Origin: Candidatus Hermodarchaeum yapensis
GTDB taxonomy: Archaea > Asgardarchaeota > Hermodarchaeia > Hermodarchaeales > Hermodarchaeaceae
NCBI GenBank assembly: GCA_016840405.1
Contig: JAEOSK010000001.1
Span: forward strand, 1-64,000
DNA length: 64,000 nucleotides
Reading direction: 5' to 3'
Below the pieces are notes generated by a model that saw only the letters and a program-made list of their open reading frames with translations, did no database searches and was not told the origin of the DNA. A program made the translations under genes and the position numbers. Every line of letters begins with the position of its first letter. The first letter of the stretch is position 1. Shown piece after piece: positions 1 through 64,000 of the stretch.

Positions 1-43
1 TGAGGAGAAAGCGTTTTAATAATATCCTGATATATGTCAGGGT

Positions 44-241
44 ATGTCCCGGGTAATACGCTTGCATTTGGTGTCAGTCAAACTCCCCAAGGCCTATGTC
101 AAAGGGCTCGATACGCTGGTTGATCGAGGAACCTATCCAACGCGCAGTGAAGCAATACGTGTGGCTATTCGCGACCTACTTAAACGGGAACTCTGGATTT
201 CAGGCTCCCCCCTCACTATGCTTCGAACGCCTGAAGATTAA
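44..241 (+). CDS. Ribbon-helix-helix (CopG/MetJ/CdrS-like) DNA-binding protein
   Basis: VSVKLP...LDTLVDRGTYPTRSEAIRVAIRDLL matches the RHH pattern. Confidence 0.85.
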   Translation: MSRVIRLHLVSVKLPKAYVKGLDTLVDRGTYPTRSEAIRVAIRDLLKRELWISGSPLTMLRTPED

Positions 242-325
242 CTCCCCTTACTCAAGTATCAGCGTTCACGCGTCCCTTGGATGAACTCTTCAACTCGTAA
301 TTTAGGGATGTTATCCTCATCCTTT

Positions 326-1850
326 TTAGGCTCTCTTCAAGACATAAAAAATACCAGCACTAGAATAGGAATAACCAGTTTCATCAAAAATCGCTTCTGC
401 GATTCTGCCATAAGAGATGCCCTTCCTTCGAAGTTCTAATATTCGTTCATAGATCTCAGAAGGCATCTCTGCATTTCCTCTTGATTGTCTCGCCCTTGCC
501 ATTTTGCCAACTTTTTTAGCTGCCTTTTGGCGTCCCGAAGCATTTAGAAAGAACGGCAAATTAACCGCCTGCTCAACGCTATCAGGCTTTTTTATCTGGA
601 TATTCCTACCTGCTTCAAATGCCCTAATTTTACAAGTTAAAAGTAATTTTGACACAAATGATTTGCTTACGCCACAAGTAATGCCAATAGCGTGATTACT
701 AACGCTTGCCCACCCGTCTCCATCACTTAATCCTTGTAGAACTTTTACTTTTATCTCGTGAGGTGCCTTGAGAAGCCATTCAGCACGAATCTGATTGTAA
801 GTTGTTACTTCGTTCCGTTTTATTCCCAGACAACAACGAAGCATCCATGTAATTATCGGGCTCTTTTCGGAGATCCAGTGGTGGTACGATCTCTTTTTCT
901 TAGGTTCAAGTTCGTTTGCTGATATTCCCAATTTTTTAAGACAATTACAAGTATAATCTCCAATTTCCTTACTCCAGTCATAAGATTTTGAAAGACGGAG
1001 ATCTAATCTCATCGAAGTCCCTCTTCCGTTCTTCACAGCATCGCTAGTCATAATACCTAACACATAAGCGAATGCCTCATTTTTTTCGATATCTTCAAAA
1101 AAGGTTTCTACTTTCATATTATGTTCGGTTTTTAATGAATCTACAACTTCACGAATTTGAACCCATTTTCTTGGTTTTAATGGAACTTCAGTGAAACCAA
1201 CTGGGTAATAGGGGTACCCATTTCTCATTTTAATTGGAAGCCATTTGTTTCCGGGTTTCAACACACGCTTCGGTATTTTAGAAGCAAGATTAACAAGATC
1301 TGGCCTAATACCTTTGTTTATCCAGTTCCAAATTTGACTTTCACGCATTTGAACCCCTTTTGCTATCTGAGAATAACTTCCTCCCTCGCTTAGCTTATTT
1401 AAAACCTGAAAATATTTGTTAACTTGGTGTAATAAGTGAAAGAACTTTCTGGGTTGAGTTAAGATAATTAATTGAAACGCGTAATTTTTCAAAGCATTTT
1501 TTGCCTTCTGTCTTGGAAAATCCTTTCTCTATAAGAAAATAAAGACGAGGTTTGCGCCCGCCCTTAATGAAACCCTGGATCTTATTTCGTGATAAATTAT
1601 ATTTTCTTGCAAACTGTCTGAGCTCATCATAATTTAGGAATGTTCTATTACGAAGCTGGTTGAAAAGTTCAACATGACTTTCAGCATCACGAATTAGCTT
1701 ACTAAAATTTTGAATGCGCCGAAGACCAAAATATTCCTGGTCAATTATTTCATGAAGAACTGCTTTTGAAGATATGTGTGTGTGACCAATTATGGGGCGC
1801 CAAATATTGATTGGTTTCAAGATTATATTTGTCGATTCTTCAGGAACCAC
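326..1850 (-). pseudogene. Free-standing double-LAGLIDADG endonuclease-like protein with HTH segments, split by a frameshift (ORFs 1419-1850 and 326-1492)
   Basis: Motifs FAYVLGIMTSDA and VLQGLSDGDGWA; HTH-like SYSQIAKG and ISYGRIAE; two overlapping same-strand ORFs in different frames; AT-rich relative to flanks. Confidence 0.65.
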
Positions 1851-1954
1851 ACTGATTATTAGGTTTTAGAAAATATAACGGGAGAGAGAGGGCATTCAAG
1901 GTGAATGATAGTTTTGTTAATAGATTAAGATATATTCCAATTTGATTACTTCGT

Positions 1955-3037
1955 TTAACGCTCGCGTTCTCCTTGAATGAATTCTTCAACATACCTTTTT
2001 GCAATAGAATCTTCGATCTGTTCTGGAGGGTGTTTAAATGAGTAGGCTGAGATGCTAAGGAGCGGACCGCTCACTCCTCGGTCCAAGGCGATCTTAGTCG
2101 CCCGAATGACGTCCGCAACTACTCCCGCGCTGTTCGGTGAGTCTTCTACTGATAGCTTCAATGCTACACTAATTGGCATCCCACCCCATTTCTTTCCTTG
2201 GGCGTGGATGTAGCAAATCTTTGTATCATCAAGGAAAGGAACGTAGTCGCTGGGTCCAATTCGAGTGGGAACAGGATAATCAAGAATGCTGGTTACTGCT
2301 TCTGTCTTGCTGATACGCTTACTTTTCAAACGATGCTCAGCAAGCATATTCTCGAAATCAGTATTTCCACCGATATTGAGCTGATAGGTTTCATCAATTT
2401 CCACACCACGATCGGAAAGAAGCTGGGCAATCACTCGATGCAGAATTGTAGCGCCAACCTGGCTTTTGATGTCGTCTCCCGCCATTGGAAGACCTGCTTT
2501 GCGGAATTTCTCCTGCCAACCACTATCTGATACAATGAACTCAGGAATGCAATTAATAAATCCGCAACCAGCATCGAGAGCCGCTTGGGCATAATAGCGG
2601 GATGCTTCAGCACTTCCGACAGGAAGAAAATTGATCAGGATTTCTGCGCCCGCCTTTCGCAGCTCTTCTGCAACGTCAACTGGCTTCATCTCCTTCGCAT
2701 CATATACATCAAAGGAGCCTTTCATGTGATCGGCAACGCCATCTAAAATGGGGGCTGGTAACACTTCAACTCCTAACTTGGGAACCTCGGCAAATTTGAT
2801 AACTACGTTAGGATGTACGAAAATTGCCTCACTGATGTCTTTTCCAATTTTGCCAGCATTAACTTCGAAGGCTCCTACAAACTCTATGTCTCTAGGCAGA
2901 TACTCGCCAAAGGAAGGGTGCATGAGTCCTGTAACTCGCTCCTCTTTTCCTGTAACGCCTTTGTAATAGTAGATGCCTTGAACAAGGCTTGATGCACAAT
3001 TTCCAAGCCCTGCGATAGCGACTTTAATGGGTCCCAT
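1955..3037 (-). CDS. ino1: myo-inositol-1-phosphate synthase
   Basis: IAGLGNCASSLVQG, GDDIKSQVGAT, QLNIGGNTDF, EDSPNSAG. Confidence 0.95.
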   Translation of the reverse strand: MGPIKVAIAGLGNCASSLVQGIYYYKGVTGKEERVTGLMHPSFGEYLPRDIEFVGAFEVNAGKIGKDISEAIFVHPNVVIKFAEVPKLGVEVLPAPILDGVADHMKGSFDVYDAKEMKPVDVAEELRKAGAEILINFLPVGSAEASRYYAQAALDAGCGFINCIPEFIVSDSGWQEKFRKAGLPMAGDDIKSQVGATILHRVIAQLLSDRGVEIDETYQLNIGGNTDFENMLAEHRLKSKRISKTEAVTSILDYPVPTRIGPSDYVPFLDDTKICYIHAQGKKWGGMPISVALKLSVEDSPNSAGVVADVIRATKIALDRGVSGPLLSISAYSFKHPPEQIEDSIAKRYVEEFIQGERER

Positions 3038-3191
3038 GATAACCGCCTACATGTAATAGTTTATGGTGATAAAGTATATGGGGCGACTAAGCCGCGTGCA
3101 CCATTTAAGCATTTCTCCTCTTTCGAACAAAAAGCCTGCGGGAGGCAGCAAGTTAAAATCGGTGAATTCTCCTTAACGCTAGCGAGCAGCC

Positions 3192-4379
3192 ATGTCATAT
3201 ATCTCTTATCAGACCCGAAGATCTAGTATTCTTCTCCCCATTCTTGTTGCCATCGGCATGATTGCCTACTTTGTTGTACTTGTATTTGCCTTTTCAAATC
3301 TCCACCTTGTCTTTCCCGAGATTCCTCCGCCTCCTCTTGCCAGTGCGCTTCGATATTTTCTCCTTCCAGTAGCCTTCGCATTCCCATGGATCCTCTTCGT
3401 CCTCATTTTCCGGGAACGAACTATTAATGCCACAGAAATCATGAACCAAAAGGGGAACCTCATTCCTCTCAGATGGCAAATGCTTTACGGGTTCAATACT
3501 CTGATAATCCTCGGCTTTTTCATCTTCCCATTCATCTCTCCTCCACTCGGAATTTTTGCTGCCCTCGTATTAGCCTATCGCCTTGTTCATCGGTCCGAAA
3601 ACATATGGCAGAAAAGTCCAGGCATGCGAATGGGCTATACTCTGATTCTTTTCATCCTCTTAGCTGCTGTTCCTGTCTATTTAACAATAATCTGGTTTCA
3701 ATACATTCTCGCTGTTGTTGGCGCTATGCTAGCTGGGTGGATTTTCTTCTTCGATCCATTATACTTCACATCACTTTGTATTGTCAACGCCCTGTCATTA
3801 GGTGCACTCCTCGCACTCTCTTACGGCACATTAGACGACAAAGGGAAGGTCACATACAGCGACAGCAAGAAAATGTGGTATATTTGGTTTGGACAACTCA
3901 TCATAATTATTGCCCAATGGATTCTTCTCAATCCTTTCCCCTTTTTCTATAACATATGGGGATTCACCTTTGCTGCACCTGATCCCATCGGATTTGCAGG
4001 CAATTTAGGAAATATCTCCTACATCAACTACATATGTTTAGGTATCATTGCCATAGTTTACCTTGTTCGGTTCATCCTACGAATCGGAGGCCCCTTGCGG
4101 TTATCAATCATCGGTATCCTTTTTGCCTCTGCATTTCTTGTTGTCGAAATCCTGTCTACCTTATTCATTGTACCAGGAAGTGTAATTCGACCAGTTCTAA
4201 TTATCGGATCAAGCCTGATATTCATCATTGCTTTCACAATCAGCTTCTTCGCAGCACCCGATGAACTCATCGAGAAAGACGAACTGATTGCTGAAGAGAC
4301 CGACCGCTTGGAAGAACTAGCTACTGAAGAAGCTGAAACTGCAACTGAAGAAACTGAAGAGACTACAGCTGAAAGTTAA
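3192..4379 (+). CDS. Multi-pass membrane protein with acidic C-terminal tail, unknown function
   Basis: About 10 hydrophobic segments; E-rich tail. Confidence 0.8.
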   Translation: MSYISYQTRRSSILLPILVAIGMIAYFVVLVFAFSNLHLVFPEIPPPPLASALRYFLLPVAFAFPWILFVLIFRERTINATEIMNQKGNLIPLRWQMLYGFNTLIILGFFIFPFISPPLGIFAALVLAYRLVHRSENIWQKSPGMRMGYTLILFILLAAVPVYLTIIWFQYILAVVGAMLAGWIFFFDPLYFTSLCIVNALSLGALLALSYGTLDDKGKVTYSDSKKMWYIWFGQLIIIIAQWILLNPFPFFYNIWGFTFAAPDPIGFAGNLGNISYINYICLGIIAIVYLVRFILRIGGPLRLSIIGILFASAFLVVEILSTLFIVPGSVIRPVLIIGSSLIFIIAFTISFFAAPDELIEKDELIAEETDRLEELATEEAETATEETEETTAES

Positions 4380-4383
4380 TCGA

Positions 4384-4749
4384 TTACACATTGCGGAGAA
4401 ATGCGGGGACTTTTGATAATTCAATTAGGGGAATGTAAAGCCACTTCCGGTCAAATGTGCCCGAAGCATAATCCCACACTTCCTCAGGATCAGACTTGTA
4501 TTTGATAAAAGGGCCCTTAGGTCCCTTGTCGAGTTCTACATACAGAAATAATGGCAAACCTTCCAGTTCCCAGTAACCAGGAATTGAAGTAAATGTACCC
4601 ATGATGTGTTTATTTCCACGTTTGAAGTGGAGAATTGTGGCGGTACGTTCTCTAACAGCCCAAAAATGAACGAGGCGAACAAGATTGTTAAGATCTTTGA
4701 TTTTCATGAGAACTGCGGGTTTGAAGTCTAAGTCAGTCAAAGCAATCAA
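4384..4749 (-). CDS. Hypothetical protein
   Basis: 121-aa ORF filling the gap, globular composition, TTG start. Confidence 0.7.
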   Translation of the reverse strand: MIALTDLDFKPAVLMKIKDLNNLVRLVHFWAVRERTATILHFKRGNKHIMGTFTSIPGYWELEGLPLFLYVELDKGPKGPFIKYKSDPEEVWDYASGTFDRKWLYIPLIELSKVPAFLRNV

Positions 4750-4844
4750 CTGTGCGTCATAATCAATTCATGAAAATAAAGTCTTTGCTTAGATGAAGGT
4801 TAGTACCAGCATTTTTGAGGATGTATGCAAAAAGCTAGTTTGCA

Positions 4845-5624
4845 ATGGAGTTTCGAATTGCGTGCGCTCAAATGGATGTTGCATTGGGAAATAAGAAACA
4901 AAACTTGGAGCATGCAGCGGAGATTATGAAGGAGGCAGCGAGTCGCAAAGTTGATCTTATTGTTTTTCCAGAGCTCTTTACAACAGGTTATTGTTTGGAT
5001 CAGGCAAATGTCCTTGCTGAACCATCCAATGGCCATTCCATTGAACTTCTTCGTGACTTGGCGGGTCGGTTTCGGATATTCATTGTCGCGGGTAGTATCC
5101 TTGAACGCCGCAATCAAGATATCTACAACACCTGCCATTTGATAGGAAAAGATGGGAAATTACTTGGGTATTATGACAAAGTTCATCTATTTCCCCCCTT
5201 CGAAGAACCTCGTTACCTAACGGCTGGAACAAGAGCTCCAATATTCAAAACTAGTCTAGGAATATTTGGGTTGATGATTTGTTTTGACCTCAGGTTTCCT
5301 GAGATAGCTCGTGAGTTGACAATTAATGGATCGCAAATCATATTTTGTCCTGCGGAGTTTCCTGCAGAACGGATAGCAGTATGGGCAACTCTATTACGGG
5401 CTAGAGCGATTGAAAATCAAGTATTTGTGGTGGGTTGTAACCGAACCGGGAGTGATGGCAAAACCCTCTTTGGTGGACGGAGTGCCATCATCGACCCTGA
5501 GGGTACTACCCTTTCTCAAGCTGATGATTCGCCTCAGCTAATTGATGTAAAAATAAATCTAGCTGATGTGGAATCAGTTCGCCAAAAGTTCCCGCTGATG
5601 AAGTATCGTCGCACCAAATTCTGA
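4845..5624 (+). CDS. Carbon-nitrogen hydrolase (nitrilase/omega-amidase family)
   Basis: E-K-C triad: FPE, YDKVHLF, ICFDLRFPE. Confidence 0.92.
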   Translation: MEFRIACAQMDVALGNKKQNLEHAAEIMKEAASRKVDLIVFPELFTTGYCLDQANVLAEPSNGHSIELLRDLAGRFRIFIVAGSILERRNQDIYNTCHLIGKDGKLLGYYDKVHLFPPFEEPRYLTAGTRAPIFKTSLGIFGLMICFDLRFPEIARELTINGSQIIFCPAEFPAERIAVWATLLRARAIENQVFVVGCNRTGSDGKTLFGGRSAIIDPEGTTLSQADDSPQLIDVKINLADVESVRQKFPLMKYRRTKF

Positions 5625-5678
5625 GCGATAATTTCTGCACACAAGTCAAACCTTTAAGAAGGACAAATTCAAGTTAAG

Positions 5679-6368
5679 GTGTTGACTATTCGCTCACTGG
5701 TGGCAAGAAACGTGTGGCGTCGAAAACGTGAAGGAGTCATTCAGGATCTGATTCTTCAGCATGCACAAATCGTACTAAAAACGGTCCAAGCGCTTTATGA
5801 CTATATCAGTGTTGTTCGCAAGAAAAAACCTGACAAACGGGTGGTTGAGAAAGAAGAAGAACTCGGTGAGAATGTGTTAAAACTTGAGAGGCAAGCTGAT
5901 GAACTTGAAGAAAAAGTTGACGAAGAACTCTTTCGTGGTGCATTTCTTCCTGTGACTAGTAGTGATCGATTCGATTTAATCGCTTCAGTAGACGGTATAG
6001 CGGATCGTTGCGAAATTATTGTTCGTAAACTCCGTATTATTGCTGAACCAATTGAGCTAGATGTTAAGGAAAAACTCAGTGAAATGGCCCGCCTTTCTGT
6101 TGAGGCTACAGAAGCGCTAGTTGAAAGTATTGAACTGATGGGTAAGGATTTTGATGGTGCCCTATCGAAAGGGCATTCTGTGTATTCTATTCGAGAAAAG
6201 AACCGTGATGTGGAATTTGAAACGCTTGAGCTGCTTGTCGACCTTGAAATGGAATGTTCAACCTTTGTGCTCTTGCATGATGTCATCCAACTATTAGGAC
6301 AGACAACAGATAGAGCTAAAGTTGCAGCTGAAAGTGTCATCTCGATGGTAATCAAATATCGATCGTAA
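5679..6368 (+). CDS. DUF47/PhoU-like phosphate transport regulator
   Basis: LERQADELE..., GAFLP..DRFDLI..VDGIAD repeat pattern. Confidence 0.85.
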   Translation: MLTIRSLVARNVWRRKREGVIQDLILQHAQIVLKTVQALYDYISVVRKKKPDKRVVEKEEELGENVLKLERQADELEEKVDEELFRGAFLPVTSSDRFDLIASVDGIADRCEIIVRKLRIIAEPIELDVKEKLSEMARLSVEATEALVESIELMGKDFDGALSKGHSVYSIREKNRDVEFETLELLVDLEMECSTFVLLHDVIQLLGQTTDRAKVAAESVISMVIKYRS

Positions 6369-6400
6369 AAATGCGTGGCAAGCGTTTTCTCAGAAGAGCT

Positions 6401-7195
6401 CTAGCTGAATTCAGCTCGGCGTTTAAGATATTTTTCTCGCAGTCGTTGGTAGGTGGCTTCATCTACACCACCTGCTCGCATACGTTGCTCTAATCGGTTT
6501 AGCAATTCGTCAATAGCTTGCCGTTCTGATGACACCTCATCACTGGACATCTCATTGTTATTCGTCGTTATCTGAGAAGTTTCGGAGTTTGTGCTGGGTT
6601 GGTCCATTTCAGGAGGTGGTGTCGAATTAGAATTGGGTGAAGTGGATAAGCCATTTTGTTCAAGTTGTTCCTCAAGCTTTGCCATTTCCTCTTCAATGGC
6701 GTCAAGTTGTTCTTTGACGTGTTCATCCGTTTCCGCTGTCTCTTCTGCTCTGGTTCGGCGAGCCCGAAGGAACCTTGAACTTGACGGTGAATCTTGTTGG
6801 ATACTCGAACTGGAACTATTTACTGAATTTACACCCGCAGGGGAGTTACTAATCGCACCTGGTTCAACCACGATGGTTTCCAATTCCGCGGCACGTTTAT
6901 CTCGCCGAATTCTTGGTTGAGCACGTTTTCTGGTCACGCGCTCACCTGACGCAGAACGAGCACCTCTCGGGAGTGGGCGTCGCGGCTCTTCAGTCACAGT
7001 TGGTTGACTACGTCGGTCCAACAATAAACTAGCAGCCAAAACGGGAATCCAGGCTAGAATTACAATGTTTAAGAGGCTATTTAAGCCCGGAAACAAACTT
7101 TCGAGAAGACCTGTAATTACGAAGGCGTCGACGATTAAGAGGACTGCAAAGATGACAAATATTCCAATGATTGCTGATGAGCGCTTACTAGGCAT
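6401..7195 (-). CDS. Membrane-anchored protein: 2 TM, disordered linker, coiled coil, C-terminal SHOCT/CdvA-like helical hairpin
   Basis: N-terminal hydrophobic hairpin; S/P-rich linkers; LNRLEQRMRAGGVDEATYQRLREKY. Confidence 0.7.
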   Translation of the reverse strand: MPSKRSSAIIGIFVIFAVLLIVDAFVITGLLESLFPGLNSLLNIVILAWIPVLAASLLLDRRSQPTVTEEPRRPLPRGARSASGERVTRKRAQPRIRRDKRAAELETIVVEPGAISNSPAGVNSVNSSSSSIQQDSPSSSRFLRARRTRAEETAETDEHVKEQLDAIEEEMAKLEEQLEQNGLSTSPNSNSTPPPEMDQPSTNSETSQITTNNNEMSSDEVSSERQAIDELLNRLEQRMRAGGVDEATYQRLREKYLKRRAEFS

Positions 7196-7201
7196 GCTCT
7201 A

Positions 7202-7900
7202 TTAGTCACCTGTGACTGACTCTTTTTTTCCCCGCATTGAAGAAGGTAAACGTCTTCTTTCCTTTTTTTCCAACCTGGCTAAATACTTGTTGCGCAACCG
7301 GTTGTATAACTGCTTTGAGATTGCGCGTTTCGCAAGCTTTTCATCCAACGCTTCAAGAAGCTGACGGACTGCAAGTTCGGACAAGTCTTCATCTTCATCG
7401 ACTTGTTCTTCCACCACAGGAGCCGGTGAATCTAAAGTAAGATCAGTTATCTCGGAGTCACTTACGGATGCCTCAGCTAGTTGACTCTTTAGCATCTGAA
7501 CGCGCTTTTCAAGTTCATCAATTCTCTCTTGGAGCTTTTCTGAAGGAACTTCTCTTTTGGGTTTCTGTATTTCTTCGGGCTCCTTTAGAGTAGGAGGAAT
7601 TTCTGGTCTAGCTTCCTCTACTTCAGTATCTAGGAGTCTAGCTTGAACTGCTTCTATACTTCTCGGTTCTTCGGTTTCAGCTGCCTCCAAGGCTGTGTCC
7701 GGAAGGGGCGAAGAAAGAGACGGAGGAGGTGAAGGTTCATCAGAGTCTTGCGTTTGGTATACATAGACTATAGCAATTCCAAGACACATGATGATTAGAG
7801 CAAATATGCCAATTATCGGTGAAATAAAAAAGAGAAAAATGCCGAAAATGAAGGTTATACAACAACAAACAATATACCCTGCTCGACTTTCCCGACTCAT
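7202..7900 (-). CDS. Membrane-anchored protein with the same architecture as its neighbour
   Basis: N-terminal TM hairpin with CCC; P/E-rich linker; coiled coil; LEALDEKLAKRAISKQLYNRLRNKY. Confidence 0.7.
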   Translation of the reverse strand: MSRESRAGYIVCCCITFIFGIFLFFISPIIGIFALIIMCLGIAIVYVYQTQDSDEPSPPPSLSSPLPDTALEAAETEEPRSIEAVQARLLDTEVEEARPEIPPTLKEPEEIQKPKREVPSEKLQERIDELEKRVQMLKSQLAEASVSDSEITDLTLDSPAPVVEEQVDEDEDLSELAVRQLLEALDEKLAKRAISKQLYNRLRNKYLARLEKKERRRLPSSMRGKKESVTGD

Positions 7901-8061
7901 CGGTTGTCAACCAAATTCCGGTAACTTGAGAGAAATTCTCTTCTCACATTAAGTCTTGTTGTATCACCCTAATAACTAATCCTTGTGGCTTGTCTAATTT
8001 CCGATTTCCCCTGAAAGTTTTCCTGGCAACACACATTTAAACACATTTTCCTGCAGAATGC

Positions 8062-9099
8062 TTGAGTGGTGTCCTTAAATTGCCAATTCTTCGTTCAGGA
8101 AAAGTCCCTCCAGAAACACTTGAAAAGCATGTCTTTCCATATCTTGGCTCTGGAGATTCAGATATAATTCATGGTCCAGGAATAGGCAGGGATGCAGCCT
8201 TAATTCGCATAGGTCGACAAGTAGCAGTAGCGACTACTGATCCCATTACTGGGACTGTTCACAAAATTGGATCATATGTTATCCATATCTGTGCTAATGA
8301 TGTAGCCACGTTTGGTATACGCCCTCGCTGGTTCTTGGCTACAATCCTACTTCCTGAAAACGCTAACACACAGATGCTCGAAGATATCATGGCCTCAATG
8401 CATACAACTGCAAAGACGCTTAATGTGGCAATTATCGGTGGACATACTGAGGTAACGCCTGGTTTAGGGCGTCCCATAATTATCGGATTTATGCTTGGTA
8501 TTGCTGAAGATGAGGAGTATGTGACCTCATCAAATGCTCAACCTGATAATTCCTTGATTCTCACCAAAGGCGTAGCTATAGAAGGAACTGCAATTCTCGC
8601 GTCTGAACGTGCTAATGACCTCCGCCAAAAGCTAGCTGAGAATGTGATTGAACGAGCGCAACTGTTCATCAATCAACTAAGTGTTGTTCCTGAGGCAATG
8701 GAAGCTATGAAAACTGGAGCAGTTACTGCCATGCATGATCCCACTGAAGGTGGGGTTGCAAATGGGATTCATGAAATGGCTGATGCCTCAGGAGTTGGCT
8801 TCATAGTCGATCGTGGCGCACTGATGGTTCATGAAGAAACCCGCCATATCTGCCAAGCGCTTGAGATTGACCCTCTAAATTTGATTGCAAGTGGAGCAAT
8901 GATAATCGCTGTTGATCGTACTAAGGCGAATAGTGTCATAGACGTCCTGCAAAAGGCAGGAATCTCTGCTACTACCATTGGGCGCTTAGTAAGAGATCCG
9001 AAAATTCGAAATATCATTGAACCCGATGGATCTATCCATCCCCTGCCAAAACCCAAGGAAGACGCACTCTGGAATGCACTATCCAAATCTGTGAAGTAA
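8062..9099 (+). CDS. AIR synthase-related (HypE/ThiL/PurM superfamily) protein
   Basis: GPGIGRDAA, TTDPITG, ANDVAT, GGHTE, MHDPTEGG. Confidence 0.88.
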   Translation: MSGVLKLPILRSGKVPPETLEKHVFPYLGSGDSDIIHGPGIGRDAALIRIGRQVAVATTDPITGTVHKIGSYVIHICANDVATFGIRPRWFLATILLPENANTQMLEDIMASMHTTAKTLNVAIIGGHTEVTPGLGRPIIIGFMLGIAEDEEYVTSSNAQPDNSLILTKGVAIEGTAILASERANDLRQKLAENVIERAQLFINQLSVVPEAMEAMKTGAVTAMHDPTEGGVANGIHEMADASGVGFIVDRGALMVHEETRHICQALEIDPLNLIASGAMIIAVDRTKANSVIDVLQKAGISATTIGRLVRDPKIRNIIEPDGSIHPLPKPKEDALWNALSKSVK

Positions 9100-9107
9100 T
9101 AATTAGA

Positions 9108-10367
9108 TTACTTCTTCCCAATGCGTTTCAAAATGATATCTAATATTAGGTGGGCGATTTTTTTCTTTGACGTTTTTGGAATATGAATAATTTCCTTCGC
9201 TTCATCAATTGCAAATAATTCATTCGTCTCGGTGTCGAAACCCACACCCTTTCGACCCACATCATTTGCTAAAATCAAATCTGCTTTCGCAGTCTTCAAT
9301 CGTGCGTATGCCCGTGTAATTAATTCATCATCAGAAACCTGATGTTCGGCTTTGAAGAGAACGAGAAATGGTGTTTTCTGTTTCTTTTTAATGGAATCAA
9401 CAACTTTGGGAGTAGGTTGAAAGGTTATTGATAGGGTAGCGGTTTTTTCTGTGGGAACTTTTTCTTTTCGAGGTTGTTTCGGTGTCCAATCTGCTACTGC
9501 TGCAGCAGCAATTGCTACATCAAATTTTGTGGTTTCTAGCTCTGCAACAACGGCATCAACCATTTCCTGAGTCGTTTCAACAGGAATGACTTTCACACCC
9601 TCTGGTGGAGGGACGGAGCCTCTTCCATAAACCAAAGTAACTTTAGCTCCCCTTGCATATGCCGCTTTTGCTAACTCGACACCCATTCGACCTGAACTCT
9701 TACTTGTCACAATACGAACCGGGTCAATATATTCAATAGTTGGGCCCGCAGTAATCAGGAACTGTTTCTTATCCAAATCGTGTTTAGCTCCGATTTTCTG
9801 GATGATAGCACTGACAACCTCTTTTGTAGTAGCAATTTTCGCTTTTCCTTCCTCTAGTCGTGGACCAATGAACACTACGCCCAAGTCTTCAAGTTTCTTG
9901 ATGTTCTCTCGGACAATCGGATGATTATACATGGAGGCATGCATCGCTGGTACAATCATAATTGGAATACCCGTACCAAATGCGGTTGTAACAGTGGAGG
10001 TAACGGGTGTATCATCAACACCCATAGCAATCTTCGAGATGGTATTCGCCGTAGCTGGTGCTACAAGGATGAGATCCGCTTTTTCTTCGTGCTCACCAGC
10101 TAACGCCACATGTTCAATTGCACCAGTTAATTCCGTGATGACCGAATTCCCTGTCGCCCACTCCATAAGATAGGGATGAATAATGATATGTGCCGCTTCG
10201 GAGAATACGGCGACAACTTCCGCTCCATGACGCATTAGCAAACGGGCAATCTCTGGGCTTTGAACCGCGGCAACACTTCCTGTGATACAGTGTACTATGA
10301 ATTTACCACGGAGTTCAACTCCTTGAGACTCGATTATATCCCTTGATGGGTGCGTTGCTTTTCGCAT
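9108..10367 (-). CDS. coaBC: Bifunctional phosphopantothenoylcysteine decarboxylase/synthetase
   Basis: ITGSVAA, APATANTI, PAMHASM, ITAGPT.E.IDPVR, SSGRMG. Confidence 0.96.
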   Translation of the reverse strand: MRKATHPSRDIIESQGVELRGKFIVHCITGSVAAVQSPEIARLLMRHGAEVVAVFSEAAHIIIHPYLMEWATGNSVITELTGAIEHVALAGEHEEKADLILVAPATANTISKIAMGVDDTPVTSTVTTAFGTGIPIMIVPAMHASMYNHPIVRENIKKLEDLGVVFIGPRLEEGKAKIATTKEVVSAIIQKIGAKHDLDKKQFLITAGPTIEYIDPVRIVTSKSSGRMGVELAKAAYARGAKVTLVYGRGSVPPPEGVKVIPVETTQEMVDAVVAELETTKFDVAIAAAAVADWTPKQPRKEKVPTEKTATLSITFQPTPKVVDSIKKKQKTPFLVLFKAEHQVSDDELITRAYARLKTAKADLILANDVGRKGVGFDTETNELFAIDEAKEIIHIPKTSKKKIAHLILDIILKRIGKK

Positions 10368-10379
10368 TGTAATCTCATC

Positions 10380-11150
10380 CTAATGATAGGTATGTTGTTT
10401 ATCAGGGTATTTTCCTGTTCTAACTTCGTCCATGAACTCTATAATTGCATCGCGAATAGTTTTATCGAGATTCGCAAACCGCTTTACAAATTTAGGTAAA
10501 TTTTGATTACCAACCAATCCCAGAACTTCAGTGATCACTAAAACTTGACCATCACAATGTTTTCCTGCCCCAATTCCAATTGTGGGAATCTTCACATCAT
10601 GTGTGATTTTACGAGCAAGCCATTCTGGAATGCATTCTAAAACCATAGAAAACACCCCTATTTTCTCAAGATTGAGCGCATCACGCCATATCTGGTCAGC
10701 CTGTTTGGGGGTTTTTCCCTGAACCTTATATTTTTCAGCGAATTGTGGAAGGAGCCCTACGTGCCCCATAACCGGGATGTTATTCTTCAAAAGAACGGTG
10801 ATAACTTCTGGCTGATTTCCCTCAATTTTTACAGCATGAGCTCCTGCTTGAAGCAACTGTTGGGCATTAGCTAAGGCTTCTTGAGGAGTGTCATAACTAT
10901 GAATTGGCATATCAGAAACAATTAGGGAATTTTTCGCACCTTGAGCCACTGCACGCGTATGATACTCCATTGCAGCCATTGTAACTTTCTTCGTATCGGG
11001 ATTCCCTTGGAAAACCATCCCTAAACTGTCTCCTACTAAAATCAAATCAATTTCTGCATCTTCCAAGATTCTTGCTATTTGATAATCGTAGGCTGTCAAC
11101 ATCGTAATTTTTCGTTTCCCTTTTAACTCTCGAATTTCATTCACATTCAC
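10380..11150 (-). CDS. panB: Ketopantoate hydroxymethyltransferase (start trimmed to GTG at 11150)
   Basis: ITMLTAYDY, LVGDSLGM, MGHVGLLPQ, IGIGAG..CDGQVLV. Confidence 0.95.
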   Translation of the reverse strand: MNVNEIRELKGKRKITMLTAYDYQIARILEDAEIDLILVGDSLGMVFQGNPDTKKVTMAAMEYHTRAVAQGAKNSLIVSDMPIHSYDTPQEALANAQQLLQAGAHAVKIEGNQPEVITVLLKNNIPVMGHVGLLPQFAEKYKVQGKTPKQADQIWRDALNLEKIGVFSMVLECIPEWLARKITHDVKIPTIGIGAGKHCDGQVLVITEVLGLVGNQNLPKFVKRFANLDKTIRDAIIEFMDEVRTGKYPDKQHTYH

Positions 11151-11152
11151 GT

Positions 11153-12046
11153 CTAAGCACTCTCCTTGAAACGCACCAATTGTGCAATACACTCATTTAC
11201 TGGAGTTTGGATATTGTGTTTTTTCCCCAGCTCGACAATCTTTCCGTTAAGGAAGTCAATCTCAGTTTTTCTACCTCGCTCTATGTCCTGCAACATAGAG
11301 GTTTGATTTGTATACCGCGGGAGATTCTGATTCATCAATTGAATCAGATTCAAATCAATTTTCACGCCCTCAGCAGCTCCAACGGCAATACATTCCTCTA
11401 CAACACAGAGTTGAATTTCTGATAAATGGGGAGAAACAAGAGTTGCAGTTGGAACGTGTAAAATGGCACTCAAAGGATTAGTATAGCAATTTATAGTGAC
11501 TTTTCTCCACACGGCGGTTTGAAAAGAATCAGAAATTACAGCATCAAGTCCACTAGTTTGAAAAAGCTTGGCAACCTGCTTCGAGTCTTTATCTGAATCG
11601 AAAATGGTGGAATTCAAGCACACTTTGACTCGTCCAGGCTCAACCATCTCTGCACCCGTTTCTACAATTCCGCGGATTACAGTCCCCTTTCCATTTGTCA
11701 CTTTACGCGTAATCTCTTCAATGCCGAGGCCATTTTGTAAAAGAAGTAACACGGTATCTTCTTGGATAAGAGGGGCGATTGAGGTCAATGCTTCCTCTAA
11801 ATCAACAGCTTTCACCGTGACAAGAAGGAGCGTTTTGGAAGGAATTTTGTCAATCAAGGTTATGGGTGTGATGTTTTTCACATAGGTCCCCGCGCCATCG
11901 CTGATTAGTACAAGTCCCTTTTCTTTTATTGCATCCATATGAGCGGGGCGTCCTACCAATATCACTGGAGTATTTTGTGATAGAAAAGCTCCGTAAACTG
12001 AACCGATAGCCCCTGCACCCAAGATGAAAATTTGGTTAAACGTCAT
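11153..12046 (-). CDS. panE: 2-dehydropantoate 2-reductase
   Basis: ILGAGAIG, LQNGLG, SMLQD...RKTEIDFLNG. Confidence 0.93.
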   Translation of the reverse strand: MTFNQIFILGAGAIGSVYGAFLSQNTPVILVGRPAHMDAIKEKGLVLISDGAGTYVKNITPITLIDKIPSKTLLLVTVKAVDLEEALTSIAPLIQEDTVLLLLQNGLGIEEITRKVTNGKGTVIRGIVETGAEMVEPGRVKVCLNSTIFDSDKDSKQVAKLFQTSGLDAVISDSFQTAVWRKVTINCYTNPLSAILHVPTATLVSPHLSEIQLCVVEECIAVGAAEGVKIDLNLIQLMNQNLPRYTNQTSMLQDIERGRKTEIDFLNGKIVELGKKHNIQTPVNECIAQLVRFKESA

Positions 12047-12843
12047 TACGTTTTACCTCGCATGTATTCAAGCTTCTCCCGCTTTGCAAGGTTTTCTAGC
12101 CGCTCATTAATCAGTTGTATCGCTTTGGACAGATTTTCCTGATTGTCAAAAGCTGTCACTATTTCCGTTAAAGTAGTTTCAGGTTCTTTTTTGAGCTCCT
12201 TGGTAACTGAGATTAGTAATGGCATTGTGCGTACAATGTTGTCCACAATAGTGATTTTTGCCATTTGAGCGGTTCGCGAAAGGGGATTTAAGTCAACGGT
12301 AACAACATCCTTTCCTAATTTCACAAGTCCTTCTGTACGATCACCATCTTCAAGTGGCACAAATGCGAAATCAGCGACGAATAATCCTCGATGATCCACA
12401 ACTCGCCGATCACTGTATATTTCGGGAATAGTTTCTTGAAACGCCGTATCAATTCCGTAAATCTCCTTTGCCCCTGCCTCTCTCAGCACTCGAGCAATAG
12501 CTTCCTCCCGCTCTCGTGACCGATGATACAGGTTAATTTCTAATTTCGCTCCTGACACTCGTGCTAATTTCACTAATTCCTTTGGCACTAATGCTGCCAA
12601 ATTGCCGTTAACTGAAACCACTGGATTCTTTGCCAACAATAAACTTGCAGCAGCAGCACGTATCGCCACCCGGGCATTCTCAGTTGTTGTTTCACCTATC
12701 AGATAATCAAAGGCTTCACCACGTCCGTGAGCAAACAATCCAAAACTTGATGTTACTCCAGACTCAAACCCTCGGACCAATTTCGTTCGAATGCGAAGAG
12801 ATGTAGCTCGGGGATGTTTCTCCGAAATTTTATGTTCATTCAT
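12046..12843 (-). CDS. pps: Archaeal phosphopantothenate synthetase (4-phosphopantoate--beta-alanine ligase)
   Basis: HPR..SL, AHGRGEAFDYLIGE, SVNGN, VPLEDGDR, DLNPLSRT. Confidence 0.95.
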   Translation of the reverse strand: MNEHKISEKHPRATSLRIRTKLVRGFESGVTSSFGLFAHGRGEAFDYLIGETTTENARVAIRAAAASLLLAKNPVVSVNGNLAALVPKELVKLARVSGAKLEINLYHRSREREEAIARVLREAGAKEIYGIDTAFQETIPEIYSDRRVVDHRGLFVADFAFVPLEDGDRTEGLVKLGKDVVTVDLNPLSRTAQMAKITIVDNIVRTMPLLISVTKELKKEPETTLTEIVTAFDNQENLSKAIQLINERLENLAKREKLEYMRGKT

Positions 12844-13750
12844 TTAGGATACGCGCTCCTTCACAATCCACATTCATTACCAAAACATCATGTTCAGGTA
12901 TTTTGTGTTCCTCAAAAATCGCGACGATCTCTTTCACCTGATCTGGCTGAACAAGTGTAAACACGTTTTCACCAAAAATCGCGGTACTACATGTAATACC
13001 CGTCAAATCTGTTGCTTGTAATACTGCTTGAACACGCTCCGTGATAATTCCAATATATTCTGCAAAATGCCGGGAATAATCTAAGAAATTCCCCACGGTA
13101 GGGTGACCCTGTAAAGCGTCGGTCAACATTCCTCCCCGTTCATTAATACGTTGCCTTGCTTCATCATTCTGTAAATACTGGGGTGTAGAGAGAGCACCAA
13201 AAGGAAGACACACCACCATATAGTCATTACTCGAAGGTAGAATCTCAATATGCCCAATACCAGGTGCCCCTTCATGGGTTCGAATCTCGATACCTCCATA
13301 TGTTTCAGCAATTACCGTTCCCAAACCCGTGTGTAACTCAACTTCTACGACATGTGCAATTTGAGCAACTTTAATGGATTTTAAACCTAGACCTAAAGCT
13401 TCGTTCAGTGCAAGCGATAGGCTGAGCGCACCTGCACCGCTCGTTCCAAAACCACAACCAACTGGTAATGCAACCTCGTGTTTGACCTGAATGTCAAAGG
13501 TTTTACTTGATACAAATTCAAGCATCCGAGTTATCACAGCCTCAGAAACAGGGACCGGGTGTGAAGTGCTGCCATTCATTTCAATGTGGATGCGCGTGTC
13601 TTTTGCAGGTTCGACTTCAACAGTTGTAGTCACTCCCTTGTCAACTGAGACGCCCGCTCCCCGTGATCCCTTCTTAAGAGGGTCTTCAGACTCATCGCAT
13701 ATCTGAAAGAAACCGGTGATGTGACCTGGGGAAAATCCACATGCCTTCAT
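12836..13750 (-). CDS. pok: Pantoate kinase (GHMP family)
   Basis: FSPGHITGFF, GSRGAG, PVGCGFGTSGA, TGLGTV; first gene of the CoA operon. Confidence 0.92.
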   Translation of the reverse strand: MKACGFSPGHITGFFQICDESEDPLKKGSRGAGVSVDKGVTTTVEVEPAKDTRIHIEMNGSTSHPVPVSEAVITRMLEFVSSKTFDIQVKHEVALPVGCGFGTSGAGALSLSLALNEALGLGLKSIKVAQIAHVVEVELHTGLGTVIAETYGGIEIRTHEGAPGIGHIEILPSSNDYMVVCLPFGALSTPQYLQNDEARQRINERGGMLTDALQGHPTVGNFLDYSRHFAEYIGIITERVQAVLQATDLTGITCSTAIFGENVFTLVQPDQVKEIVAIFEEHKIPEHDVLVMNVDCEGARILNE

Positions 13751-13931
13751 TATCTAGCCTGCCTGGAATCGCGTTTTGAACAGGTGGAGCAAGTCGCCTG
13801 ATGTTTGATAAGAAAATAAATATTTTGCATACGATATTTAAAGAATTTAAATTCCATTCATATATTGCACTGCAAAATAGTTGTAACATGCCATTTAGTT
13901 TATAGAGAATGGCCAAGGTGTTCAAAACACT

Positions 13932-14855
13932 ATGATGAGTGCTTCAGCATTTTGCCCAGCTGGAATTTCTAGTTTCTTTCAAGCAGTGACTACCAGTCCA
14001 ATTCCTCAATCCATAGAAGCCGCTTGTCGCATTGGTGCGAGAGGTGGCGGTTTTGTTATCGACAAAGGAGTCACTACGGAGGTAAAACTCACTTCTACAA
14101 AGAAAACCGAAATAGATGTTACCATTAACGGCAAAAACGCTCCCGAAGCAAATGTTACTCGTGAAGTTTTCAAACTTCTTCTCCCCAAAATCAAAACACC
14201 TTGCCGGATTTCGGTGAGCCACAAAGTTGAGGTTCCGATTGGTGCAGGCTATGGCGCAAGTGCCGCTGGGGCTGTTAGTACTGCTATGGCCTTAGCTAAA
14301 GCATTTGATTTGAAGATGAGTCTGAACCAGATTGGGCAAATCGCACATACCGCTGAAATTCGCTGTGCCACAGGATTAGGGAGTGTAAGTGGGGTCATTC
14401 GTGGCGGCGCAATCCTAATTTTGGAACCTGGTGCACCCGGTTATGATCGAGTTGATTGGCTCCCCATGAATCCCACTCATCGAATAGTCACGGCAAGCTT
14501 TGCTCCGATATCGAAAAAAGATATTATTTTCTCCAAGGAAGCGCTACAAGTGGTCAATTGCGAAGGTCGAGAGGTTTTACGGCAAATCTTGATAGATCCA
14601 GATCCTGTGCGCTTCATGAAATTATGCCGAGGATTTGCTACAAAGGCTGGATTTCTCTCTGATCGTCTAGCCGAAGTAATAAAGAAAGCTATGGATGCCG
14701 GTGCTTTGGGCGCCACTCAAAATATGATTGGTGACGCTTTCCATGCACTCGTTGATGTGATGAGTGTTGATTCAGTGGTAAGCTCAGTAGCTGATGACTT
14801 TAAATCAGAAGTACTAGTATCAAAGATTTCGCATGGTGGACCAATCTATAGGTGA
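13932..14855 (+). CDS. Second pantoate-kinase-family GHMP kinase, divergent from pok
   Basis: FCPAGISSFF, GARGGG, PIGAGYGASAA, TGLGSV, QNMIG. Confidence 0.85.
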   Translation: MMSASAFCPAGISSFFQAVTTSPIPQSIEAACRIGARGGGFVIDKGVTTEVKLTSTKKTEIDVTINGKNAPEANVTREVFKLLLPKIKTPCRISVSHKVEVPIGAGYGASAAGAVSTAMALAKAFDLKMSLNQIGQIAHTAEIRCATGLGSVSGVIRGGAILILEPGAPGYDRVDWLPMNPTHRIVTASFAPISKKDIIFSKEALQVVNCEGREVLRQILIDPDPVRFMKLCRGFATKAGFLSDRLAEVIKKAMDAGALGATQNMIGDAFHALVDVMSVDSVVSSVADDFKSEVLVSKISHGGPIYR

Positions 14856-15611
14856 ACTACTCCGTCTTTAAGGACGGAGCTTCCTGCTTCGACGCTTCAG
14901 CCAGTGCTGACAGCTTTACAGGCTCTTCCCGAGGTTCCCTCGGTGTCATGATGGATCTCAATCCCATCATCTTAATATTTTTAGCGGCGTTGACATCCCG
15001 GTCCAGTAATAAGCCACAGGCAGGGCAGGTCCACGTCCGGTCTGATAAAGTGAGCTCTTCATTGAGATTCCCACAGCCATTACAGTGTTTTGATGAAAAT
15101 TGTCGATGGAAGACTGTCTTAACTGCCCCTATCTTGGGAAGCCTTACACGTCGAGTTGCAAAGTCGATGGTGAAAAATTGGGGCACTTCAAAGGATTGAC
15201 GCCGTGCCTTCCGCCTTTGAAATTTCGGATAGCCCTGCTGTTCCTTACCCTCTGTGATGCGGCAAAAGAAATGTTCGAAGGCAAGCATGACACGTTTGAC
15301 CGCATGTTGCAGGGATTGGGAGTACGCGTCTTTTAAAAAAGGGTTCTTCTTTTTCAGTTCGGGTAGGCGAGTGTTCAAATCGAACCAACTGAGGTTCGTT
15401 TCATCCGTCTCATAAGCGGTTTTCTTGGTTTCCAGCGCCCAGTTATAGACGAACCGACAACCATCGATGGTTTTCCGGATTCGCTCTCGTTGCGTTTGAT
15501 TGGGATAGAGACGATACCGGAAGGTTTTGAGCATACATCTAGTTTCAGCAACGGTGTATTTGAAGTCCGCGATTCATCTCTAGCAATTGGACGTGTCTTC
15601 TCGCAATTTTG
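14852..15611 (-). mobile_element. Non-autonomous IS200/IS605-family (tnpB-only) element
   Basis: Minus strand: TTTAT target motif, then left end CAAAATTGCGAGAAG...GATGAATCGC; right-end hairpin CTCCGTC-CTTAAA-GACGGAG ending TAGTTCAC; no tnpA. Confidence 0.85.
14857..15534 (-). pseudogene. tnpB: TnpB with a large in-frame internal deletion (RuvC-I/II missing)
   Basis: FRYRLYPN..CRFVYNWAL N-terminus joined at HRQF|SSKHCNGC to the zinc finger and DRDVNAAKNI; only 225 aa; no GID.G or ..EDL motifs. Confidence 0.85.
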
Positions 15612-15642
15612 ATAAATAGTAATAAGGTTGTAACAAGTAGAA

Positions 15643-16416
15643 GTGAAAGTGATGAAGAATCAACCGTCTTCGATTTTGTTTCCTCAAATGCCGAAATCTC
15701 TGCTAATCTCGATAACGGCATTGATGGCTGCCCTTGTTGCTGTATTGACCATGGCATTCCAAGTTTATGTTCCCGCGACAACGGGCTATTTTAACTTGGG
15801 TGAGGTCGGGGTCTTTATCTCCGCCATCTTATTTGGACCGATAGTCGGAGCCGTAGCCGGTGGTGTCGGTTCAATGGTTGCTGACATTGCGACAGGCTTT
15901 GTGCAATATGCTTTCGCTACTCTGTTGATTAAGGGTCTGGAAGGGTTTGTGGTTGGTTACTTTAGCTTCGCCTTTCGAGATCGATTGGCGCCAAAACAAT
16001 TGAGATATCTTGGAATCGGGCTAGGTTTTGGGCTAGCGTTTTGTGTCATCCTCATTGGAGTCTTTCGGTTTAGTGGTGAATTGCAATTAATAGGAGGCCC
16101 TGAAGTGCCTTGGTGGGAGATTCCCCTCTTTCTCCCCTCATGGGTCTGGTTCCTCCTAGGAATTTTTCTTGGATCTATGACTGTTTTCATAACCTTAAGG
16201 TTTGAACCACAGGCAGCATGGAATGTAATGGTGATTTTATTCGGTGGGGGACTAATGATAACAGGTTACTTCCTCTATGAGTTTTTCATCTTCCAATATG
16301 CCGCCATTGCGGAATTACCCTTTAACGTCATGCAGGTAATTATTGGAATAACCATTGCACTTCCCATAACTGAACGTCTATTAAGAACTATGAAGAATTC
16401 AGAATGGATTGATTAA
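15643..16416 (+). CDS. ECF transporter S component (candidate pantothenate/pantoate uptake) with an internal TM insertion
   Basis: ALMAALVAVLT..VPATTGYFNLGE..GGVGSMVAD..TLLIKGLEG..FNVMQ; next to CoA genes. Confidence 0.85.
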   Translation: MKVMKNQPSSILFPQMPKSLLISITALMAALVAVLTMAFQVYVPATTGYFNLGEVGVFISAILFGPIVGAVAGGVGSMVADIATGFVQYAFATLLIKGLEGFVVGYFSFAFRDRLAPKQLRYLGIGLGFGLAFCVILIGVFRFSGELQLIGGPEVPWWEIPLFLPSWVWFLLGIFLGSMTVFITLRFEPQAAWNVMVILFGGGLMITGYFLYEFFIFQYAAIAELPFNVMQVIIGITIALPITERLLRTMKNSEWID

Positions 16417-16492
16417 ACCTGAGGGTAGGCGCAGGTTTTTAGCGGTGTGAATTAAGTTTTATTTCGATATCGCACTATATTCCGTGTTGCAT

Positions 16493-16888
16493 ATGACTGA
16501 ACCCGAACTGCCCGAAGATCCCATGGAAGCCATCATGCAAATTCTCCGGGAAGCTGAACAAAGTGTAGATGGCGTCCAGGGTGTGGCAGTAGTCTCAACG
16601 GACGGACTCCCGATGGCAAGTGCCGTTGATACAAAAATGGGTGAAGCAGAGCTTGCAGCTTTGGCTTCCTCGATGCTTTCTATCGGTTCGACTGCAATGG
16701 ATAATCTCAAGAAAGGCGAACTAGATAGCATCTATGTCAAATGCGATAAAGGGTACATATTGCTCCGATACAGTGGACCCTTAGCGGTTGTGCTTTTTAT
16801 CACTGAAGAAAATGCGCGATTAGGTCCACTTTTACTTGAATTAAAACGTACAGCTGCACGTCTTGAAGAGATGCTTGGATTCGGTTAG
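16493..16888 (+). CDS. Roadblock/LC7 domain protein
   Basis: GVAVVSTDGLPMAS, LAALASSMLSIG, ARLG.LL.ELKR. Confidence 0.92.
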   Translation: MTEPELPEDPMEAIMQILREAEQSVDGVQGVAVVSTDGLPMASAVDTKMGEAELAALASSMLSIGSTAMDNLKKGELDSIYVKCDKGYILLRYSGPLAVVLFITEENARLGPLLLELKRTAARLEEMLGFG

Positions 16889-16903
16889 AAGTTCCGTGTC
16901 TTT

Positions 16904-17671
16904 TTAGAATCCTAAATGTTTGATGATTTCATCAACACCAATATCTTTCCGGATGCTTGTTTGGAATACAACAAGATTGGAATTGATTTCCTTCGCATCC
17001 CGCTCAAGTTGGTCTACATCGACTTCCATGACCTCAGCTAAGTCAATTTTGTTGATGACAAGAATATCAGCTTCGTGAAACATCACTGGATGTTTTTGAA
17101 TCATCCACGGTCCCTCAGTAACACTAACCACGACAAGTCGAAGATGACTGCCCAGAGGAAAGTCAGCAGGGCATATGAGATTCCCCACATTTTCGATAAT
17201 GATAATCTTGACGGAATCAATGTCAACAGACTGCAAGGCTTTTTGAATTAATTTTGCATCGAGATGACATTCTACACCGGTATTGACTTGAATGGTTTGA
17301 ACTCCGTGTTTTGCAATCCTGTCAGCGTCGATTGTTGTGGTAACATCACCGGCAATTACCAGTATTTCTTTTCGCCGAGAGGCTATTTTTTGAGAAATTG
17401 CTTCTATAAGGGAGGTCTTGCCCGATCCAACACTACCTAAGATATTGATGGTCTTGATACCGTGTTTTTCGAAAAACTCTAAATTCTCTCTTGCTAAGGC
17501 TTTGTTTCGTTCCATGAAGTTTTCTTCTAGTTTTATCTCGACGGTTCCAGAACTTGGAGAATGTGTATGCCCGTGATGACCCCCTGAATGATCGTGGTGG
17601 TGTTCTCCCTCATCAGGTGTAATCACGATACGTTTTTTCTCTTTGTTTTTTGGTGTCAAAGGATTACCCAC
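16904..17671 (-). CDS. hypB: Hydrogenase nickel-incorporation GTPase HypB with His-rich N-terminus
   Basis: GSVGSGKTSL, CHLDA, ENVGNLICPADF.LG, NKIDL; EHHHDHSGGHHGHTH. Confidence 0.93.
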   Translation of the reverse strand: MGNPLTPKNKEKKRIVITPDEGEHHHDHSGGHHGHTHSPSSGTVEIKLEENFMERNKALARENLEFFEKHGIKTINILGSVGSGKTSLIEAISQKIASRRKEILVIAGDVTTTIDADRIAKHGVQTIQVNTGVECHLDAKLIQKALQSVDIDSVKIIIIENVGNLICPADFPLGSHLRLVVVSVTEGPWMIQKHPVMFHEADILVINKIDLAEVMEVDVDQLERDAKEINSNLVVFQTSIRKDIGVDEIIKHLGF

Positions 17672-17807
17672 CAGTACTTGGGCAATTCATATCCAGTCTT
17701 TTGAATTCTTCCATCATTCTATTGGTTTGGAAATAAAGCGACTCAATTGTAATTTTTTCAAGATATATAGAACATCAACCATAATTGATGGGGAAGGAGG
17801 TATTTCG

Positions 17808-18605
17808 GTGCAGGCGTTACATATTACCGAAACTCGAGCCATTGTACCGGTTACTCGTAAACTTACACAACTAAGATTTACGCTCGAAGATCTAGTTGGT
17901 CCAGTCTTGGAAGGTGAGGAAGAATCCGGGCCTACCGGAGCACCTCGAGGACGTTTAAGCAATCGTCGCATAGGACAACTAATTCCAAATGCCGTTTTAC
18001 AATGTCAAAAAGCTTCCTCGGAATTTATCGAGTTAACCTTGACATATGACCGTACAGTAAAGGTTCCTGAATATATTGCGCGAGAGCGCCGATATAGGAC
18101 GTTAACATATTCAGCGAGTGCTGATATCCTTTGGCGACCTGAAACGGGATTCTGTTTCATTATGGACATTCCACGGCGTGCAGTAAAAGCTACAACCTGG
18201 ATATTATCTGCTGCTGTACTTGGGTATCCAGGCCGATTATCAAGTTATGATGTAGATCGTACTCAAATGCGCAAAGTAATCAGTTTCCTGACAAGCATGT
18301 CGCGAGGAGGTCCTGGCGAACTTGTGCGTGCGGTTTTTCGAGAAATTGAACTCAATGGAAACTATTTTGATGAGTTAAATATCCGCGCTCGAGATTTGAA
18401 CAAAATGGATCTATACAAAGAAGTGCAAAAGGGTGCTGGGCATATTCATGCCATCAGTTTTGTTACTCCTATTATCGATGGTGTCGGGCGTCCCTTGGTT
18501 TGTCGAATGGACTCAACAGGTGCAATTCAAATTTATTCGCAGCGGCTTCCCAATGATTCCTTACGCGCTCTTCTTCTTTGGCTAGAGGAAATGTTTGCGA
18601 AGTAA
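17808..18605 (+). CDS. Hypothetical protein (start trimmed to GTG after GGAGG)
   Basis: Long ORF; SD-like GGAGG upstream of GTG at 17808. Confidence 0.7.
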   Translation: MQALHITETRAIVPVTRKLTQLRFTLEDLVGPVLEGEEESGPTGAPRGRLSNRRIGQLIPNAVLQCQKASSEFIELTLTYDRTVKVPEYIARERRYRTLTYSASADILWRPETGFCFIMDIPRRAVKATTWILSAAVLGYPGRLSSYDVDRTQMRKVISFLTSMSRGGPGELVRAVFREIELNGNYFDELNIRARDLNKMDLYKEVQKGAGHIHAISFVTPIIDGVGRPLVCRMDSTGAIQIYSQRLPNDSLRALLLWLEEMFAK

Positions 18606-18696
18606 ACTAAGGTCGTTATCCCAAACGCGTGGTTTCCACTAAGCTTATTTGTGCCTGTTCAGAGTTAGGGATATCGCTACTTGAGGTTCGTCATCA

Positions 18697-19587
18697 ATGG
18701 TTCTTGTAACCAGTGGAAGTCCATCAAAAACCCTTGCCTGGAAAGTTGCGCAGCAACTTAATACCAAGTTCTTTGACACCGAAGTCAAACGGTTTCCCGA
18801 TGGTGAAACCTACGTTAGAATTCTTGGTGAAGTTGCGAAAGAAGAAGTAGTCGTCGTTCAATCGTTGGGGCATCAACCCAATCATTATCTGGTTGAACTT
18901 TTTCTCATACTTGATGCGCTTAAAGACTTGAAAGCAAAACGGGTCATTACAGTCTTGCCCTATTTCGCTTATGCCCGGCAGGATGAACGGTTCAAACCTG
19001 GAGAGGCTATCAGTCTCAAGACAGTGAGCCGTCTCATTGAAGCGGCTGGAGCCGACCATATTTTCACAATTGATTCACACCGTCATCGTGTCGTTGAACA
19101 GGATGAATTAACTAAAGTACCTCTCGAAGATCTAACTGCAATGGCTGAGCTTGCAGAACATGTGAACTCAAAGTATGAATTGACCAATCCCGCGGTTATT
19201 GGCCCTGACTCGGAAGCAGGGGCATGGGCAAAAATTGCCGCTGACGCACTCTCTGTAGATTATGACGCCCTCGAAAAGAAACGGTTCGACGCTGAAACCG
19301 TTGAAATCAAACCCCGCCACCTCGATCTGAAGGGACGCGATGTGTTAATTGTTGATGACATCATCAGCACTGGGAATACCATCATCAAAGCAATTGATGT
19401 TTTGAAGAAAAATGGAGTCAAAGATATCTACGTCGCATGTACACATCCCCTCCTTGTGCTAAATGCCTTGGTCCGAATCTATCAAGCCGGCGCGCTAGAT
19501 GTGGTTGGTACAGATACTGTGAGTTCAGTGATTAGCCAAGTATCAGTCGCGCCAGTCATTGCAAACGCCATTAATAAAATCAAATAA
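18697..19587 (+). CDS. prs: Ribose-phosphate pyrophosphokinase
   Basis: RFPDGE.YVRI, PYFAYARQD, IVDDIISTG.T. Confidence 0.95.
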   Translation: MVLVTSGSPSKTLAWKVAQQLNTKFFDTEVKRFPDGETYVRILGEVAKEEVVVVQSLGHQPNHYLVELFLILDALKDLKAKRVITVLPYFAYARQDERFKPGEAISLKTVSRLIEAAGADHIFTIDSHRHRVVEQDELTKVPLEDLTAMAELAEHVNSKYELTNPAVIGPDSEAGAWAKIAADALSVDYDALEKKRFDAETVEIKPRHLDLKGRDVLIVDDIISTGNTIIKAIDVLKKNGVKDIYVACTHPLLVLNALVRIYQAGALDVVGTDTVSSVISQVSVAPVIANAINKIK

Positions 19588-19601
19588 TCGGAGATAACCA
19601 C

Positions 19602-19883
19602 ATGTCCGCTAAAACACGAAAATTCTGGAAAGCCCTCAAATGCCCTGTGTGTGGGGAACGTGCTGTCTTCTTCGTCACAATGGACGCAGTAAAAGATGCG
19701 ACTCAGTACCCTGTTCCCTTTGAAGTCATTCACGATGACCATAAATTTTTAATTTACCTTGACTCCGGTCTTTTAATTAGCCGAATTGAAGAGGCAAAAC
19801 CCCCAATAGCATCAACAGAAGCGAAGCCAAAGGCAAAATCAAAGCCAAAGGCAAAAACCAAAAAGACTAAAAAAGAGACCTGA
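19602..19883 (+). CDS. Small putative Zn-binding protein with Lys-rich tail
   Basis: CPVC plus HDDH; K-rich C-terminus. Confidence 0.7.
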   Translation: MSAKTRKFWKALKCPVCGERAVFFVTMDAVKDATQYPVPFEVIHDDHKFLIYLDSGLLISRIEEAKPPIASTEAKPKAKSKPKAKTKKTKKET

Positions 19884-19898
19884 GACTTTCAACGCTGC

Positions 19899-20024
19899 AG
19901 CCCGGTAGTGTAGACTCCTTCAACAGAGGAGGCACTATGGTCAATCATCCGAGGCTCTGGATTCGCCAATAAATTGCGGTGGAGAAACCTTGGGACCGCG
20001 GTTCGAATCCGCGCCGGGCTACCA
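19899..20024 (+). tRNA. trnQ: tRNA-Gln(CUG) with two introns (19914-19937 at position 15/16; 19961-19986 at 37/38) and encoded CCA
   Basis: Acceptor AGCCCGG/CCGGGCT-A-CCA; T-arm CGCGG-TTCGAAT-CCGCG; anticodon stem CGAGG/CCTTG with CTG; BHB-type structure at both introns. Confidence 0.93.
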
Positions 20025-20050
20025 TTTCCTTTTAGAATTGTTATAGCGGG

Positions 20051-20614
20051 CTATCGGTCGAAGAATGGACTCTTTCCCGTTGCCGCTAAAGGAATACCAA
20101 TGATGATGGTGCTATCTGGCATAAGTTTCATCTGATATGCCCCTACTCCTGCCCGGAAGAAAATCCGATTATCAACATTGTGAATTTGAGCTGTCTTAAC
20201 AGCACTTCCTAAAGCAATTCCCATATCCAGGGCTTTAATGATGCAAGTGGGGCCAGCGAAAAAGAGTCCCTGCTTCCGCCCCTCCTTGAGCATTTTTGCA
20301 CAGGTTTCATACCCACAAGCCCCACAATTTGTACCTAATGGTTTAGGACCTTTCAAGCCGATTAAAACTAACGCCGTACATTTCTCTACATTCTTTGCAT
20401 CACGTGTCCAGTGATCATCAGGGGCTTTGGAGATTTTGTACATTTGTTTAGCAACAGCATCCTTTTCTTTTCCCGTAAGAATCATGGTTTCAATATCATC
20501 AATACCCCTGCCTTTTGGCGCTGTTCGCGCTGCAATGAGCATGAGTTTTGCTACTTCAATCACAGTTTTTGCTTCTTCTTCAGGACCAGTTATTGGCATA
20601 TCAACACCGGTCAT
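20051..20614 (-). CDS. DUF2148 ferredoxin-domain / nitroreductase-like protein
   Basis: AARTAPK.RG.D, NCGACG.ETC, DMGIALGSAVK, VDNRI, GKSPFFDR. Confidence 0.85.
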   Translation of the reverse strand: MTGVDMPITGPEEEAKTVIEVAKLMLIAARTAPKGRGIDDIETMILTGKEKDAVAKQMYKISKAPDDHWTRDAKNVEKCTALVLIGLKGPKPLGTNCGACGYETCAKMLKEGRKQGLFFAGPTCIIKALDMGIALGSAVKTAQIHNVDNRIFFRAGVGAYQMKLMPDSTIIIGIPLAATGKSPFFDR

Positions 20615-20808
20615 CTCAGTACTGACTTGGGATTTTAGTTTTTACTATGAACTGAGATTCTGCCTATACGAAATCTCCACCAAAAATAAAATGAAGAAAA
20701 ATTGCTTTTGCCCAAATATCATAAACCCGAAAGGCTAATTTTCCCTATGGATACTGGCTACATAACAGTCACACCCGTACTAACCACTTCTCCTATGAGG
20801 TAAATCAC

Positions 20809-21807
20809 TTGTCGGAGTTCATTCGTGTATCAGTTGGAACAGCGGCTACACTTGACTTACTCCACTGTAGGCTCGATGCCTTACCAACAACGGCGTACAC
20901 CATGACCTCAACTGAAAATCGATGTAGGGCTAATTGCGCTTTTTGCGCACAAGCCCGAAGCAGTAATGCAAAATCCAATCAACTGTCAAGGATCACTTGG
21001 CCTAAATTTTCTCGCTCCCAAATCATCCGCGCCCTTGAAATGACAAAACAAACGGGACAATTTCAGCGCCTCTGCATCCAAACCCTATATTACCCCAACC
21101 TCATGGAAGACCTCAAACAACTTGTTAAAGAATTCACGCAGCACCTACCCTCCATTCCCATTTCAATAGCTCTACCACCCTTTGAGCTAGATCAAATTCA
21201 ACACCTCTTCAACTTAGGTGTTGATCGTGTCGCAATTTCGCTTGATGCCGCTACTCCGAAACTATTTGAATCGATCAAAGGAAACGGCGTGAAAGGACCA
21301 TTCAGATGGGAACATCATAAAACCGCGCTACAATCCGCCCTTTCAATCTTCGGTGCTGGTCGAACAACGACTCATATCATAATTGGATTGGGAGAAACTG
21401 ATGAACAGGCTATTACGCTCTTCCAAGAATTAACCGATCAAGGAATCACCATTGGTCTTTTTCCCTTTACACCAATTTCTGGTACAGCTTTAGCAGAACA
21501 ACACCGCCCCTCAATTAAGAGGTATCGACGTATCCAACTAACTCATTTCCTAATCCAAAACCAACTAGCACACCTTAGCCAAATGAAATTCAATTCACCA
21601 CAGAAACAGCTTGTGCACATTGATCTTCCAATAGAGGCACTCAGAGAGGTTATTGAATGTGGAACAGCTTTTCAAACCTCTGGGTGCCCATCATGTAATC
21701 GTCCTTTCTTTACCGAAAATCCTGGGGGACCACTTTATAATTATCCGCGCCCTCCAAATGAAACGGAAATCAAAGAAATACGCAACCAATTAGGAGGCTT
21801 ATTCTGA
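20809..21807 (+). CDS. lipS2: Radical SAM lipoyl synthase subunit LipS2
   Basis: CRANCAFC; C-terminal TSGCPSCNRP; clustered with a lipoate ligase. Confidence 0.85.
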   Translation: MSEFIRVSVGTAATLDLLHCRLDALPTTAYTMTSTENRCRANCAFCAQARSSNAKSNQLSRITWPKFSRSQIIRALEMTKQTGQFQRLCIQTLYYPNLMEDLKQLVKEFTQHLPSIPISIALPPFELDQIQHLFNLGVDRVAISLDAATPKLFESIKGNGVKGPFRWEHHKTALQSALSIFGAGRTTTHIIIGLGETDEQAITLFQELTDQGITIGLFPFTPISGTALAEQHRPSIKRYRRIQLTHFLIQNQLAHLSQMKFNSPQKQLVHIDLPIEALREVIECGTAFQTSGCPSCNRPFFTENPGGPLYNYPRPPNETEIKEIRNQLGGLF

Positions 21808-21810
21808 ACA

Positions 21811-22608
21811 ATGACTCAACCATGGCGGCTCGTACGAACTGGCATTTTCAACGCCTATGAGAATATGGCTATTGATCATGTATTACTCGACGCGCTACAC
21901 AAAGAAACAGCCGCTAATACGATTCGCTTCTATCGGTGGAATCCTTCGGCGGTCTCAATTGGGCGATTTCAACATCTTGATGATGAGGTAGACGTGGATG
22001 CTTGTCGTACACTCAATATCGATATCGTACGCAGAATGTCAAGCGGTGGCGCGGTATTTCATGATTTTGAAGGAGAGCTAACTTACAGTATTATATGTCG
22101 AACAGACAACACAAAACTACCCACGGATGTTATAGAAACCTACCAATACCTCTGTAATGGTCTACTCAAGGGGCTCAGTCGTCTAGGAGTCCATGCCAAA
22201 TTTTCTTCGGGGTCTGAAAGCTTTTGCCCGAATCTCTTTGTGAAAAAACGGAAAATTTCAGGAAATGCTCAATCACGGCGGGGAAACACCCTTCTACAAC
22301 ATGGAACCATTCTTCGCCAACTTGACCTAACCAAGATGTTTGCTGTGTTAAAGGTCAACAAGGACAAAGCCGATGCGAAGGTAATGGAAAGAGCTGCCCA
22401 ACAATTGACATCGCTCCAACTTGAACTTGGAAAACCACCTGCCTTCGGACAAATTGAAGAGGTACTTATTGAAGGCTTAGCAAACACGTTGCCTGCCCGA
22501 TTCTACGAAGAGGGATTAACCGACGCTGAATTACAATCTGCCCGAAAAATCGCGAAATCCTGGTATGCTAACCCCAAGTGGACACTTCAACGGGGGTTTA
22601 AACCCTGA
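21811..22608 (+). CDS. Lipoate/octanoate-protein ligase, catalytic domain
   Basis: NMAID, VRRMSSGGAVFHD, KISGNAQ, LQHGT. Confidence 0.9.
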   Translation: MTQPWRLVRTGIFNAYENMAIDHVLLDALHKETAANTIRFYRWNPSAVSIGRFQHLDDEVDVDACRTLNIDIVRRMSSGGAVFHDFEGELTYSIICRTDNTKLPTDVIETYQYLCNGLLKGLSRLGVHAKFSSGSESFCPNLFVKKRKISGNAQSRRGNTLLQHGTILRQLDLTKMFAVLKVNKDKADAKVMERAAQQLTSLQLELGKPPAFGQIEEVLIEGLANTLPARFYEEGLTDAELQSARKIAKSWYANPKWTLQRGFKP

Positions 22609-23564
22609 CCTCCTCACCTCCCAAATCAAAAAACCTAGAACATTGGTTTAACACTCACTCAACAGAACTTGACGATTTATTTGAGCAAGCCCACAGTCTA
22701 ACTAAACAACACTTTGACAATCACATCACCGTCTTCAATCCTGGCTGGCAATTTCCTGCGGTTTCAATAACAGGAAATCAGTGCCAGCTTAACTGCCAAC
22801 ATTGTGGTGGGCACTTTCTCCAACAAATGCATGCCATTACTCGCCCCAATGATCTTCTCACCTTCTGTCAGGATCTAGCTCAACGAAATGGAATGGGCTG
22901 TCTCATTAGTGGTGGATGCGATTCAGATGGCAACATTCCCCTTACTCCTTTTCTTCCGGTTCTCACTGAAATTAAACAAACAACAAAGCTGTTTCTCAAT
23001 GTGCATACTGGATTTCTCACTAACTCAGAGGCAGAACAGCTTGCACGTACAGGGATTGACTGTGCTTCAGTCGACATTGTAGGCGATGAAACCCCACTCC
23101 ACACAATATATGGGTTAAACCACCGCTCAACAACCGATTATGCCACAACCCTACACGCGCTCAAAAATGCCAAATTACCTGTCGCTCCACATATTTGCGT
23201 TGGCCTCAATCATGGCCAACTATCTGGTGAACTGGTCGGGCTCCAACTTATCCATTCAATTTTACAACCCATGGTGCTAGTAATCATTGCCTTAATGCCC
23301 ACTCAGGGAACTCCAATGGCCAACAGCCCTCCCGCTAATCCAGTAGATGTAGCGAGAATCTGTGCAATAAGTCGTCTCCTTTTTCCTGAATGTGAAATTG
23401 CACTTGGGTGCATGCGACCTCGAGGCGCAGTTCGACGAGAATTAGAACAATTGGCTATTCATGCTGGGGTTACCCGTCTTGTGCTTCCTACAAAATCCAC
23501 TATTCAGTATTTACAACATAATGGATACACAATTCGGACTATGAATGCTTGCTGTGTAATGTAA
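22605..23564 (+). CDS. lipS1: Radical SAM lipoyl synthase subunit LipS1 (start extended to CTG at 22605)
   Basis: Frame open from 22602 encodes SITGNQCQLNCQHC upstream of the tracked ATG; LISGG, GCMRP, C-terminal CC. Confidence 0.85.
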   Translation: MTSSPPKSKNLEHWFNTHSTELDDLFEQAHSLTKQHFDNHITVFNPGWQFPAVSITGNQCQLNCQHCGGHFLQQMHAITRPNDLLTFCQDLAQRNGMGCLISGGCDSDGNIPLTPFLPVLTEIKQTTKLFLNVHTGFLTNSEAEQLARTGIDCASVDIVGDETPLHTIYGLNHRSTTDYATTLHALKNAKLPVAPHICVGLNHGQLSGELVGLQLIHSILQPMVLVIIALMPTQGTPMANSPPANPVDVARICAISRLLFPECEIALGCMRPRGAVRRELEQLAIHAGVTRLVLPTKSTIQYLQHNGYTIRTMNACCVM

Positions 23565-23598
23565 TCGGCGATCTGAAAATTTCAAGTAGAAATCTGAG

Positions 23599-24237
23599 CT
23601 AAGCCAATTCTTCTTTAGAGATTTTTACGCCCTTGGAATCAATTACAGCGATTTGAATTGAACCCCCAGAAGCGATATCTCTCCTTCGGGCAGCATTTAC
23701 CGCACGCATCACTAATTGTTTGCCATCTTCGATGGTCATACCCTTTCGATACTCATCTTCAAGGACACCATAGGCAACAACTGATCCGCTCCCGGTTGCG
23801 GTGAAATCCTCTTCTTCCAACATGCTACCTAATGGGTCCAACATATACACGTGACTACCTTCTTCGTCCACACCGCCTACAATCAACATAGCAATCAAAG
23901 GAAACATCCGGTTTCGAAATAGAATAGATGAGGTTAATCGAGAAATAGCCTTAACCGTTAGGTCTCGACCTTTGTCCAGCGCCTCCAACTTCGCAATAGC
24001 CCGAACGCTATTAATGAGTTGTTGGGCATCCGCCACTGAACCTGAAATCGTCATAGCCGTGTGGTCAGTGATTTGCAGAATTTTTGGAGCGGTGTCGCTA
24101 GCAACAAGATAGCCCATGGTTGCTTGACTCTCAGTACCAAGAATAATGCCTCCATCAACCTTCACAGCTACTGTAGTCGTATGAGACATTAAACGGTGAT
24201 TATTATTTTGCTCCATGATGCTTGTACCCTCTAACAT
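23599..24237 (-). CDS. psmB: Proteasome beta subunit
   Basis: TTTVAV, Glu17, Lys33, SGSVADAQ, ATGSGS, RDIASG. Confidence 0.93.
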   Translation of the reverse strand: MLEGTSIMEQNNNHRLMSHTTTVAVKVDGGIILGTESQATMGYLVASDTAPKILQITDHTAMTISGSVADAQQLINSVRAIAKLEALDKGRDLTVKAISRLTSSILFRNRMFPLIAMLIVGGVDEEGSHVYMLDPLGSMLEEEDFTATGSGSVVAYGVLEDEYRKGMTIEDGKQLVMRAVNAARRRDIASGGSIQIAVIDSKGVKISKEELA

Positions 24238-24399
24238 AGTGGATGTTTGCCCACGACTATGCCCACGAATTTAAGTCTTATTCTCTTTTTGGTTTCATAT
24301 GCTCCCTCTCCGAATGTCAAATCTAAAGTATGACATGTCAAAACATTTTTAGCTGGGGCTCTTCTCGTTCCCTTCACTCAAGTTAAGGATGAAATAGCC

Positions 24400-25086
24400 T
24401 TGGCATTCCGACCCGAAATTCGTACTCCTCAATCTGGTGAGCCTCGTCGCGGGCGAGGTTTTAGCCTCGAAGAATTAAAAGCCGCCAAAATAAGCCTCGC
24501 CGATGCCCGATGGATGGCCATCCCAATTGACAGTCGCCGAAAATCACATCACGCAGAAAACGTGAAATCGCTTCAAGATTACGTAAAACGGATCAAGAAA
24601 CTCGGAAAAGAAACGAGGAAACCTAAGGCAAAACCCAAGGCGGAAAAACCTGCTCCTACGAAACCCAAAGCCATTGAAACAAACCTAACTGAACTTTCTG
24701 GCGTAACAAAGAAGACTGCCGAGACTTTAGTAGCCGCTGGTATTGCTAACATTCACGATCTATCAACAACTTCTCCTCGTCGCTTGGCGAGAAGAACTGA
24801 TATTAAACGTGATCGCGCTGAACGGTTAATTGAAACCGCTAAACGATATGAGCGAGAAAAGTCGAAAGCAGCTCGAGAAGAAAAAGCCAAAGAACCTCAA
24901 ATTAAAGAACTTAAACACCTCCCCGAAATTACACGTGATGATGTGAGAAATCTACAAGATCTGGGAGTCAAAAAGCTTGACGATTTGAAGGCTGAGAATC
25001 CTCGTGATCTCTCATTATTAACAGGTATTCCGGAAACCAGAATCAAAGAATGGCGAAAAATTCTCCGCGCTTTAGATAAAGCATAA
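24400..25086 (+). CDS. rpl13e: Ribosomal protein L13e fused to two helix-hairpin-helix-like domains
   Basis: RRGRGFSLEELKAA..IPIDSRRKS; then LTELSGVTKKTAETLVAAGI and LKHLPEI..LQDLGV. Confidence 0.85.
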   Translation: MAFRPEIRTPQSGEPRRGRGFSLEELKAAKISLADARWMAIPIDSRRKSHHAENVKSLQDYVKRIKKLGKETRKPKAKPKAEKPAPTKPKAIETNLTELSGVTKKTAETLVAAGIANIHDLSTTSPRRLARRTDIKRDRAERLIETAKRYEREKSKAAREEKAKEPQIKELKHLPEITRDDVRNLQDLGVKKLDDLKAENPRDLSLLTGIPETRIKEWRKILRALDKA

Positions 25087-25113
25087 TATCCTCAATAATT
25101 CAGCCAATCATTT

Positions 25114-26112
25114 TTATTCAAGGTAGGGCTCCCAAGGCATTGCTTGTTCAGTAGAATACCATCCGAATTCCTGATGGAGGATCGCAATTGCGCCTTGAGG
25201 TGGGATTATACCATGTTCAGTAATAATTGAATCAATGTATTCTGGAGGAGTGACATCAAAAGCTGGATTTCGGACATTCACGTGTTTCCATCGTGCAAGG
25301 ACATCAGGTGATACAACCTCAGAAACATCTCGCTCTTCAATCTCAATGAGTTCGCCTGCCATGGTTGCCGGGCTAAATTTGTAACTTTCAGCGGCAACAA
25401 AGACATCGACTCGTGCTTCATGGGCGGCAAGTGCCACAAAACTGGTACCAATCTTGTTTACTACTGCACCATTCGCAGTAATCGCATCTGCACCCACGAA
25501 GACTTTATCTGCACGACTAATGAGATGTCGAATCGCATTATCCGTTATTATCGAACAAGGAATCCCTGCCTCATCAAGCCAAGTCGCGGTAATATGACCT
25601 TGGTATTTTGGTCGAGTTTCAGGAACATAAACAGTAAATTCTTTTCCCATCGAATAAGCGGTTTTCAGCACACCAAAGGCTGTAGCGCTGTTACAATATG
25701 TAAAGATAATATCTCCCTCGACTATTAGCCGTGAACCAATCTGTCCTATGGCTTTGACGGCATTAATTGACAAATCAATGAAACCAGATCCAATTGTTTC
25801 CCCCGCTTCTCTTAATTCAACAATATTTTTGGTTTGATCTGCCTTCGACAGTAATCTGGTGTAAAAATATCGCAATCCATTGGGTAAGGATACAGCTGTG
25901 GGTCTTGTCTCGTATAGTGTTTGAGCCGCCGCTGCTACATCTTTGAGTAGTTTCGGGATCCGTTTTGCTTTTGATTCATTGGTAGCAACCATTAACCCTT
26001 TTACTGCGGCACGTGCAATTCGCCCCGCACCCCTAGTTCGCATCGAACGAATCTCCTCAGCAATGAATTGAACTTCTTGAGGGATGACCACCATGTCTTT
26101 TCGCCGAGCCAT
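25114..26112 (-). CDS. Ribose-1,5-bisphosphate isomerase (eIF2B/MtnA family)
   Basis: MRTRGAGRIA, TRPTAVSL.N, TYCNS, ETRPKYQG, GADAI, NPAFDVTP. Confidence 0.88.
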   Translation of the reverse strand: MARRKDMVVIPQEVQFIAEEIRSMRTRGAGRIARAAVKGLMVATNESKAKRIPKLLKDVAAAAQTLYETRPTAVSLPNGLRYFYTRLLSKADQTKNIVELREAGETIGSGFIDLSINAVKAIGQIGSRLIVEGDIIFTYCNSATAFGVLKTAYSMGKEFTVYVPETRPKYQGHITATWLDEAGIPCSIITDNAIRHLISRADKVFVGADAITANGAVVNKIGTSFVALAAHEARVDVFVAAESYKFSPATMAGELIEIEERDVSEVVSPDVLARWKHVNVRNPAFDVTPPEYIDSIITEHGIIPPQGAIAILHQEFGWYSTEQAMPWEPYLE

Positions 26113-26158
26113 TTAATACATACTCAAGGTATTAATGCTGCCATGGGGGCGCGTTGCT

Positions 26159-27082
26159 ATGAACCTTGATTGGCTGATAAAGAAATTCAATACTTACGAA
26201 ATTGCAAGTGCCGATGGCACAGCTATTGCTGCAGCCTCGGCCTTGAAAGATCTCACATTAAAAACCCAAGCCAAATCGGGGAAGGACCTTTTCGACCAAA
26301 TAAAAGTCGCCGCATTGGGACTACGTGAGGCTCGACAAAGTTCAGCCGCGTTACTTAATTGCCTTGATTTCATCGAAGATACCGCACAAGCGACCTACCT
26401 GAAAAAGACTCCATTGAAGAAAATGCGTGGAATTATTAGTCAAGCGTGCGACGACTTTCTAACTCGCATAGATGAGGCGAAAGAGCGCATCGGAGAAATT
26501 GGATCAAAACGCATCAGGTCAGGAGATCGCATTCTCACCCTTTGCCGTAGCACGACAGTTCTCACGGTTTTGAAAAAAGTGGTGGAACAAGGTAAAGAAA
26601 TTCAGGTTTTTGTGGCTGAAAGTCGACCCGATCTTGAAGGTCGATTATTAGCCAATGAGGTCGCCGCCTTAGGTGTTCCTGTCACGCTCTTCACTGATTT
26701 CGCTGCTAGAATCTTCTTACCTGATATGGATATCATGCTCGCAGGAGGCGAAGCTATTGCCGCCAGCGGCGCAATTGTCTCTAAAGTTGGCACCGCAACC
26801 CTTGCAGCATTATGTCATGATGCACGTGTTCGTGTTCTTGTTGCCCTTGGTAGCTACAAATTCTCATATGAGACAATTTTGGGTCGGCTTATCACAATAG
26901 AGGAAGGAAATTCAGAACAAGTCGTCCCCACAAGTGAAATCGATTCAAAAATTACAGTTCGCAATCCCTTGTTTGATGTCACCGGACCTGAACATATCGA
27001 TGCCTTAATCACAGAACGGGGCATCATCCCCCCTCAAGGCGCATATCTTCTTTTCACTAGCAACCAAGTATCCACAAAGTAG
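26159..27082 (+). CDS. Divergent eIF2B alpha/beta/delta-family paralogue
   Basis: ESRPDLEG, GGEAI, KVGT, NPLFDVT, LITERG; lacks RGA and TRPT motifs. Confidence 0.85.
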   Translation: MNLDWLIKKFNTYEIASADGTAIAAASALKDLTLKTQAKSGKDLFDQIKVAALGLREARQSSAALLNCLDFIEDTAQATYLKKTPLKKMRGIISQACDDFLTRIDEAKERIGEIGSKRIRSGDRILTLCRSTTVLTVLKKVVEQGKEIQVFVAESRPDLEGRLLANEVAALGVPVTLFTDFAARIFLPDMDIMLAGGEAIAASGAIVSKVGTATLAALCHDARVRVLVALGSYKFSYETILGRLITIEEGNSEQVVPTSEIDSKITVRNPLFDVTGPEHIDALITERGIIPPQGAYLLFTSNQVSTK

Positions 27083-27141
27083 AAAGGCTCAAAAACCCCT
27101 AATGCCCGTGTGTCTCCGACAAGAAATAGGAGTGCTTTACC

Positions 27142-27360
27142 ATGTCTCCTGCAACTTCCACCACGAAAAAAAGCGCTAAAAAACTCGCTGATGTTGATGG
27201 AGAACTCTGTGGCGTTTGCCAAGCTTGTGCCACCGTTTGCCCTGTCAATGCAATAGAGGTAACAGAAAACTATATCGTCATAATTTCTGAGAAATGCACT
27301 GGCTGTGGAGTTTGTGTCAAGGTCTGTCCTGTAGGAGCCATTTCCCTTATCAATCGTTAA
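27142..27360 (+). CDS. 2[4Fe-4S] ferredoxin
   Basis: Two CxxCxxCxxxCP motifs. Confidence 0.92.
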   Translation: MSPATSTTKKSAKKLADVDGELCGVCQACATVCPVNAIEVTENYIVIISEKCTGCGVCVKVCPVGAISLINR

Positions 27361-27385
27361 ATTTGCTTCAATATGAGATGAGAAA

Positions 27386-28603
27386 ATGTCTGATGATAAT
27401 CGTGTTATTGTGGTTGGAGCAGGACCCGCAGGTTCCTCAGTAGCTCTCGGCGCACTCCGTGCTGGCAGCGATGTAACCATTATTGATAGGAAAACCAATG
27501 TGGGAATTCCGGTTCAATGTGGAGAAGCTATCGGTAAAACCGGTCCCGGATTAGCTGAAATCGAAATTCCAGAAGAATCAATTCGAGCGCCCCTTCGGGG
27601 CTTCCGGGTATATAGCCCCGGGTTGCTTTCTGTCGACTATGCGGAAAAAGAAACAAGTGGATATATTGTTGATCGACGTGTTTTTGATAAGGAATTATTT
27701 GTACGTGCCACCGAAGCTGGAGCAGACAGCTTGCTAGGTGCGAGAGTAATCGACCTTGTCCGGTTTAATGGGACGGTAACTGGAGTAATCATCCGTCATG
27801 AAGGACAACGAAAAACAATGAAAGCCAATGTCGTGGTGGGTGCCGACGGGGTCAATAGTCAGATTGCAAGACTCACAGGCCTTCGCAACTCCTACAAACC
27901 TTCAGATATCGATTCCTGTTTTGCTTATGAAATGTCTAACTGTAATCTGGATGTCACCGATCTCATGCAATTTCTCTTGGGGAGTGAAGTGTCGCCACGA
28001 GGCTACATCTGGATCTTCCCCAAGGGAAACAATCGCGCAAATGTAGGAATAGGCATCGGGGGAGGAATCGAAACTAAGACAGCGAAAGAATACTTGGACC
28101 ATTTTCTCCAAAATCACGATGTAGCAAAGAAGCAACTCAGTAAAGCTAGGGTAATTGAAACCCGAGTAGGCGCCCTTCCTGTTTGTGGACCGAATAAAAC
28201 AAATGTTGTTGATGGCGCGCTTCTTGTTGGTGATGCAGCAGGTCATGTTCATCCAATAACGGGTGGTGGAATGGGCTATGCAATGGTCTGTGGTAATATC
28301 GCAGGTAGAGTGGCTGCAGAATGTTCAGCGAAGGGAAAGGTTGGTTCATCGCACTTACAGCAGTACGAAAAAGAATGGCGAAAACTTTACGGTGCGGAAT
28401 TTGACCAATCTCTAAAGCTCCGAGAACTCCTTCTACAAACCGATGACGCAACACTGGATAAACTAGGTGAAATTGTCACCGGTGAATCTATTGTCAAAAT
28501 GACAGCAGGGAAGAAAGTGAAGATTTTCATGAGGGCGATGGCTACCCGAGATAGAAAGCTTATCGCGCTGATGCAAGAATTACGAAAACTTCGTATGGTC
28601 TAA
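27386..28603 (+). CDS. Geranylgeranyl reductase family (digeranylgeranylglycerophospholipid reductase-like)
   Basis: VVGAGPAG, PVQCGE, GADG, PRGYIWIFP, GDAAG..HPITGGG. Confidence 0.9.
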   Translation: MSDDNRVIVVGAGPAGSSVALGALRAGSDVTIIDRKTNVGIPVQCGEAIGKTGPGLAEIEIPEESIRAPLRGFRVYSPGLLSVDYAEKETSGYIVDRRVFDKELFVRATEAGADSLLGARVIDLVRFNGTVTGVIIRHEGQRKTMKANVVVGADGVNSQIARLTGLRNSYKPSDIDSCFAYEMSNCNLDVTDLMQFLLGSEVSPRGYIWIFPKGNNRANVGIGIGGGIETKTAKEYLDHFLQNHDVAKKQLSKARVIETRVGALPVCGPNKTNVVDGALLVGDAAGHVHPITGGGMGYAMVCGNIAGRVAAECSAKGKVGSSHLQQYEKEWRKLYGAEFDQSLKLRELLLQTDDATLDKLGEIVTGESIVKMTAGKKVKIFMRAMATRDRKLIALMQELRKLRMV

Positions 28604-28678
28604 TAATCGACCAATAACGGTAAACAACTTTAAATCATCATTTTCCTCACATAAACAAAGAAACTCGAGGTTTACACC

Positions 28679-29200
28679 ATGGCATCCTCAACCACTGGAA
28701 CAATAATTGGAATACTCATAGGATTTCTTATCGCCATCGGAATCGGTTACGGACTTCTTTACGCTGCAAGTATCGGATATCCGTTAATAGGACCAGGTCT
28801 AATCACTCCTCAAGTTGCTTCAGCATTCGCAACTGCTGTTGCTACTGGTGATATTCTCCTGCAAATTCAAATCGTGTTTGGTGAATATCTCCTGAATATA
28901 CTCAATGTGTATATCCTTGCACCCGTAGTATGGCTTATTAGTGGATTAATTGCTGGTCTTATTGTTCGAGATATGATCAAGGGCGCAGCCGCTGGGCTGA
29001 TTGCCGCTATCATTGCACCATTTGTTTGCTGGCTAATTACCTGGTACATTACATTTGGTCTGAATTTTAGTGGACTCGCTGACCCCGCCCTTTTGAATCT
29101 ACTACTCGCTTGGGTTATGAATGGAATACTCGCTGGAATTATTGCCGCTGTCGGCGGCGTCATTGGTGGCACCCTCACATCGCAATTCGAAGCCCACTAG
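28679..29200 (+). CDS. Gly/Ala-rich membrane protein
   Basis: 4-5 TM segments. Confidence 0.75.
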   Translation: MASSTTGTIIGILIGFLIAIGIGYGLLYAASIGYPLIGPGLITPQVASAFATAVATGDILLQIQIVFGEYLLNILNVYILAPVVWLISGLIAGLIVRDMIKGAAAGLIAAIIAPFVCWLITWYITFGLNFSGLADPALLNLLLAWVMNGILAGIIAAVGGVIGGTLTSQFEAH

Positions 29201-29238
29201 AGCCACATTAATAAGTTCACGTCCCAAGGCTCCATACC

Positions 29239-29850
29239 ATGCCCAATCCAAAGAGGTCCATAATTGTCCCACTTGGACTTCTAATTAGTGTAGTACTAGC
29301 TGTTATTGTTTATTTTACTCAATGGCCAGTCCTCTACTCTCTAGTCTACAATACCTATGCTGGATTCACCAATCCTCTCCAATTGTATGAGCTAGCATGG
29401 ATTCTTGCTACCATCGATTATCTTCTCAACTTCTCAATCCTATACTCTCTGCTCCTGTGGGTTGGCATCACAATTCTTATCGCCCTTATCATTCGCAATT
29501 TAAATGCAACCCTGACTGTCCTCACAGTCGCTATGCTCCTTCTGGGCGGAACTTGGCTCTTATTTTCTATCAAGTATGCATTTGTCGCTGGCTTCTCCAT
29601 TTCCTTTCTCTTCACCTTCTTCTTCTGGCAAATAGTGATCCCACTAGCAATCATTCTGGGGCTTGCGACAATAGTTTCACTCCCCTTTTGGTTATTGCAA
29701 CGTCAACGACCAGCTGCTACTTCTGCTCCAACCACTTTTGACTTTGAGTGTACTCATTGTAATACGAAGTATCGCTCCAAACCCCTCATCTGCGTGCGTT
29801 GTGGTAAAGAAGGTTCAATCGAAGCAACAGCTTCTAATAATTCAGAATAG
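29239..29850 (+). CDS. Membrane protein with C-terminal zinc ribbon
   Basis: About 4 TM segments, then CTHC...CVRC. Confidence 0.78.
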   Translation: MPNPKRSIIVPLGLLISVVLAVIVYFTQWPVLYSLVYNTYAGFTNPLQLYELAWILATIDYLLNFSILYSLLLWVGITILIALIIRNLNATLTVLTVAMLLLGGTWLLFSIKYAFVAGFSISFLFTFFFWQIVIPLAIILGLATIVSLPFWLLQRQRPAATSAPTTFDFECTHCNTKYRSKPLICVRCGKEGSIEATASNNSE

Positions 29851-29910
29851 CGCAAAAATTATTTTGATATTCGCAATGAAATAATGAGGTTATTGAGGAA
29901 AACCTAGGGT

Positions 29911-29918
29911 TTTATATT
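29911..29918 (+). promoter_or_regulatory. TATA box for the candidate ncRNA
   Basis: TTTATATT centred about 27 nt upstream of 29941. Confidence 0.55.
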
Positions 29919-29940
29919 CATTACTGCTGATTATTTAAGA

Positions 29941-30092
29941 GCCGGTGTGGGGCAGCGGTACAATTTTGAAGAAACCAGATACCTCAAACTCCTCATAGGC
30001 AGAATCCTCCCAAGGAGGCCTCAGGCCCGAGTCGTCCTCGCCCTCCAAAACATCCCTCCTCCCTCGGCTGCCCTTCCGGCATCATTTTTTTT
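29941..30092 (+). ncRNA. Candidate structured small RNA of unknown family
   Basis: GC-rich island in an AT-rich gap; closing stem GCCGG/CCGGC plus GGGCAGC/GCTGCCC; nine CCTC motifs; T8 tract at 30085-30092. Confidence 0.6.
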
Positions 30093-30146
30093 AGAAATCT
30101 AAAAGATGAGAATTCAAGCAAGCCAGAAAATCTCGGAAATTAAAAT

Positions 30147-30995
30147 TTAGGCAGCAGCTGGCTCAGCTAAGATGTTGTTTGAAATTGCAAATTCTAAAAC
30201 TTCGACGATTGCATATTCTGGAAGACCCAGAAGGAAGGCGATCGTTTTCACGTCTCGTTTTCCATCAACGAGGAAAAGGACATCTCTTGCATAAGGACCA
30301 AATTTCTCGAAGAGTGTACCGCCCACAGGGGAACCCTTGTCTAAGGCTGCAAGGAGGGCGTCACCACCTTGCGGTACGAAAGTAAGATCTATTCGTCCTT
30401 CTGATGGTGTGGGTGGTGGGGGAGGTGGTTCAACGGCTTCGACGGGTGGTGGTTCTATTGGCGGTGGCATTGCTTCTTCAACAGGTGGGGCTTCTGTTGA
30501 TTCGGGGGGTGGGATTGGCTCTACCGATGGAGGAGGAGTTGGTGGTGGGCTTGTCTCAGGGGGTGTTTCAACTTCTGGTTCGGGCGGAGGGGGTGGAGGT
30601 GTCGGGGTTGGTGTAGGTGTTGGTGCGGGGGTTGGTGTAGGTTCAACAGGTTTTACTGGCATGGTCTTTAGTATGTTTAGATCAAGTTCGCGAAGTGCAA
30701 GCAGTGTTGCCTTGGTTTTGACGACAGCAATTCCGAGTGAAAGGTTGGGTGGAAATAACACGGCGAGTAGCCAATTCTCTGCAATTTTTGATATTACTAC
30801 TAGCCCGGCTTCTGTGTTAACTGTCAGCTGGCTAATCTGTCCTTTGTAAAGGCTTACTGTCTGTGTGACCATGACCTCGGTGTCCGGGTCAAGGGTGCTT
30901 TGATAGACTATGTTGTCGGGTGATATGATACAGAATGCTTTGACCATGCGGTCGAATCGAAGATTGTCAAGTGCTCGCTGGACGTCCTCAACCAT
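30147..30995 (-). CDS. Roadblock/profilin-like N-domain, Pro-rich linker, C-terminal winged helix
   Basis: VKAFCIISPD..NLSLGIA; ~85-aa P/T/E linker; VLFLVDGKRDVKTIA. Confidence 0.7.
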   Translation of the reverse strand: MVEDVQRALDNLRFDRMVKAFCIISPDNIVYQSTLDPDTEVMVTQTVSLYKGQISQLTVNTEAGLVVISKIAENWLLAVLFPPNLSLGIAVVKTKATLLALRELDLNILKTMPVKPVEPTPTPAPTPTPTPTPPPPPPEPEVETPPETSPPPTPPPSVEPIPPPESTEAPPVEEAMPPPIEPPPVEAVEPPPPPPTPSEGRIDLTFVPQGGDALLAALDKGSPVGGTLFEKFGPYARDVLFLVDGKRDVKTIAFLLGLPEYAIVEVLEFAISNNILAEPAAA

Positions 30996-31074
30996 GGCTA
31001 ATCCTGTGCCTCCGAATGCGCAATGTAGCTATACGGTATTTAGAGTTAGCGCTCTAAAATCTTTGCGCCCTTGC

Positions 31075-32805
31075 TCATTCGGTCATATTGATGTTGACTT
31101 TCTCACCATTTTCGTCTACGAACCCGAATCCTTTCCGCTCCAATTGAATAATTGATTCTGGTTTTACATCTTTAATGGCGGCCTCTCCTCTTCCCTCAAT
31201 TATTTGAAGACTATCTGAATTGAGTTCACCCTTGATAAAAAGAACATTTGGAATCCTTAGTTCCACGGGCACCGTATCATCTGTAACCCATTGAATCTTC
31301 AATCCCGCCTGATCAAGTTCATCACCCGCAAAAACACAACTAATAGCCTTAACGGTCTTCTTTTCAACACGGAGATTGAATACGTGCTTTAGCCGAAAGA
31401 TGTCTCCTTTCTTTAGTCTAGCAGCATCTTGCCCATCAATAAACACACGATCTTCCACTGTAACCGTTCGTGTGCCGCGTTCAGCGAAATCAGGGTGAAA
31501 TGGAATGATAGCCTTTGTCGGTTTTCCATCTTCTATAATGACTGGTACCGGGGAAGTAACGCAATAATATCGACTAGCAATTGGGTCAACTAATCGACGA
31601 TTAATACCAATTAACACTGACCAGTCCAAGACTGGTTGTGCCACACTTAACCCCACTTCTCGTGTCATTTCCTTAATGGTCTCAGGGATAATTCCCCGTC
31701 GACGTAAGGCTAGAAGTGTAGTCAACCGAATATCGTCCCAACCACTGATGAATCCAGATTCAATTAATGGTCGAATCTTCCGCTTACTTACAGGACTTCC
31801 TTCAATAGCAAATCTTGACCATTCCTGGATGAGTGGTTGCGGAAATCCAAAGAGGTCCCGAATATAGGCTTGGAGTTCCCCTCGGGTAGCAAATTCATTG
31901 CTTCGCAGAACGTGGCTAATGCCGTTGCGGTGGTCCTCTAATGCATTCGCAAAATCATAGGTGGGCCAGAGACGGTACTTCTCCTTCTGAATCGGATGGG
32001 GATAATCAATTATTCGAAAGATGTTGGGATCACGCATCACTGCATTTGGATGGGTCATATCAATTCTGAGGCGACACACTATCTCTCCTTCAGCGTAGTT
32101 GCCATCAATAATTTTGTCCCAAATTTCAAGATTATCTTCACTCTTTGTTTGGCGATGTGAACATGCGGTTCCCGTGCGTCGACTTGCCTTAATATCGTCG
32201 GCTTCGCATGAGCAGAAGTAGGCTTCGCCCCGATTTAGTAATTCACGGGCTTTTTCATAAAAATAAGGCAGGTCATCGGAAACCTTGAGCTCTTTATCCC
32301 ATTCGATGTCCATCCATTGATAGCCATCTTTGAAGGCTTCGTAGTATTCTTCATGCACATTGCGTGGGTTTGTATCCTCAAATCGAAGAATTAACTGACC
32401 CTTGTATTTTCGTGCATAATACCAGTTAATGAACCCTGCGTAAGCATGGCCGATATGGGGGTATCCACTGGGTTCTGGAGGGAGTCGAGTGACTACCTTC
32501 CCCATCTTTGCTCCGACAAGTGATGGCAGTTTTTTTTCGTGGCTTTCCTTAGCCGATTCCAATAATTCCGGCGCAATTGATTGCAGCTCTTTAATCTGGT
32601 CAGTAAGGGGTATTTGGTTTATTTCATCCACAACACGATTCACTAGACTGGTGAGATCCTTTGCCTTTGTTCTAAGCTCTGGACGTTCAGCCAATAACTT
32701 ACCAATAACTGCACGGGCATTTGCCTTACCATCAAACTTTATGGCATTGGCTAAACTGAATTTGCGAATTGTCTGCTCGATGTTTGCGGCGTTAGTTTCA
32801 ATCAA
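31075..32805 (-). CDS. gltX: Glutamate--tRNA ligase (archaeal type)
   Basis: RLPPEPSGYPHIGH, RFEDTNP, WPTYDF, SKRK, WDD.RL.TL. Confidence 0.96.
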   Translation of the reverse strand: MIETNAANIEQTIRKFSLANAIKFDGKANARAVIGKLLAERPELRTKAKDLTSLVNRVVDEINQIPLTDQIKELQSIAPELLESAKESHEKKLPSLVGAKMGKVVTRLPPEPSGYPHIGHAYAGFINWYYARKYKGQLILRFEDTNPRNVHEEYYEAFKDGYQWMDIEWDKELKVSDDLPYFYEKARELLNRGEAYFCSCEADDIKASRRTGTACSHRQTKSEDNLEIWDKIIDGNYAEGEIVCRLRIDMTHPNAVMRDPNIFRIIDYPHPIQKEKYRLWPTYDFANALEDHRNGISHVLRSNEFATRGELQAYIRDLFGFPQPLIQEWSRFAIEGSPVSKRKIRPLIESGFISGWDDIRLTTLLALRRRGIIPETIKEMTREVGLSVAQPVLDWSVLIGINRRLVDPIASRYYCVTSPVPVIIEDGKPTKAIIPFHPDFAERGTRTVTVEDRVFIDGQDAARLKKGDIFRLKHVFNLRVEKKTVKAISCVFAGDELDQAGLKIQWVTDDTVPVELRIPNVLFIKGELNSDSLQIIEGRGEAAIKDVKPESIIQLERKGFGFVDENGEKVNINMTE

Positions 32806-32863
32806 CGAGAGCCCTACCCGGTTTTGGCTTAATGTTCAAGGCGTAGAGGTACACCAATACTTT

Positions 32864-33463
32864 TTACGATTTTGATGGGAGCGTATTTTCCTCCATTATT
32901 TCATGTATTATCCGTGGATCTAATGTGCTAAGCCATGAAATATGCCCAACTGTATATTCATGACTGGTCCCTGCTTGGATAACCTCAATAGCGTCAGCTA
33001 CTTCTTTCAGTGTCGCTTCCGTTGTATCTATCTCAAAAACCTTATCCCGTTTGTGACGCAAGAGCGCTTGCATTGTACATTCACCCAGAATTTCAGCTTG
33101 AACGTTTTCCAGAATCTTACTCTGCGACCATTGACGATTACTGAGTCTCTGGGTAAGGGTGATGGGGTTACATCGAAGCACCACCAAGAATTCAAGTATT
33201 TTTTCGGGTACTTCGTCTGCAAAATGGCCCACGATAACATAGGTTTTCGGGAATTCGCGAATGAGATTAATAAGGTACTGTTGTAGCTTTTCTGTATCCG
33301 CGATGAGAGTCTCACGCTTTAGATCTTCACCAAGTAAGAGCTGTTGTTCCTTGGCAAGGTGACTTAATTCAATAAGTGTGGCATTTAAGCGTTTAACCAA
33401 TAGCTGACCTATACCCGTTTTTCCTGTTCCAGGAGTTCCTGAAATCGCTATTACCGAGGGCAC
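32864..33463 (-). CDS. Adenylate kinase, AK6/Fap7 type
   Basis: SGTPGTGKT, VGH, VLRC.P..L..RL, KILENVQAE. Confidence 0.9.
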   Translation of the reverse strand: MPSVIAISGTPGTGKTGIGQLLVKRLNATLIELSHLAKEQQLLLGEDLKRETLIADTEKLQQYLINLIREFPKTYVIVGHFADEVPEKILEFLVVLRCNPITLTQRLSNRQWSQSKILENVQAEILGECTMQALLRHKRDKVFEIDTTEATLKEVADAIEVIQAGTSHEYTVGHISWLSTLDPRIIHEIMEENTLPSKS

Positions 33464-33586
33464 AAACGCTCACCAAATGTTCTCATATCTTTGAACTGCT
33501 ATTGTGATACAGTTCAATCTCTAGTAGGCTACTTGATAAGAATAGTGCCTAGATGTGAAAAATCTGCTTTTAGAATTTTTCTAAAA

Positions 33587-33802
33587 CTATGTGAGCACGG
33601 TCAGCTCAAAATATTGTTGCCGCTTCTCTCGTTCATAATCTTCTAAAGCAGCTAATTCCCGTTGGAGACGAATACGATGGGGGCCAGTTGATGCAGCTAT
33701 TGCTTGACGTAGGAGGCGTTTTTCTCGTCGGATATCCCGGTGCGGTGGGTCTTCTCTGGACCCAGAACTACGTCGAATGGGTTCAATACAATCGGTGCTC
33801 AC
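33587..33802 (-). CDS. Small helical hypothetical protein
   Basis: 71-aa ORF, GTG start, charged helix. Confidence 0.5.
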   Translation of the reverse strand: MSTDCIEPIRRSSGSREDPPHRDIRREKRLLRQAIAASTGPHRIRLQRELAALEDYEREKRQQYFELTVLT

Positions 33803-33878
33803 GTATCTTACACCGACTAAAACCTCGAAAGCTACTATTTAAAGTCAGAGAGGGTTCCAGATAAGTGAAATAGACTTC

Positions 33879-34565
33879 CTAGTCCTCTTCTGTAACTTGA
33901 TATCTGGTTCCACCCACAAAACTCTTTTTTTGCGCCACCATTTTTTTCGCCATCAGCGAGTTCAAGGCTATTGTTACCCGTGCTTGTGACCATTGTGTCG
34001 TGAGCATAATTTGTTCCAAGGTAACCTTGCCTCCTTTCCTCGCTGCAATATCGAGAATCGTTGCGGCATCTTCACTGAGGAACTCATCATGCATCCGAAC
34101 CAATAACGTACCTTGAATTTCGCTAACCTGCACCATTTCGTCTTTTTCAAGTTGTTTGAGGGCTTTTTGAAATTCCTTATTGGAAAGCTGATTGAAACGA
34201 TCAGTTTCGTGTATTCGAGAGTACAGATCAGCAGCCGACATTGTACAATCTTGGATTCCACTCTTCCGTTCTTGGGCGAGTAAATGCACGATTTGTTCAG
34301 GGAGTGTTTGAGGTGTTTGAACTTCGATGTGGAACTCTTCCTTCAATTGCTGGAGACGTGAATCTGCATCAGAAAATAACGGTGTCTTTGAGGGGGCCTG
34401 GTCATTAATAGCTTCAAGTCGAGAACGTAGTTCAGTATCCTTGATCGGTTCACTCTCGGACGTTTTCTTTTTCAGACGCTTTGTATATCGCCGAAAGGCT
34501 TCGTCAAGCTCACTGTTATCATCTTGTTCAGAGGGCATAATTGTAGCATCCCATTGTCGGTTCAT
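33879..34565 (-). CDS. ESCRT-II Vps22/Vps36 (EAP30)-like tandem winged-helix protein
   Basis: LSEDAATILDIA..GGKVTLEQI...QWSQARV..ALNSL..KKMV; preceding wHTH MSAADLY..KALKQLEK. Confidence 0.7.
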   Translation of the reverse strand: MNRQWDATIMPSEQDDNSELDEAFRRYTKRLKKKTSESEPIKDTELRSRLEAINDQAPSKTPLFSDADSRLQQLKEEFHIEVQTPQTLPEQIVHLLAQERKSGIQDCTMSAADLYSRIHETDRFNQLSNKEFQKALKQLEKDEMVQVSEIQGTLLVRMHDEFLSEDAATILDIAARKGGKVTLEQIMLTTQWSQARVTIALNSLMAKKMVAQKKSFVGGTRYQVTEED

Positions 34566-34624
34566 TTAATCTAAGAAGTGTCGCACTTTTAAAGCCTCGG
34601 AGCTGCTCTTATCTTTAAGATGGG

Positions 34625-35062
34625 GTGGCAGGTTTGATTGAGAAATGCCCAATGCTCCTGTCAACAAATGTGGGTTCACAACATCTACGGAAATCAGACA
34701 AATTCCTGCTTGTCGGTTCATGTGTCCTCAATGAGCATCCCGAACTCTTCAAACGATATGCGCAAAATCGTGTTTGCCTCCAAGTGTGCCTTGAAACCTT
34801 CCACATGAATATGGCTGAAACCAAACTAGCTTGTATGATACACGTTCACAAACCCACTGAATTACTTGTTCTTACTGTAGACGGGTCACCCCATTGTCTT
34901 CAACTTCACATCCTCGCCGAGGACATGAACCGCTACTTCAACCACGAACTAAAAATTGAGCACATAGTAATCGAACAGGGAATACCCCATACTATTGAGA
35001 GTAATGCTGTGAAGACAGCCCGACATCTACACAAAATTCAACGTCTTTTAAATCCAGGTTAG
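34625..35062 (+). CDS. Stand-alone Cys/His domain resembling the C-terminal part of Fe-S oxidoreductases
   Basis: LLVGSC, VCLE..H, TVDGSPHC.QLH. Confidence 0.7.
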   Translation: MAGLIEKCPMLLSTNVGSQHLRKSDKFLLVGSCVLNEHPELFKRYAQNRVCLQVCLETFHMNMAETKLACMIHVHKPTELLVLTVDGSPHCLQLHILAEDMNRYFNHELKIEHIVIEQGIPHTIESNAVKTARHLHKIQRLLNPG

Positions 35063-36442
35063 TCGTCGGATTCTGACAGTTTCTAGTGGCACCTGAAAAG
35101 GTGTTCCAAGTTGGGTCGAATCAGAAGAAACTAATGGGTACTGAACAGAAGTACTTGTTTCTTTCAACTCAAAATATGAATTTTGAAAGACATGGTGCTT
35201 ACTTGGTGTCTTTGGCATATACAGCGAAATCGCAGGCCCTGGACCTGGTGTGGAATTTACTTCAACCCAAACTTGTGGGAAAGAAAAGTAAAGATTCGTA
35301 ACATTAAGCCAAACATCCTCATCGCGGTCTGTGTGAACAGAAATATCCGAAAACGGATAATACAAGGGTTGCGGATCGTTTCGCAATGTTTCGCCTGATT
35401 GTAAGAAATATTCATTCCCAGGCGTAGTAAGATCAAGAAGAATAAATGATGAATTCGTGAAGGCTGTGACATTCAAATCAAAGATGTATCCATAGAAGTT
35501 GTCTTGTGACAACGAGATATCAAAGGGATCTTCGTTAAATTCAATATGGGTCGCATTATCGATGACATTGGGATAGGGGAGGGTTAAGTTAGCAGTTCGG
35601 CTACCAATTCGCTCCACATTAGCCAAGGTAATATTCGCCAATAGGGTGGATTCATTGTAGACCTGTTTAGGGAAGACAAGGCGGACTTTCCCATAATTGT
35701 AAACATTAGTACCGTCGGGGGGATTGTGGAAGGTTATGTTGCAGTGGACTATTGTTGGAGTATTGTAGATGAGCGTGCCGTTTTCTGGTGTGATTGAGAA
35801 GGTAAAATTGAACAGACTAGACATGTCATCTTGGGCGAGGAAGCGGTTCTGGCTACTGTTAAGGAAGTAGTCCCAGAAAACCGCCCAGTGTCCTTTCATT
35901 TCCTCATGTCCTATGGTTCTGGTCCCGTTATCCTCAAGGAGGAAGGTAGGATATATGTCATTCAAAATATATTCATAACTATCCGATTCAACATTTGGCA
36001 CAATATTGTACGCGTTGCCAAAATAATCATAGTAAACACTCAAATCAGGAAAGGTGAAGTTCACCTGAGATTCTCCAAAGTCACGGGTTATGGTGAGATT
36101 TAGAGGCATTTCTCCAAGTTGTGTACCTGCACCATAGCGGCCATGCATATACAGCACATTTACAGAACCGTTTTCACCGATGTAGACGTAAAAGGTGTCC
36201 TCTTGGAGAATATGAACCGTACCTAATTCTGGTTCAGGTGGTTCAGGTGGTACTCGCGGTATGAGAATCCACGCGGCTACGATAATTACAATGAGAAGGC
36301 TGACCACAAGGCCATAAGTCACACTTCTTGGTGTACGGCGAACGCGATATCGTTCTCGGCGTTCCCGCTTCCGCTGGAGTTTTTCTGGAATACGTTCCAG
36401 TCGTTTCTCCTTGCGTTTTTTCTCCTTGCGTCGTCGTGACAC
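35048..36442 (-). CDS. Type II membrane-anchored surface glycoprotein with polybasic N-terminus
   Basis: R/K-rich 40 aa, one TM, many N-x-S/T sequons. Confidence 0.78.
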   Translation of the reverse strand: MSRRRKEKKRKEKRLERIPEKLQRKRERRERYRVRRTPRSVTYGLVVSLLIVIIVAAWILIPRVPPEPPEPELGTVHILQEDTFYVYIGENGSVNVLYMHGRYGAGTQLGEMPLNLTITRDFGESQVNFTFPDLSVYYDYFGNAYNIVPNVESDSYEYILNDIYPTFLLEDNGTRTIGHEEMKGHWAVFWDYFLNSSQNRFLAQDDMSSLFNFTFSITPENGTLIYNTPTIVHCNITFHNPPDGTNVYNYGKVRLVFPKQVYNESTLLANITLANVERIGSRTANLTLPYPNVIDNATHIEFNEDPFDISLSQDNFYGYIFDLNVTAFTNSSFILLDLTTPGNEYFLQSGETLRNDPQPLYYPFSDISVHTDRDEDVWLNVTNLYFSFPQVWVEVNSTPGPGPAISLYMPKTPSKHHVFQNSYFELKETSTSVQYPLVSSDSTQLGTPFQVPLETVRIRRLTWI

Positions 36443-36642
36443 CGCGAACTTCCTGCCGCGCTAGGCGCATCGTCGATAATGCTTCCCGTATTTCAACCTT
36501 ACGGCTTGGGAAATCAACAACCTGGTTGTTCGGAAAAATTCTCTTCCCGTTCCTTTCATCAGAAACTTTAAATGATTCATAGTGAACTGAGGTCGCGCCA
36601 TCCAAGATTATGATTAAGCTGTCTTGAGGTGTGGTGGTTCAA

Positions 36643-37023
36643 ATGTCAAAGAAAAAAGCTCCCGAAGAAAAGGTTCCTAAAGATGAGGCTCCCGAAGAAG
36701 CTGAACCTCAAGAATCGATAGAAGAAGAACCCGTCGTTGAGGTTCCTGAAGAAGTAGTTACTGACGTTGATGAGGAACCCGAAGAAGAAGAGAAGCCCAA
36801 ACGCAAGACAACAAAGAAGACGCGGGCAAAATTAACAGTGCTTCAAGCCGCAATTTTTGAAACGATTCGGGAACGCCCACAGCGACCTCGAGCCATCCAA
36901 ACAATCATCCGTAGTGCTGGTGGAGTAGATATTCCCCGCAATGAAATAATTCGATCTCTCAATGAACTACGGGATAAAGGGCTTGTTGATAAAGTGACAG
37001 CTAAAGCTTGGCAAGCGAAATAG
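36643..37023 (+). CDS. Protein with acidic N-terminus and C-terminal winged helix
   Basis: E/P-rich segment, then LTVLQAAIFE..IIRSLNELRDKGLV. Confidence 0.7.
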   Translation: MSKKKAPEEKVPKDEAPEEAEPQESIEEEPVVEVPEEVVTDVDEEPEEEEKPKRKTTKKTRAKLTVLQAAIFETIRERPQRPRAIQTIIRSAGGVDIPRNEIIRSLNELRDKGLVDKVTAKAWQAK

Positions 37024-37039
37024 AACACCACGCGTTCCT

Positions 37040-38572
37040 TTATTTTCGCCCTTTTAGTTCGGCAAGCGCGCGTTCAGCAATGTTCATTGCTTTTTGATAT
37101 TTCTTCTCCGTTTTCTCTAATTCGGTCTGCAATTCACGAACCCGAACAGCTAGTTTATTATTTTCTCCTCGAAGTTCTCGGAGTTTTTGTTCAGTTGCTT
37201 GGAGTTCTGAACGTAAGGTATGGACTTGTTGTGGCGCTTGTCCTTCAGAGGCATCGGCTGTTAGGTGTTTGAACCGCTCTACTGCTGCTTTAATGCGTCC
37301 AGCAAAATCAGTTCGCAGGCGAATGCGTCGTTTCTCTAGCTCCTCTAATGTCTGACGTTCTGCAAAATCAAGAGGATTAAAACCGGTAGCGCCATGTGTA
37401 GTCTCACGGATGCGAACATCAAGGAAAAGAGGTACCTCAACAGCATCTCCTGCTACAACTGCTTGTCCAGTATCAAGGCGTTGTATGTCTTCAACCCAGT
37501 CTTTGGAGAGCCCCTCTGTGCTAGAGACTGTAATATCAACATCGCGGACATCAGTGAGTTGGTGAATAATCCACGTTCCCACCTGACTCCGTACAGTCGT
37601 GTCAAGCAATTGCGGTTTTTGTGTGATTACTACTAAATTGGCAGCGAATTTTCTCCCTTCTTGGGCTATTAGTCGCATCATCCCCGTTGTTGCGGCTTTT
37701 CCGCGATTTGGCGCTAAAAGATGGGCTTCATCGACAAAACAATAAAAGGGCGGAATTTCGCGGTTCACAGCTGCTTGATAGAGGTTATTCAAAATTTCTT
37801 GTGATAATGCTTCTTGTATTCCTAAGTCTAATCCTCGGAAGTTGATGATTGTTCCTTGGCCCGACACAATGAGGTCTTTCGGATGTGTTCCGAGGATTGC
37901 TTCGATTGGAAGATCAGCCCCTGGATTAGCATGCAAATCTGCAAACTCTATCACACTCAATTCGAAACTCCGTGGCTTCACACCGAACCTTTCATTGCCT
38001 TCCTCGGCTGGAATTTTTAGACTTGAATATTCTCCATGGCGATCTAAGACTACAATTGGAATACCTTTCTTCAGAAATTCTTCCATGATGACTGCAGTTG
38101 TGTAGCTCTTACCGCTTCCCGTTTTTCCAACAATAAATAAACGTCCTAAACGTTTCACGGGGAGACGAACTGGCACTGTATGGGCAGATAGGTGACCAAC
38201 ATACGCTGATTCTTCCTCTGAAATGTCAATGCCTATTGCCGTGCTCACAATCCGCGGGGTCGCTTTGTAGATCCTCATCTCAGGATTAAACGGTGTTCGT
38301 GGCATTGGACCTACAACGCTACACTGTCCAATCGTTTTTCCCTTCTCTCTCCAAAGTTCTTTACAAAGGAGCAGATATTCTTCGCCCTGATGAGTTATGG
38401 AAAGAAAGTCGTTTCGACCTACATCTCCCTGTTTTGTTACTTGTATCCGAAGTGTGTGAGTAGTTGTTTTTCCAATAATTGCAGCAACTGGTTCTATCTC
38501 TTCAGAATCCGGAGGGACTGCTATTGACTCTTCATCGTTCTCCGATGGTTCATTAGGTGGTTCTGAAGGCAT
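37040..38572 (-). CDS. HerA/FtsK-family (DUF87) ATPase with C-terminal coiled coil
   Basis: GKTGSGKS, DRHGEY, VDEAH, EGRKF, TQKP. Confidence 0.88.
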   Translation of the reverse strand: MPSEPPNEPSENDEESIAVPPDSEEIEPVAAIIGKTTTHTLRIQVTKQGDVGRNDFLSITHQGEEYLLLCKELWREKGKTIGQCSVVGPMPRTPFNPEMRIYKATPRIVSTAIGIDISEEESAYVGHLSAHTVPVRLPVKRLGRLFIVGKTGSGKSYTTAVIMEEFLKKGIPIVVLDRHGEYSSLKIPAEEGNERFGVKPRSFELSVIEFADLHANPGADLPIEAILGTHPKDLIVSGQGTIINFRGLDLGIQEALSQEILNNLYQAAVNREIPPFYCFVDEAHLLAPNRGKAATTGMMRLIAQEGRKFAANLVVITQKPQLLDTTVRSQVGTWIIHQLTDVRDVDITVSSTEGLSKDWVEDIQRLDTGQAVVAGDAVEVPLFLDVRIRETTHGATGFNPLDFAERQTLEELEKRRIRLRTDFAGRIKAAVERFKHLTADASEGQAPQQVHTLRSELQATEQKLRELRGENNKLAVRVRELQTELEKTEKKYQKAMNIAERALAELKGRK

Positions 38573-38793
38573 GGCGATTACCTCATGTGTGTAAAGGCTT
38601 TGAAAGCACACCCTTATAGACTTCGTGGGTTCTCATAGCGATTCTCTTTTTTGACGATTTTCTCGCACAAAGACCGAATCAAATTTGAAGAAACCAACTA
38701 GAATAGTACAAACCCTACGTGAATGTGTTCAATCCAATAAAGCAACAGAACACTTTTTTCCTCTTTTACATAGTTTGATAGGAGGGTTTCATC

Positions 38794-39429
38794 GTGTCAA
38801 CAGAGATTCCAATCGGGGAACTATCACCTAGTCTTGCCTTCGGTGCTGCTTATTTTTGCATTTCCTCAATAGGCACAAGGCTCAACCATATCGCTGAAAC
38901 TTACACCGGAGAAGGGTTCTTTGGTACCGCAACGGTTTCCTTTCGGATGCCGAATACGGATCAGCGTCTGGAAGCCACACTTTTGGTTGATTCAAAAGAA
39001 CCTGTGGTTAATCTTGAAATTTCTGGTGCTGACGAAGAAAAACTCCCTGGATACCTCAACGAAATTTCACAACGAATCACTGAGACAATAGAACGGTTTA
39101 GCATTGTCCCGGGCGTCAAACTCTCTCATGCCTCAAAAGCCGTTGTTGTAGAACGTAAAATTGACGAGGCACTTCACCAACTCCTCACTGATCCTGATTA
39201 TCAAAAAGTATACGTCAAAGTTGCTGATGCTCGTGAACGCCTAATTCGGATTGGTGGTGACTTTCAGCCGGCTACTCTGGAAATGGGCGCTATCCTCGAA
39301 CCTCTCGCTGGAAAATCTGGACCCATCCCGTCTGAGGAACATGAAGAGCTGGCACTAAACCTCCTTCGCTGGAAAAAGGAAATAAAGAAAGTCATCAACC
39401 AGCTGACGACTGAAACTGACGAAGAATAA
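38794..39429 (+). CDS. Hypothetical protein
   Basis: 211-aa ORF with GGAGG upstream. Confidence 0.72.
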   Translation: MSTEIPIGELSPSLAFGAAYFCISSIGTRLNHIAETYTGEGFFGTATVSFRMPNTDQRLEATLLVDSKEPVVNLEISGADEEKLPGYLNEISQRITETIERFSIVPGVKLSHASKAVVVERKIDEALHQLLTDPDYQKVYVKVADARERLIRIGGDFQPATLEMGAILEPLAGKSGPIPSEEHEELALNLLRWKKEIKKVINQLTTETDEE

Positions 39430-39441
39430 TTTCTCACGCCG

Positions 39442-39666
39442 TCAGGTGCTATACCGCCACTTATCGATTTTCTTATCCTTCTTGGTTTGCTTCTTGAAGA
39501 GTTTATAGTGTTTCTGGCACAAATACGCACGCCGAGATCGTTCATCTTGAAAGACAACACCCTCCGATTGAAGGGCTTCCCTAACCTTAGTTAGGGCAAA
39601 AGAACGCATGGCTTTTTCATTGCATCCATCCACACTACACTCGGATCCTTGCTTCACTTTACCCAT
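39442..39666 (-). CDS. Small basic Zn-binding protein
   Basis: CSVDGC...RAYLCQKHYK. Confidence 0.75.
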   Translation of the reverse strand: MGKVKQGSECSVDGCNEKAMRSFALTKVREALQSEGVVFQDERSRRAYLCQKHYKLFKKQTKKDKKIDKWRYST

Positions 39667-39686
39667 CTAGTCACACTCCACAAAGA

Positions 39687-40805
39687 CTAACTATAATCCA
39701 CCTTCACTGCATCATAACCGCACTTTGCCACACAATCCAGGCACATTATACAGTCGCGGTGATAGAGTTTTCCAGGGGGTTGGGCTATGACATCAATGCC
39801 AACCGGACAGGCCTTAGTGCATCGTTGTTCTTCACAACGACCATGGAGGCATTCAGTGGCACTCCGAGAAACGGTGAGAAAGCTAAATTGACTGACTAGA
39901 CCCATCAAGGTGCCGACAGGACAAATCCAGCGACAATAAGCACGAGTGTAGAAGAGAGCAGCTACAAGGACGATTAAGAGGAAGATGAGACGAATCCACA
40001 TGATGGGAGCCCAACTAAGAGGTGATGGGTTCCATTGAGTGATGATTGGAGAGATGACGCCATTTAGCCAAAGGTAAGGAACGATGACAAAGAATGTACC
40101 CGAAGGACTGATAACTGACCACCAGGCCGTGGCAAAGCCTCCAGCGCTATTCAGTGAGTAGACGAGGCCTGCTTCAATACCGAGAAAGGTCGACAAACCT
40201 ACCCATAAGACGAAGAACAAGGTGGTGAAGAGGAAAATGTATTTAATCCAAGAGAGGAGGCGATTTGTTTGCTTTGAGACTGTGCGAGTACGGATTGGGG
40301 TGAGAGAGCAAAGATCCTGGATGAAGCCAAAAGGGCAAACCCATCCACAAAAACTACGTCCAATCAAAATAGGGATGATTAGTACTGCGCCTAGGGCGAT
40401 GAAGGGAAACATGCCTGCCTGTCCTATTAGTTGGATGATATCAAAGAAACCTGTAGCTGTTCCTTGGGCAATGCCATGTGGCATGTCAAAGACAACCGGA
40501 ATATACCCAAAGATTGGAATAAGGAATGCTAAACCTGCAAATAATCCTGATTCAAGTAAGGGATCGTAACCCAAAACGTAGGTTATTCCTGCGTAGAATA
40601 ACAGGAGGAAAACGATAAGCTGGAAGATGAATCGGATGATTCGGATGGCGAGTATTTCCTCAAAGGCTTTTTTCACCCAGTAATGTAAGGTTTTGTGAGG
40701 ACGAGTTCTTTCTAAAATTGACTGCTTCCAACGGGCAAATCGGCTTCCCAACCGGTCCCTACTCCGTTCCTGCTTCTCTGGTGATTCTGTGTCAGTTTCG
40801 CTCAC
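39687..40805 (-). CDS. NapH/MauN-type membrane 4Fe-4S-binding protein
   Basis: FCGWVCPFG, YCRWICPVG, C-terminal ferredoxin cysteines. Confidence 0.88.
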   Translation of the reverse strand: MSETDTESPEKQERSRDRLGSRFARWKQSILERTRPHKTLHYWVKKAFEEILAIRIIRFIFQLIVFLLLFYAGITYVLGYDPLLESGLFAGLAFLIPIFGYIPVVFDMPHGIAQGTATGFFDIIQLIGQAGMFPFIALGAVLIIPILIGRSFCGWVCPFGFIQDLCSLTPIRTRTVSKQTNRLLSWIKYIFLFTTLFFVLWVGLSTFLGIEAGLVYSLNSAGGFATAWWSVISPSGTFFVIVPYLWLNGVISPIITQWNPSPLSWAPIMWIRLIFLLIVLVAALFYTRAYCRWICPVGTLMGLVSQFSFLTVSRSATECLHGRCEEQRCTKACPVGIDVIAQPPGKLYHRDCIMCLDCVAKCGYDAVKVDYS

Positions 40806-40817
40806 TATGCGAACCCC

Positions 40818-40970
40818 TTATGGTATTGGTTGTGGAAAGCCAATGGCATACGCGTCAGAGAAATATTGGAGCCATGAGCGAACCAGCTCATGTTGCCCTA
40901 TTGCAAGTCCAAAGGCAAAGGCAGAAATTCCCAAACAGAGAAGGGCAATGGCAATGACTCGTCGGTTCAT
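40818..40970 (-). CDS. 50-aa single-TM protein absent from the ORF track
   Basis: MNRRVIAIALLCLGISAFAFGLAIGQHELVRSWLQYFSDAYAIGFPQPIP; GGAGG upstream; stop 12 nt before the NapH-like gene. Confidence 0.7.
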   Translation of the reverse strand: MNRRVIAIALLCLGISAFAFGLAIGQHELVRSWLQYFSDAYAIGFPQPIP

Positions 40971-41065
40971 ACTTACGCTACCTCCAGTGAGACGTTCAGA
41001 ACTGCACTAGCGTTTAAAATGTTTTGTGTTAGGACGAGCTTTGCCTTATCTTAGTGAAAAATGAG

Positions 41066-41821
41066 CTAGAAACCTCGGAGAACTTCTTCAAAGATTTCGA
41101 CTTGTTGACCAAGTATCTTTGAACGTTTCTCCATCTTATCTTTGCGAGATTTGTAGTCTACGTCCTTCACTTCACCAACGGAGTGACGGGCATCTAAGAG
41201 AGATAATTCATTTCGAACGGCTTTATATTGGGCCTTGAGTAAGGAGAGCCACTCACGAGCCAAAATGACCTGCTCTTGATAGAGGGCGTCAGCTTCATCC
41301 AAATTCTTCTCATATTCTTCCTTTAGACGAATATAGACGCTCTCTCGAACCTTTCCACTCTCTTTCAGTTCTTCGAGCTTATCAAGTCGCTCTTTTGACG
41401 CCGACCGTTCCTTCCCTGCCTTCTCAAAGGCATATTCCTTAACCTTTGACTTAAGCTTCTTTTCTCGGGTTTTCAAAGCTTTAATCTGCTTTTGTAAAGG
41501 TTTGATTTCCTTTTCTAATTCTGCAATTGAACGATCGCCCTCTTCAAGCTCTTTCTCAAGTGTTTCTAATTGTTTCAGCAGTTCCGTATCTTCCTCTTCC
41601 AAGCTCATCAGCTGCGAACGGGCTTCCAATTGAGCTAATACCTCTGCAGGAACTTCTGTCACCGGTGCTCGTTCCGGCACCCTTTCTGGCGCAACACGCC
41701 CTGTCGTAACTGGACGGGAAACTGGCGTGGAAACAGATGCACCCATTTTCGTTCCACAATACTTACAAAATTTCGCTGTATCTTTAACGGATTGTCCGCA
41801 GTTCGGGCACACTCGTGGCAT
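41066..41821 (-). CDS. Zinc-ribbon plus CdvA-like coiled-coil protein
   Basis: CPNCG..FCKYCG; two hairpin motifs KLEELKESGKVRESVY.RLKEEY and LDARHSVGEVKDVDY. Confidence 0.72.
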   Translation of the reverse strand: MPRVCPNCGQSVKDTAKFCKYCGTKMGASVSTPVSRPVTTGRVAPERVPERAPVTEVPAEVLAQLEARSQLMSLEEEDTELLKQLETLEKELEEGDRSIAELEKEIKPLQKQIKALKTREKKLKSKVKEYAFEKAGKERSASKERLDKLEELKESGKVRESVYIRLKEEYEKNLDEADALYQEQVILAREWLSLLKAQYKAVRNELSLLDARHSVGEVKDVDYKSRKDKMEKRSKILGQQVEIFEEVLRGF

Positions 41822-41965
41822 ACACTCACCTGCCGAATCTCTTATAATTTCAAACCTAAAATACTTCGCTAACTGTCTCTTTCGCTCTATAATTACTTGA
41901 AAATGTCCGTAAAGTATATTCCCCTGAAATAACCACCATTACATGAACAAAGAGGGACAGGCTCT

Positions 41966-42856
41966 ATGCAATTTGATCTGTTCAGTTTCCTCCTAACCTA
42001 TTGGTGGATTGTCGTTATCCTCATCTTCATCATCATTCTACTCCTTATTGTCCCGTTCATCCGCGTCCTTAAAGAATACGAACGCGCAGTCATTTTCCGG
42101 TTGGGTCGTGCTGTTCCCGGGGTTAAAGGTCCCGGCGTCGTCTTCTTGCTACCCATTCTTGATAAAATGGTCAAAGTTGACCTCCGCGAACAGTATTTCG
42201 AAATCGAACACCAACGCTGTATCACCAGCGACAACGCTCCCGTCGACATCGACCTCCTCATTTACCACCGTGTCGTCAATGCTAGAGATAGCGTTCTCCG
42301 TATCCGTGGCTTTAGCGGCGCTGCCCTCGGCATCAGCCAAACCACACTCCGCGCCGTCGTTGGTGATATTACTCTCGACGATGTTCTGGCTAAACGCGAA
42401 TACATCAACAGCGTGCTCCGCGAAAAACTCGACGAGAACACCGAACCATGGGGCGTCAAAGTCACCAAAGTGGAGATTCGTGAAATTCTGCCACCTACAA
42501 AGGTAAACGAGGCTATGATTATGCAGATGGAAGCAGAAAGGCGCCGTCGTGCAATGGTCACAGAAGCCGCTGGTAAACGCGAGTCTACCATTGCGGTTGC
42601 TGAAGGTGATAAACAGTCAGCCATCCTTCGGGCGGAAGGTGAGCGCCAATCTGCTATTCTTCGCGCCGAAGGTGAAGCGTTAGCCTTGCAGAAGATCTTT
42701 GATGTTGCTAAAGGCATCGATGAAAAAACCATGACCATCCAATACTTAGAAACTCTACAAGCACTTGGTGCGAGTCCCAGTACGAAGTATGTGATTCCCA
42801 TCGAGTTTACACAAATTATCACACCAATTCAGAAATTCTTGAAAGGCATCAAATAG
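41966..42856 (+). CDS. SPFH/stomatin-family membrane protein
   Basis: EYERAVIFRLG, ITSDN, QTTLRAVVG..LD..L..RE, WGVKVTKVEI, AER.RRA. Confidence 0.95.
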   Translation: MQFDLFSFLLTYWWIVVILIFIIILLLIVPFIRVLKEYERAVIFRLGRAVPGVKGPGVVFLLPILDKMVKVDLREQYFEIEHQRCITSDNAPVDIDLLIYHRVVNARDSVLRIRGFSGAALGISQTTLRAVVGDITLDDVLAKREYINSVLREKLDENTEPWGVKVTKVEIREILPPTKVNEAMIMQMEAERRRRAMVTEAAGKRESTIAVAEGDKQSAILRAEGERQSAILRAEGEALALQKIFDVAKGIDEKTMTIQYLETLQALGASPSTKYVIPIEFTQIITPIQKFLKGIK

Positions 42857-42878
42857 TTAACTTATCGAGTGGGATGAA

Positions 42879-42900
42879 CCGGGTGGGTTCAGCTACCCGG
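42879..42900. terminator. GC-rich hairpin between convergent genes
   Basis: CCGGGTGG-GTTCAG-CTACCCGG. Confidence 0.4.
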
Positions 42901-42992
42901 ATGCATTCTAATTCGAAATGCTATTTCACTATCTTCAAAAGCATGATTTTCGAAAATTTCGTGCGAATAAAACTACGTCGCGTTTTAGAGAT

Positions 42993-43304
42993 TTACTTAG
43001 CCGCAGCTTGTACTTTTTCCTTTACAGTTTCTCGGGTATCATTATCAAGGACAGTAGTATAGGAGTCATAACCAGGAAGCCCTGTGGTGATTTCTTCAAT
43101 TAACAGCATGAGGGCTTTTTCTGAGTCCATATCTCTCACTTCAAGACTAGCATCATCAAAGATAAAACTAGCCTCCTTCCATTTGCCCTCTCCGACCTGA
43201 TACATCATATAGAGATAATCATCGGTCATCAGAATAGCGGATTTAACCTTCCAGGCATCTTCCAAGATTTCAAGAGCTTTGTTTGCGTTCTCCTCTTTAC
43301 TCAT
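42993..43304 (-). CDS. Hypothetical acidic protein
   Basis: 103-aa ORF. Confidence 0.7.
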   Translation of the reverse strand: MSKEENANKALEILEDAWKVKSAILMTDDYLYMMYQVGEGKWKEASFIFDDASLEVRDMDSEKALMLLIEEITTGLPGYDSYTTVLDNDTRETVKEKVQAAAK

Positions 43305-43385
43305 GAGACATCACATCAGTGTAAGTGTACTCTCCATTGCCTCATAAAAATACGGTGGTAGAAAAATGGTAAACCTTCCCAGGTA

Positions 43386-43946
43386 TTAGGGTTTGATCCA
43401 CGAAAATACGAAGTAGCGAACTTTCCTCGATTCTGTTGCAGTTGCCAACACAAACCGTTTTCGTACAGAAGTTGCGAGTCGACCTGCGCGGACGACTTCA
43501 ATGGCTGACACCTCATCGGATTTTGCAATGACTTCAACAATGAAGAGCGAATGGTCAATACCTGGACCTTTACGATACACAGCAAAATCTGCCCCAAATT
43601 TCAAACCTGGACGAACTACGAATCCTCGCTTTCGAAGATCTTCATAGACTTGGTATTTCCGGCTGAATTCTTTATGTTGCTTCTCAGCAATCTCGATTAA
43701 CTTCTTTTCTTTCAGGGGCGTTTTGGCATCTTCAGTGTAGACTTCAATAGTGCCTTTTCGTAGTAGATGAAGCGCCTCAAAAAAGGAAAGCTGTGAGGGG
43801 CGATCAAAATCAGAGGATTTGGGTTTTCGAATGCCAAGGGGCTTACCATAGAAACCCTTGCTGTAAAGAGTCGATCCATCTGCAGGGTTCCATACAACTA
43901 CTTTGTTCTCAACAATTTGTGCAGAAATACGGGAAGTTTTTGGCAT
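43386..43946 (-). CDS. endA: tRNA-intron endonuclease, catalytic subunit
   Basis: VYEDLRKRG, GLKFGADFAVY, PGIDHS, RLATSVRK. Confidence 0.95.
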   Translation of the reverse strand: MPKTSRISAQIVENKVVVWNPADGSTLYSKGFYGKPLGIRKPKSSDFDRPSQLSFFEALHLLRKGTIEVYTEDAKTPLKEKKLIEIAEKQHKEFSRKYQVYEDLRKRGFVVRPGLKFGADFAVYRKGPGIDHSLFIVEVIAKSDEVSAIEVVRAGRLATSVRKRFVLATATESRKVRYFVFSWIKP

Positions 43947-44007
43947 CGCAACTCACAGTGGAATTCTTCTGGGTAATTTGAGATTACGGGATTTAAAAGG
44001 AGTCCGA

Positions 44008-44658
44008 TTAAACTCTGGCAATGGCAATTATTCGTACTGCGTCCGCTGCATCCTCTGCTGCATCTGCTATTTCCTCGAGGTGTTGCCCTAAATCCTTTAG
44101 GCGCAACAGGACTTTGATATCGAGATTGGATGAGTACAAAAATTGGGTGAATCCTCGATGAGCCGCATCTGCGTCACGTTCAGCTGCATCAACCTCAATC
44201 GCTAGCTCAACGGCTTTTTTAGAATTCTGTTCTAAGAACATAATTGATTGGCGCATCTTATACACTGCATCCATAAGAGCGTCGAGTAAGCCTTTGAAGT
44301 GTTCACGAATTTTTGCATCCGGTTGAAACTCTTCCAATCCTTGAAGATCCCACGCAGATGCTTCACAAAGATCAGCGATATCATCAGTACGCATTACTAA
44401 TCGGAAGTAATCGCTACGTCGAAGCATGGTTTCAACCACGGACAGTTCATCCAGAATAGTCCGTTTAACATTGTCAGCTTCTCGTTCAAGCATAGCTAGT
44501 TTGTTAAAGTGATCCTGCTGGCGTTCTTTTCTTCCATCCATCCAGTCTTCTATCATAACACGAAGGGCTTTTGCAGCTCGTAGCACGATACCTGCATGAT
44601 CCTGGGCTATAGCCATAGCTTTGTATTCTGCGCGATTATTAGATCGTTCCAAGGTCAC
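44008..44658 (-). CDS. DUF47/PhoU-like protein (second copy)
   Basis: LEREADNVKR, DDIAD, AERDAD, LEEIADAAEDAAD. Confidence 0.88.
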   Translation of the reverse strand: MTLERSNNRAEYKAMAIAQDHAGIVLRAAKALRVMIEDWMDGRKERQQDHFNKLAMLEREADNVKRTILDELSVVETMLRRSDYFRLVMRTDDIADLCEASAWDLQGLEEFQPDAKIREHFKGLLDALMDAVYKMRQSIMFLEQNSKKAVELAIEVDAAERDADAAHRGFTQFLYSSNLDIKVLLRLKDLGQHLEEIADAAEDAADAVRIIAIARV

Positions 44659-44722
44659 TTTCGTTCAACCTCTCGGCGTTGGTGGGTCAGGTAACCACCT
44701 ATTAAAGCGTATCGAATCCGCT

Positions 44723-45586
44723 TCAAGACCCCCCAATTAAAATGAGAGGAACTGTGAGCACCACTACAATGATTCCTAATGTTAAACAGAAAATCCACCA
44801 GGGTAGCTTCAGGGCATAATAACGAAATACAGCCAAGGCTCCTAATCCCGCAATAAAGGCCACCACCATCAATACAAGCAATATCGGAATCAAAGGCACA
44901 ATCAGTAAGACATTTCCAAAGATAAGGTCAACGGCTACAACACCAAAAGCTGCGGGCACTCCTAATAGTAAGCTTAACCGGAGTGCTTCATCTCGCCTCA
45001 CACCTCTAATTAAAAGCCATGTTAATGTCATTCCCGATCGGCTTATTCCGGGTAACACAGCTACACCTTGGAGTAGCCCTAATACAAAGGCCTCCCGAAG
45101 TGAGATACCTCCTAGTGTTAGGTCACCCTGTACGCCCGGCTGAAAATACAAGACAATACCAGTCACAATAAGGAGAATTCCAACAAGGAGGGTCACGAAG
45201 CTTCCCAGAAGAACCGTTACCAGGCTTCGTAGTAAGAAATACAAAGGCAAAGCGACTATCACGGTTCCAATAGTACCCGCGACAACAAAGGCAAATAGTG
45301 GACCAAATAATTTCCTTGATTCTTTCTCGGCAGTTGGGATTTCTTCTTTTGGAGGTCGGATTTGTATGACAAGGGGGCAAAAGATGTCATGACGATAAAA
45401 GGCAATCACGGTGAAGGCGGTTCCAAGGTGTAACCAGAAAATCACCGAGAGCGCGAATTCAGGGGTGAAATGATAGATGTTTGCGGCAACAAGCAATATC
45501 TGACCTTCACTGCTCACAGGCAGATATTCTAGCAATCCTTGTAATAGTGCTAAAATCAGTAACGGGATAATCATTAGCGCGTTCAC
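44723..45586 (-). CDS. uppP: Undecaprenyl-diphosphatase (BacA/UppP family)
   Basis: QGLLEYLPVSSEG, LHLGT, PGISRSG. Confidence 0.88.
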   Translation of the reverse strand: MNALMIIPLLILALLQGLLEYLPVSSEGQILLVAANIYHFTPEFALSVIFWLHLGTAFTVIAFYRHDIFCPLVIQIRPPKEEIPTAEKESRKLFGPLFAFVVAGTIGTVIVALPLYFLLRSLVTVLLGSFVTLLVGILLIVTGIVLYFQPGVQGDLTLGGISLREAFVLGLLQGVAVLPGISRSGMTLTWLLIRGVRRDEALRLSLLLGVPAAFGVVAVDLIFGNVLLIVPLIPILLVLMVVAFIAGLGALAVFRYYALKLPWWIFCLTLGIIVVVLTVPLILIGGS

Positions 45587-45761
45587 CGTTATTGTCTCCG
45601 ATGGTATGTCTCTCGCCTATAAGGATTACCTGAGAAAAGGCGCCCATTATCGAGTATCCATAAAAGACTTGAAGTTAGTTTCTAGAATCCCTAATTCGGC
45701 TTTCGCGAGCTGGCGAATCGCTTAAAGCCTCCCGTTGTAAGAAGCCTTTCGAGGACTAGCA

Positions 45762-46124
45762 GTGGATTCAGATCAGGACTTTCCATCCGTTGAAAGCGAG
45801 AAGTTAACGCTCCTCCGACAAATGGTTCAAGATGATACTGTAAAACGAGAGCTCTTACGCTGTCTCAGCGATGGAATATGGCATACTACCTCGGAGTTGG
45901 CACGGTTCGCGCGCGAAGCAAACCCTGTAATTGGTTTAGTGACTGTGGGTACAATTCTAACTCGTATGCAAGAGCAATTGGGTGAACATTTTCTTGAGCA
46001 AATGGTGCAAAAAGCCGAAGAAGGCGTTTCCTCGTGGCGGATTGGTGTGGAATGGTTAGATGTCGTGAATGAAGTGCTAAAACAGAAGGGGAAACCTACT
46101 AAACCCTCAATATTCGATGAATAG
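45762..46124 (+). CDS. Hypothetical winged-helix-like protein
   Basis: LLRCLSDG.WHTTSELAR. Confidence 0.65.
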   Translation: MDSDQDFPSVESEKLTLLRQMVQDDTVKRELLRCLSDGIWHTTSELARFAREANPVIGLVTVGTILTRMQEQLGEHFLEQMVQKAEEGVSSWRIGVEWLDVVNEVLKQKGKPTKPSIFDE

Positions 46125-46277
46125 CGCCAAACTTTCTGAAATTGACGATGATTTTTCGTTCGATTTGTATAAAAACACGGTCTAAGAGAGCATTCATCAG
46201 GAATAGCCTTTTAATCGGTGGAAAACTTAAGTAGGAGCAGTGAGAACGGTTATTTTAGTAAAATAACGGTGTGACCC

Positions 46278-46517
46278 ATGCCAAGAGAAAAAACGACACG
46301 CATAGTTCCCCTTGCCCCAATTGATCGCCTCATCCGCAAAGCTGGTGCAGAACGAGTCAGTGAACACGCTGCCACGGAACTCGGCGAAGTCCTTGAGGAA
46401 CTCGGAACCGAAATTGCCTCCATCGCCAAAGAACTCTCTGAATTTGCTGGACGGAAAACCGTTACCCGCAAAGATATCCGACTGGCCTACAAGCAATGGA
46501 AAAAAACTCGCCGGTAA
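46278..46517 (+). CDS. Archaeal histone with short basic N- and C-terminal extensions
   Basis: PLAPIDRLIRKAGAERVS..AGRKTV...DI. Confidence 0.93.
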   Translation: MPREKTTRIVPLAPIDRLIRKAGAERVSEHAATELGEVLEELGTEIASIAKELSEFAGRKTVTRKDIRLAYKQWKKTRR

Positions 46518-46609
46518 CATAGCCAGGACAACGAACAATCTCAAGGCTTAAAATAAGTTCCATGACACAATCATATTCTGTACCCTAATTTTTAGTAGGT
46601 GACAACATC

Positions 46610-47821
46610 ATGCCACGTCGTTCACTTCGAAACAACCTAATCACCGAGCGAACAAAGACGATTCGTTATGCCATTCGCGATGTCGTCGTCACGGCCAAAC
46701 ACCTGGAGGCGAAGGGGAAAAAAATTACTTACCTCAACATCGGCGACCCAATCGTCTATGACTTTGAAACACCCCCATTCTTAGTTGAAGCGTTTTGCGA
46801 TGCTGCAAAACAAGGTCATAATGGGTATTCGGCTTCGGCTGGTATTCCAGAATTTCGAGAAGCCGTGGTTGATAAGGAAAAACGCATTAACAAGATTTCA
46901 ATTGGAGCTGCGGATGTTATTGCTACTGCAGGGATTTCTGAAGGCATTCAGATGATGATGGCGGCACTTGTTAGTCCCGGCTCTGAGGTCTTAGTTCCTG
47001 GACCAACCTATCCTCCCTATTTGGCATTTGTCCGCTTCTTTGGTGGAACAGCACAAACCTATCGCTGTATCGAAGAAGAAGGTTGGCGACCAGATCTTGA
47101 TGACATTCGTGCAAAAATCACCGAAAACACCGCTGCGATGGTCCTCATCAATCCAAATAACCCCACAGGCGCTGTATATCCATCTAAGACGGTTCAAGCC
47201 CTAGTTGACATTGCTGGTGAATTTGGCATCCCCTTGATCTCGGATGAAGTCTATGATAGGCTTGTTTATGATTTGGTTCCAACAAGCACTGCAGCTCTCG
47301 CAAAGGATGTTCCCGTAATCGGTTTCAACGGACTTTCAAAGGTGTATCTGGTTCCTGGCTGGCGTATTGGTTACATGTATTTCCACCATCCAAACCAGGA
47401 CCTCGCAGAACTCAAAGAACACATCCTCAAACAAGCCCGCATCCGTATTTGCACCAATGCCCCCGCTCAATACGCTGCCTCTATCGGTCTTCGCGAATCT
47501 GATACCTACCTTAAAGATGTCATATCCCGGTTACAAGACCGTAGAGATCTCGTTTGGAAACGACTTAACGAAATCGATGGAATATCAACATCAAAACCAG
47601 AAGGTTCCTTCTACATTTTTCCCAGCATTGATTTGCAGAACCGCTGGTCAACCGATGAAGAATTTGTAATGGCGCTTCTTAAGGAAACAGGAGTACTTGT
47701 CGTTCACGGATCTGGCTTTGACCCAGTATTTGGTTCAGACCATTTTCGATTAGTCTTCCTTGCTCCCCCACCTATTCTCAATTCTGCCCTTGATGCAATA
47801 CAAAAATTCGTTGAAAGCTAA
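46610..47821 (+). CDS. Class I/II aminotransferase (AlaT/AlaA-like)
   Basis: LNIGDP, INPNNPTG, SDEVY, NGLSK.YLVPGWRIG. Confidence 0.92.
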   Translation: MPRRSLRNNLITERTKTIRYAIRDVVVTAKHLEAKGKKITYLNIGDPIVYDFETPPFLVEAFCDAAKQGHNGYSASAGIPEFREAVVDKEKRINKISIGAADVIATAGISEGIQMMMAALVSPGSEVLVPGPTYPPYLAFVRFFGGTAQTYRCIEEEGWRPDLDDIRAKITENTAAMVLINPNNPTGAVYPSKTVQALVDIAGEFGIPLISDEVYDRLVYDLVPTSTAALAKDVPVIGFNGLSKVYLVPGWRIGYMYFHHPNQDLAELKEHILKQARIRICTNAPAQYAASIGLRESDTYLKDVISRLQDRRDLVWKRLNEIDGISTSKPEGSFYIFPSIDLQNRWSTDEEFVMALLKETGVLVVHGSGFDPVFGSDHFRLVFLAPPPILNSALDAIQKFVES

Positions 47822-47850
47822 TACTCAATCTGCACAAAACTAAGTATCGG

Positions 47851-48186
47851 TTAGTCTTCCTCTTCGGGTTCTGGTGGTTCAGTAAATTCAGTTGGTTCTG
47901 TTGCTTCTGCTGGTCTAGCAATATTCATTCGTGCTTCTTGAACCATTCGCCCAATCGTCCCAAACATCCGCTCGGGGGAAAACATCGGCATCGATACGCT
48001 GTTTTGGATAGCATTGAAGATTTCATTATGATTCAAATCGGTCGTCAGGCGAGTAGTACCGATTTCAGTTGGACCACGAAAAATCCGAACGGCCCATTGA
48101 TCTGCCACACGTCCGAGTTCTACTAAATATGACGTCATGGGGAGGAGGTATTTTTGGGTGATGGGTTGATATTCTTGGGACATCAA
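47851..48186 (-). CDS. Hypothetical protein
   Basis: 111-aa ORF with E/P tail. Confidence 0.65.
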   Translation of the reverse strand: MMSQEYQPITQKYLLPMTSYLVELGRVADQWAVRIFRGPTEIGTTRLTTDLNHNEIFNAIQNSVSMPMFSPERMFGTIGRMVQEARMNIARPAEATEPTEFTEPPEPEEED

Positions 48187-48268
48187 AAGCCGCCTCTATT
48201 TATCGTATCCATCGACATGAGCTAAAAAGCCTTTGTGCCCGGTTTTTCTAGCACTTCAGAGCTGAATC

Positions 48269-49498
48269 TTAAGCAAGAAGGGCTTGAACTTCGTCAGGGA
48301 ACTCTATTTCGATATCATTGCGAACCAACTTGGAAATTCCAGATTCAAGGCGTTTTTGCAGGGTTTTTAACCGCGCAGTAATCCGGGTGACTTGTTCCTC
48401 TATATGCGCGATTTCAGATTTCACATCCCGATGCTCCCACTCAGCACGTTCCAAGGATTTCTCCAAATCTCGACGCTCATCCGACGACACCGCACTCTCT
48501 AGCTCATCTTTCCGAGACGCAAGGTTGGAAAACCGCAACCGATACTCATCTAAGTCCCCTTTCTCAACTACCCCGGTCTTCCGATCCAACACTTTTCGAT
48601 TCAAACTCGCCTTAAAATTCATCTTACCATTTTGAATAGCCTCCGCCAACGCCATCAATCCTGCTTTCAACCGCTCAAGATCATCTGTATCACGCTGGAA
48701 AGCCGTCCACGGATCCTTCGAATATGCATCGGCCCCCTCGCCCGCTACTGAGGAGATCATTATCGACTGGCCTGCCGCCTGACTTACCTTCTTAAACGGT
48801 TTCTTGAGAAAATTCAACTGGTTCGTCACAATCATTCGAATACTATCAATTTCCTTGCGGATTCCATCGATCTCCGCCAAGCCAGAATCCATCCTGAACT
48901 GTTCAATCCCCTCCTGGTGTTCCTCGACCCTCCCCGCGGTCTGCTCCTTCTGTTCCCTTAACTTCGCCAATTGTTCAGATAATGCCAACACGTGTCGAGA
49001 CCGCTCATCAATCTCCTCTACTTCCTCACCAACCAGTTCCACCTGCTTCGGTAATTTTTCCTTTTCCCAATTTTTCTTAATCTTCTGATATCCCTGTCCA
49101 ATCGACCTAAATTGGTAATCCAACTCTTTGATAATCTTCTTATGCACACGCGGTAACCGCGGAATATACCGCCGCCCAGCATGCGTCGTATCCTGCAAAT
49201 AATCCTCTAAATCATCCAGCAATTCCTCTACCGAAGAATAGGTAATCTCCTCTGGAAACACCATGTCCTTTGCACTACTTTTCAAACGGCTCGCTAACTT
49301 CTGAGCCGAACCGGGCACCGTCAACTCCCCATCAATCACTACCTCTTCCAATAGCTCATCCGACGTCTCTACCGTTTTCACCAACGCCTCATCAATCCGG
49401 TCCAACTGCTTCTGAATATCCAACCGATAATTCGAAAGCAACTCACTGGTCCGCTCAGCAAACCACTCCGGCAACTCATGCACGCCAATCACAGTCAA
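48269..49498 (-). CDS. Long helical/coiled-coil protein
   Basis: 409 aa, heptad-rich. Confidence 0.8.
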   Translation of the reverse strand: MTVIGVHELPEWFAERTSELLSNYRLDIQKQLDRIDEALVKTVETSDELLEEVVIDGELTVPGSAQKLASRLKSSAKDMVFPEEITYSSVEELLDDLEDYLQDTTHAGRRYIPRLPRVHKKIIKELDYQFRSIGQGYQKIKKNWEKEKLPKQVELVGEEVEEIDERSRHVLALSEQLAKLREQKEQTAGRVEEHQEGIEQFRMDSGLAEIDGIRKEIDSIRMIVTNQLNFLKKPFKKVSQAAGQSIMISSVAGEGADAYSKDPWTAFQRDTDDLERLKAGLMALAEAIQNGKMNFKASLNRKVLDRKTGVVEKGDLDEYRLRFSNLASRKDELESAVSSDERRDLEKSLERAEWEHRDVKSEIAHIEEQVTRITARLKTLQKRLESGISKLVRNDIEIEFPDEVQALLA

Positions 49499-49660
49499 TC
49501 TTCACAGCCTCGCTTCACAAAACAGAACCACCTACTAAAAAAACTACCTCAAGAGAATCCTAATCACCACCCCGCCCAAGCAGCTTGCACGAAAAGCTTA
49601 TCAACGCTCTTCCATAGTCAAGAATGCAACGCTAAAATCTTATGCTGTGGTGAGCGGGCA

Positions 49661-58635: not shown

Positions 58636-59592
58636 TTGATCAACTCATCTATCAAATACTATCTAAGCCTAATAATTGCATCAATTTGCTTTGGGAGCAT
58701 TGCTGTTTTTGCGTTCTATCTGACCCTATTTGGTGTTTCTTCAACACAGCAGACATTCTTTCGAATACTCTTTACGGCATTTTACCTGTTTTGTGGTCTA
58801 GGTGTTTGGCTTCGCTTTCATGATATTTCCATTAGACCCGAGCACGTAACACTTTTTGTCCTCTATGGACTGATAGGGGTGTGTGCACCCCTTTTTACTT
58901 ACATAACTGCTATTGCAATAGGTACGCCAGTTATCGTTGCAGTTTCGCTAGCCTATCTTTATCCTGCTATTACACTTATCCTTGCCAGAATTTTTCTAAA
59001 TGAATTGTTCAATTTGAAACGAATCATCGCTGTAGTTTGTTCTATAACTGGGGCAATCGTTATTTCAACACCAATAATTTCTGAATATTTCCCGATACCT
59101 GTTTTTGGCTTCATTCTATCAGCATTAACTGCTTTGTTTTTAGCCTGTTTCATGGTGGTGGGACGAAAATTAGGTGGATATGAGGATTATAACCCACTTG
59201 TCACTACATTCTGGGGATATTTATTTGGGTCTTTATGGATGGGTGTTATTCTACTCGGTCTGCAGTTTCTAATCATTGATCCTCGTATTGTTGGGTTCCA
59301 ATTGATATTACCAATACCTGTTTGGGTTTTACTTCTCGGGTTTGCCTTAATTGCCACAGCAATTCCCTACACATTAACTAATTATGGAATGAAGCGAATT
59401 GATGCTTCCGTAACCTCAATCATTCTACTACTTGACCCACTAAGTAGTGTTATCTTTGGAATCCTCTTGATGGGTCAAGTAGTGGTATTTTGGCAACTCA
59501 GTGGTGCATCGTTAATTCTTATTGCTACCATACTAACTGGCCTTGAACAAAAATCATCTAAAAAGAACAGTATAAGGCAAAAGGGGAGCTAA
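58636..59592 (+). CDS. EamA/DMT transporter
   Basis: About 10 TM segments in two repeats; YLYPAIT.ILA..FLNE. Confidence 0.88.
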   Translation: MINSSIKYYLSLIIASICFGSIAVFAFYLTLFGVSSTQQTFFRILFTAFYLFCGLGVWLRFHDISIRPEHVTLFVLYGLIGVCAPLFTYITAIAIGTPVIVAVSLAYLYPAITLILARIFLNELFNLKRIIAVVCSITGAIVISTPIISEYFPIPVFGFILSALTALFLACFMVVGRKLGGYEDYNPLVTTFWGYLFGSLWMGVILLGLQFLIIDPRIVGFQLILPIPVWVLLLGFALIATAIPYTLTNYGMKRIDASVTSIILLLDPLSSVIFGILLMGQVVVFWQLSGASLILIATILTGLEQKSSKKNSIRQKGS

Positions 59593-59611
59593 GAAATCAT
59601 ACCGGGCTGGG

Positions 59612-59657
59612 GTTGATGATGGTGCCGAGTTTTTTGCCGATGAGTATGAGGAAGAGG
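59612..59657 (+). repeat. Direct repeat copy 1 (stranded 3' end of the helicase gene)
   Basis: 44 of 46 nt identical to 60785-60830. Confidence 0.9.
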
Positions 59658-59774
59658 ATGTCACTTAAAAAAATTAAATATTTATTTTTTCTTTTTAAGG
59701 AACATAATACTTAAACTGTCGGCTCATTCTCTTTTAGACATCGCATATTGGTTGGAAGCTTCGGAGGGTTGTGT

Positions 59775-60773
59775 ATGTTCCAGGTTACGCTTCGTGGTTC
59801 ACATTATGAAATTGGCAGGCAATATGGAATGCTACTTAAAAACAAGGGGATCAAATATCCAAGACCAACGGATGTGGCGATCCGATTTGCAGCAAAGGTT
59901 GAACAAGAAGTTGCTAATTTAGTCCCAGAACTGATTGAAGAAATCCAGGGAATCACAGATGGAAGTGGATTTGATTTTGAGATTATACGAACCTTTGCGC
60001 TCACCGTGGGTAGGAGTCCAGCCTGTACAATACTCGCAATTCCTGGTCAATATACCGTAGATGGACACCCAATCTTTGCCCGAAACTATGATGCCACTCC
60101 TACATTTCAGGACTTCACTCTCTATCGGACTTATCCGAAGAAACACCTCGCCCATATGGGTTGTTGTTTTGATATGCTTGTAGGCCGAGAGGATGGATTA
60201 AATGAAGCGGGTGTTGCTATTGCCGTTGCAGGTGTCCATGGCCTTTACACAGACGCACCTGGTGTGTGGGATCATATCCCCCTCCGGGCGGTCCTGGATC
60301 ATTGTACATCCGTTGACCAAGCTGTTGCACTGCTGAAACAATTTCCCCATTTTTGGACAAAGAATTTTCTTGTTGCAGATACTAAGGGACACATTGCCAT
60401 CATTGAAGCTGCCCAACAACGAATCTCTGTTCATTACCCACAAAACGAGATTGGCGCTATCACCAACCACTTCGTTTCCTCTTCAATGCAGCCTTTTAAT
60501 GATTCCAATAGAACCATGCCTCAAACCCATCATCGCCTCCAAATCCTCAAAGATTGGTTTCAGCAGCAGACAAATGTCATTAAAATTAGTCAGATTAAGC
60601 GTATTCTAAAAAATCCTAAAACCGGCATCTGTTCAAACAATTTAGAAACATCCACGCAAAAGGGATTTCTAACAATCTGGTCTTGGATAGCCAAACTTGG
60701 TAATCGGAGTTTCGAAATGGCAACAGGAACCCCAATCACCCTCTCTTCTAGATACAAAAGCTACTCTTTCTAA
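59775..60773 (+). CDS. C45-family autoproteolytic acyltransferase/peptidase (Ntn hydrolase)
   Basis: GSHYEIG.QYG, ACT, ARNYD, DGLNEAG, TNHF. Confidence 0.88.
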   Translation: MFQVTLRGSHYEIGRQYGMLLKNKGIKYPRPTDVAIRFAAKVEQEVANLVPELIEEIQGITDGSGFDFEIIRTFALTVGRSPACTILAIPGQYTVDGHPIFARNYDATPTFQDFTLYRTYPKKHLAHMGCCFDMLVGREDGLNEAGVAIAVAGVHGLYTDAPGVWDHIPLRAVLDHCTSVDQAVALLKQFPHFWTKNFLVADTKGHIAIIEAAQQRISVHYPQNEIGAITNHFVSSSMQPFNDSNRTMPQTHHRLQILKDWFQQQTNVIKISQIKRILKNPKTGICSNNLETSTQKGFLTIWSWIAKLGNRSFEMATGTPITLSSRYKSYSF

Positions 60774-60778
60774 GAATG

Positions 60779-62524
60779 CTAGGTGTTGATGATGGTGCCG
60801 AGTTTTTTGCCGATGAGTTCGAGGAAGAGGGTATCGCGTTTGAGGGATTTTTCGTCTTCCACAGTTTGATTGTAGCTGATAGTGTAGAGGGTTTTGATGT
60901 GGTGAGTGGTACTGCGGATGCGTCCAAGGCTTTGTTCGTAGCGTTCGAGGGAGAGGGTGGTGCCGTAGTAGATGCCGGTGTCGGCTTCAGGGAGGTCAGT
61001 ACCTTTTTCGATGAGCCGTTCGGAGGCGAAGAGGACTTTGGCATCGCCGGCTTTGAAGGCGCTGATGCGGGCATGTTGCATAGCTCCAGTCATCCCCCCA
61101 TGCACGTTCGTGCTAGGAATGTTGTGATAGTTGGCGACTTGGGTCAAGTATTTCGTGGTGTCAACAAAACGGCAGAGCACTAAGATTTGTTGTCCTTCCT
61201 TGGTTATACGATCTAGCCAGTAGAGGAGGCGTTCCTGTTTTTTATCGGGAGCTTGTTCTGCTTCACGAGCCGCGATTTTTTGCAGAATGGTTTCAAATTC
61301 GGAGTTGGCGGTCAGGATTTTGTTGGTAATGTTATGGATGAAGGTTCGAAATGAGGGGAAGGTGCTTTCGAGGAGTCGTTGACGGGCAACCGTCATGAGG
61401 AGATATGCTCTGGCTGATGCGAGGATGCGATCAAGTTTTTGGTCATCTTCTGCGTATTCGTCTTTGAGTTTCTGTTGGAGTTCTTTTTTCGCAAGGAGGT
61501 CAGTGATGAAGAGCAGAATGCGGTCGTAGGGGATTTTGGGGCGTCCAGTGAGTGTCGAGTAGGCTTGGTTTAGGGGTGTGATGAGCAGGCGTTTGATGGT
61601 TGTGATTTTGCCATCGATTGTGCTGATCCAGTCGTCAAAGACGCGAATTCGTTGGAGGCGATAGGCAGGTTTATGATCTTCGAAGTCATCACCGACTGGG
61701 CGGATTTCGGCGACGCGTTGGTCGCCACCAAAAGTGGTTTTGAGTAGGTCGATTTTTGCATCTTGGGAAAGGGCTGCCGTAAGACCAATGACAATACGAT
61801 CTGAAGCGTGATTGAGCAAGTTCAAGAGGTTGAGGATGGGTTCGAATTTCTTATTCAATCGATAGTTGCGAGCCGAAAATTCGCGAATGACATGGTCTTC
61901 TAAGCGTTTTTTGTCAACTTCATAGTTCAGAGTCTCGGAGGCTTCGAGTTCTTGTTTGAGATCAGAGATGATTTGATTGAATGTACGACCATTACCAAAC
62001 CTGCGTTCGATAAACTGGATAGTTTCGTTTCGAGGGCGTTTTTTACCATAGCTTTGCGCAAAAATGTCAAGAATTTCGTCAATTATTACCACCCGAACTT
62101 TTTCCAGAGTGCTTTTTTTAATTCGCCTGGTTCGTCCGGTTATTGCGTTCAGCAAAAGAATTGGTGTGGCAAAGATGAACTTGGCCATATCTGCATGTTG
62201 CTGAGTCATTTGGGCGGGTAGGGTTTTTTCTTCATCCAATAAGAAGAGGTACCCCTGGTTGGCAAGTCCGTACGATTTTGCCATCGCATAGATTTGATAC
62301 TTGAGTTTGCGATCTTGGACCAGAAAGAGTACTTTTTCATCGGGTTGAAGTAAGTTGCGTTCAATGAGCATCTCAACAATAAGGGTGGAAATGAAGGTTT
62401 TACCCATCCCTGTGGGAAGAAGTAACAAGAATACCTTCTGTTCGTTGTGTTCTAAGTAATTAATGACTTGATCTCGGGCGTTTAGCTGGTACAAACGAGG
62501 TTGGTACTCATTCTTATCTGCCAC
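60779..62524 (-). CDS. Divergent SF2 helicase (Hef/FANCM-like motor, no nuclease domain)
   Basis: PRLYQ, LPTGMGKT, ATP, IIDEIL, GLTAA, HGGM, EKGTDLP, QSLGR. Confidence 0.8.
   Translation of the reverse strand: MADKNEYQPRLYQLNARDQVINYLEHNEQKVFLLLLPTGMGKTFISTLIVEMLIERNLLQPDEKVLFLVQDRKLKYQIYAMAKSYGLANQGYLFLLDEEKTLPAQMTQQHADMAKFIFATPILLLNAITGRTRRIKKSTLEKVRVVIIDEILDIFAQSYGKKRPRNETIQFIERRFGNGRTFNQIISDLKQELEASETLNYEVDKKRLEDHVIREFSARNYRLNKKFEPILNLLNLLNHASDRIVIGLTAALSQDAKIDLLKTTFGGDQRVAEIRPVGDDFEDHKPAYRLQRIRVFDDWISTIDGKITTIKRLLITPLNQAYSTLTGRPKIPYDRILLFITDLLAKKELQQKLKDEYAEDDQKLDRILASARAYLLMTVARQRLLESTFPSFRTFIHNITNKILTANSEFETILQKIAAREAEQAPDKKQERLLYWLDRITKEGQQILVLCRFVDTTKYLTQVANYHNIPSTNVHGGMTGAMQHARISAFKAGDAKVLFASERLIEKGTDLPEADTGIYYGTTLSLERYEQSLGRIRSTTHHIKTLYTISYNQTVEDEKSLKRDTLFLELIGKKLGTIINT
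60785..60830 (+). repeat. Direct repeat copy 2 (inside the helicase 3' end)
   Basis: Matches 59612-59657. Confidence 0.9.
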
Positions 62525-62633
62525 AAATAGCCCTCATCAACAATTTTCGAATATCTGCCGATGAAAACAGACTTTATATAAATTTGGAAAATTGCTCTGA
62601 TGGGTATCGACTGAAACTTGCTTTAAAAATGTC

Positions 62634-63464
62634 TTAGATTTGTTCCTCAATACGATTTAGCCATTCATGGACAAGTGTGTTGAATAATTGCTCTTGTTCC
62701 ATTTGTAGGCAATGACCTGCTCGGTCAAGGACAGCAAAGGTGGCACGCGGATAATTTTCCAAGATGTTCCAAGCGTCTTGATAGCCCACCCAATGGTCTT
62801 GACGACCTACGAGAATGAGCGTGGGCTTCTCAAATGCTTTTGGTGGGGTATCTACATTGAAACTGTATTCATTCCCGTGTGTAACTAGTTGGTTTAGGAA
62901 TGAATGGTTTGCTACTTTTACGCCAGGTAGAATTTCTGGTTCGTAGCGTTTCCAGTGCTCTGAAGTTTGAATCACTGCTACTTCAGTGAAACCTTCCTTT
63001 TCTGCAGGATTCATTGTTGATAAGAACGCGTCATCTCGGACCAGTACGTTTTTGGGAGGAAGTGTTCGATCTGCTCTTTCGGAGACCACTCGGGGCACAA
63101 TTAGAAGCAATCCATCTACTGGTTCCATACGCTTGTAAAGCACTCCCCGAGCTAGATAGCCACCATAGGATAAACCGACAAGCAGGAATCGTTGATTCGG
63201 AATAATTGTGTCAATGAACTCTAGGACAACTTGTAGAATGTGGTCTTGATTCTTAATCCACTTAGGGGCTGGGGTTTGACCATGTCCCGGTAAATCGAGA
63301 TAAAATCGCTGCCATCCAGAACGGGTTTTGAATACTGGTTCCATGCACCCCACCATAGAGTGATGATCAAGCGTTGAACCATGTATAATCATCACAGGTT
63401 TCCCTTTACCATGCATCACGTAATGGACAGTGATATCCTTTAGTCTGCATTTCATGGTCTTCAC
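62634..63464 (-). CDS. Alpha/beta hydrolase
   Basis: IHG, DLPGHG, GLSYGG, GRQD, AGH. Confidence 0.92.
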   Translation of the reverse strand: MKTMKCRLKDITVHYVMHGKGKPVMIIHGSTLDHHSMVGCMEPVFKTRSGWQRFYLDLPGHGQTPAPKWIKNQDHILQVVLEFIDTIIPNQRFLLVGLSYGGYLARGVLYKRMEPVDGLLLIVPRVVSERADRTLPPKNVLVRDDAFLSTMNPAEKEGFTEVAVIQTSEHWKRYEPEILPGVKVANHSFLNQLVTHGNEYSFNVDTPPKAFEKPTLILVGRQDHWVGYQDAWNILENYPRATFAVLDRAGHCLQMEQEQLFNTLVHEWLNRIEEQI

Positions 63465-63513
63465 TGGAAACGTCTCGTCTTACCTATCTTAAAAAAGATG
63501 GGTGTAAAGGAAT

Positions 63514-64000
63514 ATGAGGGTGGAAGGTTTGTCCATCGAAAATATTAACGGATTAATTCGTGACTGGCGACAGGGTAGAAAACGCGGGCTTAGAAGGGAG
63601 ACCTTTGCAGCAAATCGGAAGGGCTATCAGCAACTCGTTGCGGCATTGGCTGGTGAGTATCTGCCAAGAATTCGGGAATTTGTGACTACAGAACAGACGC
63701 CACCGAAAAGAGCGTTAAAAGCTTGGAAACAACTGATGACCGACTTTGAAGAAGATATGCGGATGTTGGATGCCTTCGATCCCAGTGGAAAAGCCCTATT
63801 TACCGCAGCAGTCATCATTGCACGGGGTGCTTTTCGTGATAAGAAGGCTCAGAAAGCCTTCGAACAGTCAAAAAATGAACCTGTTGACATCTTTGGTAAT
63901 CCAGAACTCATTAGCTGTATCGCTGCCTCATTAGATAATATCATTGATCAAACATATCATGCCATGCGGGGGATGACAGGCAAGGATTTACGGAGTTCTT
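63514..64000 (+). CDS. Hypothetical protein, truncated by the window end
   Basis: Frame open from ATG 63514 (or TTG 63529) to the end: SIENINGLIRDWRQG... Confidence 0.65.
   Translation, partial: MRVEGLSIENINGLIRDWRQGRKRGLRRETFAANRKGYQQLVAALAGEYLPRIREFVTTEQTPPKRALKAWKQLMTDFEEDMRMLDAFDPSGKALFTAAVIIARGAFRDKKAQKAFEQSKNEPVDIFGNPELISCIAASLDNIIDQTYHAMRGMTGKDLRSS

Follow-up and report, generated by a model that had tools for sequence, protein, structure and literature searches.

A small RNA gene of about 145 nt, read from the plus strand and so far uncatalogued, very probably lies between two convergent genes in the stretch of DNA analysed here (64,000 nucleotides, hereafter the window). Comparison of related genomes indicates that the class as a whole keeps the promoter together with the stem that closes the RNA, the CCUC motifs and the U-tail, in agreement with the preliminary description of the locus, which had claimed an unannotated small RNA gene. 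Within the RNA, a strand rich in CCUC and CCUCC resembles the core of the anti-Shine-Dalgarno tail of 16S rRNA, and we tentatively propose that the molecule acts in trans on ribosome-binding regions, a proposal that may plausibly hold and that we stop short of calling probable. Asgard archaea are the closest prokaryotic relatives of eukaryotes, and their regulatory RNAs are almost unstudied. A class-wide, single-copy small RNA with clear boundaries and a candidate working strand is a concrete object for tests, and for annotation purposes it adds a family that is absent from Rfam.

Boundaries, conservation and distribution of the gene

The promoter region of the gene is well conserved. A TATA box, TTTTATATT, occupies positions 29910 to 29918 of the plus strand (it contains TTTATATT at 29911-29918), and its centre lies about 26-27 nt before G29941, where we infer the 5' end of the transcript to be. 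Each of the 18 full-length relatives has a TATA-like element aligned with it, with an identity of 0.81. Six nucleotides before the TATA box, at 29893-29903 of the same strand, stands the motif TTGAGGAAAAC (family consensus TTG-M-G-R-AAAA-M), whose majority identity among 18 relatives is 0.85 as compared with 0.46 just upstream, and which is kept in both genera, the form of the second genus being TTGCGAAAAC. This motif may bind a factor, for instance as an operator, or may extend the BRE/promoter; no convincing regulon sharing the motif and the TATA arrangement was found elsewhere in the window's own genome (a 2.7-Mb assembly, 86% complete). The predicted transcription unit extends from 29941 to 30092 on the plus strand (about 145-150 nt), its 3' end falling within a T8 terminator tract (30085-30092), at which every relative carries a T-run of 4-9. 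Most of this unit (29941-30088) is recovered by the covariance model, with a score of 154 bits.

Conservation follows these boundaries closely. It amounts to 0.82-0.92 inside the element and to 0.42-0.46 directly outside the promoter and the terminator, the majority identity just past the T-run being 0.42. The core (29991-30046) reaches 0.89, and a variable linker (29971-29990, plus strand) shows an identity of 0.41 and varies in length by 1-14 nt among the relatives, the steps not being divisible by three. No open reading frame is conserved: the longest ones vary in strand, frame and length among the relatives, down to 12 codons. Bounded conservation, non-triplet indels and the lack of a conserved frame together argue for an independently transcribed non-coding RNA of the plus strand. 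We also considered an RNA of the minus strand, and rejected it because that side has neither promoter nor terminator and its apparent AUGAUG start is not conserved. The G+C content is 55-57% within the element as compared with 32-41% in the flanks; indeed, the GC-rich island, the TATA box some 27 nt upstream, the pairing of the ends and the T8 tract that had been reported from the letters alone are all present.

As sampled, the class comprises 19 genomes of uncultured organisms belonging to one order, one family and two genera, which were searched with BLAST and with a covariance model built from the family (R1). The covariance model found one copy per genome in 18 of the 19, the copy of the last one (G005) being cut by a contig end, and the window's own genome likewise has a single copy. 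Conservation in relatives had been named beforehand as an observation whose absence would refute the gene, and it came out in favour, class-wide. The surroundings are kept as well. At all complete loci the upstream neighbours encode a geranylgeranyl reductase, a weak DUF5518-like protein (below the Pfam cut-off) and a 203-aa membrane protein, and the convergent downstream neighbours are the gene of a Pro-rich protein of 282 aa that matches no Pfam family, then gltX. The 282-aa protein (gene 30147-30995) appears roadblock-like from its sequence. The minus-strand leader of this gene (30996-31040) is highly conserved in the first genus, and most copies hold an inverted repeat, GTACC...GGTAC, that would enclose the G-rich ribosome-binding region; this repeat may form a translational control hairpin.

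Outside the class, a covariance-model search of 132 other sampled Asgard genomes gave one weak candidate (in G115, see below) and nothing convincing otherwise. A search of genome and metagenome contigs with the pattern GGCAGAAT-N18-32-TCGTCCT yielded no relative among the 240 matches examined, the pattern being too loose and its matches due to chance; ATAGGCAGAATCC and TCGTCCTC together would make a tighter pattern for the family.

The comparison with known RNA families was negative throughout. Rfam 15 at gathering thresholds gave no match in the whole window, which is how the cmscan check suggested in the preliminary description turned out, and with E values up to 10 the region 29850-30150 gave three chance matches only (9.5-17 bits, for thresholds of 50-65). 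ARAGORN predicted no tRNA at the locus. The locus thus scores as no tRNA, 5S, SRP, RNase P or C/D RNA, in line with what had been noted from the letters, and as no H/ACA, Y or 6S RNA either. More specifically, a tRNA, a split tRNA or an intron was rejected because there is no ARAGORN match and, by inspection, no T-arm or BHB motif. A missing RNase P or SRP RNA was rejected because the canonical genes are located elsewhere in the genome (RNaseP_arch at C17:9705-10091, 166 bits; Archaea_SRP at C24:22360-22699, 121 bits). H/ACA, C/D and K-turn RNAs were rejected because inspection revealed no conserved ACA, C/D boxes or tandem G.A. Finally, a literature search did not bring up any RNA of this sort described from Asgard archaea.

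Clamp, hairpin and exposed pyrimidine tract

The fold predicted for the single sequence is not more stable than that of shuffled sequences (z = -1.55), and support for the structure therefore comes from comparison and not from energy. In the model-based alignment of 18 sequences, 91% of the cells are paired, as compared with 32-51% when the partners are slid by 1-3 columns. The two ends of the RNA form a clamp in two parts. Its 5' strands (29941-29956, plus strand; identity 0.82) consist of GCCGG at 29941-45 (P1), a 3-nt linker and G-GGGCAGC at 29949-56 (P2), and its 3' strands (30067-30080; identity 0.86) of GCUGCCC-U at 30067-74, a linker U and CCGGC at 30076-80. GCCGG pairs with CCGGC, and GGGCAGC (29950-56) pairs with GCTGCCC (30067-73); among the 18 sequences, 96.7% of the cells of P1 (5 bp) and 91% of those of P2 (8 bp) are paired. 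Changes on both sides are seen in four base pairs overall. In P2, the innermost, loop-facing pair is C-G in eight sequences and U-A in five, and a second double-sided change replaces G-C by A-U in one sequence. The closing stem that had been proposed is thus supported, with a covariation that is modest because the class is shallow, the four sequences of the second genus among the 18 being nearly identical; as a consequence, the support for structure rests mostly on conservation.

Inside the clamp, the hairpin SL-A (29998-30027, plus strand; GGC/GA/CCUCC-CAA-GGAGG/UC/GCC) locks one CCUCC against GGAGG, and 88.5% of its cells are paired. It takes the form CCUCU/AGAGG in G014, is register-shifted in the second genus (UCCCU-CCU-AGGGA) and is disrupted in G011. 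Next to it lies the near-invariant segment GAGUCGUCCUC (30029-30039, plus strand), in which UCGUCCU is identical in 18 of 18 sequences, while one-sided changes break the pairing of the CGAG/CUCG mini-hairpin in G001, G007, G009, G011 and G012. The conservation of UCGUCCU therefore serves something other than this stem. Of the mini-hairpins listed in the preliminary description, CCTCC-CAA-GGAGG is upheld by compensatory changes in relatives, and CGAG-TCGTC-CTCG, broken by the one-sided ones, is not supported. A search of all alignment columns against all others for further covarying helices brought up only an alternative pairing of the G-rich clamp strand with CU words. It can also be seen that the invariant GGCAG at 29998-30002 repeats part of the 5' strand of P2 (29951-29955), and that both copies can pair with CUGCC at 30068-30072; judging from these words, the RNA might switch between the closed fold and an alternative one.

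The most striking property of the RNA is its density of CCTC. The motif starts at 29982, 29991, 30006, 30019, 30036, 30042, 30055, 30058 and 30062, that is nine times in 84 nt, and we confirmed each of these positions, which had already been listed. Genome-wide, CCTC/GAGG occurs 3.5 times per kb per strand, so that about 0.3 would be expected per 84-90 nt, and the locus is the densest 90-nt CCTC window of the 2.7-Mb genome when both strands are counted. Such an excess, together with the rank of the locus, is more than chance. The runner-up 90-nt windows hold at most seven motifs, three of them having seven, and the seven that we inspected (all three with seven included) are long open frames with C-rich coding strands. 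The spacing of the motifs in the RNA is irregular (9, 15, 13, 17, 6, 13, 3 and 4 nt), and the relatives have 4-9 CCUC and 2-5 CCUCC each. As an aside on the genome itself, protein genes with C-rich coding strands and CCTC-dense frames are found at C30:65182-65425, C21:2451-2682, C76:74493-74568 and C3:84940-85012, and they reveal a strong strand-composition bias at the level of genes.

Five of the nine motifs belong to a pyrimidine tract, UCCUCGCCCUCC-AAAACA-UCCCUCCUCCCUC (30036-30065, plus strand), three of them overlapping at 30055-30065. The last four (30042-30065) have a predicted probability of being unpaired of 0.80-0.92 and are conserved in 12-16 of the 18 sequences, and the CCCUCCUCCCUC tract (30054-30066) has a majority identity of 0.92. 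Another single-stranded segment, AAUUUUGAA (29962-29970, plus strand; AAUUUUAAA in most relatives), is located directly 3' of the 5' strands of the clamp stem, and its majority identity of 0.91 stands between segments at 0.60 and 0.41. SmAPs bind U-rich RNA (PMC12817955), and the genome encodes three proteins with an LSM domain; SmAP genes lie at C25:25729-25920 and C76:48752-48946. The presence of AAUUUU(G/A)AA beside the clamp, together with these three genes, suggests a candidate SmAP/Lsm site, an A/U-rich word in an A+T-rich genome being weak evidence for it.

Proposed anti-Shine-Dalgarno pairing and the alternatives

We then considered what such an RNA might do. The explanation that we tentatively favour is that of a trans-acting regulatory RNA of the anti-Shine-Dalgarno type, possibly assisted by a SmAP. 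The scenario would be as follows. Transcription would start at about 29941 from an archaeal TATA promoter and would be stopped by the U-tract at 30085-30092. The G+C-rich clamp of the 5' and 3' ends, in its two parts (5 + 8 bp), would keep about 110 nt open; the internal hairpin would lock one CCUCC, and the 3' tract at 30036-30065, with its repeated CCUC/CCUCC, would stay single-stranded. This tract, as a copy of the core of the 16S anti-Shine-Dalgarno tail, would pair with purine-rich ribosome-binding regions of the GGAGG type in mRNAs and thereby alter their translation or stability. AAUUUU(G/A)AA beside the clamp may recruit a SmAP chaperone, as Hfq is recruited by bacterial sRNAs.

The genome has the sites that such pairing calls for. 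The 3' end of its 16S rRNA is GGAUCACCUCCU, which contains CCUCCU, and among the 5-mers between -18 and -4 of the first ATGs of long ORFs GGAGG shows the strongest enrichment (6.2-fold), in a group with AGGTG, GGTGA and GAGGT (5-6-fold). A Shine-Dalgarno-like word is present at about 20-35% of the starts; the preliminary description had remarked that many genes have GAGG or GGAGG upstream. As the genome uses GGAGG-type sites, anti-Shine-Dalgarno pairing is chemically possible. The CU tract lacks the UCACC part of the anti-Shine-Dalgarno sequence, and sites of the GGUGA type, which are equally common, would therefore not be covered. With RNAduplex, we measured the pairing of the 41-nt CU segment with 2629 start regions (-40 to +20) and with controls internal to genes. 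The mean duplex energy was -15.5 kcal/mol for start regions and -14.9 kcal/mol for controls, with near-identical percentiles, so that the genome as a whole gives no sign that start sites are preferred for pairing. According to these results, the idea of an anti-Shine-Dalgarno regulator, already raised in the preliminary description, is sound in its chemistry and has precedents, but gains no support from any enrichment of start-region pairing over controls.

Individual matches were inspected as well. The best start-region energies were -47 and -42.5 kcal/mol and the best control was -39.4 kcal/mol, with no clear outliers. The strongest match (-47 kcal/mol) concerns a 132-codon ORF that looks spurious. 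The best plausible one is the purine-rich leader of a gene for an EamA-type transporter (C5:1323-2228, minus strand), which is not a statistical outlier. A AAAGGGAGGAAG-like word in this leader is kept in most orthologues of the first genus, with no covariation, and any purine-rich leader scores well. The leader itself (C5:2229-2274, or L306:1030-1075, minus strand) reads AAAGGGAGGAAGGG...GGAGG..., and its core is conserved in most orthologues of the first genus. The convergent gene 30147-30995 was also tried as a target, since it ranks in the top 1.9% owing to GAGGACG in codons 3-5, and was rejected because relatives have GAGGAT or GAGGAA there, so that the match is not conserved.

An alternative, in our view rather unlikely, is that the clamp presents a multivalent pyrimidine strand to an RNA-binding protein, the RNA being a decoy or scaffold and possibly a mimic of the 16S tail. 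In CsrB, RsmY and CrcZ, many copies of a short motif in a small RNA titrate a binder, and the logic here would be that of CsrB/RsmY with another motif and another protein. Such a role agrees with the several copies of one short motif in an unstructured strand and with the lack of enrichment in start-region pairing. Moreover, long invariant segments outside CCUC (AUAGGCAGAAU, GAGUCGUCCUC and AAUUUU-R-AA) show identities of 0.89-0.92, as is usual where proteins make contact; AUAGGCAGAAU and GAGUCGUCCUC are conserved beyond the needs of a CCUCC seed, and protein or tertiary contacts therefore fit them at least as well. The likeness of AUCCCUCCU in the first genus to the 16S tail AUCACCUCCU extends past the core, but this similarity is not kept in the second genus, and the irregular spacing of the motifs also weighs against a decoy. 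A sponge of the CsrB/RsmY type proper was rejected. The motif is CCUC in an open strand, and neither GGA nor CA-rich; there are no regularly spaced hairpin loops, and CsrA (PF02599) was not found in the 86%-complete genome. As partner of the decoy, a small-subunit maturation or initiation factor that reads the CCUCC of the 16S tail, or a KH-type binder of C-rich RNA, could be envisaged. The adjacent genes say little on this point, since their order is the same throughout the class; the proteins that they encode, a membrane protein and the roadblock-like protein without Pfam match, have no RNA-binding domain.

We regard as quite improbable that the gene encodes a housekeeping RNP RNA, such as a guide, a processing cofactor or a Y-RNA-like agent of quality control, whose pyrimidine richness would be incidental. 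Its single, syntenic copy in every genome of the class would suit such a function, as would the terminal stem and U-tail, which resemble those of Y or vault-type RNAs, and the conserved upstream promoter element, which may mean a dedicated control. However, a housekeeping RNA would be expected to spread beyond one class, and the 132 other Asgard genomes gave one weak candidate; even the permissive Rfam search found no match, the RNase P and SRP RNAs are encoded elsewhere, and inspection revealed neither conserved C/D boxes or 3' ACA nor a K-turn or BHB. A Y RNA in particular was rejected, as the genome, 86% complete, yielded no TROVE/Ro60 gene and there is no match to the Rfam Y_RNA family. 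Finally, it is very improbable that the element is no independent RNA at all (but a cis element that the convergent genes share, such as a two-way terminator or a 3' UTR structure, the gene of a small protein, or noise due to base composition), since its position between convergent genes, the overlapping 51-codon GTG ORF (29947-30102, plus strand) and 42-codon TTG ORF (minus strand) and the non-significant fold of the single sequence are outweighed by a conserved TATA box of its own at the right distance in all relatives, by the variation of those overlapping ORFs in strand, frame and length, by an identity of 0.89-0.92 that ends at the T-run and, compared as DNA, is far above the value for the adjacent membrane protein gene, and by short T-runs that the minus strand has of its own ahead of the element.

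Known C-rich regulators and other clamp-closed RNAs

A trans-acting anti-Shine-Dalgarno RNA would have counterparts in other organisms. In RoxS/RsaE, C-rich regions pair with G-rich sites of the targets (PMC5419742). Like the RNA described here, RoxS/RsaE and IsrR come from stand-alone genes that are conserved across a lineage in one copy per genome, and hold several single-stranded C-rich motifs able to pair with G-rich sites of the Shine-Dalgarno type (PMC5419742; PMC9410917). The differences from RoxS/RsaE are nevertheless clear: there is no likeness in sequence or covariance model (Rfam), the promoter is archaeal and termination would occur at a U-tract, the motifs are mostly carried by one long clamped open strand and not by hairpin loops, and they read CCUC(C) instead of CCCC/UCCC. 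Closer in lineage, sRNA41 and sRNA154 of Methanosarcina mazei mask ribosome-binding sites; as far as that source describes them, they are archaeal intergenic sRNAs whose anti-RBS sequences are proposed to repress translation (PMC5867862). They belong to a different phylum and show no evident homology, their targets are experimentally supported (PMC5867862), and the copy number of the motif is far higher in the RNA described here. We therefore consider the latter as a new family within a known kind. What had been announced as a new sRNA class is new as a family, and the use of C-rich motifs to pair with ribosome-binding sites has precedents in RoxS/RsaE (PMC5419742) and in sRNA41/sRNA154 (PMC5867862). 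If the RNA acts on Shine-Dalgarno sites, the principle of C-rich seeds, which methanogens and Gram-positive bacteria use, would reach Asgard archaea as well; if it mimics the 16S tail, it would represent a new kind of translational control.

A similar design recurs in the same genomes. A second family of putative CU-loop sRNAs has one to four matches in each of the 19 class genomes, and in the window's own genome these are located at C41:35092-35206 (plus strand; L307:193-307), C21:22068-22158 (minus strand; L308) and C41:7074-7159. Its members share with our RNA a TATA box of their own, a closing stem and an invariant C/U-rich loop with CCCUC and CCUCCAA. They differ from it in that no likeness can be aligned beyond the pyrimidine words, in their length of about 115 nt and in their one to four paralogous matches. 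In the other Asgard lineage mentioned above (G115), two sRNA candidates stand in tandem on the minus strand of contig C47 (L047:1501-1615 and L047:1270-1408), both of which have a TATA-like box and are closed by a long stem around a CU-rich interior that contains CCUCC words. With R1, the first of them reaches 20.9 bits; in common with the family it has the GCYGG...CCGGC clamp ends, UCGUC and CCUCCAAAC. It is devoid of SL-A and of the synteny, and it has no detectable relatives, BLAST of its own order being negative. On this basis it is possibly a distant relative, as a candidate that is not proven. A wider model including it (R2) gave only matches with E = 0.8-4 and without gene anatomy, which were rejected, as were two hits in G031 (L048) that lie in a duplicated stretch, have no promoter or terminator anatomy and are read as coding repeats.

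The recurrence of a clamp and a CU strand in the second family and in G115 argues that it is the pyrimidine strand that does the work. One could go further and imagine a whole layer of clamp-closed CU-loop RNAs in Hermodarchaeia and perhaps in other Asgards, with at least four genes in the window's own genome, all exposing copies of the 16S anti-Shine-Dalgarno tail and engaged in global competition with ribosomes for mRNAs led by Shine-Dalgarno sites or in mimicry of the 16S tail; we consider this a long shot. If true, these RNAs, perhaps carried on SmAP rings, would compete with ribosomes or titrate a small-subunit maturation or initiation factor, and in both cases translation would be controlled by a ribosome mimicry that is not known to have been described in archaea.

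A last observation concerns the 16S rRNA itself. In its 3' region (minus strand of C71, some 630-700 nt from the end of the contig), the loop region of helix 45 contains about 30 inserted nucleotides, between GGGGAA and CCUGCGG and just before the GGAUCACCUCCU tail; this insertion may be a small intron or else the enlargement of a hairpin that normally does not vary.
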